Shown: positions 1 through 64,000, counted from the stretch's first letter. The stretch: DNA of 64,000 nucleotides from Candidatus Iainarchaeum sp. (GCA_030649735.1 JAUSFL010000008.1:85141-149140); one strand, 5' to 3'. Notes: generated by a model from the sequence alone, not told the origin. A program made the numbers and translations.

Positions 1-594
1 CAATAAATCCATTGTTTTTGTTGTGACTATTTCTTTTTGCGGGTAATACAATAAGTGCGCTTCAGTGTCGCTTCTCAAGTTATAATTGATTGCTCCAAGC
101 CCGAGCGCTTGCTTTGCCATTTTTGCCCCGTGCAATGACCTTCCTGAAAGATTGTGCTCTACGTAAGGAATCATTGAACTGATGATTGAGAGTGCTGCAA
201 TTCCTGAAATTTCCAAGTGAGTGTGCTCTTTGGTCAATTCTTTTTCTTCTGCAGCAACCAATGCGTTTTCTTCCTCTTCAGAATCCAAGTATTCGACAAA
301 TCCCTTGTTTACCAAGTCTTGCCAGACGATTTTTCCGTCCTTGATTTGCTTTACAATGTCTTCTGTTATTTTTGGCGCTGCGCCTTCAACAACAATCAAT
401 GGCCTTTGGACCCTGCCTGAATCAGTGTTGATGTAAATTTCATTGGTGTCTTCGTGGAGTGCAATGTTTACTTGCTGGTCGATTTTTCCCTGCCTTCTTT
501 TTTTGACCAAGTCTTTGACCAAGTCCTGGGGCTCTCTGTGGAAGCCAATCAATCTTCCGTTGATGAAAACTTTTGCTTTTTCTCCAATTGCCAT
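1..594 (-). CDS. rpoB1: RNA polymerase subunit B' (5' part; runs off window)
   Basis: Manual translation from ATG 594: MAIGEKAKVFINGRLIG...IYINTDSGRVQRPLIVV...GFVEYLDSEEEE...MAKQALG; directly follows rpoB''. Confidence 0.93.
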   Translation of the reverse strand, partial: MAIGEKAKVFINGRLIGFHREPQDLVKDLVKKRRQGKIDQQVNIALHEDTNEIYINTDSGRVQRPLIVVEGAAPKITEDIVKQIKDGKIVWQDLVNKGFVEYLDSEEEENALVAAEEKELTKEHTHLEISGIAALSIISSMIPYVEHNLSGRSLHGAKMAKQALGLGAINYNLRSDTEAHLLYYPQKEIVTTKTMDLL

Positions 595-611
595 AAGCGC
601 ACCTTAAAAAA

Positions 612-2090
612 TTATTTTAATTTCACTCCCATTTCCCTGAGCATTTTTTCAACTGGCTCTTCGCTTGATTCAGTGGTCACTTCAGCCATTAACGCCAAGT
701 TTTTTACCAGGCCGCATTGCGGTCCGTCTGGAGTTTCTATTGGGCAGAGTCTTCCAAAGTGAGTTCCGTGGACATCTCTTGCCTCGTAAAGTTCGCGGTT
801 TTTGTCCAATGGGCTTTTTACTTTTCTCAAATCAGTCAATGGCGCCAAGTAGTTTACGCGATCCATGAATTTTGAGACTCCTGTAGCTCTTCCAATCCAA
901 TTGCCTGTGCTCATTGCAAACTTTATTCTTTCAGTTACTGCTCCAGGCCTTACGATTGTTGAAATATTCAATTTTCTCCTTCTAGTAATAGTCCTATCAA
1001 TTTGGAACTTCAGGTCTTTCACAAAGTACTTGAAAGAATACCTGAACAAGTGCTCCATTAATTTTCCTGAAAGCTCGAGCCTTTTGTTCGCGTAATGGTC
1101 CTTGTCGTCCTGTCCTCTGAGCTTGTAAGAGCGTTCAACGGCTTTTGTCGCCATCATTGTCAGATAGTATGCTTTTGCCAATCTGTCTTCTGGCTTTTGC
1201 CCAATGTGCGGCAATAGGAAAGCATCAATTACTTCCTGCGCCCTGCGCAATCTATAATCTATTACTTGCCCTGGAGCAACATATTTTCCAATCCGGTCCA
1301 AGGCTTCTTCCTGGTCTTTGACCATTAATTGCTCAAGGTTTAATGCAACATCATTCTTGATTTCAATTCTTTCATCAAAAGCGTCAGTGATTTCCTTGTC
1401 TGAATTCAATCCCAAAGCCTTCAAAAGCGTGAACAGCCTTAGTTTGCGCGGTGATGCTGGAAAAGAAACTGCAAGCATTCCGTCAGGGCTTCTTTGAATC
1501 CTGACCCTGCCTTTGAAAGCGCCTTTTGTGGAAATTACTTCCGCAATGATTTTTTCCTGCGCTTGCTCGCTGACCAAAACCCTGTCTGAAGCCAGGACTT
1601 CCTGAGTCATAAGGGCCTTTTCAGAGCCGTTAATGATAAAGTATCCGCCGAAATCTTTCGGGTCTTCGCCGACTTCAATCAATTCTTCTTCTGTCTTGTT
1701 TTCAAGCCAGCACCTGTTTGATTTCAGCATTATTGGCAGTTCGCCAATGTAAGTTTTTTTCACGTCTTGCTCGACGTCTCTTCTTGAAAGCCTCATTGTC
1801 AAATAGATTGGAGCGCTGTAAGTCCTGTTTCTCATTCTGGCTTCCATTGGGGAAATTACCCTTGGAGAGCCGTCTGCTTCAGTGAGCTTTGGCTTTTGGA
1901 TTTCAATGTCTGAAAGCTCGATTTTTACTTCTTCAATTTTTGGAATGATTTGCTTGTTCTCTTCAACAATGTCTTTCAGCTTCCAGTCCACGAACTGGTT
2001 GAAGGAGTTTATTTCCATTTGCGCAAAATTCCTGTTTTTAAAGTATGCCTGGATTATTGGCCAAGTTTTTAGTGCCATTTTAGACCACAA
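612..2090 (-). CDS. rpoB2: RNA polymerase subunit B''
   Basis: Motifs GGYFIINGSEK, DDKDHYANKRL, GRLCPIETPDGPQCGLVKNLA. Confidence 0.97.
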   Translation of the reverse strand: MWSKMALKTWPIIQAYFKNRNFAQMEINSFNQFVDWKLKDIVEENKQIIPKIEEVKIELSDIEIQKPKLTEADGSPRVISPMEARMRNRTYSAPIYLTMRLSRRDVEQDVKKTYIGELPIMLKSNRCWLENKTEEELIEVGEDPKDFGGYFIINGSEKALMTQEVLASDRVLVSEQAQEKIIAEVISTKGAFKGRVRIQRSPDGMLAVSFPASPRKLRLFTLLKALGLNSDKEITDAFDERIEIKNDVALNLEQLMVKDQEEALDRIGKYVAPGQVIDYRLRRAQEVIDAFLLPHIGQKPEDRLAKAYYLTMMATKAVERSYKLRGQDDKDHYANKRLELSGKLMEHLFRYSFKYFVKDLKFQIDRTITRRRKLNISTIVRPGAVTERIKFAMSTGNWIGRATGVSKFMDRVNYLAPLTDLRKVKSPLDKNRELYEARDVHGTHFGRLCPIETPDGPQCGLVKNLALMAEVTTESSEEPVEKMLREMGVKLK

Positions 2091-2313
2091 TCCTGAAGTA
2101 TGTCGCTTTTCCAGCAGTCCTGCTGTTTCGGATTATTTTGATCAAGTCGCCTTTTTTTGCGCCGATTTCTTCAATCATTGGATCGTCGCGCAGAATTTGA
2201 GGGAATTTTTTAGCGTCAGCGCCGTATTTTGCAAGTATTTCTTGGGCTTTTTCCGCGGGAATTATCTCGTGCCTTGGAACAAGTAGATTTTCTGAAAGTG
2301 TTTTCAAACCCAA
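2080..2313 (-). CDS. rpoH: RNA polymerase subunit H (Rpo5)
   Basis: LVPRHEI...PQILRDDP...GDLIKIIRNSRTAG..YFRIVV; canonical position before rpoB. Confidence 0.97.
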   Translation of the reverse strand: MGLKTLSENLLVPRHEIIPAEKAQEILAKYGADAKKFPQILRDDPMIEEIGAKKGDLIKIIRNSRTAGKATYFRIVV

Positions 2314-2575
2314 AATTTCACCTGCTTAGTGAAAAACCACTCTGGTGCTGGGGATTGTTTCTCAATTGCCAAATCTTTGGTGCTGATAGCTGTCTTGAGC
2401 GCGGATTACAATTCAAGGCTTAGGCTTAACATTAAATTTACACCGTTTCTTTGGCTGAGAAATCGATAAGGGTGGTTTTTAGTTAATTAACATAAGAAAA
2501 CGTTTTAAAACTATTGTCGAAGCCTGCAAAAAGCCTTGAAAACCATTGGTTATTGAAAAAACTTATTAAACTGCC

Positions 2576-4042
2576 TTGCCTGATTTTCTAATGCCTTTCA
2601 AGGAAAAGCTTGGCTTGTTTGACACCACTAATTTGGTGATTGGGGCAGTAATAGGTTCTGACATTTATGTAGCAACTTATTTTGGCATGAATCAATTAGG
2701 GCCTTCAAGCATTTTGGTCTGGATTGTTGCGGGAATTTTTGCAATCATTACCGCATTGGCTTTTGCGCAGTGCGCGCGTTCTGTAAAAAAAGTCGGCGGG
2801 CCTTACGCCTTTGTAAAGCAGGCCTTTGGGCATTTTCCTGCATTCATTTCGGGCTGGCTTTTGTGGCTTGCAGAGCTTGCCGGGCTTTGCGTCTTTCCCC
2901 TTGCTTTTGTGACTTACTTGCAATTCTTCATTCCTTTGGATTTTATTGCGCGAACTGCAGTGATTGGGTTGTTCATTTGCTTTCTTTTCTTCACGAACTA
3001 TTTTGGAATCAAAAAGGCTGCGCACACCAATGACATTTTCACTATTGTAAAGCTTTTTCCATTGCTTTTGATAATGCTTTTGGGGCTTTTTTTGGTTTTC
3101 TTCCGGCCTTCGCAAGTTTTCGCAAATTTCATGCCTTTCATGCCTTTCGGGTTTTCTGGATTTGGAGAATCATTAGTCTTGATTTTTTGGGCTTTTGTTG
3201 GATTTGAAATTGCAACAATTCCCGCGGGGGAAATAAGAAATCCTGGAAAAACAATCCCAAAGGCAATAATGATTGGAATGATCATAGTCACTGTCTTTTA
3301 CTTGCTGACTAATCTTTCCTTGATTGCCATTGCTGGAATGCAATTGGCGGAGCATGATGCTCCATTGGCTTTTGCGGCTTCTTTAATGCTTGGAAGCATT
3401 GGCGCTTTAGTCATTGCAGTCGGGGCCTTGGTTTCTGTCTCTGGAAGCGATGAAAGCAATTTGATTGGGACTGTTCGCTTGGGATATGCCTTGGCTGCTG
3501 ATGGCTATTTTCCAAAGCAAATGGCAAAATTGCATCCAAAATACGCAAGCCCTTATGTTTCTCTAATTGTCCACAGTATTTTGGCTTTCATTCTCACTGC
3601 GTTTTTTTCAATAAAGCAGTTCATTATTTTTTCAACATTCAATTTTGCATTGGTGTATTTGCTGGTGACTTTTTCTGCCTTCAGGATTGGCGGAGCCAAA
3701 AACCTTTTCGAGAAGGCAGTGCTTTATGCCAGTTCCTTGATTTGCCTTTATTTGCTCGCCAACATTGGAATCAATGAATTCCTTGCGGGAATAGCGTGCA
3801 TTGCGTTTGCAGTCGTGATTTATCCTTTCTTTTCAAAGCAAGAGTTAAAGGACGAGAAAAAGTTCTTTTTCAGGGAAGAGCACGTGCTTTACAGGATGGT
3901 AAGGCATGAAGAGTCTTTTTTGGCAAATGCTTTCAAGCATTTTAAAATTCTCGCGCGAAAGCTCCTTGGCTTGAAGCATGCGCATTCCTTGAGGGAAAGG
4001 CCTCACTCGCATTCTGGCAGAAAGTTTGCGGTAAAATTCTGA
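2576..4042 (+). CDS. APC-family amino acid permease
   Basis: GAVIGSDIY, GGPYAFVKQAFG, FWAFVGFE, EIRNPGKTIPKA; about 12 hydrophobic segments. Confidence 0.9.
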   Translation: MPDFLMPFKEKLGLFDTTNLVIGAVIGSDIYVATYFGMNQLGPSSILVWIVAGIFAIITALAFAQCARSVKKVGGPYAFVKQAFGHFPAFISGWLLWLAELAGLCVFPLAFVTYLQFFIPLDFIARTAVIGLFICFLFFTNYFGIKKAAHTNDIFTIVKLFPLLLIMLLGLFLVFFRPSQVFANFMPFMPFGFSGFGESLVLIFWAFVGFEIATIPAGEIRNPGKTIPKAIMIGMIIVTVFYLLTNLSLIAIAGMQLAEHDAPLAFAASLMLGSIGALVIAVGALVSVSGSDESNLIGTVRLGYALAADGYFPKQMAKLHPKYASPYVSLIVHSILAFILTAFFSIKQFIIFSTFNFALVYLLVTFSAFRIGGAKNLFEKAVLYASSLICLYLLANIGINEFLAGIACIAFAVVIYPFFSKQELKDEKKFFFREEHVLYRMVRHEESFLANAFKHFKILARKLLGLKHAHSLRERPHSHSGRKFAVKF

Positions 4043-4084
4043 ATTTCTAAAAAGCTTTAAAACGACTTTAGACATTGATTAATC

Positions 4085-4570
4085 ATGCATAGGCCTTTTA
4101 GGAAGACTCCTTTGAAAAAGAGAGTCTTGAAATACACCATTAAAGTCCAGAAAGAATGGCCTGACAAGACAGCGCATCTTCCGGGCCGCTTGGCGCTTTC
4201 AGAAAGAGCGGGCTATTTTCGCGGCTTGACTGGCATGCTTGTCAAGGATGAAGTTCTTGCTTATCTCTTGCTTGACTACCATAATTCTCCAGAAAAAATA
4301 GTCCAGGACATTCAAAAGCACGTTGCCAATGTCACGAAAGGCAATATTCCGCGCGCTATCCATTACATTGATGATACAATCCGCAGAGTGCGTGACGCCA
4401 GCGTTCAAAATCCCACTTCATTGGTTTTGCAAAGAATGGCGCGAATTAAGGGCTTGAGCGAGAAGGATTCTGAAAAGTACGCTCAGCAAATTGGCCATTT
4501 GATAAACTACCAGACAAGCGAAATAATCTCGACTTTAGAAATTTGCAAAATGCGCCTTCAAAGAAAATAA
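4085..4570 (+). CDS. Hypothetical protein with basic N-terminus
   Basis: 161-aa ORF filling an intergenic gap; no motif recognised. Confidence 0.6.
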   Translation: MHRPFRKTPLKKRVLKYTIKVQKEWPDKTAHLPGRLALSERAGYFRGLTGMLVKDEVLAYLLLDYHNSPEKIVQDIQKHVANVTKGNIPRAIHYIDDTIRRVRDASVQNPTSLVLQRMARIKGLSEKDSEKYAQQIGHLINYQTSEIISTLEICKMRLQRK

Positions 4571-4582
4571 AGAAAGAAAAAG

Positions 4583-4609
4583 AAAAAACCCAGGTTTGCT
4601 GGGTTTTTT
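4583..4609. terminator. Bidirectional hairpin / T-tract terminator
   Basis: AAAAAACCCAG-GTTTG-CTGGGTTTTTT between convergent genes. Confidence 0.65.
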
Positions 4610-4614
4610 TTTAA

Positions 4615-5619
4615 TTATTGATCTGTTCGAACTATTCTAATTGAATACAGTCCTTTTTCGTTAATTCCCAATTCCAATCTTTGAGAGCCGGTATCAACGC
4701 CATTAGGCAAGTATTGGAAATTTCCGCTTTCCCGCAGAGTGAACTTTCCTGAGCTTCCATCACTTGAAATTGCAGTCAGCCCTAAGTATAGGCTTTTTCC
4801 AGCATATGCTCCTGCGCCTCTAACACCGAAAGACCCTCCATTTGTATTTAACTCAACCAATTCATTAGAGTCTGAATTTTGGAGATTGATTTTTGCATAT
4901 CCTGAAGTTGATCCTGTTGCGACAATGTCAATTACAGTTACTGTAGTCTCCATTAAATCAGTTCCATTGTCTGCTGTAAAATCCAGGTCTCCTTTTCCTT
5001 GGACAACTGTAGATATTAGAAAGTTACAGTGGCCTTCTCCAGAAACTGTTATTGAGTTTGATGTTATTTCGCACAAAGTAAGTGCCCTTTGATTATCAAT
5101 GAAGTATTGCTCATCGTCTTCTCCAGTGTCCTTGAACAGTTTTATTTCTGGATTGAAGTTCCATCTTTGTTCTTTTTCAGCATAAGCTGTAGATTGTGTT
5201 ACATCGTAATAGTCATTGTCCAGTTTTTCACTCAAGACTTTGTTTTTGATTAATACTATTTTTATTGTTTGCGAGCTTGTCAGCATTACTTCTGCCCCGT
5301 TGTAAAAGTAATTGTTTTTGTATGCATTAATTGCATATTTTGACTGAGGCAATGTGAAGCTAACTGTTCCGTCAGCGCCTGTTTTTTGGCCTGCGTCAAG
5401 GTTTCCGCTCAAATTTGCCCACCTAAGACTTTCTCCAAGCTGGTTAATGTTAGAGCTTAGCGTGTAGTTTGTGTAAACATTCACTGTTGCGCCGTCAATT
5501 GGGACTCCTGCCTCGTCAACGACGTTAATTGTCAAAGTGTTCAGGCTTTGGTTTGTGCAACCGAACAAGAACAATCCCGCAAGCAAAAGCAGCGGAAGTA
5601 TCAAAATTTTTTTCTGCAT
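4615..5619 (-). CDS. Putative lipoprotein with carboxypeptidase-regulatory-like beta domain
   Basis: Lipobox-like LFGC; VVDEAGVPIDGATV...TGADGTVSFTLP pattern. Confidence 0.7.
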   Translation of the reverse strand: MQKKILILPLLLLAGLFLFGCTNQSLNTLTINVVDEAGVPIDGATVNVYTNYTLSSNINQLGESLRWANLSGNLDAGQKTGADGTVSFTLPQSKYAINAYKNNYFYNGAEVMLTSSQTIKIVLIKNKVLSEKLDNDYYDVTQSTAYAEKEQRWNFNPEIKLFKDTGEDDEQYFIDNQRALTLCEITSNSITVSGEGHCNFLISTVVQGKGDLDFTADNGTDLMETTVTVIDIVATGSTSGYAKINLQNSDSNELVELNTNGGSFGVRGAGAYAGKSLYLGLTAISSDGSSGKFTLRESGNFQYLPNGVDTGSQRLELGINEKGLYSIRIVRTDQ

Positions 5620-5782
5620 TTAAAAAAACCTCCAAAATAGAATTTTGTATTGCATTGAAGGCGTTTCCTGGATTTAAAGCTTTGGCTTGGCTTTAAAATA
5701 AAAAGAAAGAAGGAAAAAAAGCCTTGAAAAGAGATTGTTTCTTTTCTTATACAATCTTTTCCACGGCTTTTTTTTGAACAAG

Positions 5783-8431
5783 TCACTTTTTCTTGTCTTT
5801 CAATGCAGCGTGCGCTGCCGCAAGCCTTGCGATTGGCACGCGGAATGGAGAACAGCTCACATAGCTCAAGCCGACATTGTGGCAGAACTCGACTGATTTT
5901 GGGTCTCCGCCTTGCTCTCCGCAAATTCCGACCTTTAATTCAGGCTTTGTTTTGCGGCCTTTTGAAACGCTCATTTTGATGAGCTCTCCAACGCCTTCCT
6001 GGTCTACTGATTCGAAAGGGTCGTCCTTGAAGATTTTCTTGTCCAAGTAGTGCTTGATGAAAGTTCCTGCATCATCCCTTGAAAACCCGAAGGTTGTTTG
6101 CGTCAAGTCGTTTGTTCCAAAGCTGAAGAATTCCGCATGCTCTGCAATCTTGTCTGCTATAATGCATGCCCTTGGCAGTTCCATCATCACTCCAACTTTG
6201 TACTTGACTTTTTCGCCCTTGGTTTGCATTATTGCTTTTGCAGTGTTGTCAATGAGCTCTTTCATGAATTTCATTTCATTTTCCAAGCAAAGCACTGGAA
6301 CCATGATTTCTGCTTTTGCGTCAATGCCCTTGCGCTTTGAGTCAATTGCCGCCTCAATTATTGCCTGCACTTGCATTTCAGCAATTTCAGGATAAACTAT
6401 TGCAAGCCTGCAGCCCCTGAAGCCAAGCATTGGGTTGAACTCGTGCAGTGCGTGAATTGTTGACTTGACTTTTTCAACGCTTATTTTCATTTCAGTCGCC
6501 AAGTCCTTGATGTCTTTTTCTTCCCTTGGCAAAAACTCGTGCAATGGAGGATCCAAAAGCCTGATTGTTACATCAAGCCCGTTCATTGCCTCGAACAGTC
6601 CCAAAAAGTCTGCTTTTTGGTAAGGCAATAATTTTGTCAATGCTTTTTTCCTGCCTTCTAAAGTGTCTGCCAGAATCATTTCACGCATTGCCTTGATTCT
6701 TTCGCCTTCAAAAAACATGTGCTCTGTCCTGCAAAGCCCGATTCCTTCAGCGCCAAAATTGCGCGCAACTTGCGCGTCGTGCGGAGTGTCGGCGTTTGTT
6801 CTAACGCCCAGCTTTTTGAAACTGTCGGCCCATTTCATTAATTCCCCGAATTCTCCCTTCATTTGCGGTTCAACTAATGGAATTTCTCCCTGGTATACTT
6901 CTCCAGTTGCTCCGTCAAGGCTTACTATTTCGAATTCCTTGATTTTGATGCCTTTTGAAGGAACTTCAAAATATCCTTCCTTTTCATGCACTGTTATTTC
7001 TCCGCAGCCTGAAACGCAAGGCTTTCCCATTCCTCTGGCTACAACCGCAGCATGAGATGTGATTCCGCCCCTTGCCGTCAAAAATCCCTGGCTTACGTGC
7101 ATTCCTTCAATGTCTTCAGGGCTTGTTTCAGTCCTGATGAGCACGATTTTTTCTTTAGGGTTTTTTTCAAACATGTCTTTTGCTTTTTCTGCGTTAAAGA
7201 CTGCCTTTCCCACTGCTGCTCCAGGGGATGCCGCGAGTCCTTTTGCAATGACTTCATGCTTTTCCCTGGCAATTGGATCAAGCTGTTTGTGCAGCAATTG
7301 GTTCAATTGGTTCGGGTCAACGCGCAATACTGCCTCTTCTTTGGAAATTATTCCTTCCTTTTCCATGTCCACTGCGATTTTCACTGCGGCGTGCGCTGTC
7401 CTTTTTCCTTTTCTTGTCTGCAATAAATAGAGCTTGTTTTTTTCTATTGTGAATTCAAAGTCTTGCATTTCCTTGTAATTCTTTTCAAGGATTTCATAAG
7501 TTTCAATTAATTCCTCGTAGGCCTTTGGCAGGTATTTTTTCAAGGCGTCAATTGGCTCTGGAGTCCTGATGCCTGCAACAACGTCTTCTCCTTGCGCGTT
7601 AATCAGGAATTCTCCATAGTGTTCCTTGTTTCCGTTTGCCGGATTGCGCGTGAATGCAACCCCGGTTCCAGAGTCATTTCCCATGTTCCCAAAAACCATT
7701 GACTGTACATTGACTCCGGTTCCAGCATCGTCGCGGAGCTTGTTGATTCTTCTGTACGCGAGGGCGCGGGTGCAGTTCCAAGAGCTGAACACTGCGTCAA
7801 TTGACAACGTTAATTGTTCCCAAGGGTTTTGCGGGAATTCTTTCCCTTTTTCCTGCTTTACTATTGCCTTGTATTCTGAAACTATTTTTTTCAAGTCTTC
7901 AGCGTCAAGCTCTGTGTCGAAAGAAACTCCTTTGGTCTCTTTTGCCTTTTCAAGCACGTGCTCGAATTTTGGCATGTCAATTTCCAGCACGACATCACCG
8001 AACATTTGGATGAACCGCCTGTAAGAGTCCCATGCTGCGCGTTCATTTTTTGTTTGTGAGCCAAAGGCAACAACGCTTTTGTCATTCATTCCTAAATTAA
8101 GGATTGTTTCCATCATTCCAGGCATTGAAACATAGCTTCCGCTCCTGACTGACACAAACAGCGGGTTTTTGTCGTCGCCAAGCTTTTTTCCCATTTTTTT
8201 TTCCAAGGCCTCAAGCTTTTTCTTTACCTGTTCATTAAGCCCGACTGGCCATTTTTTTCCCAAATCGTAAAATTCCCTGCAGCCTTCAGTGGTTATTGTG
8301 AATCCTGGAGGCACTGGCAGGCCTTTGCTTGTCATTTCGCACAATTGCGCTCCCTTATTTCCAAGCAAAAACTGCGCTTCTTCAGTATTTCCTTCTTTTA
8401 TCTCTTCAAAGCTGAAAACATAATCTTTCAT
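5783..8431 (-). CDS. ppdK: Pyruvate, phosphate dikinase
   Basis: PVPPGFTITT, SMPGMMETILN, GGITSHAAVVAR, GIGLCRTEHMFF, FSFGTNDLTQ. Confidence 0.98.
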   Translation of the reverse strand: MKDYVFSFEEIKEGNTEEAQFLLGNKGAQLCEMTSKGLPVPPGFTITTEGCREFYDLGKKWPVGLNEQVKKKLEALEKKMGKKLGDDKNPLFVSVRSGSYVSMPGMMETILNLGMNDKSVVAFGSQTKNERAAWDSYRRFIQMFGDVVLEIDMPKFEHVLEKAKETKGVSFDTELDAEDLKKIVSEYKAIVKQEKGKEFPQNPWEQLTLSIDAVFSSWNCTRALAYRRINKLRDDAGTGVNVQSMVFGNMGNDSGTGVAFTRNPANGNKEHYGEFLINAQGEDVVAGIRTPEPIDALKKYLPKAYEELIETYEILEKNYKEMQDFEFTIEKNKLYLLQTRKGKRTAHAAVKIAVDMEKEGIISKEEAVLRVDPNQLNQLLHKQLDPIAREKHEVIAKGLAASPGAAVGKAVFNAEKAKDMFEKNPKEKIVLIRTETSPEDIEGMHVSQGFLTARGGITSHAAVVARGMGKPCVSGCGEITVHEKEGYFEVPSKGIKIKEFEIVSLDGATGEVYQGEIPLVEPQMKGEFGELMKWADSFKKLGVRTNADTPHDAQVARNFGAEGIGLCRTEHMFFEGERIKAMREMILADTLEGRKKALTKLLPYQKADFLGLFEAMNGLDVTIRLLDPPLHEFLPREEKDIKDLATEMKISVEKVKSTIHALHEFNPMLGFRGCRLAIVYPEIAEMQVQAIIEAAIDSKRKGIDAKAEIMVPVLCLENEMKFMKELIDNTAKAIMQTKGEKVKYKVGVMMELPRACIIADKIAEHAEFFSFGTNDLTQTTFGFSRDDAGTFIKHYLDKKIFKDDPFESVDQEGVGELIKMSVSKGRKTKPELKVGICGEQGGDPKSVEFCHNVGLSYVSCSPFRVPIARLAAAHAALKDKKK

Positions 8432-8520
8432 TAAAACTCACCTGCTTTTTTTCCGTGAAAACTCAAAGAAATTTGCTGTTAATCTTGAAAGTAGAAGTCA
8501 ATAAAAAAGGAATCTTTTTT

Positions 8521-9768
8521 TTACAAGATTCCGACTTGCTGCAAAACCAGTGTAATGCTTAAAGCGCTTAGCGCTATTGCAGAAACCCACGCGATTATGT
8601 TGAACCATTTTCCGTTGGTGTACTCGCCCATTATTTTCTTGTCATTGATTATCAAAAGCATCATTATCAGGATTATGGGCAGCATTATGCCGTTAATCAC
8701 TTGCGAAATGTACATTATTGGAATTAATGGAATGTTTGGCAGCATTATAATCAACGCTCCAACCGCAATGAGTATTGTAATAAGCCCGTAAAATTGCGGC
8801 GCTTCCTTGAATTTCTTGTTCACTCCGGAATTCCACCCGAATGCCTCGCAAACAAAGTATGCAGTGGCCAATGGCAAAATTGCGGCCGCGAACAATGACG
8901 CAATGAACAGTCCAATCCCGAATAATACTGTTGCGTAAGCGCCTGCAAAAGGGCCTAAAGCCATTGCGGCGTCTTTTGCGCTGTCAACTGCAATTCCACG
9001 AGAGAACAAAGTCGCCGCGGTCGCGACAATTATGAAAAACATTATCACTACTGTCACAATGCTTCCCAAAATCACGTCAATTCTTGAATATTTTAGGCTT
9101 TCTTTCTGCAATCCTTTTTCAACCACGGCGCTTTGCAGGTAGAATTGCATCCAAGGCGCTATTGTTGTTCCAACCAATGCAACAAGCATCATCAAATACC
9201 CGGCTTCAAAACTTATTACCGGGTTTACAAGGCTGGTTCCGATTGTTCCCCAGTCAGGATTTGACATCAGGCCCGCAATCACGTAAGAAATGTAAAACAG
9301 GCACGCAATCAAGAATGCCTTTTCCATGCTTTTGTAATTGCTTTTCACAATCAACACCCACACGAAAATCGCGCAAGCAGGAACCAAGAGCAGTTTGCTG
9401 ATTCCAAACAATTCCCCAGAGGCCGCAATGCCTGCAAATTCTGCAATCACGTTCCCCAAGTTTGTAATCAGCAATCCAACCATTAATGCAAAAGTTATTT
9501 TCACGCGAAAGTTTTCCCTTATCAGGTCGCTCAGGCCTTTTCCAGTCGCGATTGCCATCCTGACTCCCATTTCCTGGATTATGATGAGGACTATTGCGAT
9601 TGGAATCATTACCCAAAGGAATGCATATCCAAAGTGCGAGCCTGCAATGGAGTATGTTGCAATTCCGCCGGCGTCATTGTCCACTGCGCTAGTGATTAGT
9701 CCAGGCCCGATTGTCATCAAGAACAATAAGAATATTTTTTTGTCAAACTTTAATTCCATGAAAATCAC
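8521..9768 (-). CDS. NRAMP-family divalent cation (probably Mg2+) transporter
   Basis: GPGLITSAVDNDAGGIATYS and GTTIAPWMQFY; start probably GTG 9768 or ATG 9759; coupled to an MgtE-like gene. Confidence 0.9.
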   Translation of the reverse strand: MIFMELKFDKKIFLLFLMTIGPGLITSAVDNDAGGIATYSIAGSHFGYAFLWVMIPIAIVLIIIQEMGVRMAIATGKGLSDLIRENFRVKITFALMVGLLITNLGNVIAEFAGIAASGELFGISKLLLVPACAIFVWVLIVKSNYKSMEKAFLIACLFYISYVIAGLMSNPDWGTIGTSLVNPVISFEAGYLMMLVALVGTTIAPWMQFYLQSAVVEKGLQKESLKYSRIDVILGSIVTVVIMFFIIVATAATLFSRGIAVDSAKDAAMALGPFAGAYATVLFGIGLFIASLFAAAILPLATAYFVCEAFGWNSGVNKKFKEAPQFYGLITILIAVGALIIMLPNIPLIPIMYISQVINGIMLPIILIMMLLIINDKKIMGEYTNGKWFNIIAWVSAIALSALSITLVLQQVGIL

Positions 9769-11030
9769 TCGTGATTTTTCCTGACTCTCACTGGCTTTGT
9801 CCTGACTGGCTCTGTCTGCCATGCTTTCGGCAATACTTCGTCAAACACGTCGCTCATTTGGATTGTTCCAATTAGCGTTGAATTGTCGTCAATCACTGGA
9901 AGCGCCAAAAAATGGTATTTGAAGAAAGTTTTTGCGGCTTTTTTCAAATTGTCATTGGCGTGCAAAAATACCAGGTTTTGCTCCGCAAGGCTTTTCACCC
10001 GGCTTTTAGGGTTTGGGAATACAAGGTCCCTTATTGAAACAACTCCTGAAAGCTTGTTTTCTTCATTGATCAAGTAAAAATAGTACGGGCTTTCCGGAGT
10101 CTTTTGCTTCCTTAAGAAAGCCAGAGTCTGTCCCACAGTATAATTTTCAGGGATTGAAATCAATTCCGCCTTCATCAGTCCCCCGACTGAAATTTTTGGG
10201 TATTTCAGGATTTGCGAAACTTGCTCTGCCTTTTTGCCGTCAACATGCCTTGCAATGTGCTGCATTTTTTCCCCGCTTAAAGCAGTGCTCAAGTCCGCGA
10301 TTTCGTCAGGCGAAAGGTTTTTCACAAGCCTTTTGATTTTTTGCGCGTGCAAGTGCTCCATCAAAGAGCGCTGGACATTAGGGTTGGATTCTGCAAACGT
10401 ATCCGCGGCCTTTTCGTCATTCAATGCATTGAATAAAATGTTTCTTTCAGAATGGCTTAATTCTTCAAGCAAGTCCGCAATGTCTGCAGGATGGACCTTG
10501 TTTATTTTTGTTTTTGAAAGATTCAGGCTCAAGTGCGCCGGGCTTAATGACAATGCCTGCACGTAAGCCCATGGAATAAGCACTGGCTTTAGGCCTGGCT
10601 TTAACGCGAGGACTATTTTTTCCACGCCAAGCCTTTTCAAAAGGCTTGTTATTCCGACAGCAACGCTTGAGATGAAGAACTTTTCCCCGATTTTTGAAAG
10701 CAAGACATCATTCACCCTGACGACCTTCAATCCATTAGTGTCAACCAATTGCCTGTCAAGCAGAATGTCGTTGATTAAAAGGTCAGAGTCTTCAAGTTCT
10801 TCGCGCTTTAGCTTTTCTTTAGGGCAGTAAAGGAACACAGCATTGCTTATGCTTGCAATGCATTTCCATTCAATCCTGAATTTCTTGCTGTTTTTCACGA
10901 CCGCGTGCGTTATTTCGGCAAGGTTTTCCCCGTCCTTGAATGCAAGGTCAGCCAGTACTCCAATTTTTTCTCCCTTGTAGTCAAAGACTGGCTTTCCAAT
11001 AAGCTCGCTGAAGTATGCTGAATTTGCCAT
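9765..11030 (-). CDS. PRC-barrel + MgtE N-domain + CBS protein
   Basis: LLDRQLVDTNGLKVVRVND, HPADIADLLEEL, paired CBS domains; start probably ATG 11030. Confidence 0.88.
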   Translation of the reverse strand: MANSAYFSELIGKPVFDYKGEKIGVLADLAFKDGENLAEITHAVVKNSKKFRIEWKCIASISNAVFLYCPKEKLKREELEDSDLLINDILLDRQLVDTNGLKVVRVNDVLLSKIGEKFFISSVAVGITSLLKRLGVEKIVLALKPGLKPVLIPWAYVQALSLSPAHLSLNLSKTKINKVHPADIADLLEELSHSERNILFNALNDEKAADTFAESNPNVQRSLMEHLHAQKIKRLVKNLSPDEIADLSTALSGEKMQHIARHVDGKKAEQVSQILKYPKISVGGLMKAELISIPENYTVGQTLAFLRKQKTPESPYYFYLINEENKLSGVVSIRDLVFPNPKSRVKSLAEQNLVFLHANDNLKKAAKTFFKYHFLALPVIDDNSTLIGTIQMSDVFDEVLPKAWQTEPVRTKPVRVRKNHE

Positions 11031-11126
11031 TTGCAGTCCCAAAAAAATTAATTGCAAAATAACTAAAGGAAAAATAGTATAAATAACTTTCTTGCTTCCC
11101 AAATTTCCAGAATTGCCAAAACTTGG

Positions 11127-11411
11127 CTACTTTTTTACAACGCCAAGCCTAGTGAGCACTCGCCTTGCATGTTCAATGTCATAGCAGCCAAAGCTGCCTT
11201 TAAAATCCCCGTTCTTTTCAAACACTCTCACCCAATATTTGAAATGCCCCGCGCCTTGTGATTTTTCCAAGCGAATGTTTTTTCCAGGAGCTGAATGCTT
11301 TTCAATTACAATGTTCGCAAAAGCCGGAGGATTCAATGAATTTTGCGGTTGCCTGATTCCTGTTTGCTCTTTTTTGATTTCCATCGGCTTGAATGGCTTT
11401 TTTGGAGGCAT
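11127..11411 (-). CDS. Small basic hypothetical protein
   Basis: 94-aa ORF beginning MPPKKPFKP; GGAG upstream. Confidence 0.55.
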   Translation of the reverse strand: MPPKKPFKPMEIKKEQTGIRQPQNSLNPPAFANIVIEKHSAPGKNIRLEKSQGAGHFKYWVRVFEKNGDFKGSFGCYDIEHARRVLTRLGVVKK

Positions 11412-11439
11412 GAAAAATTGACTCTCCGCAAGAATTTAA

Positions 11440-12432
11440 TTATTGCGTCAAAAAGGCCTTTTCGTAATTGAATTTTTTGTCAACCAGCTCTTCAAGCCTT
11501 ATTCCATAAAGCTTGTCAAACCATTCAATGCATTCTTCATTGTAATTCTTCAAGAGCGCCTGGTAGTATGATTCCCAATTCCTTTCAGTGCAGGTTATTC
11601 TTTGCACAATCCGCTTGAATGCCGGGGTGTTTTCAAAAAATGCTGCCTTGTCAGCGAATTCTGGAATAAAGTCGATTATCCTTCCAATGTCAATTTCCTT
11701 GAGCAGCATTTCAATGTCTTTTCTGCCCTTGATTTTGTTGGCCAGCACAAAAATCTTTTCCTTGCTTTGGGACTTTTCAAAAAAAGTGCAGTAATGCATT
11801 ATGCTTTCCCTTGAAGGCTCAACGACAAAGATTTTCAAGTCAAGGCAGAATGAAGACTCTGTCAGGAAATAATCGTTGAATGAGCTTGAATCCAAAATCA
11901 CGAATTCTATTGGATTGTCCAGAATCCTGTTCAGCACAAATGAAAGAGAGGAAACGTCCATGTACTCTTGGCCGGCAGTTTTGGAAAATTCCTTGCCTTC
12001 AATTTCGCCCAGCATCAAGTCCATTGCCTTTTGCTCAAAGTCTTTCTGGCTTTCTGGATTGCTTCCAATAGAAAGCAGTGAAATGTTCTCTTTTTGCAGC
12101 GCAAAGCTTGAAAGGAAAGAGTCTTTTTTTGAAACCTTGATGAATTTTGAATTGGTTCCCGGGGGAAAGCTTCCAATCGGCGGCAAAAACCCGAGCTCTT
12201 TCACTTCTTGCCTTTCGCCTTCAAGGAATTGGAAAACCCTGCCAAAATTTTTTCCCAATAAGACTTGAATTCCGCGGATTTCCAATGCATCCTGCAATTC
12301 AATGCCGTTATTGTCTGAAATTGCAATCACATGGCCTGCTCTTTTTTTCAAAAAGTTCACGAAAGCCGCGCTTGCAAGAGTTTTTCCGCTGCCTTTGCTC
12401 CCAAAAAATGCAATCCTCAATTCAATCGCCAA
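11440..12432 (-). CDS. Divergent CooC/MinD-like P-loop ATPase
   Basis: RIAFFGSKGSGKT Walker A, VILDS, VVEPSRESI, VLANKI. Confidence 0.65.
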   Translation of the reverse strand: MAIELRIAFFGSKGSGKTLASAAFVNFLKKRAGHVIAISDNNGIELQDALEIRGIQVLLGKNFGRVFQFLEGERQEVKELGFLPPIGSFPPGTNSKFIKVSKKDSFLSSFALQKENISLLSIGSNPESQKDFEQKAMDLMLGEIEGKEFSKTAGQEYMDVSSLSFVLNRILDNPIEFVILDSSSFNDYFLTESSFCLDLKIFVVEPSRESIMHYCTFFEKSQSKEKIFVLANKIKGRKDIEMLLKEIDIGRIIDFIPEFADKAAFFENTPAFKRIVQRITCTERNWESYYQALLKNYNEECIEWFDKLYGIRLEELVDKKFNYEKAFLTQ

Positions 12433-12557
12433 AAAATCGAACGTACTAAGGATGATTGAAAAGTTAAAAAACCTTTTGAATTAGGATTGCGAACGGAGAT
12501 TCACGACCGGAAGTTTGGCAACCAAAGAATGTAATGTTGAAATTCATTGAATAAATC

Positions 12558-13505
12558 ATGAATTCTTTTTTGGATTTGGATTTTGATGAACGCTTGGCAG
12601 TTTTTGAAAAAGCAATGGAGTTAAGGAAGTCGGGGCTTGGCTACAAGCGCATAACAAAAGCAGTATTTAATGAATTGAACATCCAAATCCCGTATAGCAC
12701 TCTTGCTTACTGGTGCAAAAATAAGATCCAATTGCTCGGCGGAGAAAACCAATTTACTCCAGAACCATCACCAGAACTCAGTTATGTTCTGGGAGTTTGC
12801 TTTGGGGATGCTGGCCTGGTTTTGGATTCTCGGAAAAGCGATTACAAACTCGTGCTTGAGACAATAGATAATGATTTTGCCGAAAAATTCTCCCAATGCG
12901 GTTCAAAAGTTTTGAAGAAAACAAGGAATTATTCTATAAATTATAGTGCAAAAAGGCAAATATATGCTACAAAGGCAAGAAGCAAGCAATTGTACTATTT
13001 TGTTAAATCAGTAAAGGAAAATTTTGAACTTGTTAAACCAATTGCTGAAAAGTTCCCGGCAGAGTTTATTCAAGGGGTGGCTGACTCTGAAGGATGCCCA
13101 GCAATTTCTGCGGCAAAAAACTTCAAGGTTGCTGTTTGTGTAGCGTATAGTGCAAATTATGAATTATTGGAATATATCCAGCAACTCTTGCTGCACGAAT
13201 TCAGCATTGTTTCAGCTTTACGATTATTCAAGCTTCCTGGAATGGCTGACTCAATAATAAACGGCAGAATAATTGTCAGGACGAAAAAATTGTACTGCTT
13301 GAGCATTACTTCCAAACTAAACGTGGAAAATTATTTTTCCAAAGTTGGATTTTCAATTGCAAGAAAACAATCTAAATTTTCAGATGCGATTAGTATTTTG
13401 TCATTGGGCGAAAATGAAGCTCTTAATTGGTGGCATTTGCATTATGTTAAAATAGGAAAACAGTGGAAAAAAATTGACGAAAATAATATTCGTCAATTGT
13501 CTTAA
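12558..13505 (+). CDS. Stand-alone LAGLIDADG (DOD-type) endonuclease with N-terminal HTH
   Basis: ELSYVLGVCFGDAG and EFIQGVADSEGC motifs; HTH-like GLGYKRITK...IPYSTLAYW; no intein splicing motifs. Confidence 0.88.
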   Translation: MNSFLDLDFDERLAVFEKAMELRKSGLGYKRITKAVFNELNIQIPYSTLAYWCKNKIQLLGGENQFTPEPSPELSYVLGVCFGDAGLVLDSRKSDYKLVLETIDNDFAEKFSQCGSKVLKKTRNYSINYSAKRQIYATKARSKQLYYFVKSVKENFELVKPIAEKFPAEFIQGVADSEGCPAISAAKNFKVAVCVAYSANYELLEYIQQLLLHEFSIVSALRLFKLPGMADSIINGRIIVRTKKLYCLSITSKLNVENYFSKVGFSIARKQSKFSDAISILSLGENEALNWWHLHYVKIGKQWKKIDENNIRQLS

Positions 13506-13508
13506 AAT

Positions 13509-13633
13509 CGCCCTGACCGGGAATTGCACCCGAGTCTCAACCGCACCGCAACCGCGAAATTTTCCGCCAACGCTTTTTTCGAAGAAAAAAGGGTTGTGAC
13601 AGGGTTGAATCCTAACTACTAGACTATCAGGGC
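13509..13633 (-). tRNA. tRNA-Asp(GTC) with 53-nt intron at 37/38 (13544-13596)
   Basis: Acceptor GCCCTGA/TCAGGGC, anticodon stem CAACC/GGTTG, loop CT-GTC-A|C, BHB helices CTGT/GCGG and AACC/GGTT. Confidence 0.93.
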
Positions 13634-13762
13634 TTTTGTTGATTGCCTGTTAATTAATTTTTCAACTGAAGTTTTTTTAAAGCAGACCAGTCAATGCCCC
13701 GGTTATGTTGCCTGTGGGTAAGCTTTAAATAATTCGCTGGCATTACTTTAGAGGGCTTTGGA

Positions 13763-15469
13763 GTGGTTGAAAAAAAAGTTTTGAAGGCAATTTCTTCAAA
13801 GTCCAGCGACGAATTTTATTCTCCAGTGCCGAAAAATTTTGTGAAAGGAAAGACAAAATTCATTTTTGTCACTGGCTCTGTAATGAGCGGTTTAGGAAAG
13901 GGGATTTTCACTGCCTCTTTAGGCCGCCTGCTTGTGGACAGGGGATTGAAAGTCCGGCCAATGAAGCTTGAGGCTTACTTGAATGTTGATTCCGGGACAA
14001 TAAACCCTTACAGGCATGGCGAGGTTTTTGTGCTTGATGACGGGACAGAGACTGACATGGACTTGGGGACTTACGAGCGTTTTTTGGACATTACTTTGGA
14101 CAAGAACAGCTTTGTGACTTCCGGAAGGATTTACAAGAATGTCATTGAGAAGGAACGGCGCGGCGAATACTTGGGCCGTGACGTGCAGTTCATTCCTCAC
14201 GTTACTGGAGAGGCAAAGCTTGCTGTCTTGAATCTTGCGGCTTCTTCAAAGGCAGACGTTGTGCTTGTTGAGATTGGGGGGACTGTCGGCGATTATGAAA
14301 ACCTTTTTGCAATTGAGGCAATGCGCGAGCTTGCTTTCCAATTGGGCAAGGAAAACGTTTGCTTTGTCAACTTGACTTTTGTTTTAGAGCCAAAGCATGC
14401 CGGAGAATTCAAGAGCAAGGCCGCGCAATTGGGATTAAGAAAGCTTTTGGAACTTGGCATTACTCCGGACGTGATTGTCTGCCGTTCGCAAAACCAAATT
14501 CCTGAAAAAATCAAGGAAAAAATCAGCATGAATTCCGGAGTTCAAATGAACAGGGTTTTTGCATTGCCTGACATTGACAACATTTACAAGATCCCTTTGT
14601 TCTTGCGCAAGCAAGGCGTTGACGAGAAAATCCTTGAAGTTTTGGAATTGAGCAAAAAATTCAAGGCCAATGGAAGCAAGAGCCTGAAGTCTTGGACTGC
14701 AAAGAACTTGATTCCTGAAAGAAAGCCAGTTACTATTGGAATTGTCGGAAAGTACACTGGCTTGCATGACGCTTACATCAGCATTTTGAAGGCCTTGGAG
14801 CATTGTGCAGCAAAGTCAAAAACTCCTTTCAGGCTTGAATGGATTGAGTCTGCGAATTTGGAAAAGCCGGGCGGGGAAAATGCCTTGAAAAGAATTGACG
14901 GCATGATAATTCCCGGGGGCTTTGGAAGCCGCGGCGTTGAAGGAAAAATTAGCGCAGTAAAATTCGCGCGAGAGAAAAAAATCCCTTTTTTGGGATTGTG
15001 CTATGGCTTTCAAATGGCGGTCATTGAGCATGCAAGGAATGCCTGTGGCTTGAAGAACGCCAACACCACTGAGGTTGATGCAAAAACCCCAAGCCCTGTG
15101 ATTTGCATTCTTCCAGAGCAGGACGAGATTGAAGACTTGGGCGGAACAATGCGCCTTGGCGGCTTTGATGTTTTGATAAGCCCTAAAACAATCGCGCATT
15201 CGCTTTACGGCTCTTTGAAGGCGCGCGAGCGCTTCAGGCACAGGTTTAACGTGAACACTGAATTCATTGGCGCTTTGGAAAAGAATGGAATGGTTTTTTC
15301 AGGCAAGGCTCCGAAAAAGCGGATAATGCAAATTTTAGAGCTTTCTAAAGAAGCCCATCCTTTTTTTGTGGCTTCGCAGTTCCATCCGGAATTGACTTCA
15401 AGGCCTTTGAAGCCAAACCCGCTGTTCCTTGGGTTTTACAGCGCGTGCAGGAAAAAGGCCGGGCTTTAG
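13763..15469 (+). CDS. pyrG: CTP synthase
   Basis: GSVMSGLGKG, HGEVFVLDDG, GLCYGFQ, QFHPE. Confidence 0.98.
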   Translation: MVEKKVLKAISSKSSDEFYSPVPKNFVKGKTKFIFVTGSVMSGLGKGIFTASLGRLLVDRGLKVRPMKLEAYLNVDSGTINPYRHGEVFVLDDGTETDMDLGTYERFLDITLDKNSFVTSGRIYKNVIEKERRGEYLGRDVQFIPHVTGEAKLAVLNLAASSKADVVLVEIGGTVGDYENLFAIEAMRELAFQLGKENVCFVNLTFVLEPKHAGEFKSKAAQLGLRKLLELGITPDVIVCRSQNQIPEKIKEKISMNSGVQMNRVFALPDIDNIYKIPLFLRKQGVDEKILEVLELSKKFKANGSKSLKSWTAKNLIPERKPVTIGIVGKYTGLHDAYISILKALEHCAAKSKTPFRLEWIESANLEKPGGENALKRIDGMIIPGGFGSRGVEGKISAVKFAREKKIPFLGLCYGFQMAVIEHARNACGLKNANTTEVDAKTPSPVICILPEQDEIEDLGGTMRLGGFDVLISPKTIAHSLYGSLKARERFRHRFNVNTEFIGALEKNGMVFSGKAPKKRIMQILELSKEAHPFFVASQFHPELTSRPLKPNPLFLGFYSACRKKAGL

Positions 15470-15475
15470 TTTTTT

Positions 15476-16003
15476 TCAGAAATTCTTGTTTATTCGGTTT
15501 ATTTTCTCAAGGAATTCCCCGAATGCCTTTTTTGCTTCAGCGCGTTTTTCTTTTGAAACTTTTCCAGTCCTTGCAAGCATTGCAAACTCCAGCAGCGTTC
15601 CCTTGTATTCTGAAAGGTCTTTCATGGCGTTGTGTATTAAATTGAACAAAAACAGCGAGTCTTCCTGCGAGTACTTGCTTAATTTCGGGTCTTTCATCAA
15701 TTTTTCAAAATTTTCCTTCATTTCCCTAAAGTTTTCTGAAAGTTCCTTGAATTTTTTCCTTCCTGCTTTTGTGATTGCGTAGACTTTCTTTTTCCTTCCT
15801 GTTTTTGCTTCAGTCTTGATTTGAACCAGTTTTTCTTTTTTCAATTCTTCCAGTGCCGGATATAATGCCCCAGCGGTTGGCTTCCACAAGTTCATGCTGT
15901 TTTCGCTGATTTTTTGCATCAGGAGATAGCCGTGCACTGGCTGCTCGTTCAATACTTTAAGGATGAAAAATTTTAATTGTCCTTTGAAAAAGTTGATGTT
16001 CAT
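15476..16003 (-). CDS. PadR-family transcriptional regulator
   Basis: HGYLLMQKI...PTAGALYPAL...KKVYAITKAG. Confidence 0.9.
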   Translation of the reverse strand: MNINFFKGQLKFFILKVLNEQPVHGYLLMQKISENSMNLWKPTAGALYPALEELKKEKLVQIKTEAKTGRKKKVYAITKAGRKKFKELSENFREMKENFEKLMKDPKLSKYSQEDSLFLFNLIHNAMKDLSEYKGTLLEFAMLARTGKVSKEKRAEAKKAFGEFLEKINRINKNF

Positions 16004-16004
16004 T

Positions 16005-17234
16005 TCATTCAGACCCCCTTAGCGCTTCAACCGGGTCAAGCTTTGCTGCCCTGCTTGCAGGATATGCCCCGGAGGCCATTCCGACAATCAATGAAAAGGC
16101 CATTGCCCCGATTACTAGCATTATGTCAAATTGCACGTCAAGCGCAAATCCGCTTGCGTTTGCTATTATTCCGACAAGGAACGCGAGCGCATACCCGATT
16201 ATTATTCCAATTATTCCGCCCACCAGCCCGATGAATCCGGCCTCAAGCACAAAAATGCTCAGCACCAGCCCGTCGGTTGCCCCGATTGCCTTCATTACGC
16301 CGATTTCCTTTGTTCTTTCCATGACTGCCATTATCATAGTGTTCATTATTCCAATGCATCCTACAAGCAGTGAAATCGCGGCAATTCCTACAAGGAATAA
16401 TTGGATGATTCCCAAAATGTTGTTTATGCTTTCCAAAACCTGCTCGCTGGAAATTACAGTGAATTCTTTCTGGTTTTTTCCGTAATCGCGCTCAAAAATT
16501 TTCTGGATTTTTTCCTGCACTGCATTGATGTCTTCCTTGCTTTCTGCCCTGATCATTGCGAAGACAGGCTTTGTGTTCGGGTAAATTTGCTCGTAGCCTT
16601 TCTTAGTCATGAAAATTGCGGTGTTTGTGTTTGGCCCGCCGCCAAAGGAAGTGCTGGATTTTTTTGTTATTCCGACAACCCTGAAGGACTTTCCTTTAAT
16701 TATTATCTTGTCCCTTACCCTGACTTCTTTTGGAAACATTGTCTTGCCGTGGGCAATGTTGTATCCTATCATTACTGCAAAAGTATCGCTTGGCTGAAGG
16801 CCTCGTCCATCGCCAACTTCCGCAAAGCCTGTTGCCTGGAATGCCTTGGCTTCTTTGGCGTCAACTGCATAGATTGAAATTCTCGCGTTTTCCCTTGCAA
16901 AACTGACTATTGCTGAATTCGTCAAGGGTGCGAGCACGTCAGAGACTTGGGGGATGCCTTTGATTTGTGAAAGCTCAGAGTCTGTCAATTGGGTTGTTGT
17001 TGTTGCGGCTGAATTTGAGCCGCCAAGGCTTGAAGATCCAGGCGCAATGAAAATAGTGTTTGCCCCCAATTTTTCAAACTGCTGGGTCACTGCATTGTTT
17101 AAGCCGCTGCCAAGGGAAATCAAGGTGACTATTGCAGCCACTCCAATGACAACGCCAATCAGCGTCAAATAGCTTCTTAGGCCTTGCCTTGAGAGATTCC
17201 TTAAGGCAACGCTGAATACTTCAAAATCCAGCAT
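16005..17234 (-). CDS. MacB/FtsX-like ABC transporter permease
   Basis: RSYLTLIGVVIGVAA, ERTKEIGVMKAIGA, PASRAAKLDPVEALR. Confidence 0.93.
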   Translation of the reverse strand: MLDFEVFSVALRNLSRQGLRSYLTLIGVVIGVAAIVTLISLGSGLNNAVTQQFEKLGANTIFIAPGSSSLGGSNSAATTTTQLTDSELSQIKGIPQVSDVLAPLTNSAIVSFARENARISIYAVDAKEAKAFQATGFAEVGDGRGLQPSDTFAVMIGYNIAHGKTMFPKEVRVRDKIIIKGKSFRVVGITKKSSTSFGGGPNTNTAIFMTKKGYEQIYPNTKPVFAMIRAESKEDINAVQEKIQKIFERDYGKNQKEFTVISSEQVLESINNILGIIQLFLVGIAAISLLVGCIGIMNTMIMAVMERTKEIGVMKAIGATDGLVLSIFVLEAGFIGLVGGIIGIIIGYALAFLVGIIANASGFALDVQFDIMLVIGAMAFSLIVGMASGAYPASRAAKLDPVEALRGSE

Positions 17235-17240
17235 TCAATT

Positions 17241-18467
17241 TCACTTTTTCTTTTTCCTTCCAAAAATCAAGTACGCGATTCCAACAATCGCCAGGATGGC
17301 TATTAGATAAAGCGTCCATGGAGTTTGCTGGCTTGTTTGGCTTGCAATTTCTGCTGGAGTGTAAAGCATTACTGGAATTTTTTGCACTATTTCCTGCTCT
17401 TCGCCGAATTCGTTCTTGAATTTCATTGTGATTTCCAAGGTGTGCAGTCCAGCGTTTTCAGTGATTGGGACAGTCGCATTTAATGTCAGGTTGTCTGAAT
17501 CGTCAGAGTTCAAGGTTCCAATGAAGAAATTGCCTTGCTTGAATGTTGCAAAGTCTGCCTTTGCGCTTAAAGTCAAGTACTTTGCTGTTCCAGTGCCTGT
17601 ATTGAAAATGTCCACTGTTATTGCGGACTTTTGGCCTGCAGCAAGCAATGGCGTAATGTCTGAAATGCTTGCGCCAAGCTCTGCATTGTCCAAGACCTTG
17701 ATTCCTACATATTCTGTCTGGGTGTATTTTGTCCTGTTTTCATCATAGAATGTCAAAGTCAATGGAATATAGTATGCTTTGGCAGTGGCGCTTGGGTTTA
17801 TCATTAATGGAATTTGCGCGCTTGCTGTCTCGTCAATTTTCAATGACTTGATGTTGGAAAATGCCGCGCCTAAAGGCACAATGTCTCTTTCAACAATAAT
17901 TCCTGTTGTTGTGACAGTCCTGTCTTCCGCCAATCCAATGCTGATGTTCAATGCATTGCTGTTTCCAGTGTTTTGCAGAATGAGCTGAAGGCTTGCTGTC
18001 TTTCCAATTTCAGCGCTTGTTGGGCTTGAGGAAACAACCATCAAGGCCGGCTTTCTTTTCAAGACGATTATTGAAATTGGAGTTGATTTTTCAATATTGC
18101 TGTTTTCTCCGGTTTCAATGTATAAAGTGTAGCTTCCGTCAGGAGTTTTTGGGTCTACAAGTATTTTATAGCTTACAAGGGCTGTTTGGTTTGCCAGCAC
18201 ATTCCCAAGGTTTTTTTGCGCTGCCTCCCCAATTGCTAACGAGAATGGAAATTCAGAGCCGCCCGCGCTTTTAAATTTCAAGTTGACAATTCCTTTCTCT
18301 GAGATTCCGTTCGAATTGTTGAAAACATGCGCCCAAAGAATTATTGTTCCCCCAGGGCTTGCCGGCGCAACATCATAGTTTGTTGAGGAAACCTCCAAGT
18401 TTCCTGCAACTGCAAGCGCCGCAAAAAACAGCACTCCCAAAATTACTGCAAAATTCTTGCTTATCAC
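17241..18467 (-). CDS. COG1361-type S-layer-domain protein of the ABC operon
   Basis: Signal peptide, repeated NTG..A Ig-like modules, C-terminal TM plus basic tail. Confidence 0.8.
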   Translation of the reverse strand: MISKNFAVILGVLFFAALAVAGNLEVSSTNYDVAPASPGGTIILWAHVFNNSNGISEKGIVNLKFKSAGGSEFPFSLAIGEAAQKNLGNVLANQTALVSYKILVDPKTPDGSYTLYIETGENSNIEKSTPISIIVLKRKPALMVVSSSPTSAEIGKTASLQLILQNTGNSNALNISIGLAEDRTVTTTGIIVERDIVPLGAAFSNIKSLKIDETASAQIPLMINPSATAKAYYIPLTLTFYDENRTKYTQTEYVGIKVLDNAELGASISDITPLLAAGQKSAITVDIFNTGTGTAKYLTLSAKADFATFKQGNFFIGTLNSDDSDNLTLNATVPITENAGLHTLEITMKFKNEFGEEQEIVQKIPVMLYTPAEIASQTSQQTPWTLYLIAILAIVGIAYLIFGRKKKK

Positions 18468-19204
18468 TTGTAATCCCTCCTGATTTTGGCTTCCTTGTGA
18501 TTTCGGCCGCTCTCGCTTTTTTCAATTTGGCCGTCTTTAATATGAATTATCCTTTCCGCGCGCTCTGCAACGTAACGCTCGTGCGTTACAATAATTATTG
18601 TCTTGCCGTGCTTTTGATGCAAGTCATCAATCAATTCAAGGATTTTCGCGCCTGACTGCGAATCCAAATTTCCAGTCGGCTCGTCAGCCACTATGATGTC
18701 CGGGTTTGTCGCAAGCGCCCTTGCAATCGCGACTCTTTGCTTCTGTCCGCCTGAAAGCTCGTCAGGCCTGTGCTCCATCCTGTCGCCTAGTCCGACTTCC
18801 CTCAATATTTTTTCCGCTATTTTTTTCCTTTCTGAAATCGGGATTCCTTGAAACCATAATGGCAGCATGACATTTTCCAATGCTGAAAGCCTTTTCACAA
18901 GCTCAAAATTCTGGAAAATGAATCCAATTGTCCTTCCCCTTAAGACCGCTAGCTCTGAATCGTTCATTTCAGAAATTGGCTTTCCATTAATCAGGATTTC
19001 TCCAGTTGTCGGCCTTAAAAGCGCGCTTAATATGTCAAGCAGTGTTGTCTTTCCGCTTCCTGAATGGCCTGTTATTGAAATGAACTCTCCTTTCTTGATT
19101 TTCAAGTTGACTCCGCGCAATGCCGCGACTTCAGAGTCCCCCATCTTGTAAATTTTGAAGACATCCCTTGCCTCAATTGCCGGGAGCCCAATTTCTTTCC
19201 CCAT
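18464..19204 (-). CDS. ABC transporter ATP-binding protein (LolD/MacB type)
   Basis: GHSGSGKTT, LSGGQKQRVAIARAL, ADEPTGNLD. Confidence 0.95.
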   Translation of the reverse strand: MGKEIGLPAIEARDVFKIYKMGDSEVAALRGVNLKIKKGEFISITGHSGSGKTTLLDILSALLRPTTGEILINGKPISEMNDSELAVLRGRTIGFIFQNFELVKRLSALENVMLPLWFQGIPISERKKIAEKILREVGLGDRMEHRPDELSGGQKQRVAIARALATNPDIIVADEPTGNLDSQSGAKILELIDDLHQKHGKTIIIVTHERYVAERAERIIHIKDGQIEKSESGRNHKEAKIRRDYK

Positions 19205-19328
19205 TAAAACCAGCCGTTATGATGTATTGGTACTGATATATGCTTAAAAGCCTTCTCACGCAATCCTGAAAAAAACTAATTGCGTGAAAAACTGGTTTTA
19301 AAAAACTTTTCAAGCCTTAATTTCCTTC

Positions 19329-20255
19329 ATGATTGACATTTTCTTGATTGGCCTGACTATTGTCGGCCTGATGGTTTTTGAGACTGTCTCTTCAATCGAC
19401 AATGCAGTCGTGAATGCCGACGTGCTTAGGACAATGTCGCAAAAGGCCCGCAAGTGGTTTTTGCTTTGGGGCCTTTTGTTCGCGGTTTTTGTTGTTCGCG
19501 GAATACTGCCTTGGATTATTGTCTGGCTTTCAAACCCTTCATTGGGACCTGTTGGCGCATTGACTGCAACATTCAGCTCTGACCCTGTTGTTTTGGAGGC
19601 AATTGAACAGTCAAAGCCAGTTCTTTTGATGGCTGGCGGAGTCTTCCTGGTTTTTTTGTTCTTTCACTGGCTTTTCCTGGAGGACAAAAATTTTGGCCTG
19701 CCTCACGAAAGGCATGTGCAAAAATACAGCATTTGGTTCTTTGCAGTGGTTTCAGTGCTGCTTGCATTGATTGTGTGGTTTTCAATACAGCAGAATCCAA
19801 TGATGGCTTTTGGCGCTGTTGTTGGAAGCACTGCCTTTTTCATAACTCACGGCTTTAAGGAAAATGCAGAACAGCAGGAAAAGAATTTGGTAAAGGGAAG
19901 CGCGCACTTGAGTGACTTCAGCAAAATAATGTATTTGGAAGTCATTGACACCACTTTTTCAATTGACGGGGTTGTCGGCGCTTTTGCCTTCACAATGTCT
20001 GTTCCTTTGATAATAGTTGGAAACGGCCTTGGGGCATTGGTTGTAAGGCATTTTACAATAAGCAACATTGAAAACGTGAAAAAGTACAAGTTTTTGAAAA
20101 ATGGGGCAATGTACTCTATTTTCTTTTTGGGAACCATAATGCTTTTGGAAAGCTTTGGCGCGCACATTCCGTCATTCATTTCTCCAGTATTGACTTTTGG
20201 AATCATTGGATACTTTTTCTGGAAGTCAAAGAAAGAGCTTGACAAGAAAGACTGA
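19329..20255 (+). CDS. DUF475 / TerC-like membrane protein
   Basis: SIDNAVVNA and YLEVIDTTFSIDGVVGAFA. Confidence 0.85.
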   Translation: MIDIFLIGLTIVGLMVFETVSSIDNAVVNADVLRTMSQKARKWFLLWGLLFAVFVVRGILPWIIVWLSNPSLGPVGALTATFSSDPVVLEAIEQSKPVLLMAGGVFLVFLFFHWLFLEDKNFGLPHERHVQKYSIWFFAVVSVLLALIVWFSIQQNPMMAFGAVVGSTAFFITHGFKENAEQQEKNLVKGSAHLSDFSKIMYLEVIDTTFSIDGVVGAFAFTMSVPLIIVGNGLGALVVRHFTISNIENVKKYKFLKNGAMYSIFFLGTIMLLESFGAHIPSFISPVLTFGIIGYFFWKSKKELDKKD

Positions 20256-20257
20256 TT

Positions 20258-21283
20258 TTATTCCTTGAATTTTTCAAGGAAATTCCAGGCGAGAATTTTG
20301 TAAGCCAGCAAAGCTGCCTTTTGCTCGCTTTGCGTGCTTCCTGTAATCGGAGAGACTTCGTTGATGTCAAATCCCAGAAGTTTAATTTTGTTCTTTTTGC
20401 AATAGCTTATGACTGTGTAAAGCATTTCTTCCGCGCTTTGCAGGCTCAAGCCGTGCGGCAGTGGAGTTCCAGTGCCTGGCATTTCTGAAGCATCCAATGC
20501 GTCAACGTCAAAAGTAATGTACAAGTATGGGGTTTGGATTTGCTTGCAAATCTTTCCAAGCTGGTGCTTGCTTGGCCTGCATTTCCATAAAACATTCTCT
20601 TCATTTATCCACGCGCAGTCTTTCAATTCATTCTCATAATACTGCTCTGGCATTGTCGGGCAGTAGTAAATCCAGTTCTCAATGCTTGCTTCCTTGATGT
20701 ACTCTATTTCTTCAGCCCCGATGTGGTCCCTGATTCCAACTTGAATTGCATTAAATCCCAGTTCTCTTGCATTGCGCATTATTGAAGCATGCGAAAACCT
20801 TTGGCAATCATATTCCTTGCGCAAATCCAAGTGCGCGTCAAACTGCAATACAGTTACGGTTTTCGGACTGTAAATTTCACTCATTGCCTTGAAAGCCCCG
20901 TTAGGTATTGAATGCTCTCCGCCAAAAAGCGCGAGCAATTTTCCATGCTCTAATGCATTCTTTGAAAAGTTTTGCACATCAGCAACCATTCCATCCATTG
21001 CCTTGCAGACTTTCTTTCCAGAAACTTTAGGATATGCCAAAATTCCTGCATTGTGAATTTTAACAAATTCAGTCAGGCTTTTTCCAAAAACAGGCAGTTC
21101 ATACTCGATTTGATATGAAGCATCAATCAATGCCTTTGGGCCATTGCAGGTTCCCTTGCAGTAAGAAGCAGTCAAGTCAACGGCCACGCCCAATAATGCA
21201 ACTTGCGCCTCATTGAATGACGGGTTTTTTTCATTGTCCAGGAAAGTCGCTTTTGCTTTTTTCAAAGTTCCGGAAAATTTCAT
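20258..21283 (-). CDS. speB: Agmatinase (arginase family)
   Basis: GGEHSI, DAHLD, SHAS, TFDVDALD, PGTGTP. Confidence 0.88.
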   Translation of the reverse strand: MKFSGTLKKAKATFLDNEKNPSFNEAQVALLGVAVDLTASYCKGTCNGPKALIDASYQIEYELPVFGKSLTEFVKIHNAGILAYPKVSGKKVCKAMDGMVADVQNFSKNALEHGKLLALFGGEHSIPNGAFKAMSEIYSPKTVTVLQFDAHLDLRKEYDCQRFSHASIMRNARELGFNAIQVGIRDHIGAEEIEYIKEASIENWIYYCPTMPEQYYENELKDCAWINEENVLWKCRPSKHQLGKICKQIQTPYLYITFDVDALDASEMPGTGTPLPHGLSLQSAEEMLYTVISYCKKNKIKLLGFDINEVSPITGSTQSEQKAALLAYKILAWNFLEKFKE

Positions 21284-22374
21284 TACTTTTCCTTCTTTTT
21301 CTCGGCTTGCCTTTTCTTCATTAAAGTGTCATAGAATTCGTTCTTCTTGTCAAACAGTCTCTTGTGCTCGCGTGGCTTGCATTCTTCAAGCACATAGCCC
21401 ACAAGCAATGGAGCAATTACGCTGTATTCCCCCCAAATTTGCACAAGGCCTTTAGTGGCGTCCTTGTATTTTCCCCAAGTGACTGCCTCGGAAAAAGTGC
21501 AGCCGCTTAAGCCGCCGTCTCTCTCAAATGCAGTGGTAACTTGAATTCCGCGGTCTGCTCCTTCAAAATTCACTCCTAAAATCTGGTTTAGTGTTGGAGC
21601 AAGGGTCTGGATCCAGTTCTTTGGGCCTCCGCCGCCCAATTCAAAAAACCCTAATTGCGGGCTGTTGAAAACAATTGACGCGCCTTCAAGCATGCTTCTT
21701 GAAGGGCTCATGTCAACATTAAAGCCGTCGGCAAACAAGTCTGCATTGTTCATTCCAATCGAATGGTTTGATTCAGAATCCAAAAACAATGGAACTCCAT
21801 GTTTTGCCGCTGCAGCAACCCAGGAATTCTCTGGCTTTGGCGCATTCTCCAAAATGTACTTTCCCCACGCATTGCAGTAATCAGCGCTGGAGCGGATTTG
21901 GTCAGGCTTTAAGGTTTTTGCAAACTTCCTGAAAATCTCGTCTTGGTCCATTAAAGTCTCTTCCATTCGAATGTTAATGTCATAAATTCTAGTGGTTCCG
22001 TCAGCGTCCATTGCATTATCGTCAACTTTTGGACTGCCTTGCACTACTGGCAGGTCAAAGGCAAAATGCCCGTCATGGTACACTTGCGCTCCAGTAGAGC
22101 AAATTGCGTCAACAAATCCTGCATTAATCAAGTCAATAATGTAGCCGCCCATGCCGCCTACAGGCCCTGCGCCTGAAACTCCAAGCCATACAGTGTCTCC
22201 AGAATCAACCATGTACTTGAACAGTTTTGCGCCTGCAAAAACATTCCTTGCTTCAAAGCAAGTAGCGCCAAAGTTTTCAATAATGTCTGCAATTCCTGCC
22301 TTTGGCTTCCAATGCACTGGCTCTATCTTCCTGCCTTGCATGAACTTGCTGTGCTTCCAGTCAGAGTGCTTCAT
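21283..22374 (-). CDS. Deoxyhypusine synthase family protein
   Basis: TGAQVYHD, RIYD, GGGGPKN, DGGLSGCTFSEAVTWGK (catalytic Lys retained); start probably ATG 22374. Confidence 0.88.
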   Translation of the reverse strand: MKHSDWKHSKFMQGRKIEPVHWKPKAGIADIIENFGATCFEARNVFAGAKLFKYMVDSGDTVWLGVSGAGPVGGMGGYIIDLINAGFVDAICSTGAQVYHDGHFAFDLPVVQGSPKVDDNAMDADGTTRIYDINIRMEETLMDQDEIFRKFAKTLKPDQIRSSADYCNAWGKYILENAPKPENSWVAAAAKHGVPLFLDSESNHSIGMNNADLFADGFNVDMSPSRSMLEGASIVFNSPQLGFFELGGGGPKNWIQTLAPTLNQILGVNFEGADRGIQVTTAFERDGGLSGCTFSEAVTWGKYKDATKGLVQIWGEYSVIAPLLVGYVLEECKPREHKRLFDKKNEFYDTLMKKRQAEKKKEK

Positions 22375-22472
22375 AAAGCATTCTAGAAGCATAAAGCCTT
22401 TAAAACTTACAATTAGCAAGCCTGCTTTGGAAACCAATAGTCTTTATTACCAGCTTGAACTAATTCTTTCAA

Positions 22473-23243
22473 ATGACAAACCTTGTCTTAAGCGCTTGCC
22501 TTCTTTTGTTTTTGGCATTGCTGGCCACCGGCTGTATTGAAAGCAATGAAAGCGGCAAGTATTTTGAAATAGTCCTGCAAGACCCTTACTGTAATGGCTC
22601 TGCCTGCTTTGACGAACTGCTTTTTTTGGAAGACGGGCTTGTTTTGAAAAAGCAGCAAATCCAAGGCAATGATTACACAGTTTCCTTCTGCCAAACCACG
22701 CCGTCAGAATTCAATTCATTGCTTTCTGAAATCGCCAAAGGCTTGAAAGCAAGCAGGTTTGAAGAATGCAATTCTTGTGCAAAATACCATTTGTTCTACA
22801 ATGACGGCAAAGAATCAAAATACTCTAGCGTTAAGGCCGAGTCAGCGGCTTTTGAAAAGCAAGTCTTTGCAAAAGCGCAAAAGCTTTGCGCAATGCCATC
22901 AAATGCAGAATTATTTCATGTTATCTCCGGCAAAGGCAATTCTTTCAAAGACTATCACGTTTTCTCCAATGGAATTGTTGTTTTTGAAAAGTTCGGAATG
23001 AAAGACGGCGAACTCTTGGAGTCAAAGGTTTCAATGCTCAAGGCAGGAGAATTTGAAGAATTGAAAAAGCAAATTCCTGCAAAATCTTTCGAGACCGAAA
23101 CTTTAGACAATTGCCCTGCCAATGGATTCTTTTACGGTTTTGTTGAAGCAAAGCTTAGCGATAATTATGATTATGCTTTCACTTGCGGGGACAGCACGCC
23201 TAAAGGAATCGCATTCCAGAATCTTGCGGGGCGGTTTTCTTGA
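22473..23243 (+). CDS. Cys-rich putative lipoprotein
   Basis: LATGC lipobox-like; two similar halves containing Cys pairs. Confidence 0.6.
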   Translation: MTNLVLSACLLLFLALLATGCIESNESGKYFEIVLQDPYCNGSACFDELLFLEDGLVLKKQQIQGNDYTVSFCQTTPSEFNSLLSEIAKGLKASRFEECNSCAKYHLFYNDGKESKYSSVKAESAAFEKQVFAKAQKLCAMPSNAELFHVISGKGNSFKDYHVFSNGIVVFEKFGMKDGELLESKVSMLKAGEFEELKKQIPAKSFETETLDNCPANGFFYGFVEAKLSDNYDYAFTCGDSTPKGIAFQNLAGRFS

Positions 23244-24106
23244 AAGAAAAATTTTTCACTGCATTGGCATTGATTTTTGCAGCGGGCTTTGCAAGCGCGA
23301 TAGTGATAATTCCGCCAGTTGTTTATGTTGCGACAATTTCAATTCTTTCAATAATATTCAACATGATTGCCGGGTTTTTCTGCTGGCTGGCAATTCAAGG
23401 AATTGCCTCGAAAACAGTTTTTGGCAAAAAGCTTGACTCTGTCTTGGAAACAGCAATTCCAGTTTTTGGAAAAATTCTTTTTGCACTCTTGCTTACTGTA
23501 GTCTTTTCCTTCTTTTTTTCGCCTTCAGGCATTCAAGAAATCCTGCTTGCTTCAGCAGCAATTACTCTAGTGTTTTTTCTGGCATTACTTTTGTCAAACT
23601 ATAGGCAAATCAGAAACTCTCCAGAAAAAGGCAGGAAGCAATTCCCCAGCATTGCTGTTTCAAGCATTCTGGTTTTTGCAATAGTTTCAGCGTCAATTTT
23701 CTTCTCAGTCACTTTTGCTCCAATAAGCCAAGCCCAAAGGCCATTGCTTGATGATTCTGCATTTGGAGTTTCAAAATCACAATCAGCTCCTGCTGAATCA
23801 ATCTCTAGGCCTTCAACAGATTCAGAAAAAAATTATTTAACGAATGAATTGTGGCTTGTTCCTTCAAGCATTGAAGCCTGCAAGCTTTCAGTCAATGGCA
23901 TAGAACAATTCTCTTTTACTCCTTCAAAGAATTGCTTTGAAAGAACCGCGAGCGGATTTGAAAAGACATTTTGCCCAATAAAAATCACTCCAGCGCTTTT
24001 CGAAAGCCTTGGCGAAACCATGGAGCTTTCTGCTTCTGGAAGCTGTTCTGGAAAGCTTTCAGCAAAAATCTCCAACAACCAGTTTGAGGTTTTGGGTAAT
24101 GAATGA
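23240..24106 (+). CDS. Hypothetical membrane protein
   Basis: Several TM segments followed by a Cys-containing soluble domain; overlaps neighbours as in an operon. Confidence 0.65.
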   Translation: MKEKFFTALALIFAAGFASAIVIIPPVVYVATISILSIIFNMIAGFFCWLAIQGIASKTVFGKKLDSVLETAIPVFGKILFALLLTVVFSFFFSPSGIQEILLASAAITLVFFLALLLSNYRQIRNSPEKGRKQFPSIAVSSILVFAIVSASIFFSVTFAPISQAQRPLLDDSAFGVSKSQSAPAESISRPSTDSEKNYLTNELWLVPSSIEACKLSVNGIEQFSFTPSKNCFERTASGFEKTFCPIKITPALFESLGETMELSASGSCSGKLSAKISNNQFEVLGNE

Positions 24107-25568
24107 AAAAGCCACACCAGATGCAATTATGGCCCGCGAAGAGCGAAGAGTTTTTGCAGGGAATTGGAAGCCTTGGGCAATGAATGAAAGTATAATGGCG
24201 GAGATTTTTCAAGCAGCCAAAGCGCAGGAGCTTTTTGCAGGAAAAACAATTGTTTTTGAAAAGAACGAAAACTCTACTTTAGGCCAGAAAGTGAAGCCTT
24301 GCAGCACTGAATTCTTTGAACTGCTTTTCAACAGGGATTACTGGCAATTCCATGCAAGCCTTGGGCTTTCAGGAATTCCGTTCAAAAGCAATTACGCAAG
24401 CTTTGTTTCCAGCGAGCTCTTGTTCTGCAAAAACACTGAAAGAAGATTTCTTGACATTGTTGGATTTGAAAAAGAGTTCAGAATTTCCAAGGCGGGGCAA
24501 ATCATTGAGGCAACGCCAATCAGCTTGGCAAATATGATGTTTGCAATTGCAATGCCTTTCGAGCTCGCGCGCAATTCAGCAAGCGTTTCAATTTCCGCAT
24601 TCAAGATTAATTCAATGCTTGATTCTTTCGAAAGGCATTTCCAGGATTCAATGCACTTTTGGGAGCAAAACCAGGTTCCGCAAAACCCTGCAGAAATTGC
24701 AAAGCAAGCCATTGAAGGCGCGTTGCAGTCAATGAATTATTCCCTTGCATCCTCTATTGCGGCTTCCCTTAAAATTGGCTTGAAGAACTGCTTTGCGACA
24801 AAAAACAGCATTTTGGAAAACGCGATCGCTTCAGCGAATTCAAAATCTTTTGAAGAAACCTCAAGCGAGTTCGGGTTTTTCTCGCTGACTCCTTACGATG
24901 TTTCAATGCCTTTTCTTTCAGAAAGCAAGGAAGTTTTTGGGCTCTTGAAACAACTTCCAGCCCCTAAAGGAAAGCATTACCTCCTGCGCGAAAACTCAAG
25001 GCTTTGCGCTGCAATGCACTTGTCAGTTCTCCGCAATTGCTTTCTGCAAACAGCAAAGCGCACAATAATTGACGACCTTGCATTTTACCTAAAGCCTTCA
25101 GAGCTTTCGCTTGCTTTCTCCAATACCGCAAGCGCGAGAAAGCTTTGCCTTGAAAGGAAAGAAAAGCACTTGCTGGATTCTAAAGAGCTATTACCGAAAA
25201 GAATCGCATTCTTTGAAGGCAAGGCATTCTTTGAAGGAATTAAGGAAAGCAGCGAAATTTCCGGGTTGGGTGTTGGCGCGCAAAAGACAGCAAAAGGCAG
25301 GCTTGTTTTTGTCAAAGGCCCTGAAGACTTTGAGAAAGTCAAAAAAGGAGACATTATTTTCAGCAAAAACTTTTCCCCAGAGCTTGTAGTGTTCTACAGC
25401 AAATGCTCTGCTGTATTGAGCGAGAATGGAAGCATGCTTTCGCATAGCGCGATTGTCGCGCGCGAGCAAGACTTGCCGTGCATTGTGCAATTGAAAGGCT
25501 TGCAGTTATTGAAGGAAAACTCAATTGTGGAAATTAACGGAAAAACAGGAAAAGTCAAAACCCAGTAG
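24099..25568 (+). CDS. Protein with C-terminal PEP-utilising phosphohistidine (swivel) domain
   Basis: KGDIIFS...SENGSMLSHSAIVAREQDLPCIV...VEINGKTG; start probably ATG 24099. Confidence 0.8.
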   Translation: MNEKATPDAIMAREERRVFAGNWKPWAMNESIMAEIFQAAKAQELFAGKTIVFEKNENSTLGQKVKPCSTEFFELLFNRDYWQFHASLGLSGIPFKSNYASFVSSELLFCKNTERRFLDIVGFEKEFRISKAGQIIEATPISLANMMFAIAMPFELARNSASVSISAFKINSMLDSFERHFQDSMHFWEQNQVPQNPAEIAKQAIEGALQSMNYSLASSIAASLKIGLKNCFATKNSILENAIASANSKSFEETSSEFGFFSLTPYDVSMPFLSESKEVFGLLKQLPAPKGKHYLLRENSRLCAAMHLSVLRNCFLQTAKRTIIDDLAFYLKPSELSLAFSNTASARKLCLERKEKHLLDSKELLPKRIAFFEGKAFFEGIKESSEISGLGVGAQKTAKGRLVFVKGPEDFEKVKKGDIIFSKNFSPELVVFYSKCSAVLSENGSMLSHSAIVAREQDLPCIVQLKGLQLLKENSIVEINGKTGKVKTQ

Positions 25569-25617
25569 GCGCTTTAAGCTGCAAAAAGCTTATTTATCTG
25601 GAAAACTTAATTCTTTC

Positions 25618-25794
25618 ATGGAATTGCTCACAAAGCTTTTTGAAATAAGGCTTGCTAAAAGCGCAAGCCTTCAAGACTTGATTGAAACTTATTTTTCAAA
25701 AAATCTCGCGCGTAATGAAACAAGGCTTCGCTATTTCATTGTCTCGTCAGGAAAGAAAAGCCTGAAAGTCGAGGCAACATTTTTGAGGGAGTGA
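25618..25794 (+). CDS. Small hypothetical protein (58 aa) upstream of DUF3326
   Basis: MELLTKLFEIRL...LRYFIVSS..KVEATF; ends 6 nt before the next gene. Confidence 0.55.
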   Translation: MELLTKLFEIRLAKSASLQDLIETYFSKNLARNETRLRYFIVSSGKKSLKVEATFLRE

Positions 25795-25800
25795 AATTCT

Positions 25801-26868
25801 TTGGAAGAAAAATTCATTGCAGTCCACGTTGTTCCCACCGGAATTGGAGCAAGCATTGGCGGTTTTGTCGGAGACGCTGTTCCAGCAAACAACTTATTGG
25901 CAAGCGTTTGCGACAATTTGATAATGCACCCTAATGTCGTGAATGGCGTTGCATTGAATCTCATGCGCGAAAACTGTTATTACGTTGAAGGGTTTTTCCT
26001 TGATTCTTTCTTTCTAGAAAAAATCGCATTAAGGCAGGTATTCTCCAACAAAATTGGAATAGTCCTGGATTCTGGCTGCAAGGACAAGGAAGCATTGGAC
26101 TTGGCAATGAACACTATTGACGCAATCCGCACAAACAAGGGAATTCAAGTCATTGACATTTTGGAAACTGAAAAAGCCGTTGGCGGAAAATCACTCCGCA
26201 CTAAATCCGGCGCCTTTTTGGGAACAGTCGCAAATGCAGAAGCATTCATCAAGCCAGCGCTAAAGCTTAAAGAGAAAGGCGCTTCAGCAATTGCTTTGGC
26301 AACTTACATTACAGTTGAAGAAAAATACCTTTCGCTTTACTTTAAGGGAAAAGGCCCAAACCCTTACGGCGGCCTTGAAGCATTGATTTCTCACGCGACT
26401 TCATTCAAAACGCGCCTGCCTTGCGCTCACGCTCCGTTGGTTTCAACAAAGGAAATAAAGCGTTTCATGTTTGCAGGAATCGTGGACCCGCGTGCCGCGG
26501 CAGAAGCAATAGGTCCTGCATACTTGGGCTGTGTTCTTCAAGGCCTTAGGAAAGCCCCGCAGGCAATTCCAAAATTCAAGGCAGAAGACACTGACATAAA
26601 GCTTGAGAACATCAGTGCTTTAGTGTGCCCTGCAGAAGCAATGGGCGGAATTCCAATGCTCGCGTGCGAAAAAAAAGGCATTCCAATAATTGGCGTGAAA
26701 GAAAACAAGACAGTGCTTAAAGTCTCGGCAAAATCGCTTGGCTTGAAGAACGCAGTAATAGTCGACAATTACTTGGAAGCAGCAGGAGTTCTTGCTGCAT
26801 TAAAGGAAGGCATTGACATAAAGTCAGTCCGCAGGCCTTTCCCGAAACTCGCATTCCACAAAAAATGA
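25801..26868 (+). CDS. DUF3326-family protein
   Basis: VVPTGIGASIGGFVGDAVP, HPNVVNG, GGLEALISH, PCAHAP, DPRAAAE, CVLQGL. Confidence 0.8.
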   Translation: MEEKFIAVHVVPTGIGASIGGFVGDAVPANNLLASVCDNLIMHPNVVNGVALNLMRENCYYVEGFFLDSFFLEKIALRQVFSNKIGIVLDSGCKDKEALDLAMNTIDAIRTNKGIQVIDILETEKAVGGKSLRTKSGAFLGTVANAEAFIKPALKLKEKGASAIALATYITVEEKYLSLYFKGKGPNPYGGLEALISHATSFKTRLPCAHAPLVSTKEIKRFMFAGIVDPRAAAEAIGPAYLGCVLQGLRKAPQAIPKFKAEDTDIKLENISALVCPAEAMGGIPMLACEKKGIPIIGVKENKTVLKVSAKSLGLKNAVIVDNYLEAAGVLAALKEGIDIKSVRRPFPKLAFHKK

Positions 26869-26915
26869 AATTCTCGTCTCCCAACTCTCAAGAGCGGGTG
26901 TGAAGCCATAATTGA

Positions 26916-27785
26916 CTATTTTTTTGTCGGGAGCGGCAAAGAGATTTTCATTTGTTTTTCAGTCACCACTTTGCCAAAAAAGTCATAGCCCGCAATGCTC
27001 AAAACTTGTTCTCCTGCCACAAATACGTTTGAATAGCCATAAACGCAAAATGTTCCAGTGCCGTGTTCAATCCAGCTCTTTGCAGGATTTCCTTCCAAGT
27101 TCACTATTCCAACTCCATCCGTGACTTCTTTGCCGCCTACATTGATTGGGAGCTTTTGTAGATTTGCTGGCAAATTTCCATCGTTCACAAAGTTTACGCA
27201 TGCATTTTGCAGCGCATTTCCCCAGTATTCAGAATAGAACCATTTAGGTCCTATTTTTTCAATCCTGACATTGGCGTCTGATACTATCAAGTCTTTTTCA
27301 AATATCACGACATCATCATCTTTCATAATTATTTTGTATGTTCCGGCTGGCGGAATAGCATACTTGCCATCAGTCATAGTCATTGAACTATAATCGCAAG
27401 AACCTGCAGAAGTGCTAGATTCATCCATTATGTTCCCTTCAGGATCTATCAAACTTACCCCAAATCTTTCAAAATTCTGTTTGGATGTTTTAGTCGAGCA
27501 ATACTTAATTATCATAAGGACATAGCTATCGCCACCAATAATATTCCAGCTAGTGAGTTCAACTGTGGGCCTTGGTTCTTCTATGGGCTTGGAAGGCTCA
27601 ACAGATCCGTCGGGCAAGGCTGCAGGCTCAAGCCCTGATGTAGGTTGGTTAGTTGTTTCAGGCCCTGTCTGATTGGCTTTGTTGCCCGCATTTTGCGATG
27701 CGCAGCCGCTGATAAAAAGAATGCCAATAAATAGAATCAGCAATGAAAAATGGTTCGCTTTGTTTTGAACGAATTCTAATTTCAT
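26916..27785 (-). CDS. Hypothetical lipoprotein
   Basis: ISGC lipobox-like, Pro/Thr-rich linker, beta-rich domains. Confidence 0.65.
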   Translation of the reverse strand: MKLEFVQNKANHFSLLILFIGILFISGCASQNAGNKANQTGPETTNQPTSGLEPAALPDGSVEPSKPIEEPRPTVELTSWNIIGGDSYVLMIIKYCSTKTSKQNFERFGVSLIDPEGNIMDESSTSAGSCDYSSMTMTDGKYAIPPAGTYKIIMKDDDVVIFEKDLIVSDANVRIEKIGPKWFYSEYWGNALQNACVNFVNDGNLPANLQKLPINVGGKEVTDGVGIVNLEGNPAKSWIEHGTGTFCVYGYSNVFVAGEQVLSIAGYDFFGKVVTEKQMKISLPLPTKK

Positions 27786-27985
27786 ACTGGTATAATCATT
27801 CGAGAGTATATTAATTTTGGCTTTTCCTGTTTGAATTATCGCTCAAATGAGTTTGCTTGTTTAATCTAGCGATAACCATTAGCCATTAGAACAGATTTGT
27901 AATTGCTGGTGTATTCCCGCCGCCCAACTTCCGGCTGGGAGTGTAAATCTGGGGGGTATTTAAATTATTTGAAGTTATTTTTTTT

Positions 27986-28615
27986 GTGCCTAAAAGAATT
28001 TTCAAGAAACCAACAAAATTGCGCGGCGAAAGAGCCATTAAGAAAAGCCATCTGAGGATTCTTGCCGACTTGGATCGGGCCAAAGGCAAGCAGGACATTA
28101 AACAAATTGTTTCCAACTGGATGCGCAACAAGACTGCTGAGCAAAGGCAATTGCTGCAAAAATTAGAGCGGGAAAGAGTCGCAAAGGGCAAACGTTCTCG
28201 TGAAGAAGGAGCAAGGCTTGCTAAAGAAATTGACCAATTATACACTTTAGGAAAACAAGCAGGGCTCATGGTTTTTGGAATTGGCGGCACACTAAGCAGA
28301 ATCCATTACGGCAACAGGCTTAATGCCTTAATAAGCTACAGGAACAATTGTGCAACCTTAATTTCAGCGTTAGAACTAATTAAAGAGAAAAAACTGGCTT
28401 ACTCTGGCATGCTTTCCAAGGAAGAAAGAATACGATATTTTAGAGACTTGCCAATGCCGCCGCAAGCCGAACTTGAAATGCTTGAAGAGTATTTGGGAGC
28501 AGTTCAAAAAATAGTTGAAATGACTGAAAGAGAACCAGAATCCAAACAATGGGATCAACTGACTATTGCTTTGAATACTTGCCTATTAGCATTGTCAAAA
28601 AAACACGGGGTCTGA
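27986..28615 (+). CDS. Basic orphan protein in tRNA-Tyr cassette
   Basis: 209-aa helical ORF ending 9 nt before the tRNA-Tyr 3' end. Confidence 0.6.
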   Translation: MPKRIFKKPTKLRGERAIKKSHLRILADLDRAKGKQDIKQIVSNWMRNKTAEQRQLLQKLERERVAKGKRSREEGARLAKEIDQLYTLGKQAGLMVFGIGGTLSRIHYGNRLNALISYRNNCATLISALELIKEKKLAYSGMLSKEERIRYFRDLPMPPQAELEMLEEYLGAVQKIVEMTEREPESKQWDQLTIALNTCLLALSKKHGV

Positions 28616-28624
28616 TAATAAGTT

Positions 28625-28761
28625 TCCCGCCTCCCAGATTTGCACTGGGGACCTTCCGGTTCCCGCGCCCAGTCCATTTTGGAAAGGGCCAAAGGCATCA
28701 GAAAAATTTCTGACGTTCTAATTCTACAGCCGGACGCTCTAACTAACTGAGCTAAGGCAGG
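28625..28761 (-). tRNA. tRNA-Tyr(GTA) with 63-nt intron (28661-28723)
   Basis: C1-G72 acceptor CCTGCCT/AGGCGGG-A, anticodon stem TCCGG/CCGGA, CT-GTA-G|A; relaxed BHB. Confidence 0.92.
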
Positions 28762-28807
28762 GTTTTCAAATTGAAAACTGCTGACAAAAGAGTGTGAAGA
28801 ATTGCTT

Positions 28808-29677
28808 TTAATTCTTGGCTTTTTTCAAGTGATGCTTGAATGACTCAAACATTAAAGGGAACAGGAAACTCACCCAAAAGCCCATTATTGCCAGGACAAT
28901 GAATTTTTGGTCAGGGCTTCCTTGCCTGCTGGCAAAGTACAAGACTCCAATTCCAACAAACCCCAAAAACTTTCTTTTCAGGCTTTTGCCAGACTGTTCA
29001 AACCGCAATTCCTTCCACAGGCTATATCCCGCAAAATAGCCTATCACTACTGCCGCAAGGACAAACTCCTGCAAAAACAGCACAATAAGGAAAGACGCTG
29101 CAATGAAAGAGAAAAGCAAGAGCTCTTCCCTAATCTTTGAAAGCCGGAAGTGCATGTGCTCGGTTTTTTTCCTGAACCACAAGTTGAATTTTCCCACTAA
29201 AAGGCCCAAAACCAGTCCTGCAATGACATCGCTCAAGAAATGCGCGCCCAAGTAAATTCTTGAAAAAGCAACCGCTAAAGCGCCAGTGAAAACCAGGATT
29301 TTCCAGTTTTTTTCAAGGCCGTTTTCCAAGTAAGCGAAAACAGCGCCCGCTAGGGTTGAATGGCCTGAAGGAAAAGAATAGTCTGTGCGAACATGGCTCT
29401 CGAGGCCATTAATGCCCGCGTTGTAAAAGCTTGGCCTTAATCTTTTGAAAGCGTTCTTTAATCCTTCAGAAACAACCGCGGCAAAGACAATCAGGCTGAT
29501 GAAGTAAAAGCTTTCCTTTTCCTTTTTGCTCCAGTAAAGCCATGCCGCAATGAACATTATTCCGGCAGAGCTGAAGACAAAGCTCGCGCCTTTCATTAGC
29601 AAAGTGAATGCTGGATTAATCCAGGACTGGACTGCCAGAGAGAACGCAATGTCAAATGGAAGAATGCTTTCAAACAA
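28808..29677 (-). CDS. PAP2-family membrane phosphatase
   Basis: KNAFKRLRP, SFPSGH, SRIYLGAHFLSDV. Confidence 0.92.
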   Translation of the reverse strand: MFESILPFDIAFSLAVQSWINPAFTLLMKGASFVFSSAGIMFIAAWLYWSKKEKESFYFISLIVFAAVVSEGLKNAFKRLRPSFYNAGINGLESHVRTDYSFPSGHSTLAGAVFAYLENGLEKNWKILVFTGALAVAFSRIYLGAHFLSDVIAGLVLGLLVGKFNLWFRKKTEHMHFRLSKIREELLLFSFIAASFLIVLFLQEFVLAAVVIGYFAGYSLWKELRFEQSGKSLKRKFLGFVGIGVLYFASRQGSPDQKFIVLAIMGFWVSFLFPLMFESFKHHLKKAKN

Positions 29678-29687
29678 TATAATTCAC

Positions 29688-30257
29688 CTAATTGGCGCTC
29701 CAGTATTTTTGGAATTCTTCCTCAAATTTTCCGGCAAGCGCTGAGTCATTGACAATCAATAAATTCTCTGCGTTTCCAGAATCAGCGTTTTGCGTGTAAT
29801 TAAAGCTTCCGGTGCTGAATTCAACCCCGTCAATTATTGAGACCTTGTTGTGCAATATGTGGTTGCCTGGAAGATTGACTCGCTTCAGGATTATTCCATT
29901 TTCAAGCAAAAACTCGTCCTTTGCGTCCTTTAATCCGGCCTGTGAATTGTCTATCAAGACTTTCACTTCAATTCCGCGGTTTTTCGCGTCAATTAATGCC
30001 TGCGCGATTTCTTCTTTGGTGAAAGAGTAAATCATCACGTGAATGCTTTTCTTTGAAGCAGCGTAAAAATCAACCAGCTTTTGCGAACAGTCATCTTGCG
30101 GGCAAAAATAAACTTTTGCATTTTTTGAGTCAATTGTTCCCGCGGACGATTGGACCGCAAATGCTGTTGGGGAATAAATGTCCGGCAAAAGAAAAGGAAT
30201 GATTGCCCCAATCGCAAAGCCCAAAATAACCAAGAGAATTATTGCGTTGAATTTCAT
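29688..30257 (-). CDS. Membrane-anchored PLD-family (Nuc-like) protein
   Basis: Single HKD motif HNKVSIID...GSFNYT; N-terminal TM. Confidence 0.88.
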   Translation of the reverse strand: MKFNAIILLVILGFAIGAIIPFLLPDIYSPTAFAVQSSAGTIDSKNAKVYFCPQDDCSQKLVDFYAASKKSIHVMIYSFTKEEIAQALIDAKNRGIEVKVLIDNSQAGLKDAKDEFLLENGIILKRVNLPGNHILHNKVSIIDGVEFSTGSFNYTQNADSGNAENLLIVNDSALAGKFEEEFQKYWSAN

Positions 30258-31036
30258 TTTTTGACACCGTGAATTATTGTTCCCGGGTTTTTCCCGCAAG
30301 TTATTTCCCTAATGATTCCTTTCCTTCCCTTGCAGATAATGCAGTCAATTCCTTCAAGCGCCACTTTTTTCGCGGCTGAAACCTTTGTCAGGAAGCCTCC
30401 ACGGCCCCTGGCTGAAGCGCCGCCGGCATTAATTCCCTTTAAGTCTTCAATGTTTTTAACTTCTTTCACAAACTTTGCGTCCTTGTTGGCTTTCGGGTTT
30501 TCCAAAAAAATGCCTTCAACGTCAGTAGCCAAAACCAGCATGCTTGCCTTGCAGTGGCTTGCAACCAATGCCGATAGGGAGTCATTGTCTGAAAATTCCT
30601 TTTTCACTTTCAATTCCCTGGTGCTTACTGAATCATTCTCGTTGATTATTGGGAGAACATTCAGGCTGAAAAGCTTTTCCAAAGTGCTTTTCAAGTTTTG
30701 CAGCTGTTCCTTGTTTGAAAAGTTTTCCTGCGTCAAGAGCAATTGCGCGATTGTTTGATTGTATTTTGAGAATTCCCTTTCATAATTTTTCATCAGGATG
30801 CTTTGGCCAATTGCAGCGCACGCCTGCTGTTCTTCCAGCTTCAGGCCATTATTGTCAAGCCCCAGCTTTTCCAGGCCCAATCCAATCGAGCCGCTTGTCA
30901 CAATCGCGAACTCAAATCCTTTCTTCTTGAATTCCATGATGTCTTTCGCAAAATCAGCAATCAGGCTTTTGTCGAGCCTGCCGTTTTTCATTATGGCATT
31001 GGTGCCAATCTTGACAATAATTCTCTTTCCCATCAA
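30254..31036 (-). CDS. proB: Glutamate 5-kinase (no PUA domain)
   Basis: VKIGT, TSGSIGLG, QACAAIGQ, PIINEND, DNDSLSA. Confidence 0.93.
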   Translation of the reverse strand: MMGKRIIVKIGTNAIMKNGRLDKSLIADFAKDIMEFKKKGFEFAIVTSGSIGLGLEKLGLDNNGLKLEEQQACAAIGQSILMKNYEREFSKYNQTIAQLLLTQENFSNKEQLQNLKSTLEKLFSLNVLPIINENDSVSTRELKVKKEFSDNDSLSALVASHCKASMLVLATDVEGIFLENPKANKDAKFVKEVKNIEDLKGINAGGASARGRGGFLTKVSAAKKVALEGIDCIICKGRKGIIREITCGKNPGTIIHGVKK

Positions 31037-31159
31037 AAAGCCTTATTTTAGAATTAGAAGCAAAAGGCTTAAATCATTGTTTTAAATTCTGCGGGTTTTA
31101 ATTGCATTCAATCATTCGCCAGAAAGCTTAATTCAATGTTTTTTTCAACAGCATTGTTT

Positions 31160-34100
31160 TCAGCAAGTTTGCCCTAAGTATTTTGCGACTTCCTGCAGGT
31201 CTTGAATGTTCACGCCATTATTTCCAGCAACGTCTGCAGGATCGCCTGCAGGGTTTCCTAAGCGTATTGCGACAAAAACCAAGTCAAAAACATTGACTTT
31301 CTTGTCTCCAGTCAAGTCATAGCAGTTTGCAATCTGGATCTCATAAGTTATGTAAAGGGCAGGCCGCTTTGAGGCGTTTGCATATTCTTTGGTTGCCGTG
31401 CTGTCCTTGCGTGTTCCAGTGGTTGCAGAGTACATTTCAAGCACAAAGCCCTCATACTTTCCATTTTGTGCGCGTATATCAGTTATGGCTTGGGCAATGT
31501 TTGTTGAATTGTAATCGCCCGCGGCTTTTGCGAAATGAATTTTTCCCACGGCTGTTCCTGAATAAGTCGAGGCAAGGTCTCCTGAAGAAAACCTGCCCGG
31601 AAGGCCTGACCATGCATATCTTGGCTTTGACCCGGCAATGTTGTCTTTTCTTGCCCATGATGTTCCATGGTACTGGTCGTAATAGTTTACGCCAGAGCCT
31701 TCCACCCAAATGATTCCATCATTTGGGGGCAGAGTTTTCGCCAGATAAATTGGAATGTCTCCTGCTTGGTCAAAATCTGACGAGATTGAATAAAGGCTTA
31801 TGCGCGAGTCAATTATTTTTGCGCCTGAAGGAATTCCTGAAAGGTCAAACCAGTAAAGCCCTGTGTCGTCCTTGTACCTGTACTGCATGTTTGTTGCTGA
31901 ACCTCTCTCGTAATAAGAGGCGTTTTCACTGTTGTCAAAAAGGCTCGTGTCCTTGGCGCCAGTGTAATTGATTATTCCTAATTTGGGGACTGGCTGGCCG
32001 TACTGCAGCTTTACTCTTGCAAGATTCAATTCGTTCACTGCCTTGACTGTAATTGTTATGTTTTGGGAAGCAGTGCCGCCCTTGCCGTCGCTTGCTGAAA
32101 AAACTAAATTGTATGCTCCTGCTGCAGAGTAGGATGGCGTCCAGGAAAAAGCGCCAGTGTTCTCGTCAAAAATCGAGCCTTGCGTGGCTCCGGAAACCGA
32201 GTAATGGATTGCATCATCAATGTCCGGGTCTAAAGCAGAAAGTTGCAAGTCCAGGGTTTGGCCTTCGTAAATGTTTTGGTCCAAAATTGCTTCAAGTGTT
32301 GGCGAAGTGTTTGCTTTTGTGGAAGCGCTTGCGGACGAAGATTTTGATGATTCATTGCCGCTTGTGTCATAAGCCGAAATACTGTAATTATACCTTGTGG
32401 AAGAGTTCAACCCAGTGTCAAGATAATAATCCATTGTCGTGAATGCTACCGGACTGCTGTTCCTGTAAACAGTGTAGCCCAAAATGCCTTCAGTCGCATT
32501 ATCTGCCGTGGGACTCCATTTCAAGGCTATTCTAGTGGAGGCAATTGTCATTGCATTAAGGCCTGCCGGAATGCTTGGCGCCTGCAAGTCATAGCCTACT
32601 TCAAAGGCTCCAATGTCAGGCCCGCTTCCAGAATAATTGTCATTGATTCCCAAAAGCCTTGACGCCGCATTAATGGCAGGCGAGCTTGAGTTTGGAACAG
32701 CAAAGTAAGTCCCGTTTGTTTGGCCAGGGATTGCCGGATTGTCAGTTGCGGTTAGGCCATTTATGCGGCGAATGTCCCATTGCGGGCTTGCGTAAATTCC
32801 GTGCGGTTCTTCAGGAATTGTCAATTGGTCAGGGCAAGTGTAGTTTATGTCAGGGTTTGCTGTCCAGCTTTTGAATGCTTCAAAGCTCGTGAAATACCTG
32901 GAGTCGTCTTCTCCCGGAATTCCATTATGGTTTGTGAAGCCCCACTTGAATATTGTGTCCTGGCCGGGCGTAAGCGTTGAAGACCACATCAAGTCATTGT
33001 CAAAATTGTGGTTTGTGTGAAAATACTCGCATGGGTAATTCGAGGCAATGTCTGTTCCGTAAACCCTGTTGAAAGAATTCACAATGTTGTTCCTTAGCAC
33101 AATGTTCTTGCTTTTTGCAGGAGTCCCCCTGTAAATTGCAGAGTATGTCCAAGAGCCCGGACTGCCCTCCTGGATTGAATTCTGGTAAAGTAAAATGTTC
33201 CTTGTTTGGCCTTCAACGCCAGTGTGGAGCTTTAGGGCATTCTCCAAGTAGCCAGTGATGTAGTTTCTCACGACAAAGTAAGGCCCTGGATAAAGCGGGG
33301 CAAAAGAAAGCGCGTTCTGGCATCTGCCCAGAATATTGCCGAAAATCCTTCCATTAGACATGTGGCCGTCGGTTTCAATGCAGTCGTCCGAAAGCCAGTA
33401 AATCAAGTTGTTGTAAATGTCCAATTCCCTGTTTGGCCAAGTGGCCAGAACATTCGGGTCGTTTTCATTCAGTATTGGCGCCATGCCTTCGTCCCCGCCT
33501 GGCGAAATGCCGTCGGCAACACCAGTAATGACATTGTTCCTTATTGTAGTGTAGCCACCGACCCCATAATTTTGTTTTATGCCGTAATAAGTCTGCCTTT
33601 CTGCCCCGTTAACAATTTCAAACTGGCCGTGATCAAGGTCTGCAATGTAATTTCCTAGCAAGAGGTTTCCTCCAACTGCCTTGCCTAATGGGGATTCTTC
33701 AGAATGCGTAATCGTGATCAAGCCTTCCCCGGCTGGCGCGCCCAAATAATCTGTCAGCCTGTTATTGACTAGGTCAATATAGTTTCCGCCGCGAATGCCA
33801 ATTGGCGACGCGCTCTCGACATTCAAGCCGTAAAATGTGAGGTAAGAAGAGCCGCTCACGTAAATTTGGCCATGAATGGTTGCACGGTCAAGTGAATCAT
33901 AGCTTGTGAATGCAGCTCTTGATGATTCTGAAAAGCGCTTGTTGCTCAAAGAAAACCCGCTGTAAATGCCCGGTTTTAACAGCACGCGGTCGCCGGCCTG
34001 CAGATTGCTTGCTGCAAAATTAAGTTCAGAATCATTTGAAACAATGACTGTCCTGACTGCAGCAGGCAGGCTCCATTCTGGCTTTGTCAAGAATGCGGCA

Positions 34101-34453
34101 GTGCCTTGATCAACCATGTTGCCGCCCGCGTCAAAAATATCAATTCTCACGTCATAACTGGTGTTTTCCGAAAGATTGAAAATGCTTGTCGCAAGGTTTG
34201 ATGCGTCATACCTTACGAGCGGATTCACTTCAATGTAAGAGCCGGAATTGTGCGGCTTTATGTAAGCTCTTCCTGTTTCATTGTTGTTCAGCGTGCCGAG
34301 TGAAACATTGATTCCGCCGGAAATGTAATTGCCGTACGCGTCAATTTTGCTGATTGCCTGCCCTGACGCTAAATTGCCGGCTGCCAGAACAAGAGTTAAA
34401 GCTGTGAGACAGGCAAACATCAAATGATTAAGGCATGGGCGTGATTTTTGCAT
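31160..34453 (-). CDS. Large secreted beta-helix (polysaccharide lyase-like) protein with FN3, Ig-like, DNRLRE-like and dockerin-like domains
   Basis: Signal peptide; LQAGDRVLLKPGIY; beta-helix repeats; PDIGAFE; FN3 (YSISAYDTSGNES); FSWTP Ig module; C-terminal DLTGDKKVNVFDL duplication. Confidence 0.75.
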   Translation of the reverse strand: MQKSRPCLNHLMFACLTALTLVLAAGNLASGQAISKIDAYGNYISGGINVSLGTLNNNETGRAYIKPHNSGSYIEVNPLVRYDASNLATSIFNLSENTSYDVRIDIFDAGGNMVDQGTAAFLTKPEWSLPAAVRTVIVSNDSELNFAASNLQAGDRVLLKPGIYSGFSLSNKRFSESSRAAFTSYDSLDRATIHGQIYVSGSSYLTFYGLNVESASPIGIRGGNYIDLVNNRLTDYLGAPAGEGLITITHSEESPLGKAVGGNLLLGNYIADLDHGQFEIVNGAERQTYYGIKQNYGVGGYTTIRNNVITGVADGISPGGDEGMAPILNENDPNVLATWPNRELDIYNNLIYWLSDDCIETDGHMSNGRIFGNILGRCQNALSFAPLYPGPYFVVRNYITGYLENALKLHTGVEGQTRNILLYQNSIQEGSPGSWTYSAIYRGTPAKSKNIVLRNNIVNSFNRVYGTDIASNYPCEYFHTNHNFDNDLMWSSTLTPGQDTIFKWGFTNHNGIPGEDDSRYFTSFEAFKSWTANPDINYTCPDQLTIPEEPHGIYASPQWDIRRINGLTATDNPAIPGQTNGTYFAVPNSSSPAINAASRLLGINDNYSGSGPDIGAFEVGYDLQAPSIPAGLNAMTIASTRIALKWSPTADNATEGILGYTVYRNSSPVAFTTMDYYLDTGLNSSTRYNYSISAYDTSGNESSKSSSASASTKANTSPTLEAILDQNIYEGQTLDLQLSALDPDIDDAIHYSVSGATQGSIFDENTGAFSWTPSYSAAGAYNLVFSASDGKGGTASQNITITVKAVNELNLARVKLQYGQPVPKLGIINYTGAKDTSLFDNSENASYYERGSATNMQYRYKDDTGLYWFDLSGIPSGAKIIDSRISLYSISSDFDQAGDIPIYLAKTLPPNDGIIWVEGSGVNYYDQYHGTSWARKDNIAGSKPRYAWSGLPGRFSSGDLASTYSGTAVGKIHFAKAAGDYNSTNIAQAITDIRAQNGKYEGFVLEMYSATTGTRKDSTATKEYANASKRPALYITYEIQIANCYDLTGDKKVNVFDLVFVAIRLGNPAGDPADVAGNNGVNIQDLQEVAKYLGQTC

Positions 34454-34525
34454 GAGAAACCGATTATAGGAAAAGAATTCTTTTAAATAAAAAGTTATGC
34501 GCTTTAGCGTAATTTTCAGAATAAT

Positions 34526-34599
34526 TGGGGCTGCACGGATTTGAACCGTGGTTTTACGCTCCCTAAGCGTAGGTCCTAACCAGGCTAGACTACAGCCCC
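34526..34599 (-). tRNA. tRNA-Pro(AGG)
   Basis: GGGGCTG/CAGCCCC-A acceptor; anticodon arm TACGC-TT AGG GA-GCGTA; GGTTCAAATCC. Confidence 0.9.
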
Positions 34600-34622
34600 A
34601 AAGTTTCCGTCATTTAATAAAA

Positions 34623-34693
34623 ATTGGCCTCAGTTTGCCCATCTCTCTTCATTCCCGAAGGTTGGAGTCATCGTCAGTTCATCATCGGCCAAT
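34623..34693 (-). ncRNA. Box C/D guide sRNA
   Basis: Terminal stem ATTGGCC/GGCCAAT, box C ATGATGA, C' ATGAAGA, box D CTGA, two 12-13-nt guides, degenerate D'. Confidence 0.8.
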
Positions 34694-34775
34694 AGATTGA
34701 ATGATGCAAAAGGATTTTAATGTTTTAGAGACAACAGATTGTTTATTGTTTTGGCTCTTGGCTTGTTTTTTTCCA

Positions 34776-36539
34776 TTATTTGTTCTTTTTTTGGCCTTTT
34801 GTTTTTTCGTAATAGAACACGCCAATGCCCACAATTGCAACAATCGCTATGACTGCAATTAAAGGCAGCATTCCGCCAAGAGCGTCTTCCTTGTACAATC
34901 CTGTTATTTTTGCTTCCTCGCAGGTTTTAATGTATTCCTGAGCGTAAGGCAGGCCAGGGCTCAATAAGAGAACCTGCTGCATTGCCTTTTCTGCTGTAGC
35001 GCAGTCTTTTTTGAAGAATGCTTGCACTCCTTCCTGGAATTTTGTTCCGACAATGCTCTGCTCGTTTTTCACGTTTATTTGATTCATGAATTCTTTTGCA
35101 AGGTTTATTGGCATTATGAAGTTGATGTTTTGCACTTTGTCAGAGCCGAAAGTCGCAAGGCCTATCACTTCTCCTTTATCGTTAAAGACTGGTCCGCCGC
35201 TGTTTCCGTGATTGATTGCGGCATCAGTCTGGATGACTTCAACTCCATTGGTCATTGTTCTTCTTGCGCTTACGATTCCTGAAGTGACTGTCGGCTCTAT
35301 TGTCTGCTGGTTGTCGAATAATATGTCAACGTTTGTTCCGGGATATCCTATTACAAAAATCTGTTCTCCTGTTGAAAGCTGGTCTGAATCGCCAAGCTTT
35401 AATGCCGGAAGATTTTTTTGGTTTACTTTAAGGATTGCAATGTCTTTTCCCCAGGAAATTGTTTCTGCCTTTTCGTCAATCATGTTTCCTTTGACTTTAA
35501 TGTCTGCGTTCCAGGCAACATTTACAAGAATTTGCCCTGGCAATAAAATGCCGGGGTTTGCGTAATTGTCTATTTTCAGTCCGGTTATTGAACTGTTTTT
35601 TTCAATATAGCTTATGAATTTTGCCATCAAGGCGTCAATTATTCTCTGCTTTTCTGCAGCGCTGAAATTATACCGCGATGCAACATCCTGGTAAATTTCA
35701 TCCTGTGCCTGCGCAAGCAAGCCGTTGTAAATCTTGTTTGCTGCTTCGCTTTCTGAAACAAAAACAACATGCGCGTTTGTCATGATGTATCCGTCAGGGT
35801 TTATCACAAAGCCGGTTCCTGACATTCCGGTCTTTACTGTTTTGTCAATTCTTTTAGCGCTTGCTCCTTCTTTTGGGACGAATTCCAGGCTTTCAATGAC
35901 TTGCACTGTGCCTTCATTGCCCTGCAATAATGCTTTTGCCGGCTGTTTGCCAGTTTTTTCATTGAGTTGGCTTCCTGTTCTAGTGTATGTTAAAAGAATT
36001 CCAGCCACATTTATGACAAAAGCGTTATTGTTTGAGAATGAAATTGGAAAATTGTCTGTTCTTAGATCTTGGGCAATATTGTTCATTGTTATATTTTTGT
36101 AATTTACTGTCAGCGTTGTTGCAGTTACTGAATAAATTCCAGAATAAACATAAGTTTGCCCGAGGGCCGGATAGTTCTCTCCACCACTAAAAGTTCCATC
36201 ACTATTGTAAGTAATGCTTGCTGAATACGCGCCAAGGTTTTGGATTGTTCCAGAACTCTGCCAGCTGCCTAAAATTAATTGTTGTGGAGTGTACTGTGTT
36301 CCTCCAGTGCCTGGTTGGCTTGGAGTGTTGCCCAGAGGTTGCGCTCCAGGCGCTATGATATCATAATCTGGATAGCTGATTGTTCCTGTTATTTCAGTAG
36401 CCACTATCATTATTCCTGGCTCGTAAAATTGCTTTGTTTGCTGGATGATATTTGGCTCTTTTTCAGGCCATTTCAAGGTATAACCAAAAGCCAGTGCAGA
36501 TAATAGAATGAACAGAATAATGATTGACAATTTTCTCAT
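34776..36539 (-). CDS. Membrane-anchored trypsin-like (HtrA-type, no PDZ) serine protease
   Basis: GTGFVI, TNAHVV, KDIAILK, QTDAAINHGNSGGP; signal peptide and C-terminal TM. Confidence 0.9.
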   Translation of the reverse strand: MRKLSIIILFILLSALAFGYTLKWPEKEPNIIQQTKQFYEPGIMIVATEITGTISYPDYDIIAPGAQPLGNTPSQPGTGGTQYTPQQLILGSWQSSGTIQNLGAYSASITYNSDGTFSGGENYPALGQTYVYSGIYSVTATTLTVNYKNITMNNIAQDLRTDNFPISFSNNNAFVINVAGILLTYTRTGSQLNEKTGKQPAKALLQGNEGTVQVIESLEFVPKEGASAKRIDKTVKTGMSGTGFVINPDGYIMTNAHVVFVSESEAANKIYNGLLAQAQDEIYQDVASRYNFSAAEKQRIIDALMAKFISYIEKNSSITGLKIDNYANPGILLPGQILVNVAWNADIKVKGNMIDEKAETISWGKDIAILKVNQKNLPALKLGDSDQLSTGEQIFVIGYPGTNVDILFDNQQTIEPTVTSGIVSARRTMTNGVEVIQTDAAINHGNSGGPVFNDKGEVIGLATFGSDKVQNINFIMPINLAKEFMNQINVKNEQSIVGTKFQEGVQAFFKKDCATAEKAMQQVLLLSPGLPYAQEYIKTCEEAKITGLYKEDALGGMLPLIAVIAIVAIVGIGVFYYEKTKGQKKNK

Positions 36540-36697
36540 GAAATGCCCCCTTGTTGTTTTTAAATAGGATTGGGTTATTTTTAAACATATCTGTTAATTT
36601 TAAGCGCTTGCAATAAGCTGGCAGAATTATGTGCATTTTGTCGGCCAATATTTTTTGGCTTTCTTCAAAAGGCTTTTGAGACTGGAGGAGAGTTTTG

Positions 36698-37174
36698 CTA
36701 CTCTTCCTTTTTGGCCTTTGCTTTTTTCATGCCTGGAATTTTCAAGTTGATTGTGGAATAATCAACGTACAAGCCGGCTTCTTTCATGGTTTTCTTTAAC
36801 GCGTAGACTTTGCAGAATTCAATGAGCTCATTCTTTTCCTTGGGCTGCATTCCTTCAATTTCGCAAATTTCTTTTATTACGCGGTTTATTTTGCCCGAAT
36901 TCACTGTTTCAATCAATAATGCAATGTTTTCTGCCTTTTTGCCGGCTTCAATTTCCTTTAATGCCTCGTCAAGCTTTTTCAAATCAGCAATCTTGCGCAA
37001 GTTGTCCTCGATTTTCTTGTCGAGCGAAATCCCAAGCGATGCAAGGAATTGCATTACAGTGCGCGAGTCAGTCGTTGGCTCTATCTTCAGTTTTTTTATC
37101 GCGACCCAGTCTTCATAGTTTGCAATCAATTGAATATATTTTTCGTCAGGCATTTCTCTACTCACCTTTTCCAT
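36698..37174 (-). CDS. Conserved archaeal protein, DUF2666-like
   Basis: IQLIANYEDWVAIKKLKI...FLASL resembles the family as recalled, not searched. Confidence 0.55.
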   Translation of the reverse strand: MEKVSREMPDEKYIQLIANYEDWVAIKKLKIEPTTDSRTVMQFLASLGISLDKKIEDNLRKIADLKKLDEALKEIEAGKKAENIALLIETVNSGKINRVIKEICEIEGMQPKEKNELIEFCKVYALKKTMKEAGLYVDYSTINLKIPGMKKAKAKKEE

Positions 37175-37458
37175 TAAATGTTGAAAGTGTTTTTTAAAAG
37201 CTCGCTATAGTTGATGCTTTCAGCGCTTAAGACTTTTGCCTTGAATTTTTTTGGAATTTTTCCAACTATTTCTTTAGCTTGGGTGTTTGACTTTGCAATC
37301 ACAATGGCTTTTCCATCGTCTGCCACGTGAGCCCTTAAAACTTCCTCCAATGCCATCAAATCATACTGGAGCTTTCTTTTTTCCAAATCCTTAATTCCTT
37401 TCATGCCTATCTTGAATTTTTTCAATTCCTTGAAAGTGATTTCCTGGCTTTTGTTCAT
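37174..37458 (-). CDS. Hypothetical protein
   Basis: 94 aa; overlaps both neighbours as in an operon. Confidence 0.65.
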   Translation of the reverse strand: MNKSQEITFKELKKFKIGMKGIKDLEKRKLQYDLMALEEVLRAHVADDGKAIVIAKSNTQAKEIVGKIPKKFKAKVLSAESINYSELLKNTFNI

Positions 37459-39089
37459 TTGATTCCCTCAAAGTAATTTGTCGGGACTGGATAGTACTTT
37501 TTGTAGACTGGACTGCTTTCAAGAGCCTGGACATTGCGCTTGTATTTTGCGTTAGGGTCTTTTCCCTCATTTGCCTTGGACCATTCTTTCCAAGGCGTGC
37601 TGTACTGCTTTTGGATTTTGTCGCGGTAAATTTCAGGCAGCACATTAAAGCTGCAGAATGGGACAATGCGGCCGTCAGGCATTGAATAATGAATGTCGCA
37701 CCTTTGGACTCTTTCAATGTCGTAATTGTAAGGGTCCATGAAGTGCATCATTCCAATAAGCATGCTTTTCTCATGGATTCTGCCCAAAGTGTCAAAATTG
37801 TGCTTTATCAGCATGTCAAAAAGCATTTTTCCAAAGTCCAGATAGCTTGGCTGCTTGCTTTTGTCAATGAATTTTCCGACATTCAAAAGCAGTTTTCCCG
37901 CAACCACGGTCTTCAACCCGCCTCTTTCCAATTCTTCGCTTAATTCGTCCAATAATTCCATGAATCCTTCAACGTCAATGAACTTGGTTACTGGAATCAC
38001 TTTCTTTCCGTCCAAAAAAACATAGGTTGCGGCTCCGCATGCAAAATGCACTGACAAGTCGTATTGCTTTGTGCCAGTGAATGCCTCGACAAACCTTGTT
38101 ATTGAGTGAATGCAGGGAACAGTGTAAAAGTCGTCCTTGGTTATTTTTCCATTGGTTTGCTCTTCAATTAATTCAATCGCTTTCGGAATTGTAATCCTTC
38201 CTTTGTCTCTCTCTTTTTTTGGGATTCTTCCGACAAAACTGACTGGCTGAAAATTAATTCCCCTCACTGTCTTGATGTTGTTCAGCCCGAAATTGATTAT
38301 TTGCCCGATTTCTTGGTCGTTGATTCCTTTGATTAGCGTTGGCACTAGGACAACGCCCAATCTTGCCTTGCGGCATTCTTCCAAAGCATACGGGACTTCC
38401 CAATGGTTTTTTGGGTTTGTTTTCTTGGAAACCCCGTCAAAGCTCATGTAAACTGTTGAACAGCCAGCTTTTGCAACTTCTTTCGCAAGGCCTTTCTTGA
38501 ATCCAAGATTCATTCCAGTAGTGTTCAATTGCACTTGCTCAAAACCGTGCTTTTTGCAAAGCTTGATGATGTCAACCAAGTCATTGCGCAATGTAGGCTC
38601 GCCGCCAGTAAGCTGGACCGCGTTTGGGGAAATTGGCGCTTCCTTCCGCAAGTTTGCAAGCATTCTATCAATCAAGTCCAATGAAGGCTCGTAAATTGGC
38701 TCTCCTTCTTTTGCAAAGTAAAAGCAATACCAGCATGCAAGGTCGCACCTGTTTGTCAATGCAATGTTTGCCAGTCCAGTGTGGCTTTTGTGCGTTGAGC
38801 AAAGCCCGCAGTCAAAAGGGCAGCTGCTTCCGTCCTCTCCCACAAACTTTGCGTTAGGGTTTGAAATTTTTTTTGCAGGAGCCGCAAACTCTTTCATTCG
38901 CCTATAGTATTTCGCGTCTTCCCAGTAAACTTCCTTGAAAGTTCCATGCTTTGGGCATTTTCTTTGAATGAAGACTTTTCCATGGTCTTCAAAAACCACT
39001 GCTTTCAATACTCTCTTGCATTCTGGGCAAATGCTTAAAGTTTCATGCGGCAGTTCTGCGCCGTACTCTTTGCTTTCTTTTTCCGCCAT
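37455..39089 (-). CDS. tes: Radical SAM tetraether lipid synthase (Tes / GDGT-MAS / MJ0619) homolog
   Basis: CPEC...CPKHG, CPFDCGLC, TNRCDLACWYCF, NFQPVSFVGR, HFACG, MHFMDPYNYDIERVQRCDIHY..PDGRIVPFC. Confidence 0.85.
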   Translation of the reverse strand: MAEKESKEYGAELPHETLSICPECKRVLKAVVFEDHGKVFIQRKCPKHGTFKEVYWEDAKYYRRMKEFAAPAKKISNPNAKFVGEDGSSCPFDCGLCSTHKSHTGLANIALTNRCDLACWYCFYFAKEGEPIYEPSLDLIDRMLANLRKEAPISPNAVQLTGGEPTLRNDLVDIIKLCKKHGFEQVQLNTTGMNLGFKKGLAKEVAKAGCSTVYMSFDGVSKKTNPKNHWEVPYALEECRKARLGVVLVPTLIKGINDQEIGQIINFGLNNIKTVRGINFQPVSFVGRIPKKERDKGRITIPKAIELIEEQTNGKITKDDFYTVPCIHSITRFVEAFTGTKQYDLSVHFACGAATYVFLDGKKVIPVTKFIDVEGFMELLDELSEELERGGLKTVVAGKLLLNVGKFIDKSKQPSYLDFGKMLFDMLIKHNFDTLGRIHEKSMLIGMMHFMDPYNYDIERVQRCDIHYSMPDGRIVPFCSFNVLPEIYRDKIQKQYSTPWKEWSKANEGKDPNAKYKRNVQALESSPVYKKYYPVPTNYFEGIK

Positions 39090-39165
39090 TTAAAACCCGC
39101 AGCCAAAATTCAATTAGAAAAAGCTTAAAAAGCAAATTAATTATGTAGTGTTAATTTTGTTTTAG

Positions 39166-39239
39166 AGCCCTTGGAGGGATTTGAACCCTCAACCTACGGT
39201 TTACAAAACCGTTGCTCCACCAGGTTGAGCTACAAGGGC
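39166..39239 (-). tRNA. tRNA-Thr(TGT)
   Basis: GCCCTTG/CAAGGGC-T; ACGGT-TT TGT AA-ACCGT. Confidence 0.95.
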
Positions 39240-39294
39240 GTTGCTTAAAATGATTTTCTTAAATAATCATTTTAAACCAAAAGGGTTCTTTAAA

Positions 39295-39924
39295 ATGAGT
39301 GAAAGCTTTAAATGCGCGCGTTGTGCAAAATGCTGCCAGACTTACTGGATTACCTTGCTTCCTGAAGAAGCCAAAGGCCTTTCCAAATTCTTGAAAGTTC
39401 CTTCAGGAAAGTTCTTGAAAGAATACTGCGTTTTGTTCCTGCAGGCTTTTCCAATGCAAAAGCGGGATTTCTCAAACCCGCTGGTAATTTCAAGGAAAAA
39501 ATTTTCGGGAAAGATTGGCGCAAGGCTTTCAAGAAAGTCTTCAGCCGGTTTTTTCCTTTGCCTTCCAAGCATTGCGTTAAGGCGGGAAAAGAAAAACTGC
39601 ATAATGCTTTCCAGGCGCCTTGACTGCAAAGTCCATTCGAAAAGGCCGGGCCAGTGCCGCTTGTTTCCTTTAATCAGCTTGGATTCAAAAACAGACTTGA
39701 AGAAAGCATACTCTTTCTGCAAGGGCCTTAAAGGCCTTGAAAGCATTGACTTGCGCGAAAACTTGAAGCATTACAAGAAAGTGAAGGCGTATTTTGAAAG
39801 CGTGAAAAAAAAAGGCTTTCAGAAAGCCTGGAAGCAATTTCCAGAAAAGGGAGTATTGCTTTTGGATAAGGAAAAAATTTGCGGAATTTCACAAAAGGAA
39901 TTCTTCAGGCTTTTCGGGCCTTGA
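39295..39924 (+). CDS. YkgJ-family CxxCxxCC protein
   Basis: FKCARCAKCC...CKVHSKRPGQCRLFP. Confidence 0.8.
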   Translation: MSESFKCARCAKCCQTYWITLLPEEAKGLSKFLKVPSGKFLKEYCVLFLQAFPMQKRDFSNPLVISRKKFSGKIGARLSRKSSAGFFLCLPSIALRREKKNCIMLSRRLDCKVHSKRPGQCRLFPLISLDSKTDLKKAYSFCKGLKGLESIDLRENLKHYKKVKAYFESVKKKGFQKAWKQFPEKGVLLLDKEKICGISQKEFFRLFGP

Positions 39925-40519
39925 ATTCTTTAATGGCTTCCAAAAGCTCTGGGTCTATTAATTCCAGCTTTTCCTTGATTTCCGGAATGTTTGCTTCAGT
40001 GTCCTTGCACCCGTCCTTGAGCAATAAGACCGCCTGGTTTGGAATGCCCGCCATTGAAAGCTTGTCCATTCCCAAATGCACTTCAGCATTGCACGCGACT
40101 CCCACGACTGCCTTTGGCTTGTATTTTAAAACCAGTTTTTCAAGCATTGAGCCTCCAGGCACGCAAGCCACTCTCAAATAGCCCAAATCTTCCGCAAGTT
40201 TCTTGATTTTAGGCAGTTGGCAGCTGTTGCATTGCGAACATCCCTTAAAGTCTAGCCCGTCATCTGAATAATTGGACTTGCATTTGGTGCTGCTTCGCAG
40301 GCAATGCGGCAAAAAAAGCATTCTTTGGCTGTAAGGCACTTGCCTGAACCTGCTTTCATTCAATTTGTTCCTTAACTCAACGTGAGTGAACTCCACCATT
40401 CTTCCAGAAAGCCCTAAGTCTTTCGCGATTTTTGTGGCTATTGAGGCTGCGTTCTGGTGGCCTGTAACGTCAATCAGTGAAGCAATTTCTTGCCTGATTT
40501 TTTGGATTATTGAAGGCAT
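39905..40519 (-). CDS. DUF116-family protein
   Basis: LFLPHCLR..C, CSQCNSC, VPGGS, AVVGVAC, DGCKDT. Confidence 0.85.
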   Translation of the reverse strand: MPSIIQKIRQEIASLIDVTGHQNAASIATKIAKDLGLSGRMVEFTHVELRNKLNESRFRQVPYSQRMLFLPHCLRSSTKCKSNYSDDGLDFKGCSQCNSCQLPKIKKLAEDLGYLRVACVPGGSMLEKLVLKYKPKAVVGVACNAEVHLGMDKLSMAGIPNQAVLLLKDGCKDTEANIPEIKEKLELIDPELLEAIKEFKARKA

Positions 40520-40642
40520 GCTTTAACATACAATTTAATGAAGGCAAAAAATTAAAAAATGCCCTCGTCGAACCTATCCCTAAAAAGGTAATATGCCCTA
40601 CTTTTACTGGGTTTAAAGGTAAGCAAGTTGTGTTAGAAAGAG

Positions 40643-40666
40643 AAAAAATGGGGCGTTTTAAGCCCC
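40643..40666 (-). terminator. Hairpin plus T-tract after the LamG-like gene
   Basis: GGGGC-TTAAAAC-GCCCC-ATTTTTT on the minus strand. Confidence 0.55.
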
Positions 40667-40703
40667 TGACTGTTTAGTTTTGAATTTCTTGCTGTCAAAC
40701 TGC

Positions 40704-41717
40704 TTAATTTGGGAAGAATTCTCCGGGCATAACTATTCCTTTAGCTACTTGGATTTCATCAACTGCTCCATTAATTGATGGTACTACGTCGCATCCATAA
40801 CCGCTTGCTAAAAACTTCATTGAATTGTTTCCGCTAGTTCCGCCCAAGGGAGCGACAATACTTTCTTGGCTTACTCCATTTTGAAAGATTTCCCAAGTAT
40901 TTGAAGACTTAGTGAATTGAATTGTTAATTGAGTCCAAACATCTAAATCTGGTCTATTCCAAGTAATTGATGTAGAATCATTATCATTAACATAAAATTT
41001 CAGTTTGGCTGTATCGGCTGGTATTTTAATGTAAGCTCCATAATAGCCTGCGCCGCATTTAAAATCTCCAAATAAGTAAGTTTCTGACGTTGCATTGTGA
41101 AGTTTAAACCAGAAATTAATTGTAAAATCATCTGATTTTAAAGTGTCAAATCCTACTGGCGCACTAACGTAATAGCCAGAGCCTGCATTGTCATAACTTC
41201 CGTTGTATATTCCATTAGGATTCCATCCAGCTGAAGTAGTAACAAGCCCGTCATAAATTGAGGTTCCTTCTTGATTATCTGCAGTAGTTCCTTCTGTTTC
41301 ATTAAGCCCATACCAGTAAATGTAATTTATATTCGCGTCGATATTGGTACTGCAATCCCCGCCTTTCAACTTCAAAGCGCCATTAGCCACTGTAATGCAA
41401 TATGGTTGTCCAGTGACTTTATCAGCAATTGTTAAACCGTTTGCGATTGTAGCATAGCCGCTAACATTCAGGTTACTGATGCTTGCGTTGCCGCTAACGC
41501 TTGAATCTCCACTAACAGTAATCTGGTTTGTTGAAACAGTATTTGGGCTAATGTCTTTGCCGTCTACATTGTAGTCTTGAACGGGTAAGTTTGTTAAGCC
41601 AGAACCGTCACCATAGAATTTATTTGCAAAAACATTTCCGAAAACAGTAATATTGTCAGCAATCAAGTTTTTGAAAAAGTTGAATCCACTCCAGTTTAAA
41701 TCTCTTGTCAAAAAGTG
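40704..41717 (-). pseudogene. 3' part of a transposon-disrupted secreted LamG/concanavalin-like protein
   Basis: FYGDGSGLTNL, DDFTINFWFK, INGAVDEIQV; joins 47128-47281 in frame through the TSD. Confidence 0.8.
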
Positions 41718-41722
41718 GGCTT

Positions 41723-41780
41723 TGCCCAACAAGTCTGCCCATAAACCGACTTAATGGGCAGAATGAGGACTTTATGTGCA
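41723..41780. repeat. Left-end array of four 13-bp repeats
   Basis: 41723-41735 and 41736-41748 (reverse); 41748-41760 and 41768-41780 (forward). Confidence 0.85.
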
Positions 41781-41781
41781 G

Positions 41782-42315
41782 TTAATCATCTACTACTTTT
41801 TTTACTTCTGAATTTATTTTGCTTTTTGTTGATTCTCTGAATTTATCTATCTCAGATTCCCAACTCTTCCAGAAACGCTCATAATCGTCTAATGACTTAT
41901 ATTCTTGCTCTTCAAACTCTGCTTGTTGTTTAGCAAGCTCTTCCCAGTAATCATCAGAATAATGTGGTTCACTTGGGTCTTGGTCTTCTAATTTATGTAA
42001 TTCAATAATTTGATTTTTCAGGTGTTCTTTAATGATTTGAGGAATATATTGCCCATTAACTGAATTAAGAAAACTATTTAATTCAGTCTCAAAACGCCGT
42101 AATCCATCATTATTTAATGTGGCAAAAATATTTTCTAATTCTTGCAGTGCTTGTTTTCTATCCGCATAAGTTATTTGAAGCCTAACATTCCTTTCAGATT
42201 GGTTTAATGCCTTTTTATTTAAATAATAAGAGAATAGTAAAGATAACAAGGCGATGAAAAGACCAGAAATTATGCTAAATATGCTTATCCAATTTTCAGG
42301 TGTGAACTCTACCAT
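41782..42315 (-). CDS. Transposon cargo: single-TM acidic helical protein
   Basis: N-terminal TM followed by a coiled-coil-like region; start probably ATG 42315. Confidence 0.7.
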   Translation of the reverse strand: MVEFTPENWISIFSIISGLFIALLSLLFSYYLNKKALNQSERNVRLQITYADRKQALQELENIFATLNNDGLRRFETELNSFLNSVNGQYIPQIIKEHLKNQIIELHKLEDQDPSEPHYSDDYWEELAKQQAEFEEQEYKSLDDYERFWKSWESEIDKFRESTKSKINSEVKKVVDD

Positions 42316-42347
42316 ACTTACTTTTTGTGTGGTATTATTTAAAAGCC

Positions 42348-43529
42348 TCAACTTCTGAAATCCAAGCTAATGCCTAATTCATTAACTTCGTGAATCAGGC
42401 AGACTATGTTGTAGCATAGGACTTTGAGTAATAGCTCGTTTTTCTGGGCTATTGGCTTTCTGCTTTTCAGGCAATCATTGAACTTTGCTTTTAGTGAGTA
42501 AAAGCTTGTTTCAATGTTTGACCTTTTGTGATAGAATTGTCCAAATTCTTCCTTGTTGAATTGGAAGTAGTGGAACATTTTTTTCCAAGTTTGGCTTCCT
42601 TTAGAGTTTCCGCTTGCGTTGCTTCTGAATGGAATGTATGCTTTACCGCCTAATTCTTTGACAGTATCATAATTTGCTCTTGAACTGTAAGCTTTGTCTG
42701 CGCTTACTTCTTGCAGGCTAAATCCGTTGTCTGCGGTTTGTTGGATTAACGGAGCAAAATAAAGACTGTCGCCAGAGTTGTTTTCTGAAACTTGACAGGA
42801 TGTTATAGTGTTGGTTTTTGTTCCACAGACTGCATGAAGCTTAACCCATTGATGCGCTTTTTTAGTGTCATGCTTTTCTTTGCAGTAGTCGTTGAATTTT
42901 GTAGTGCGAAAGCCAGTGCTATCTACTGCAAAACTGGTTTCAACGCTTTTTAATGGAGCAGAACTTTCTGCAATCAAGCTTTCAAGCAAGGGCGTGAGTT
43001 CTGGCTCGTTAAAGTATTTGATTATAGTATTGTAGTGGTGGGTTTTGCTGATTAAGCCTTTTTCAAAAGCTTCCTTAATGTCAGTGTTAGCTCTCCGTGT
43101 GGAAAATTGAGTATAAACCTTCAAAGCGCAGCAGAAAGCCATTTCTCCAATGTTGGCTTTAGGTCTGCCAAAATTCGCTTCTTGCTCCGTATTTGTTAAG
43201 TCTTTCAAGAGCTTCAAAAATTGTTCTTTCTCTGAAGTTTGGCTTTTGTTGTAGGCAGACCATGCTTGAGGGTATGTCAATCGCTTGTTTTCCACTTTAA
43301 CCGAACCGTCCCTTTGTGTCGTAATCTTTTGCAGATAGTATTGGACTGCGAAAGCGTGCTTGCACTTATCAGTTGAACCTTTCTGGCAATCTGGACAAGT
43401 GCAAACGCCTTGCTTGTCCACAAAGTAAAATCTCTCGCTGTTTTGGGATTGAACCGCATAACCATCATCCATTTTCTTTATTGTTCTCGTTTGAGCAATT
43501 ACTCGCCCTTTCTGTTCTCGCAAATCCAT
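42348..43529 (-). CDS. SWIM Zn-finger + DDE transposase (IS4/IS5-like)
   Basis: CTCPD...CKH; AVDSTGF, WVKLH, SADKAYSS, YHKRSNIETSFYSLK. Confidence 0.9.
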   Translation of the reverse strand: MDLREQKGRVIAQTRTIKKMDDGYAVQSQNSERFYFVDKQGVCTCPDCQKGSTDKCKHAFAVQYYLQKITTQRDGSVKVENKRLTYPQAWSAYNKSQTSEKEQFLKLLKDLTNTEQEANFGRPKANIGEMAFCCALKVYTQFSTRRANTDIKEAFEKGLISKTHHYNTIIKYFNEPELTPLLESLIAESSAPLKSVETSFAVDSTGFRTTKFNDYCKEKHDTKKAHQWVKLHAVCGTKTNTITSCQVSENNSGDSLYFAPLIQQTADNGFSLQEVSADKAYSSRANYDTVKELGGKAYIPFRSNASGNSKGSQTWKKMFHYFQFNKEEFGQFYHKRSNIETSFYSLKAKFNDCLKSRKPIAQKNELLLKVLCYNIVCLIHEVNELGISLDFRS

Positions 43530-43558
43530 ACAACCACCCACCAAACCATTCAAAGTAT

Positions 43559-43628
43559 TATAGTATTACATAATACTATAAAGCAATAGTCTTTTAAATA
43601 CTACTGTAATTCTATACTACTGTAATAC
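43559..43628. promoter_or_regulatory. Divergent promoter region with candidate operators
   Basis: Palindrome TATAGTATTA-CA-TAATACTATA and tandem TACTACTGTAAT x2 between the transposase and RHH genes. Confidence 0.6.
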
Positions 43629-43629
43629 T

Positions 43630-43776
43630 ATGAAGCGTAAAACAACCAGTATTAAAGTAGACCCAGAATTCTGGAAACAAGTCAAGTCATATACTGCACT
43701 TAAAGGAATTGACATAAGCGACCTGCTTGAAGACTTGTTGAAAAAAGAGTTAGAAAAGGAGAAAAAAAAGCAATAA
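43630..43776 (+). CDS. Ribbon-helix-helix (CopG-like) regulator, 48 aa
   Basis: MKRKTTSIKVDPEFWKQVKSYTALKGIDISDLLEDLL; below the ORF-track length cutoff. Confidence 0.8.
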   Translation: MKRKTTSIKVDPEFWKQVKSYTALKGIDISDLLEDLLKKELEKEKKKQ

Positions 43777-43837
43777 CGAGCGGAAATGTCGCATAACACA
43801 TGTTTTAAAACCCAAAAAATTGATTTTGAGTGAAAAA

Positions 43838-45730
43838 ATGCCCAGAGCAAGAAATTCAGAAGTTGATGCTTATGCCTTCATAAAAGAACACTTGGCAATA
43901 CATGGGTGGGTTGTAAAGAATCCAAATAGAACAATGAATGGGCAAGTTTATACTCAAAACGAGTGTTTGGATAATCCCGAGATTGCTCGCTGCTTAGTGC
44001 GAGATAGACCAGAAAATATAGTCAAATTATCTGAAACTGAATATTATGTCATTGAGGCAAAAAGAAACAAAGAACAAATAACTCAAGCATTAACTGAAGC
44101 TGAAGATTACGCAAAAGCAGTAAATACAAGTAGGGCAATAAAAGCAAAAGTTATTTCTGGCGTAGCTGGTAATTCAACAGATGGTTTCTTAGTAAAAAGC
44201 AAATATTTTAAGAACGGCAGATTTAATCCAATTAAAATTAATGGTAAAGAAATTACAAGTTTTGTTTCTCCAGCAATAGCTAAATTACTATTAGAAAATG
44301 ATTCTAGTGAAATAGCCGACTTGCCAGTTGATGAGGTAGTATTTCTAAAGTCTGCTGAAGACATAAACAAAATATTGCATTTGGGGGCAATTAATAAAAA
44401 TTATCGTGCAAGAGTTATGGCTGCATTACTCTTAGCATTAATTGATGACACCCGTCCAAATGTAGATGCTTCCCCGAGAGTTTTAATAAATGAAATAAAT
44501 TCACGAGCCGAAAACATACTAATTAGGAATGGAAAGCCAGAATTTTTTGATTGCATAAAAATAGCACTTCCACCAAGCCAAGACAACCACATAAAATTCA
44601 AAAACTCACTAGTCCAAACAATTCAAGAGTTAGAAAATTTAAACATTCGCTCCGCAATGAATTCTGGAACAGATGTTCTTGGAAAGTTCTATGAAGTATT
44701 TCTAAAATACGGAAACGGAGCAAAAGAAATAGGAATAGTCCTCACACCAAGACATATCACTAGGTTCGCAGCAGACATATTTAACATAAAAAGTAGCGAC
44801 ATAGTTTTAGACCCTGCTTGTGGAACTGGCGGATTTTTGGTCGCTGCTTTTGACCAAGCTAAAAAAACAGCAACTCAATCAGAATTAGATTGGTTCAAAA
44901 ATAATGGATTATATGGGGTTGAACAAGAGCCTGAAGTTGCAGCATTGGCAATAGTAAACATGATTTTTAGAGGGGATGGAAAAAATAACATTATTGAAGG
45001 AAACTGTTTCCAAAAAACTTTGATAGCAAGAAATTTAAGTGGTAGATTAAGTGCAAAGTTTTACAATAATCCCGAACTTCCAGAAGTAAGAACTTCTGCT
45101 GCAACCAAAATTTTAATGAATCCACCATTTGCTCTTAAAAAAAGCGATGAAAAAGAGTACAAGTTTGTTCAACATGCATTAGACCAAATGCAAAATAATG
45201 GCTTACTTTTTTGTATTCTTCCCATTTCCACAATGGTAATTAGTGGGGAAGAAAAAAATTGGCGTTTGAATAAACTTCTACAAGAAAATACAATAATTTC
45301 AGTAATTTCTTTCCCACCAGAATTATTTTATCCGATAGGAGTTTATACATTAGGAATAATAATAAAAAAGGGGAATCCACACCCACCGAGCCAAAATGTT
45401 CTGTGGTTAAGAATAATGAAAGATGGATTTGTAAAGAAAAAAGGCAAAAGAGTTTTATCTGATTCAGAATCAAATGATTTTGTTAAATATAATAAGTTAA
45501 TTAAAGAATTTATTGCAAACCAAAATATAGAAGTAAAAACAATTCCAAGAGAATGTAAGGCAACACCAATAAATTTTGAAAGTGAAACTTTTGAGTTAGT
45601 TCCTGAAGTCTATATTGATGATGAAAAATTATCTTGCAGAAAGTTTGAGAAAGAATTAGAAGTGCGTTTAAGAGATTACCTCGCATATTTAATGAGAATT
45701 GATGCTGGTGAATTGAATGAAAATAATTGA
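43838..45730 (+). CDS. Fused restriction endonuclease / N6-adenine methyltransferase (Type IIB/IIG, BcgIA-like)
   Basis: PE...IEAKR nuclease-like motif; LTPRHI, VLDPACGTGGFL, MNPPF. Confidence 0.88.
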   Translation: MPRARNSEVDAYAFIKEHLAIHGWVVKNPNRTMNGQVYTQNECLDNPEIARCLVRDRPENIVKLSETEYYVIEAKRNKEQITQALTEAEDYAKAVNTSRAIKAKVISGVAGNSTDGFLVKSKYFKNGRFNPIKINGKEITSFVSPAIAKLLLENDSSEIADLPVDEVVFLKSAEDINKILHLGAINKNYRARVMAALLLALIDDTRPNVDASPRVLINEINSRAENILIRNGKPEFFDCIKIALPPSQDNHIKFKNSLVQTIQELENLNIRSAMNSGTDVLGKFYEVFLKYGNGAKEIGIVLTPRHITRFAADIFNIKSSDIVLDPACGTGGFLVAAFDQAKKTATQSELDWFKNNGLYGVEQEPEVAALAIVNMIFRGDGKNNIIEGNCFQKTLIARNLSGRLSAKFYNNPELPEVRTSAATKILMNPPFALKKSDEKEYKFVQHALDQMQNNGLLFCILPISTMVISGEEKNWRLNKLLQENTIISVISFPPELFYPIGVYTLGIIIKKGNPHPPSQNVLWLRIMKDGFVKKKGKRVLSDSESNDFVKYNKLIKEFIANQNIEVKTIPRECKATPINFESETFELVPEVYIDDEKLSCRKFEKELEVRLRDYLAYLMRIDAGELNENN

Positions 45731-46181
45731 CAAATTTAATATAGAGAAGGCAAAATCAAAGGCATTTGGAAATCACAAAATAGGAAACATTCCTTTTATT
45801 TCAAATGGTTTTGACAATAATGGTTTTGTAGGCTTTGTTAAACCACTCCAAAGTGAAAGAATATTTAATCAAGATGGAATTTGCATATCTGCTTTTTGCG
45901 AGGCAACAGTACAAAAAGCCCCATTTTTACCAAGAGGAAACGGTGGCAGTGGATTAACTGTATTAATTCCAAAAGAGAAAATGAATCAAGAGCAATTACA
46001 CGTTTATGCGGGTTTAATAAATACTCAAAGATGGAGATTTTCCTTTGGAAGAATGGTAATATCAGATAGATTATCTGAATTAGACCTTCCAAATATACCG
46101 AGAGAATTTGAGAATAATACTGTAAAGAAAATAGTAAATAAAATACTAAATTCCGCAATGAAACAAATAACTAAAATATAA
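45717..46181 (+). CDS. Half-size specificity (S) subunit with a single TRD
   Basis: GNIPFISNGFDNNGFVG...RWRFSFGR...LDLP; overlaps the R-M gene. Confidence 0.75.
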   Translation: MKIIDKFNIEKAKSKAFGNHKIGNIPFISNGFDNNGFVGFVKPLQSERIFNQDGICISAFCEATVQKAPFLPRGNGGSGLTVLIPKEKMNQEQLHVYAGLINTQRWRFSFGRMVISDRLSELDLPNIPREFENNTVKKIVNKILNSAMKQITKI

Positions 46182-46199
46182 CTAATTTTGAGAGAAATT

Positions 46200-46583
46200 A
46201 TGTTTTGGCTTGTTAATCATTCTTGGGAGTCTTTTAAGAGAACTCAAGAATATTGCGGTTTTATTTCTGAAAATGAGCGAAACAAAATAGCAATCGGCGA
46301 TAGCGTTGTTTATTTTGGTCAGGGCTTGGTTTTTGGATTGTTTGAAGCTATAAGCTTGCCAGAGAATGAGTTTAAAGGCTGGCAGAAACAGTATCCTTTT
46401 CAAGTCAAGCTAAAACCAATTTTACTGGCTAAAGGCGGTTTGAAAGCCAAAGTTTTAGAAAGTAAGATTTTATTGCAAAAAAGCGCAGGCAGTTCAGGAA
46501 ACCTTATTGAACTCTCCGAAAGCGAGTTCAACCAAATAACGCAAGCAATAGAAACAGGACGAAAAGAGCTGGTGTTTGAATGA
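46200..46583 (+). CDS. EVE/PUA-like domain protein
   Basis: MFWLV, KIAIGDSVVYF, VFGLFEA, W...YPFQVKLKP, ELSESEFNQI. Confidence 0.7.
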   Translation: MFWLVNHSWESFKRTQEYCGFISENERNKIAIGDSVVYFGQGLVFGLFEAISLPENEFKGWQKQYPFQVKLKPILLAKGGLKAKVLESKILLQKSAGSSGNLIELSESEFNQITQAIETGRKELVFE

Positions 46584-47074
46584 ATGATTTTATGCGGCAC
46601 AAATCTATTTATGAAAAAAAAGTTAGATTTATTGATGATTTTGTAGATAAATATATTAGAATCAGGCATAGCAAAAATTTTCCACATACAGCAATAGGTA
46701 TTGTAATAAAATTGCTTTTTCCAAAGTCATACAAAATTAACAAAGGGTGGTATAAAACTGCTTTTTATATCTCATCAAGAAAAAAAGATTTAGTGATAAA
46801 AATAGGCAGAACAAAAAACTTGAAACAAGATTGGAAAGCTTACCAAAAATTCCCTAAAGGAATTAGAAATAAATATTTCGCCAAAATTTATTGGCACTCT
46901 AAATATTGCTTACTTCAAAAATGGGGTAAAGCCGCAAAAATTAGCAATAAAGACCCCCGAATAATTAAATTAAAGGAAAAAGCGAGCTATTATGGCTTAA
47001 ATGATATAAAACCCGCAAATACGGCTTTCTTTGATGGAAAATTAAAAATTATAGACGCAAGCATAAAAAAATGA
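46580..47074 (+). CDS. Minimal protein-kinase-like protein
   Basis: KGWYKTAF (Gly-loop-like), LVIKIG (beta3 Lys), DIKPAN (catalytic loop), KIID. Confidence 0.7.
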   Translation: MNDFMRHKSIYEKKVRFIDDFVDKYIRIRHSKNFPHTAIGIVIKLLFPKSYKINKGWYKTAFYISSRKKDLVIKIGRTKNLKQDWKAYQKFPKGIRNKYFAKIYWHSKYCLLQKWGKAAKISNKDPRIIKLKEKASYYGLNDIKPANTAFFDGKLKIIDASIKK

Positions 47075-47123
47075 CTTTATGGGCAGACTTCTGACTTTGT
47101 GGGCAAAAACGACTTAATAGGCA
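47073..47123. repeat. Right-end array of three 13-bp direct repeats
   Basis: GACTTTATGGGCA 47073, GACTTTGTGGGCA 47093, GACTTAATAGGCA 47111. Confidence 0.88.
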
Positions 47124-47127
47124 AAGC

Positions 47128-47281
47128 TCAAAAAGTGTTCTCTTGCTTCTTGATTTGTATCGAGTGTTTCATCTATTACAACCGGCTTTTCTGGCTTGCC
47201 ACCTGCAGCAGCAATGACTGAAACAGACAAAACGAAAAGACTAAAGATTATTGCTAATATAACTAAAATTCTCCCATTCAA
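47128..47281 (-). pseudogene. 5' part (signal peptide) of the disrupted LamG-like gene
   Basis: TTG start, MNGRILVILAIIFSLFVLSVSVIAAAGG...EAREHFL, then the TSD. Confidence 0.8.
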
Positions 47282-47400
47282 AAAACATCCCCTCGCAAAT
47301 TAGTTGATAACTTCAAAGGGAGAGAAAACTCATTTAAACTCGAAACTGAGCTTTAAAAGCAAGTTCACTAAAAGTGGGGCACAGTACTAAAAGTGTGAAG

Positions 47401-47475
47401 TGCCCTCGTCGGGATTTGGACCCGAGTTTTCGCCGTGAGAGGGCGAAGTCCTTGACCGGGCTAGACTACGAGGGC
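47401..47475 (-). tRNA. tRNA-Glu(CTC)
   Basis: GCCCTCG/CGAGGGC-A; TCGCC-CT CTC AC-GGCGA; T-loop TCCAAAT. Confidence 0.93.
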
Positions 47476-47539
47476 GGCTGCAACAATTCTTGTTGGAACG
47501 TATTTTATTGCTTTTGGGCTTTCAAAGCTTCTGGTTGCA

Positions 47540-48190
47540 TTGATTAAGGCAGTGATTTTTGACTTGGATGGAACTTTAGTGGACACTAATGGAATCCACC
47601 TTGAGAATTTCCGCAAGGACTTTCCAAAGCAATTTGGCTTTCGCCCGAAGGATTCTGAAGTCTTGCCGTTGTTCGGAAAAAGCGCCGTTGAAATCGCGCA
47701 AATCCTTGCGAGAAAGCGCGGCATCAAATTGGATGCTAAAAAGCTTGTGGAGTTCGCGCGCTTGAAAGAAAGCCTTTTTGTAAAGTCAGCCAAGGGAAAG
47801 CACTTTCTCTCAAAAGCAAATTTTTTGTTCTTGAAAAAATTGAAGGCCAGAGGATTGAAGATTGCGATTGCTTCAGGCAGTTCGAGAAAAATGCTTAATG
47901 CTTCCTTGAAGACTTTTGAAAGGAAATTGTTTGACTGCATTGTGTGCGCTGATGATGTTTTGCATTCAAAGCCTAATCCTTTAATGATTTTTAAGGCCTT
48001 GAAATGCCTGCGCGTGAAAAAAGGCAATGCTGTTTTTGTTGGCGATGGATTTTTGGACGCGAAGACAGCAAAGAACGCTAATCTGCGGTTTGTTGCAGTG
48101 CTTTCTGGAATAACTTCAAGAAAGCAGTTTGAAAAATTCAAGCCATTGCTTATTGTGAAAAAAGCCCGGGATTTGGGAAAAGTTTTATAA
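47540..48190 (+). CDS. HAD-superfamily phosphatase
   Basis: FDLDGTLVD, SKPNP, FVGD. Confidence 0.92.
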   Translation: MIKAVIFDLDGTLVDTNGIHLENFRKDFPKQFGFRPKDSEVLPLFGKSAVEIAQILARKRGIKLDAKKLVEFARLKESLFVKSAKGKHFLSKANFLFLKKLKARGLKIAIASGSSRKMLNASLKTFERKLFDCIVCADDVLHSKPNPLMIFKALKCLRVKKGNAVFVGDGFLDAKTAKNANLRFVAVLSGITSRKQFEKFKPLLIVKKARDLGKVL

Positions 48191-48808
48191 TCATCTTTTT
48201 TGTAAAAGCTTTTTGTTTGTTTCAAGATTGCTTTTGAGCTCTTTAATGATCCCGTCAAGGTCTGCTTCCGAGACTTTCAAGCGCCCTTCTCTCGTAAAAC
48301 TTTTTTCCAATAATCGGCTTGCCCTAAGTTCATAACGCCGCCTAATCCTATCTGGCAGGTAAGATGAAGCCATTTTAACGCCTACGTGGACTGGAGTGAA
48401 ATAAGGCCCATGCATCCAATACCCAAAATAAAGGACTGCTTTAAGCATTTTGTTGCCGCTTGCAAAAAAGGTTTTGCGTTCAGGCAGGTAAATTCCCATT
48501 TGAAGAAACGTTTGGTCTGGGATTGTTTCGGCCATTACTTCAAGCATTGCGATTGAATGCGACATTTTTTGTAATCTTAATGGGAGCTTTCCTGAAGCAA
48601 GTTCTTTTCTGGCTTCTTGGTTTTCAAGAATTTCAATAATGCGCTCGCAGAAATTAATATTATATTTTATTTTTCTTTGACTGGCTGTTTTTTTCAGTGC
48701 TTTTTCAGCAAATGTTCGCTCTATTGTTTTTCTTTTCTGGAATTCTCTCATTTTCTTTTTTACCGCAATTCTTGCAATCCTTAATGCCCTTGGCCCTTTT
48801 GCAGTCAT
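48191..48808 (-). CDS. Basic orphan protein
   Basis: 205 aa with an Arg/Lys-rich N-terminus. Confidence 0.6.
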   Translation of the reverse strand: MTAKGPRALRIARIAVKKKMREFQKRKTIERTFAEKALKKTASQRKIKYNINFCERIIEILENQEARKELASGKLPLRLQKMSHSIAMLEVMAETIPDQTFLQMGIYLPERKTFFASGNKMLKAVLYFGYWMHGPYFTPVHVGVKMASSYLPDRIRRRYELRASRLLEKSFTREGRLKVSEADLDGIIKELKSNLETNKKLLQKR

Positions 48809-48812
48809 ATAA

Positions 48813-49193
48813 TCAATTTATTTTCTCAAGCTTCCATTCAAGTTTAGTGTCCTTGTCAAGCACGAACTGGTCAATGCCTTTCATTGCGTAAACTCCGTCA
48901 ACGTACAATGCCCAGTAATTGTCAGTGCCTGAATTGATGCCGTTAATTCCATTAATGAAAGGCCCGTAAGCAGTGCTTTTGAAATCGACCTTTAAGTTTT
49001 GCTTCATTACTTCAAAGGCATTGGCGCCCTTGTCTGCAAAAACAGTGACTGTGTCATTCTTGTCGTTTGCTGAAATTGTGAAAGCAACTTTGACTTTTTC
49101 CCCGCTTGGGTTAATCGGATTCTGACTTGTACAGCCTAACACTAGAATGCTTGCCACTATCAAGGCGGCTAACGCTAACAATCTTGAATTCAT
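48813..49193 (-). CDS. DUF4430-like lipoprotein
   Basis: VLGC lipobox; YGPFINGING..YWALYVDG..KGIDQ. Confidence 0.8.
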   Translation of the reverse strand: MNSRLLALAALIVASILVLGCTSQNPINPSGEKVKVAFTISANDKNDTVTVFADKGANAFEVMKQNLKVDFKSTAYGPFINGINGINSGTDNYWALYVDGVYAMKGIDQFVLDKDTKLEWKLEKIN

Positions 49194-49806
49194 CCTTTTT
49201 CCTCCATTTTTCCAAAAGCGGGCTCAAAAGCTTTGCAAAAGCGGCATTTGTTGCAGTGTGCGCAATGCTGAAAGGCAAAGAAGTCAAAAAATACAATGGC
49301 AAAGTGAAAATGCCAAAAGCCCCTAAAAGCCCAATTCCCATGAAGGCTCCAGAAATGTTCATTAAAGCCTCATAAAATAAGGTTCCTGCAACAGTCAAAA
49401 TAACAAATTCTTTTGTTCCAATTTTCCTGAATTTTGCGTAAAATCCCGCAGCAAGCCCTGGAATTGCAGCTCCGAGTGCCTGGAATATTGTCCAAGGCCC
49501 TTGCAGGCCCCAAACGAAAAAATTGCTTATGAGGTAAGCGCTTCCGCCAAGCATGAATCCTTCCTTCATTCCAAACAAGATTCCGGCCATTACTGCGAAT
49601 GGAATTATTGGCTCGACTGAAGGAACCCATTGCAGGGCCACTCTTCCAATTACTGCGACTGAAAGAAATCCCAAAAAAATCAAGAGATCGCGGGATTCTT
49701 TCTTTAGCTTTGCCTCGCGGACTAATTTTGCGATTTTTTCAAGCAATTCTTCGCGCTTTTGCACTTGAATTGTCTGCGTTCTTTCCTTTTGCTTTTGTGC
49801 TTGCAT
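49111..49806 (-). CDS. ECF transporter S-component-like membrane protein
   Basis: GRVALQWVPSVEP, SNFFVWGLQGPWTIFQ; paired with DUF4430. Confidence 0.75.
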   Translation of the reverse strand: MQAQKQKERTQTIQVQKREELLEKIAKLVREAKLKKESRDLLIFLGFLSVAVIGRVALQWVPSVEPIIPFAVMAGILFGMKEGFMLGGSAYLISNFFVWGLQGPWTIFQALGAAIPGLAAGFYAKFRKIGTKEFVILTVAGTLFYEALMNISGAFMGIGLLGAFGIFTLPLYFLTSLPFSIAHTATNAAFAKLLSPLLEKWRKKDEFKIVSVSRLDSGKHSSVRLYKSESD

Positions 49807-49894
49807 AAAAACCGTTTTTTTGAAAAATTAGGTTGGAAAAGGATTAAAAACAATGTTGGTTTTCTTTTGAGAATTTGGGCTTAAAATAAAAAAA

Positions 49895-49969
49895 TGCCTC
49901 AGGGCAGATTTGAACTGCCGATACCCGGCTTATGAAACCGGTGTTCTAACCAGGCTGAACTACTGAGGC
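49895..49969 (-). tRNA. tRNA-Met(CAT), probably elongator
   Basis: GCCTCAG/CTGAGGC-A; CCGGT-TT CAT AA-GCCGG; Ile2 not excluded. Confidence 0.85.
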
Positions 49970-50003
49970 TGGTGTTTTTTAGAATTAGTGAAGGAAAAGG
50001 GTT

Positions 50004-50675
50004 TTATTTTTGCTGGATTACGCTTTTTACTTCGATTTTCTTTTCACCGCACAGCACAATGCGGTCTGCATACCCTATGAAAAGGCCTGTTTCCAAGACT
50101 CCTGCAATAGTGCGGGTCTGGAATTCCAGGTCTTCGAGTGAAAAAATGCTGTCAAAGTCAACGTCAACAAGCAAGTGGCCTGTTTCTGTCTTGAAGTAAT
50201 CGTTCTTTGCAATCCGAATGCTTGCCTTTCCGAGCTTTTGCAACTGCATTAAAGTGCGCTTCCACCCAAAGCTTGAAATTTCAAAAGGGATTGTTCCATG
50301 AACTCTTTCCACAAAGTTTTTTTCATCGCAAAGCACAATGAGCTCTTCAGCGCTTTGGCAGATCATTTTGTCGCGCACTAGGCTGTGCGAGTTTCTTTTC
50401 ACAAAATTGAAGTTTTTGTCCGCCTGGTCTGCAAGCTCGAATGCAATGTCGACTTCCCTGTCATTGATGTTTGCTATCTGCAAGTGCATTTGAGAGCAGA
50501 GCGCTGCAATGCTTGTTGAAGTCGGGACAACATGAATGTTTAATTCCAGCTCGTGGTTTTTCAAGGCAATTTTTTTCAAAAGCTTCTCGCCCAATGAATC
50601 GCTGCCTACTGCGATTACCTTGTCTTTTTTCAGGTATTTTGCGGCAAACTCTTCAAGCCTGTCTTCGTTAATCAT
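50004..50675 (-). CDS. rpiA: Divergent ribose-5-phosphate isomerase A homolog
   Basis: VPTS, IPFEI, KTETGHLLVD, GVLETGLF; signature motifs altered. Confidence 0.75.
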   Translation of the reverse strand: MINEDRLEEFAAKYLKKDKVIAVGSDSLGEKLLKKIALKNHELELNIHVVPTSTSIAALCSQMHLQIANINDREVDIAFELADQADKNFNFVKRNSHSLVRDKMICQSAEELIVLCDEKNFVERVHGTIPFEISSFGWKRTLMQLQKLGKASIRIAKNDYFKTETGHLLVDVDFDSIFSLEDLEFQTRTIAGVLETGLFIGYADRIVLCGEKKIEVKSVIQQK

Positions 50676-50728
50676 GAGCTAACTTAGGGTTTTCTGGTTT
50701 TTAACCTTTTTCTTGCATTGGTTTTTTC

Positions 50729-51457
50729 ATGAAGGAGCGCTTTTTGGAAATTGACGCCTTTCGCGGCATTGCAGTATGCCTGATGGTTTTGTTCCATTTT
50801 TTGTTTGACCTTAATTATTTTAGGGGATTGTCTTTTGACCTTTCTTTTGGCTTGTGGCTTTTTGTCGGAAGAAGTTCGGCATTGATTTTCCTGCTTTTGG
50901 TTGGAATTTCCCTGACTTTAAGCAATGCAAATGCCTTGCAGGATGGGCTTGGCGGAAAGGAAAGGCGTTGGAAATTCTTGAAAAGGGGTTTTGGAGTCTT
51001 TTGCCTGGGCTTGCTTGTCACTGCAGTCACTTTCTTGCTTTTTCCGCAAGAAACAATCTGGTTTGGGGTTTTGCACTTGATTGGCGTTTCAATAATTATT
51101 GCATTTCCTTTCTTAAAGTTTAAGCGATTGAACATTGCTTTAGGGATTCTGGCAATAATTGCCGGATTGTTATTATGGAATTTAAGTTTTGGCTTTGCTT
51201 GGCTGCTGCCTTTTGGCTTCCAGCCTTACGGCTTTGTAAGTTTTGATTATTTTCCAATCCTTCCGTCCTTTGGGGTGGTTTTGTTGGGAATTGCTTTAGG
51301 AAACTGGCTTTATGCTGGCGGAAAAAGAAACTTTCGGCCTTTAATCCTTGAAAACTCTGATGTTTCAAGGCTTTTGGCTTTTTTGGGCAAGAATTCGCTA
51401 ATAATTTATTTGCTGCACCAACCGGTTATTATTGGAGTTTTGCTATTTCTAGCATGA
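50729..51457 (+). CDS. DUF1624 (HGSNAT-like) membrane protein
   Basis: EIDAFRGIA, FGVLHLIG, DYFPILP, LGKNSLIIYLLHQP. Confidence 0.85.
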   Translation: MKERFLEIDAFRGIAVCLMVLFHFLFDLNYFRGLSFDLSFGLWLFVGRSSALIFLLLVGISLTLSNANALQDGLGGKERRWKFLKRGFGVFCLGLLVTAVTFLLFPQETIWFGVLHLIGVSIIIAFPFLKFKRLNIALGILAIIAGLLLWNLSFGFAWLLPFGFQPYGFVSFDYFPILPSFGVVLLGIALGNWLYAGGKRNFRPLILENSDVSRLLAFLGKNSLIIYLLHQPVIIGVLLFLA

Positions 51458-51508
51458 GAAGCCATTAAATACTTTTTTGGAGCTTAATACTTGAAAGGTT
51501 GTTTTTTC

Positions 51509-52435
51509 ATGAGCGAAGTTTTGGACTTGGTTATTATTGGAACTGGCCCTGCTGGTCTTTCTGCTGCAATTTATGCGGGGGTTTACAAGCTGAATTTCAA
51601 GGTTGTTGGGAAAGATTATGGCCTTTTGGCCGGAGCGCATGAAATCTGGAATTATCCCGGAGTTAAGGCAATTGCGGGTTTTGAATTAGTGCAGAGAATG
51701 CGCGATCATGCTGTTGATTCTTTCAAGGCTGAAATAATTGATGATGAAGTGATTGCAGTCAGGAAGAGCGGCGAGCATTTTTCAGTGCAGTTGAAAAGCG
51801 CTGAAACTTTGGAGTGCAAGGCCTTGATTATTGCGACTGGCCTAATGAACAGGAAGTTGGGCATTGGGGAAGAGCGCTTGATTGGAAAGGGAGTCTCTTA
51901 CTGTGCGACTTGCGATGCCGGCTTGTTTTCCGGCAAAACTGTCGGAGTCATTGGCGGTAGTGACAGCACGGCTTCTGCGGCATTGCTTTTGGCAGAGTAT
52001 GCAAAGAAAGTGCTGATTTTTTACAGGCAGGATGCATTGAGATGCCAGCCTGTTTACTTGCCTAAATTGCAGGAGAAAAAAAACATTGAAATAGTCTGCA
52101 ATTCCACTGTCGTTCAAGTTGTTGGCGACAAAATGCTTGAAAAGATTGTTTTAGAGTGCGATGGAAAAAAGACCGAATTAAAGCTTGATGGCTTGTTTCC
52201 TGAAATTGGGGCTGTTCCGCAAAATGTCTTGCTTGACAAATTAGGCGTGAAGTTTGACGCTTCAGGCTTTATTCCAGTGGACTTGAACCAGAAGACAAGC
52301 ACTGAAGGAGTTTATGCTGCTGGAGACATCACTTCAAGCCATCCGAAATTCAAGCAGGTTGTTGTTGCTGCTGGCGAAGGCGCTGTCGCTTCAAATTCAG
52401 TGTACAGGTTTTTGAAAGAAAGCAACAAAATTTAG
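51509..52435 (+). CDS. trxB: Thioredoxin reductase
   Basis: GTGPAGLSAA, GVSYCATCD, GVYAAGD. Confidence 0.93.
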   Translation: MSEVLDLVIIGTGPAGLSAAIYAGVYKLNFKVVGKDYGLLAGAHEIWNYPGVKAIAGFELVQRMRDHAVDSFKAEIIDDEVIAVRKSGEHFSVQLKSAETLECKALIIATGLMNRKLGIGEERLIGKGVSYCATCDAGLFSGKTVGVIGGSDSTASAALLLAEYAKKVLIFYRQDALRCQPVYLPKLQEKKNIEIVCNSTVVQVVGDKMLEKIVLECDGKKTELKLDGLFPEIGAVPQNVLLDKLGVKFDASGFIPVDLNQKTSTEGVYAAGDITSSHPKFKQVVVAAGEGAVASNSVYRFLKESNKI

Positions 52436-52439
52436 AATT

Positions 52440-53381
52440 TTATTTCCTTAGTCTTGGCAGAATTCTTCTTTTGATTGGTTTTGGCCTATTGGCTTTTCCA
52501 ACAAGTCTGGCGTTGGCTTCAAAAAACTTTGTGCTGTCTGGAACTATTCGTTCAATGCCGCTCAATGCTTTTTCATACTCTTGCCTTGCCTGTGCAATAT
52601 TTGCAGCATTCCCATTTTTCAAGGATTCTGTCGCGCCCCTTAATGCATTTTGATAATTTGCGCTTGCTTCTGCGATTCTTTGCAGTGATTTTGCGGCAGG
52701 GCTTCCCTTGAATAATTCCGCATAAACTCGGACAACAGTGCTCTTCCTATAGTCTGTCTTTCCATCGATTTTAGGCAGTGCTTTGCGCATGTCAAGAATG
52801 TGCCTTGCATTATTGATTACTCTGTCGATTGCAAACTGAAGATTTTGGTAATATTCAGGCCTGTCATGGGCTTTGTCAAAAGAGCGCATTATGTTTCCTT
52901 TTCTGGCGGCATTAATGACTGCAGCCAAATGGCTTTCTTTGTCCCTTGCGAGATCCAGTTTTCTGATTCTGACAAGCTTTCTTGGATCTGTTCCTACTGT
53001 TGTTTTCTTTCCAACATCGGATTTCAAAAGTTTGAACATTAACGGCGACAATGAGTGATATCCGCTTCTTGCTTCTTTGCTGTTCATGTGGGTTATTTCA
53101 GGCTTTACTTTCAGGTTTTCAACTGAATTTTTGAAAACTCTTGTGAGGTATTTTTCGACAAGGGCCTGTTTTTCCGGCTTGCTTATGATCAAAACATCCA
53201 AGTCAGAGCCGAGAGAAAATTCTTTCCTTGCGATAGATCCAAAAATTGTTGCGCTTTCAATCCATCCGCGTTCATGCAGTTTTTGCATTAGAGAAATAGC
53301 AATTTTTCTGGCGGTTTCGAGATTTTCTCTTGATGAATAATTTCCTTTCTCTAAATCCTGCCAGGAGTATATTTGAACCAT
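52440..53381 (-). CDS. Pol-beta-type nucleotidyltransferase-domain protein
   Basis: IFGSIARKEFSLGSDLDVLII followed by a helical C-terminal domain. Confidence 0.75.
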   Translation of the reverse strand: MVQIYSWQDLEKGNYSSRENLETARKIAISLMQKLHERGWIESATIFGSIARKEFSLGSDLDVLIISKPEKQALVEKYLTRVFKNSVENLKVKPEITHMNSKEARSGYHSLSPLMFKLLKSDVGKKTTVGTDPRKLVRIRKLDLARDKESHLAAVINAARKGNIMRSFDKAHDRPEYYQNLQFAIDRVINNARHILDMRKALPKIDGKTDYRKSTVVRVYAELFKGSPAAKSLQRIAEASANYQNALRGATESLKNGNAANIAQARQEYEKALSGIERIVPDSTKFFEANARLVGKANRPKPIKRRILPRLRK

Positions 53382-53441
53382 GAAAAAACAATACTGTCTT
53401 TTTGTTTAATAATGTTCTTTCAAGTCAACTTTTAAAAAATT

Positions 53442-53576
53442 TCAGCAGTTTTTGAATTCCATTTCTGTTTTGACTTCTTTCTTGAAGTTTTTCTTGTTTT
53501 CTTTTGCTGCCTTGCTTTCAAGAAACACTAGGTCGGTGCATTTCAATTCTTTCAGCATTTTTTTGACTTTTTTCAA
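53442..53576 (-). CDS. Possible 44-aa Lys-rich small protein
   Basis: AAGGAG then TTG start; MKKVKKMLKELKCTDLVF...KNC; follows glutaredoxin. Confidence 0.35.
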   Translation of the reverse strand: MKKVKKMLKELKCTDLVFLESKAAKENKKNFKKEVKTEMEFKNC

Positions 53577-53596
53577 GAAACCAACTCCTTGATTTT

Positions 53597-53827
53597 CTAT
53601 TTTGCAATTGCCTTGTCTATTGCAGGCTTGTCAAAGCCGATGATTATTTTTCCGTCAATGTCAAGCACTGGAACTCCCATTTGCCCTGACTTTTTTATCA
53701 TTTCCTGCGCCTTTGCATGGTCTTTTGACACGTCAATTTCTTCCACTTCAATCCCTTTTCCTTTAAGGTAGTCTTTTGCAATATGGCAGTAAGGGCAGGT
53801 TGGCGTTGAATACACTATTGCCTTCAT
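53597..53827 (-). CDS. Glutaredoxin / NrdH-like protein
   Basis: YSTPTCPYC, GQMGVP, IIGFD. Confidence 0.93.
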   Translation of the reverse strand: MKAIVYSTPTCPYCHIAKDYLKGKGIEVEEIDVSKDHAKAQEMIKKSGQMGVPVLDIDGKIIIGFDKPAIDKAIAK

Positions 53828-54441
53828 TGTTTCACCTCGCTGATTTTTTGCCGGATTTTTGCCTTTAAGTTTGCAAGAATTTCGCTTAATGCGGTTCCTT
53901 GGACTTTTTCACCGTTCACGAAGAATGTCGGGGTTCCATTAACTCCGAGGCTTGTTCCTTCAGCAATGTCTTGCTGGACTCGCGCTTCTTTTATTCCGCT
54001 GTAAATGCAGCTTGTGAATTTTGCCTGGTCAATTCCAAGGCTTTTTGCAAGTGAAACCAGCGAGTCATTGCCAAGTTTTCCGTTTGCTTTGAAAAGCAGA
54101 TTGTGGTATTCCCAGAATTTTCCATTGTCTTGCGCGCAAAAGCTCGCTTCAGAGGCAGTCAATGCAAAATTGTGGATTTGGGTTAAAGGAAATTGCTTGT
54201 ACTCAAACTTGATTTGGTCCTTGAATTCCTGAAAGATTGCCTCAACGTAAGGCTCTGTTGCAATGCAGGCTGGGCATTGGTAGTCTGAAAATTCTTGGAC
54301 AATTACCTTTGCTTCCAAATTGCCTTTTGCAGGCTGCGGGTTTGCAATGTCCGGATATGCCGGTTTTGCGGCCAAAAGGACTGCAGCGCCCGCAATAACC
54401 GCAATTAGAATTATTGCGGCAATCAAGATTTTAAAGTTCAT
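53824..54441 (-). CDS. DsbA-like membrane-anchored oxidoreductase
   Basis: EFSDYQCPAC, GVNGTPTFFVNG. Confidence 0.9.
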   Translation of the reverse strand: MNFKILIAAIILIAVIAGAAVLLAAKPAYPDIANPQPAKGNLEAKVIVQEFSDYQCPACIATEPYVEAIFQEFKDQIKFEYKQFPLTQIHNFALTASEASFCAQDNGKFWEYHNLLFKANGKLGNDSLVSLAKSLGIDQAKFTSCIYSGIKEARVQQDIAEGTSLGVNGTPTFFVNGEKVQGTALSEILANLKAKIRQKISEVKQ

Positions 54442-54534
54442 AAAACATCTCCTTTCAAATCCTTAACCTTACTTTTTTAAAACTGGCGTGCTGGCTTGAG
54501 TCAAGCTTGAGAAAAAGAAAAAAAGATTGCGTAA

Positions 54535-55608
54535 CTATGGGGTTACGCAACCGCCTGAAGCCGCAGCGGCTCCGGCAGCGCTTAAGGTTTGGCCGCAGGT
54601 TGCAGGCGCTGTATTGAAAGCACCGCACATTCCTGCCTTGTACTCTTCAGCGCTTCTTCCGCCATTGTATGGCCCGTCATTGATTATTAATGTAGGGCTT
54701 CCTGAAACACCGTACTTTGCAGTTGCTGCAATTTCAGCGTCAAGCAACGCTATTTTCTCATCAACAGCGCATTGCTCGATTTTTGCAGTGTCTAGAGAAA
54801 GCTTTGTTGCTTCAGTTTTCCAGCAAGTGCTTATGTTCTGTAAATTGCATGCGGTGTTCACGGCGTTTACATAGTCAATGAATTTGTCAGGCATGTTCTT
54901 TTGAATGCACAATTCCCTGACGTCTTGGGCCAGTTCTTCAGCTCCGTGCAGTGAAGTGTAGTCATTGCCTTGCTTGCTTACAATGTACCTAATTTTGAAG
55001 TCCACGCTGTTTCCCAAAAGCTTTAATGCCGGAATGATTCCAGCCTCTGCCTGGTTTCCGTAAGGGCAGTAGCTCATTACAAACAACTCAACTACTGGCT
55101 TGTCGCTTTTTGCTGTTGTTTGCGCTGGAGGGTTTTGCGGCTGTGTCGCTGGCGGCTGTTGTGGGATTGGAGCGTCCAATTCCAGAACTTGGCCTGCGAT
55201 AAGTTTTTTTCCATCAGCAGTCAAGTATGCTGGAACGTCTTGTGTTTGCCCGTCCTTGGTTAACTTGTAGTTTGCCAGGACAAGCCCGTCGTTGATTCTT
55301 TCAACGCTTGCCAGTTTCACTTCGACGCCTTGGGCGTTAAAAATGTTTGTTTTCAAGTAATTCAGTCCCTTGTTTGCTAATTTATTTGCGTCAAGGTTTG
55401 CGCCAGTTTGCCCTGCATTTCCCGCGATTTTTGGCGTTGAAATTGCCAAGGCTCCGACAGCAATCAATGCAATTGCAAAAACTATTGTGGTAATCATCCA
55501 CACGTTTGGGCCTTTCTTTTCATGATGGCTTTGCGCGTGGTGTTCAGCATGATGCTCAGGATGATGCTCATGGTGTTCGTGATGTTCGTGTTCTGTCAAA
55601 AAAACCAA
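54535..55608 (-). CDS. Membrane-anchored thioredoxin-fold protein with His-rich N-terminus
   Basis: HEHHEHHEHH, TM, ELFVMSYCPYG, SLHG..E, GSPTL. Confidence 0.8.
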   Translation of the reverse strand: MVFLTEHEHHEHHEHHPEHHAEHHAQSHHEKKGPNVWMITTIVFAIALIAVGALAISTPKIAGNAGQTGANLDANKLANKGLNYLKTNIFNAQGVEVKLASVERINDGLVLANYKLTKDGQTQDVPAYLTADGKKLIAGQVLELDAPIPQQPPATQPQNPPAQTTAKSDKPVVELFVMSYCPYGNQAEAGIIPALKLLGNSVDFKIRYIVSKQGNDYTSLHGAEELAQDVRELCIQKNMPDKFIDYVNAVNTACNLQNISTCWKTEATKLSLDTAKIEQCAVDEKIALLDAEIAATAKYGVSGSPTLIINDGPYNGGRSAEEYKAGMCGAFNTAPATCGQTLSAAGAAAASGGCVTP

Positions 55609-55715
55609 CCCCTTTCAATGTAGCTTTAAAAAATAAAGTTAACTAGGGAAAAAATCCCGCGAAGTGCTTAAAAAGCTTAGCTTTTTGAAAGCGGTTTGCT
55701 TTTCGAAAAAAAATA

Positions 55716-64000: not shown

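Follow-up and report, generated by a model that had tools for sequence, protein, structure and literature searches.

The locus raises the question of whether a transposase gene that lies among other genes, all of them between the two parts of one host gene, moves with those genes as a single unit, and whether such a unit belongs to a defined family. We analyzed it within a window, which is the whole 64,000-nt stretch of DNA, from a tiny groundwater archaeon. The original prediction had placed a cargo transposon at 41708..47137, with a perfect 10-bp target-site duplication (TSD) and imperfect terminal inverted repeats (TIRs). The 10-bp direct repeat TCAAAAAGTG is present, at 41708-41717 and 47128-47137. 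We surveyed 103 archaeal and metagenomic loci and delimited 39 complete elements; many of the other 64 loci are short contigs, and some may differ in build. A perfect 9-mer duplication lies beside a G/A-GCTTTG end in 36 of the 39 delimited relatives. Because of this rule, the window TSD is read as the 9-bp CAAAAAGTG and base 47128 is assigned to the element, whose end with that base reads AGCTTTG. The predicted unit was real, and its limits were redrawn so that the element proper is 41718-47128. Its TIRs are imperfect, as claimed (GGCTTTGCCCAACAAGTC versus AGCTTTGCCTATTAAGTC). The features of the element and of the interrupted gene are:

40704..41717, minus strand: 3' part of the host gene, a secreted LamG/concanavalin-like protein (Pfam Laminin_G_3, 2e-12)
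41709..41717: left TSD copy, 9 bp
41718..47128, minus strand (that of the transposase): transposon, 5411 bp, delimited by TSD, TIRs, contig join and depth step
41718..41735, plus strand: TIR of the transposase-downstream end, GGCTT followed by the 13-mer TGCCCAACAAGTC
47111..47128, minus strand: TIR of the transposase-upstream end, AGCTT followed by the 13-mer TGCCTATTAAGTC (site U1 below, 47111-47123)
47129..47137: right TSD copy, 9 bp
47129..47281, minus strand: 5' part of the host gene, signal/transmembrane segment, in the rejoined frame

The GC content of the element was 34.0%, compared with 42.4 ± 1.0% in 96 windows of equal size from the surrounding DNA. When the element was excised in silico, the host frame was restored over 385 codons (...EAREHFLTRDLNW...), as had been foreseen.

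The state of the locus in the population was read from the contigs, not the raw reads, of one run (X1), which is probably that of the source sample. In these, a contig joins 41707 to 47128 with 10 ambiguous letters and skips 5420 bp, that is, the element plus one TSD copy; the short side of this join is 20 letters and was flagged weak, and the depth step is independent of it. Contig depth was 15.2-16.9 in the flanks and 7.76 over 41718-47073, and a 60-nt unitig spanning the left junction had a depth of 9.5. Because the contigs hold an element-skipping join and about half the flank depth over the element, the insertion is polymorphic, being carried by about half of the sampled population, which suggests that it is recent. 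Insertions of this family usually lie 6 bp away from the TATA box of a promoter, whereas the window copy lies inside a gene. This position suggests that it arrived recently and has so far escaped purging. Only one copy of these ends is present in the host genome, so that no second insertion shows activity there.

Half the flank depth could also arise in a chimeric bin, and we considered whether the apparent unit results from the chimeric assembly of two strains, or is instead a compact transposase-only insertion sequence (IS) beside a separate island. Both are highly improbable: the alternative join drops exactly the element and one TSD copy, the junction unitig spans the boundary between flank and element, the TSD encloses the full 5.4 kb, no IS903-like end adjoins the transposase within the element, and the shortest delimited relative is 2479 bp. 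The mobile unit is thus taken to be the whole element, with these genes and regulatory sequences:

41782..42315, minus strand: protein of 177 aa, or 189 aa if started at an upstream TTG; one transmembrane helix at the N terminus, acidic helical tail
42348..43529, minus strand: transposase, 393 aa, with a SWIM-type CxCx10CxH module and a DDE_Tnp_1 domain
43554..43629: divergent control region of the transposase and RHH genes, with a 10+10 palindrome, direct repeats and TATA-like boxes
43630..43776, plus strand: 48-aa putative ribbon-helix-helix (RHH) protein
43838..45730, plus strand: 630-aa fused restriction-modification (R-M) protein, with a PD-(D/E)xK nuclease motif (PE...IEAK) at the N terminus, joined to an N6-adenine methyltransferase of gamma type
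45717..46181, plus strand: 154-aa putative half-size specificity (S) subunit with one target-recognition domain, overlapping the R-M gene by 14 nt
46200..46583, plus strand: 127-aa EVE/PUA-like protein (131 aa from an upstream TTG), assigned with an 11-member profile
46580..47074, plus strand: 164-aa candidate minimal protein-kinase-fold protein, overlapping the EVE gene by 4 nt

Seven genes lie within a single TIR pair and a single TSD, and the transposase gene is internal with genes on either side, in agreement with the prediction. With the window, 33 delimited elements are non-redundant, and these share the architecture and the repeats while their cargo varies, bearing out the idea of a unit-transposon family of 2.5-7.3 kb. 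The delimited elements measure 2479-7290 bp and none is a compact IS; six of them, whose transposases are 89-95% identical, differ in cargo. Because one TIR pair and TSD span seven genes, and because the same architecture recurs with variable cargo in 33 non-redundant elements, the data support a unit transposon rather than a compact IS. No description of a SWIM-DDE, arrayed-end cargo family was found in the literature searched.

The control region contains a 10+10 palindrome (TATAGTATTA..TAATACTATA, 43559-43580), together with direct ATACTACTGTAAT repeats at 43598-43610 and 43614-43626. The transposase and the RHH gene each have TATA-like boxes there. Judged by their sequence, the palindrome and direct repeats may form an operator. 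The 48-aa protein matched Pfam RHH_4 (4.3e-4) and CcdA (1.2e-3), neither match reaching its curated cut-off, and its homologs are likewise divergent and just upstream of the transposase at L095/L096 (58%) and L012/L094 (42%). It is probably a regulator tied to the transposase, to go by these weak scores, and would bind the palindrome and direct repeats and so control transposase expression. On the other side of the transposase, the gene of the 177-aa protein begins 33 nt past the transposase stop codon; this protein had no Pfam or PADLOC match, no homolog in related loci and no Atlas family.

We then turn to the ends. The pattern GACTTWRTGGGCA, with up to two mismatches, matched 13 times in the 64-kb window compared with 4.83 ± 2.02 times in shuffles, a count of 13 being reached by 1 of 100 shuffles, and six of the 13 matches fall inside the two element ends:

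41723..41735, minus strand: D1, terminal 13-mer, position 6 of the transposase-downstream end
41748..41760, plus strand: D2, inverted subterminal 13-mer, position 31, palindromic with D1
41768..41780, plus strand: D3, inverted subterminal 13-mer, position 51
47073..47085, plus strand: U3, direct subterminal 13-mer, position 44 of the transposase-upstream end
47093..47105, plus strand: U2, direct subterminal 13-mer, position 24
47111..47123, plus strand: U1, terminal 13-mer of the transposase-upstream end
41736..41748, minus strand: weak partial 13-mer copy, lying in the 12 bp that separate D1 from D2

The predicted spacing of 18-20 bp among forward copies was recovered at the right end, where three same-direction 13-mers start 20 and 18 bp apart. 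Seven repeats had been claimed, four of them on the left. The fourth left copy, at 41736-48 (position 19), has three mismatches to the pattern and did not match the element's own motif at up to three mismatches; a comparable copy occurs in only one of the 33 elements (L009, at position 18). Because of these mismatches and of the single counterpart, six sites are supported rather than seven, and the 41736-48 copy is probably no separate site.

For the family, each element supplied its own reference motif, namely the terminal 13-mer found at position 6 in both of its ends. The transposase-upstream end carries 13-mers at 6, 24 and 44 in one direction, and the transposase-downstream end one at 6 followed by opposite-direction copies at 31 and 51. 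Among the 33 non-redundant elements, direct copies occupy position 24 in 27 and position 44 in 20, and inverted copies occupy position 31 in 30 and position 51 in 20; all four subterminal sites are occupied in 16, against a background of 88 hits in 254,402 position-orientations. This asymmetric layout is base-exact across the family, and six of the window's 13-mers are conserved sites.

The subterminal 13-mers might instead be operators for the RHH protein, outward promoters or terminators, or else remnants of ends that were nested or abortive. At the transposase-downstream end, the inverted pair makes a hairpin-capable palindrome with the terminal copy, and this might influence transcripts that run out of the transposase operon, and an extra internal left end in L012 indicates that end relics exist in the family. 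Such roles are nonetheless unlikely, given that transposases only 41-56% identical to that of the window share base-exact site positions, that the sites co-vary with the terminal repeat of their own element (agreement with the own motif at 97 of 132 positions, compared with 231 of 2152 for foreign motifs), and that RHH homologs (E<=1e-3) occur in only the four related loci named above, whereas the sites are nearly universal. The 13-mers are thus preferred as putative transposase-binding sites, which the extra N-terminal module of the transposase would read.

That module has the SWIM-type residues C43, C45, C56 and H58, and the catalytic domain has D203, D278 and E340 within the arrangement Y333-x2-R336-x3-E340-x6-K347; none of the 28 family transposases compared differs at the four SWIM-type residues, at the DDE triad or at Y333, R336 and K347. 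The protein matched Pfam DDE_Tnp_1 at 4.4e-29, scored 139.1 bits against the NCBIfam IS5 family model NF033579 (0.9 bit below its cut-off of 140) and 33 bits against NF033581 (cut-off 140). Pfam SWIM (PF04434) gave a sub-threshold E of 0.067 on the window transposase alone, and a precomputed PF04434 hit was present for 8 of 120 homologs among the matches listed. Homologs in a large protein collection carry only the name 'transposase'. The AF2 model (mean pLDDT 77.9) found DDE transposases as its best PDB folds. By tblastn, the best annotated plasmid relatives were IS903/IS903B (23-26% identity, 2e-10 to 6e-9) and ISRhba5 (26% identity, about 1e-16).

ISfinder defines the IS903 group by a 9-bp duplication and GGC ends, and its members are normally compact, about 1 kb in length, their one gene encoding a transposase of about 300 aa. 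The window element has the DDE triad with Y-x2-R-x3-E-x6-K, the 9-bp duplication and TIRs of about 18 bp starting GGC; its size is not compact and its gene not single (5411 bp, seven genes, a 393-aa transposase). The expectation that the transposase and ends would match no defined IS/Tn family was therefore borne out in part: a match to the IS5 family/IS903 group was seen for the DDE domain, for the 18-bp TIR and for the 9-bp TSD, and the SWIM module, arrayed sites and cargo are not features of IS903. We hold with considerable confidence that this is an intact DDE transposon of IS5 family/IS903-type descent, from a large, mostly archaeal lineage, working broadly as proposed here. Cut-and-paste is its probable mode of movement, to judge from IS903. 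Three transposase protomers would be loaded per end, and the asymmetric layout would let the synaptic complex tell one end from the other, as happens with Mu and Tn7.

The remaining genes may form a four-gene cargo operon of nuclease-methylase, half-size S subunit, EVE protein and minimal kinase. The R-M protein matched Pfam N6_Mtase (5.8e-34), PADLOC REase_MTase_IIG (5.3e-46) and HsdM (PDB 2okc, 1.5e-21). The S subunit scored weakly (Pfam Methylase_S, 0.005; PADLOC Specificity_II, 5.8e-4) and matched each half of a 329-aa S protein (5.8e-11 and 3e-7) in a Methanothrix element (L011); that S protein itself matches Methylase_S at 4.9e-10. For the EVE protein, the profile of 11 family members matched PH1033 (1wmm) over its full length at 6.6e-5 and MJECL36 (2p5d) at 0.0042; the single sequence alone gave 0.16 against solved EVE proteins, Pfam EVE (PF01878) was found in 2 of the 11 members, and only 20 relatives occur in 1.8 billion representatives. 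The 164-aa protein reached TM 0.56-0.72 to Pkinase/RIO1 clusters in an Atlas structure search, its nearest feature clusters were phage hypotheticals, and its match to Pfam TCAD9 (0.0018) was weak; on these scores a minimal kinase is a lead.

Nuclease-methylase and S subunit could together make a BcgI-like type IIB/IIG system, which should recognise a symmetric bipartite site, restrict foreign DNA on behalf of carriers and probably stabilise the element as well. The claim that the family ferries defence genes was supported, with limits: R-M, methylase or candidate defence genes occur in about a third of the relatives, and none was recognisable in 21 of the 32 over which cargo was counted; a defence role is suggested by the gene families. 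It is possible, though doubtful, that the main benefit of the R-M cargo goes to the element, through post-segregational killing or addiction, and not to host defence, or that the nuclease is inactive, leaving the protein only a methylase. DNA methyltransferase or R-M genes do recur, in 10 of 32 relatives, and the R-M protein is 57% identical to its counterpart in L011 where the transposases are 44% identical, suggesting selection on the module within elements; the L011 gene is split by an IS630-like insertion and is thus dispensable to that host. Yet the PD-(D/E)xK motif is undamaged, and 7 of 7 aligned cargo homologs retain it with no change at K75; the element, at a frequency of about half, is neither fixed nor purged; and addiction and defence are compatible with each other. 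Restriction of foreign DNA is thus retained as the predicted role of this cargo.

Among known systems, the element resembles IS903/IS903B in its DDE_Tnp_1 domain with Y-R-E-K, its 18-bp ends starting GGCTTTG and its 9-bp duplication. IS903 itself, on a Klebsiella plasmid, has 1057 bp, one gene and a simple inverted repeat (IR), GGCTTTGTTGAATAAATC, to which the window IR is identical at 13 of 18 positions. The window element differs from it in an extra SWIM-type N-terminal module of about 90 residues on a transposase of about 24% identity, in two additional subterminal inner-IR copies per end and in its archaeal hosts. ISfinder uses the term transporter IS (tIS) for an IS with passenger genes. 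The element is like a tIS in having one IR pair and one transposase around passenger genes, without a second IS copy; it differs in that passenger genes are the rule in the family (33 of the 33 non-redundant elements are longer than 2.4 kb) and in its arrayed ends.

The ends of Mu carry three L/R MuA sites and those of Tn7 three and four TnsB sites; several asymmetric transposase sites per end are likewise predicted here, three plus three. Mu and Tn7 have rve/RNase-H transposases, an AAA+ partner (MuB, TnsC) and 5-bp duplications, whereas Pfam and NCBIfam found no rve-type transposase or AAA+ regulator among the seven element proteins, and the duplication is 9 bp. Nor did any of the seven match an IstA or IstB family of IS21 in Pfam or NCBIfam. 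Tn7 cargo includes defence systems, according to PMC8649781.

Furuta, Abe and Kobayashi (2010, PMC2853133) describe transposon-like R-M units in bacteria, each bounded by inverted repeats that are imperfect and by a short duplication of the target; a Neisseria unit among them has a type IIG R-M gene and an S-subunit homolog. Their duplications are 8 bp long and an intact transposase is absent, whereas the window element encodes its own intact one, and no archaeal cases survived the selection made in that study. The same paper names BcgI and Sau42I for the architecture of a nuclease-methylase with a separate S subunit. The cargo resembles this BcgI-type (IIB)/IIG plan in joining a nuclease and an N6-adenine methylase in one polypeptide beside a separate type-I-like S subunit; it differs in that the weakly scoring S protein would have one recognition domain in 154 aa, and in that the operon adds the EVE protein and the candidate mini-kinase.

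The window sequence carries a 10-nt direct repeat flanking the element (5411 bp, 41718–47128), and the repeat and the genes around the transposase are as follows.

41708–41717 and 47128–47137, no strand: 10-nt direct repeat TCAAAAAGTG, from the window sequence
Minus strand, transcribed divergently from the RHH gene: transposase, 393 aa (DDE_Tnp_1, 4.4e-29)
Divergent from the transposase gene: RHH protein, 48 aa
Starting 33 nt after the transposase stop: membrane-anchored protein, 177 aa

Directly inside the repeat lie inverted ends that are imperfect, as the original prediction had stated, GGCTTTGCCCAACAAGTC on the left and AGCTTTGCCTATTAAGTC, read inward, on the right. The minus-strand ORFs 47281–47114 and 41732–40704 are two pieces of one host gene split by the element. 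When the element and one repeat copy were taken out in silico, the host frame was restored as predicted, giving 385 codons that contain ...EAREHFLTRDLNW..., with a signal-like N-terminus and a Laminin_G_3 domain (2e-12). The GC content of the element was 34.0%, against 42.4 ± 1.0% in 96 equal-sized windows of the surrounding DNA. Upstream of the interrupted LamG gene, at a distance of about 120 bp, is a tRNA-Glu(CUC) gene (47400–47475, minus strand), at which contigs of other organisms pile up (depth 40 vs about 16).

Related transposase loci were collected from a genome-collection scan (23 loci) and a metagenome scan (80 loci), 103 in all. Elements were delimited by G/A-GCTTTG ends to the left and right of the transposase gene, with at least 12 of 18 matches between the terminal inverted repeats and at least 7 of 9 in the target-site duplication; a generic inverted-repeat finder with a 10-nt seed had missed several ends and was replaced by this GGCTTTG-anchored search with a duplication test. 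We delimited 39 complete elements, 36 of them with a perfect 9-bp duplication, and none in the other 64 loci, which were mostly short or truncated contigs. Because the delimited relatives duplicate 9 bp, we concluded that the duplication here is also 9 bp, the alternative that the original prediction had given to 10 bp, and that 47128 is the first base of the element. With identical and near-identical copies removed and the window added, 33 elements of 2479–7290 bp (median 3722) were left, and no transposase-only IS was found among them. Two contigs of one Micrarchaeota MAG (loci L009 and L019) share the same right end, GGCTTTGCTATTTTATCTGC, so that at least two copies of this family member are present in the MAG. 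Separate public records repeatedly contained the same element at the same target site (L048/L049/L050, L061/L062, L077/L079, L095/L096, L007/L063 and L012/L094); such recurring insertions are stable enough for repeated sampling.

The 13-bp repeats at the ends were analyzed in the window and across the family. The pattern GACTTWRTGGGCA, with up to 2 mismatches, matched 13 times in the window against 4.83 ± 2.02 times in shuffled sequence (13 was reached in 1 of 100 shuffles), and 6 of the 13 matches sit in the two ends of the element. The exact window 13-mer, searched in 25 loci (L001–L025), gave two stray matches only besides the window's own DNA. Elements have different motifs (such as TGCCCAACAAGTC, TGCATCTAAAGTC, TGTGTAATAAGTA and TGCTATTTAATTC), and thus each element was scanned with its own terminal motif (end positions 6–18, up to 3 mismatches), all elements being oriented with the transposase on the plus strand. 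Positions in the following list are counted from the respective end.

Transposase-upstream end, position 24, direct: 27 of 33 elements
Transposase-upstream end, position 44, direct: 20 of 33 elements
Transposase-downstream end, position 31, inverted: 30 of 33 elements
Transposase-downstream end, position 51, inverted: 20 of 33 elements

All four subterminal sites were present together in 16 of 33 elements, the background within elements being 88 matches per 254,402 position-orientations. The window shows exactly this layout, with direct copies at 6, 24 and 44 of one end and, at the other, a direct copy at 6 and inverted copies at 31 and 51. Subterminal copies track the terminal copy of their own element: they matched their own motif at 97 of 132 positions and the motifs of unrelated members at 231 of 2152. 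Fixed geometry together with co-varying sequence is what would be expected of repeated sites for the element's own transposase, and would be hard to explain otherwise. Six of the seven 13-mers originally predicted are supported in this way. The seventh (41736–48) falls in the 12-bp spacer between the terminal site and the first inverted site, and we did not count it, because a comparable copy was found in L009 only (position 18, vs 19 in the window). The 7.3-kb Nanoarchaeia element of L012 carries at 3881–3940 (also in L094) a second, internal end of the upstream type, GGCTT followed by a 13-mer that differs slightly (TGTTAAATAAGT-) and stands in three direct copies, 733 bp inside its outer left end. 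This looks like two ends in tandem and, if so, the use of alternative ends would be one route of cargo capture.

The transposase was examined in an alignment of 28 family transposases (41–56% identical to the window's). C43, C45, C56 and H58 (CxCx10CxH) were invariant, as were D203, D278, E340 and the Y-R-E-K positions. The Pfam SWIM match of the window transposase was sub-threshold (E 0.067), and a precomputed SWIM match was present in 8 of the 120 homologs listed, out of 5594 at E ≤ 0.001. An AlphaFold model built from the alignment (mean pLDDT 77.9) predicts that the N-terminal domain is small and rich in beta structure, with the CxH at a helix start, and that an RNase-H-type core follows it. 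Foldseek with the whole model found only generic DDE transposases at low TM, ISCth4 being the best (E 2.9e-5, TMq 0.33; Tn5 E 0.014), and nothing specific for the N-terminal module. We infer that this module reads the 13-mers. The inner part of the IS903 IR is reportedly, according to Derbyshire and Grindley, the part that the transposase binds.

The transposase is internal, as predicted, with genes on both sides: read in its orientation and starting at the cargo end, it is preceded by an operon of four genes on the other strand and by the RHH gene, and followed by the gene for the 177-aa protein. L095/L096 and L012/L094, whose cargo is different, also have RHH homologs in divergent orientation beside the transposase, and RHH therefore belongs to the transposition module. 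The 76-bp region between the RHH and transposase genes contains a 10+10 palindrome and two 13-nt direct repeats. A sigma-70 promoter/terminator scan stayed at chance level (22 sites vs 19.2 ± 4.0), its model being inapplicable to an archaeon. For the 177-aa protein, we found no relative in the related loci and no family.

The operon encodes proteins of 630, 154, 127 and 164 aa. The 630-aa protein matched N6_Mtase (5.8e-34) and the PADLOC model REase_MTase_IIG (5.3e-46); its methylase part resembles HsdM (2okc, 1.5e-21), and its PD-(D/E)xK motif (PE...IEAK) is conserved in each of the 7 cargo homologs that were aligned, K75 being invariant. The 630-aa protein shares 57% identity with the protein carried by the Methanothrix element of L011 and 55% with that of L074, and the transposases of these two loci are only 44–46% identical to the window's. 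Because the 154-aa protein aligned with both halves of the S protein of L011, which has two domains (5.8e-11 and 3e-7), we regard it as a half-size S subunit. Work on truncated type I S subunits is the basis for a dimer and a symmetric bipartite site and, by analogy, this subunit would act as a dimer on such a site. The family of the 127-aa protein has 20 relatives in 1.8 billion representatives, and its profile matched the EVE proteins PH1033 (6.6e-5) and MJECL36 (0.0042); this assignment was taken from the profile, a single-sequence AlphaFold model having been useless (mean pLDDT 37.5). For the 164-aa protein, a minimal kinase/RIO-like fold is predicted and the nearest clusters are phage proteins, so that the kinase reading is a lead only.

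Across the family, the homolog neighborhoods that the original prediction had proposed to extract showed the same end layout in the 33 elements with variable cargo. In 32 relatives, 103 ORFs other than the transposase were 70 aa or longer; all of them were compared with Pfam and 76 with PADLOC, the PADLOC set leaving out Pfam-assigned ORFs, fragments and the smallest ORFs. A PADLOC match had to be about 1e-6 or stronger to count as defence. Genes for DNA methylases or R-M systems were found in 10 of the 32 relatives (L003, L011, L012, L038, L039, L047, L070, L076, L084 and L090), including a complete type II pair in L038 and an MmeI-like enzyme in L090. Candidate-defence matches were strong in L009 (PDC-M19 A and B), and L047 and L090 had strong ones as well. 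Matches to DarG in L018, CARF in L061, PDC-M05A in L071 and PDC-M19A in L078 were too weak. The predicted ferrying of defence genes describes part of the family, and 21 of 32 relatives have no defence gene recognisable by Pfam and PADLOC. Six elements, of which five share the same left and right ends, have transposases that are 89–95% identical. Their cargo differs: three carry R-M systems that are unlike one another, one a PIN-containing set, and the other two sets of unknown genes. Cargo is therefore swapped much faster than the core diverges. In L009 (4287–5860), the PDC-M19 genes (B 1.3e-65, A 1.8e-38, A with a DUF488 domain) adjoin a gene for a pentapeptide-repeat protein, and this element is possibly a natural context for that uncharacterised candidate system. 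In L011 (2846–3981), the homolog of the window R-M gene is split by an IS630-like insertion with HTH and DDE_3 ORFs, a transposon within transposon cargo that inactivates the restriction gene.

The stretch is present as contigs in one public run, probably from the source sample, and these contigs were aligned to the window. The flanks had depths of 15.2 (40892–41717) and 16.9 (47128–47700), the element contig (41718–47073) 7.76, and a 60-nt unitig spanning the left junction 9.5. The 16.9-deep right-flank contig runs on for 20 letters into 41688–41707, skipping 5420 bp, with 10 ambiguous letters; this joint is the empty site with a single repeat copy, its 20-letter short side being below the tool's safe length. 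The two-fold depth step at the exact element boundaries is evidence independent of the joint. From these contigs of one run, we read the insertion as carried by roughly half of the population, which supports the recent activity originally suggested. Two further runs from this study, X2 and X3, contain almost nothing of the stretch and therefore provide no independent sample. No second copy of the element's ends was found in this genome: the end pattern, allowed up to 2 mismatches, matched 3 times forward and 7 times reverse, the backwards control 2 and 3 times, and the matches beyond the two ends and one subterminal copy look like chance. The same genome has, on contig C42 (1137 bp, little more than the gene), another transposase of the family with 43% identity to that of the window; it may stem from an element that is collapsed or present in several copies and thereby interrupted the assembly.

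Target sites showed a preference. A TTTAWATA octamer (up to 1 mismatch) begins exactly at +7 from the duplication at 15 of 32 sites (8 and 7 on the two sides), against only 7 matches at all 21 other offsets on both sides, and long open frames are interrupted by only 3 of the 32 relatives. The copy in the window departs from this rule: it lies 55 codons into a gene, and its nearest TATA-like word, TTTAAACT, is at +9 with two mismatches. Promoter-proximal landing suggests a so far unstudied tie of transposition to the archaeal transcription machinery.

Full-text literature searches, with supplementary tables and ISfinder/TnPedia outside their scope, returned no description of a SWIM-DDE, IS903-like cargo family, and a listed but unpublished entry may exist. 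The main text of a 2026 archaeal IS survey (PMC13343696) has no mention of SWIM, IS903 or passenger genes; a 2019 survey (PMC6563490) states that passenger-carrying DNA transposons were undetected in archaea, and a 2010 study (PMC2853133) reports R-M units in bacteria, bounded by inverted repeats and 8-bp duplications, and found no archaeal case. The family would fill this gap in the published record. It shows how a one-gene IS can become a cargo transposon with complex, asymmetric ends, and offers a route by which R-M and other defence genes could spread among methanogens and tiny archaeal symbionts. As an archaeal genetic tool, one could also try a compact SWIM-DDE transposase that has defined 13-bp sites and carries a 5–7 kb payload. 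The broadest reading is one that we hold tentatively and with more doubt than conviction: a large, so far unnamed class of archaeal cargo transposons might have evolved from an IS903-like IS by acquiring a zinc-finger DNA-binding module and Mu/Tn7-like three-site end arrays, and might aim at a fixed six bases from the promoter BRE/TATA, possibly via DNA bent or bound by TBP/TFB. It would then serve as a dedicated carrier by which methanogens and DPANN archaea exchange modules for restriction and other defence, and would be the first counterpart in archaea to the unit transposons of bacteria.

With known systems, the cargo and the core can each be compared. The 630-aa R-M chain and separate S subunit share the architecture that the 2010 study (PMC2853133) describes for BcgI/Sau42I, a fused R-M chain with a separate S subunit. 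For the transposase, the best NCBIfam model was NF033579 (IS5 family; 139.1 bits, cut-off 140), and the nearest annotated genes among 72,556 plasmids were IS903/IS903B (23–26% identity, 2e-10 to 6e-9) and ISRhba5 (26%, about 1e-16), in alignments that start near query residue 50–100. IS903, read from a Klebsiella plasmid, is 1057 bp long with the IR GGCTTTGTTGAATAAATC, to which the window IR is identical at 13 of 18 positions. A match to a defined IS family, which the original prediction had named as evidence against a new one, thus holds for the catalytic core and the end chemistry with its 9-bp duplication, which are those of the IS903 group, but not for the first ~90 transposase residues, the size or the end arrays, and we class the element as an IS903-derived unit transposon.
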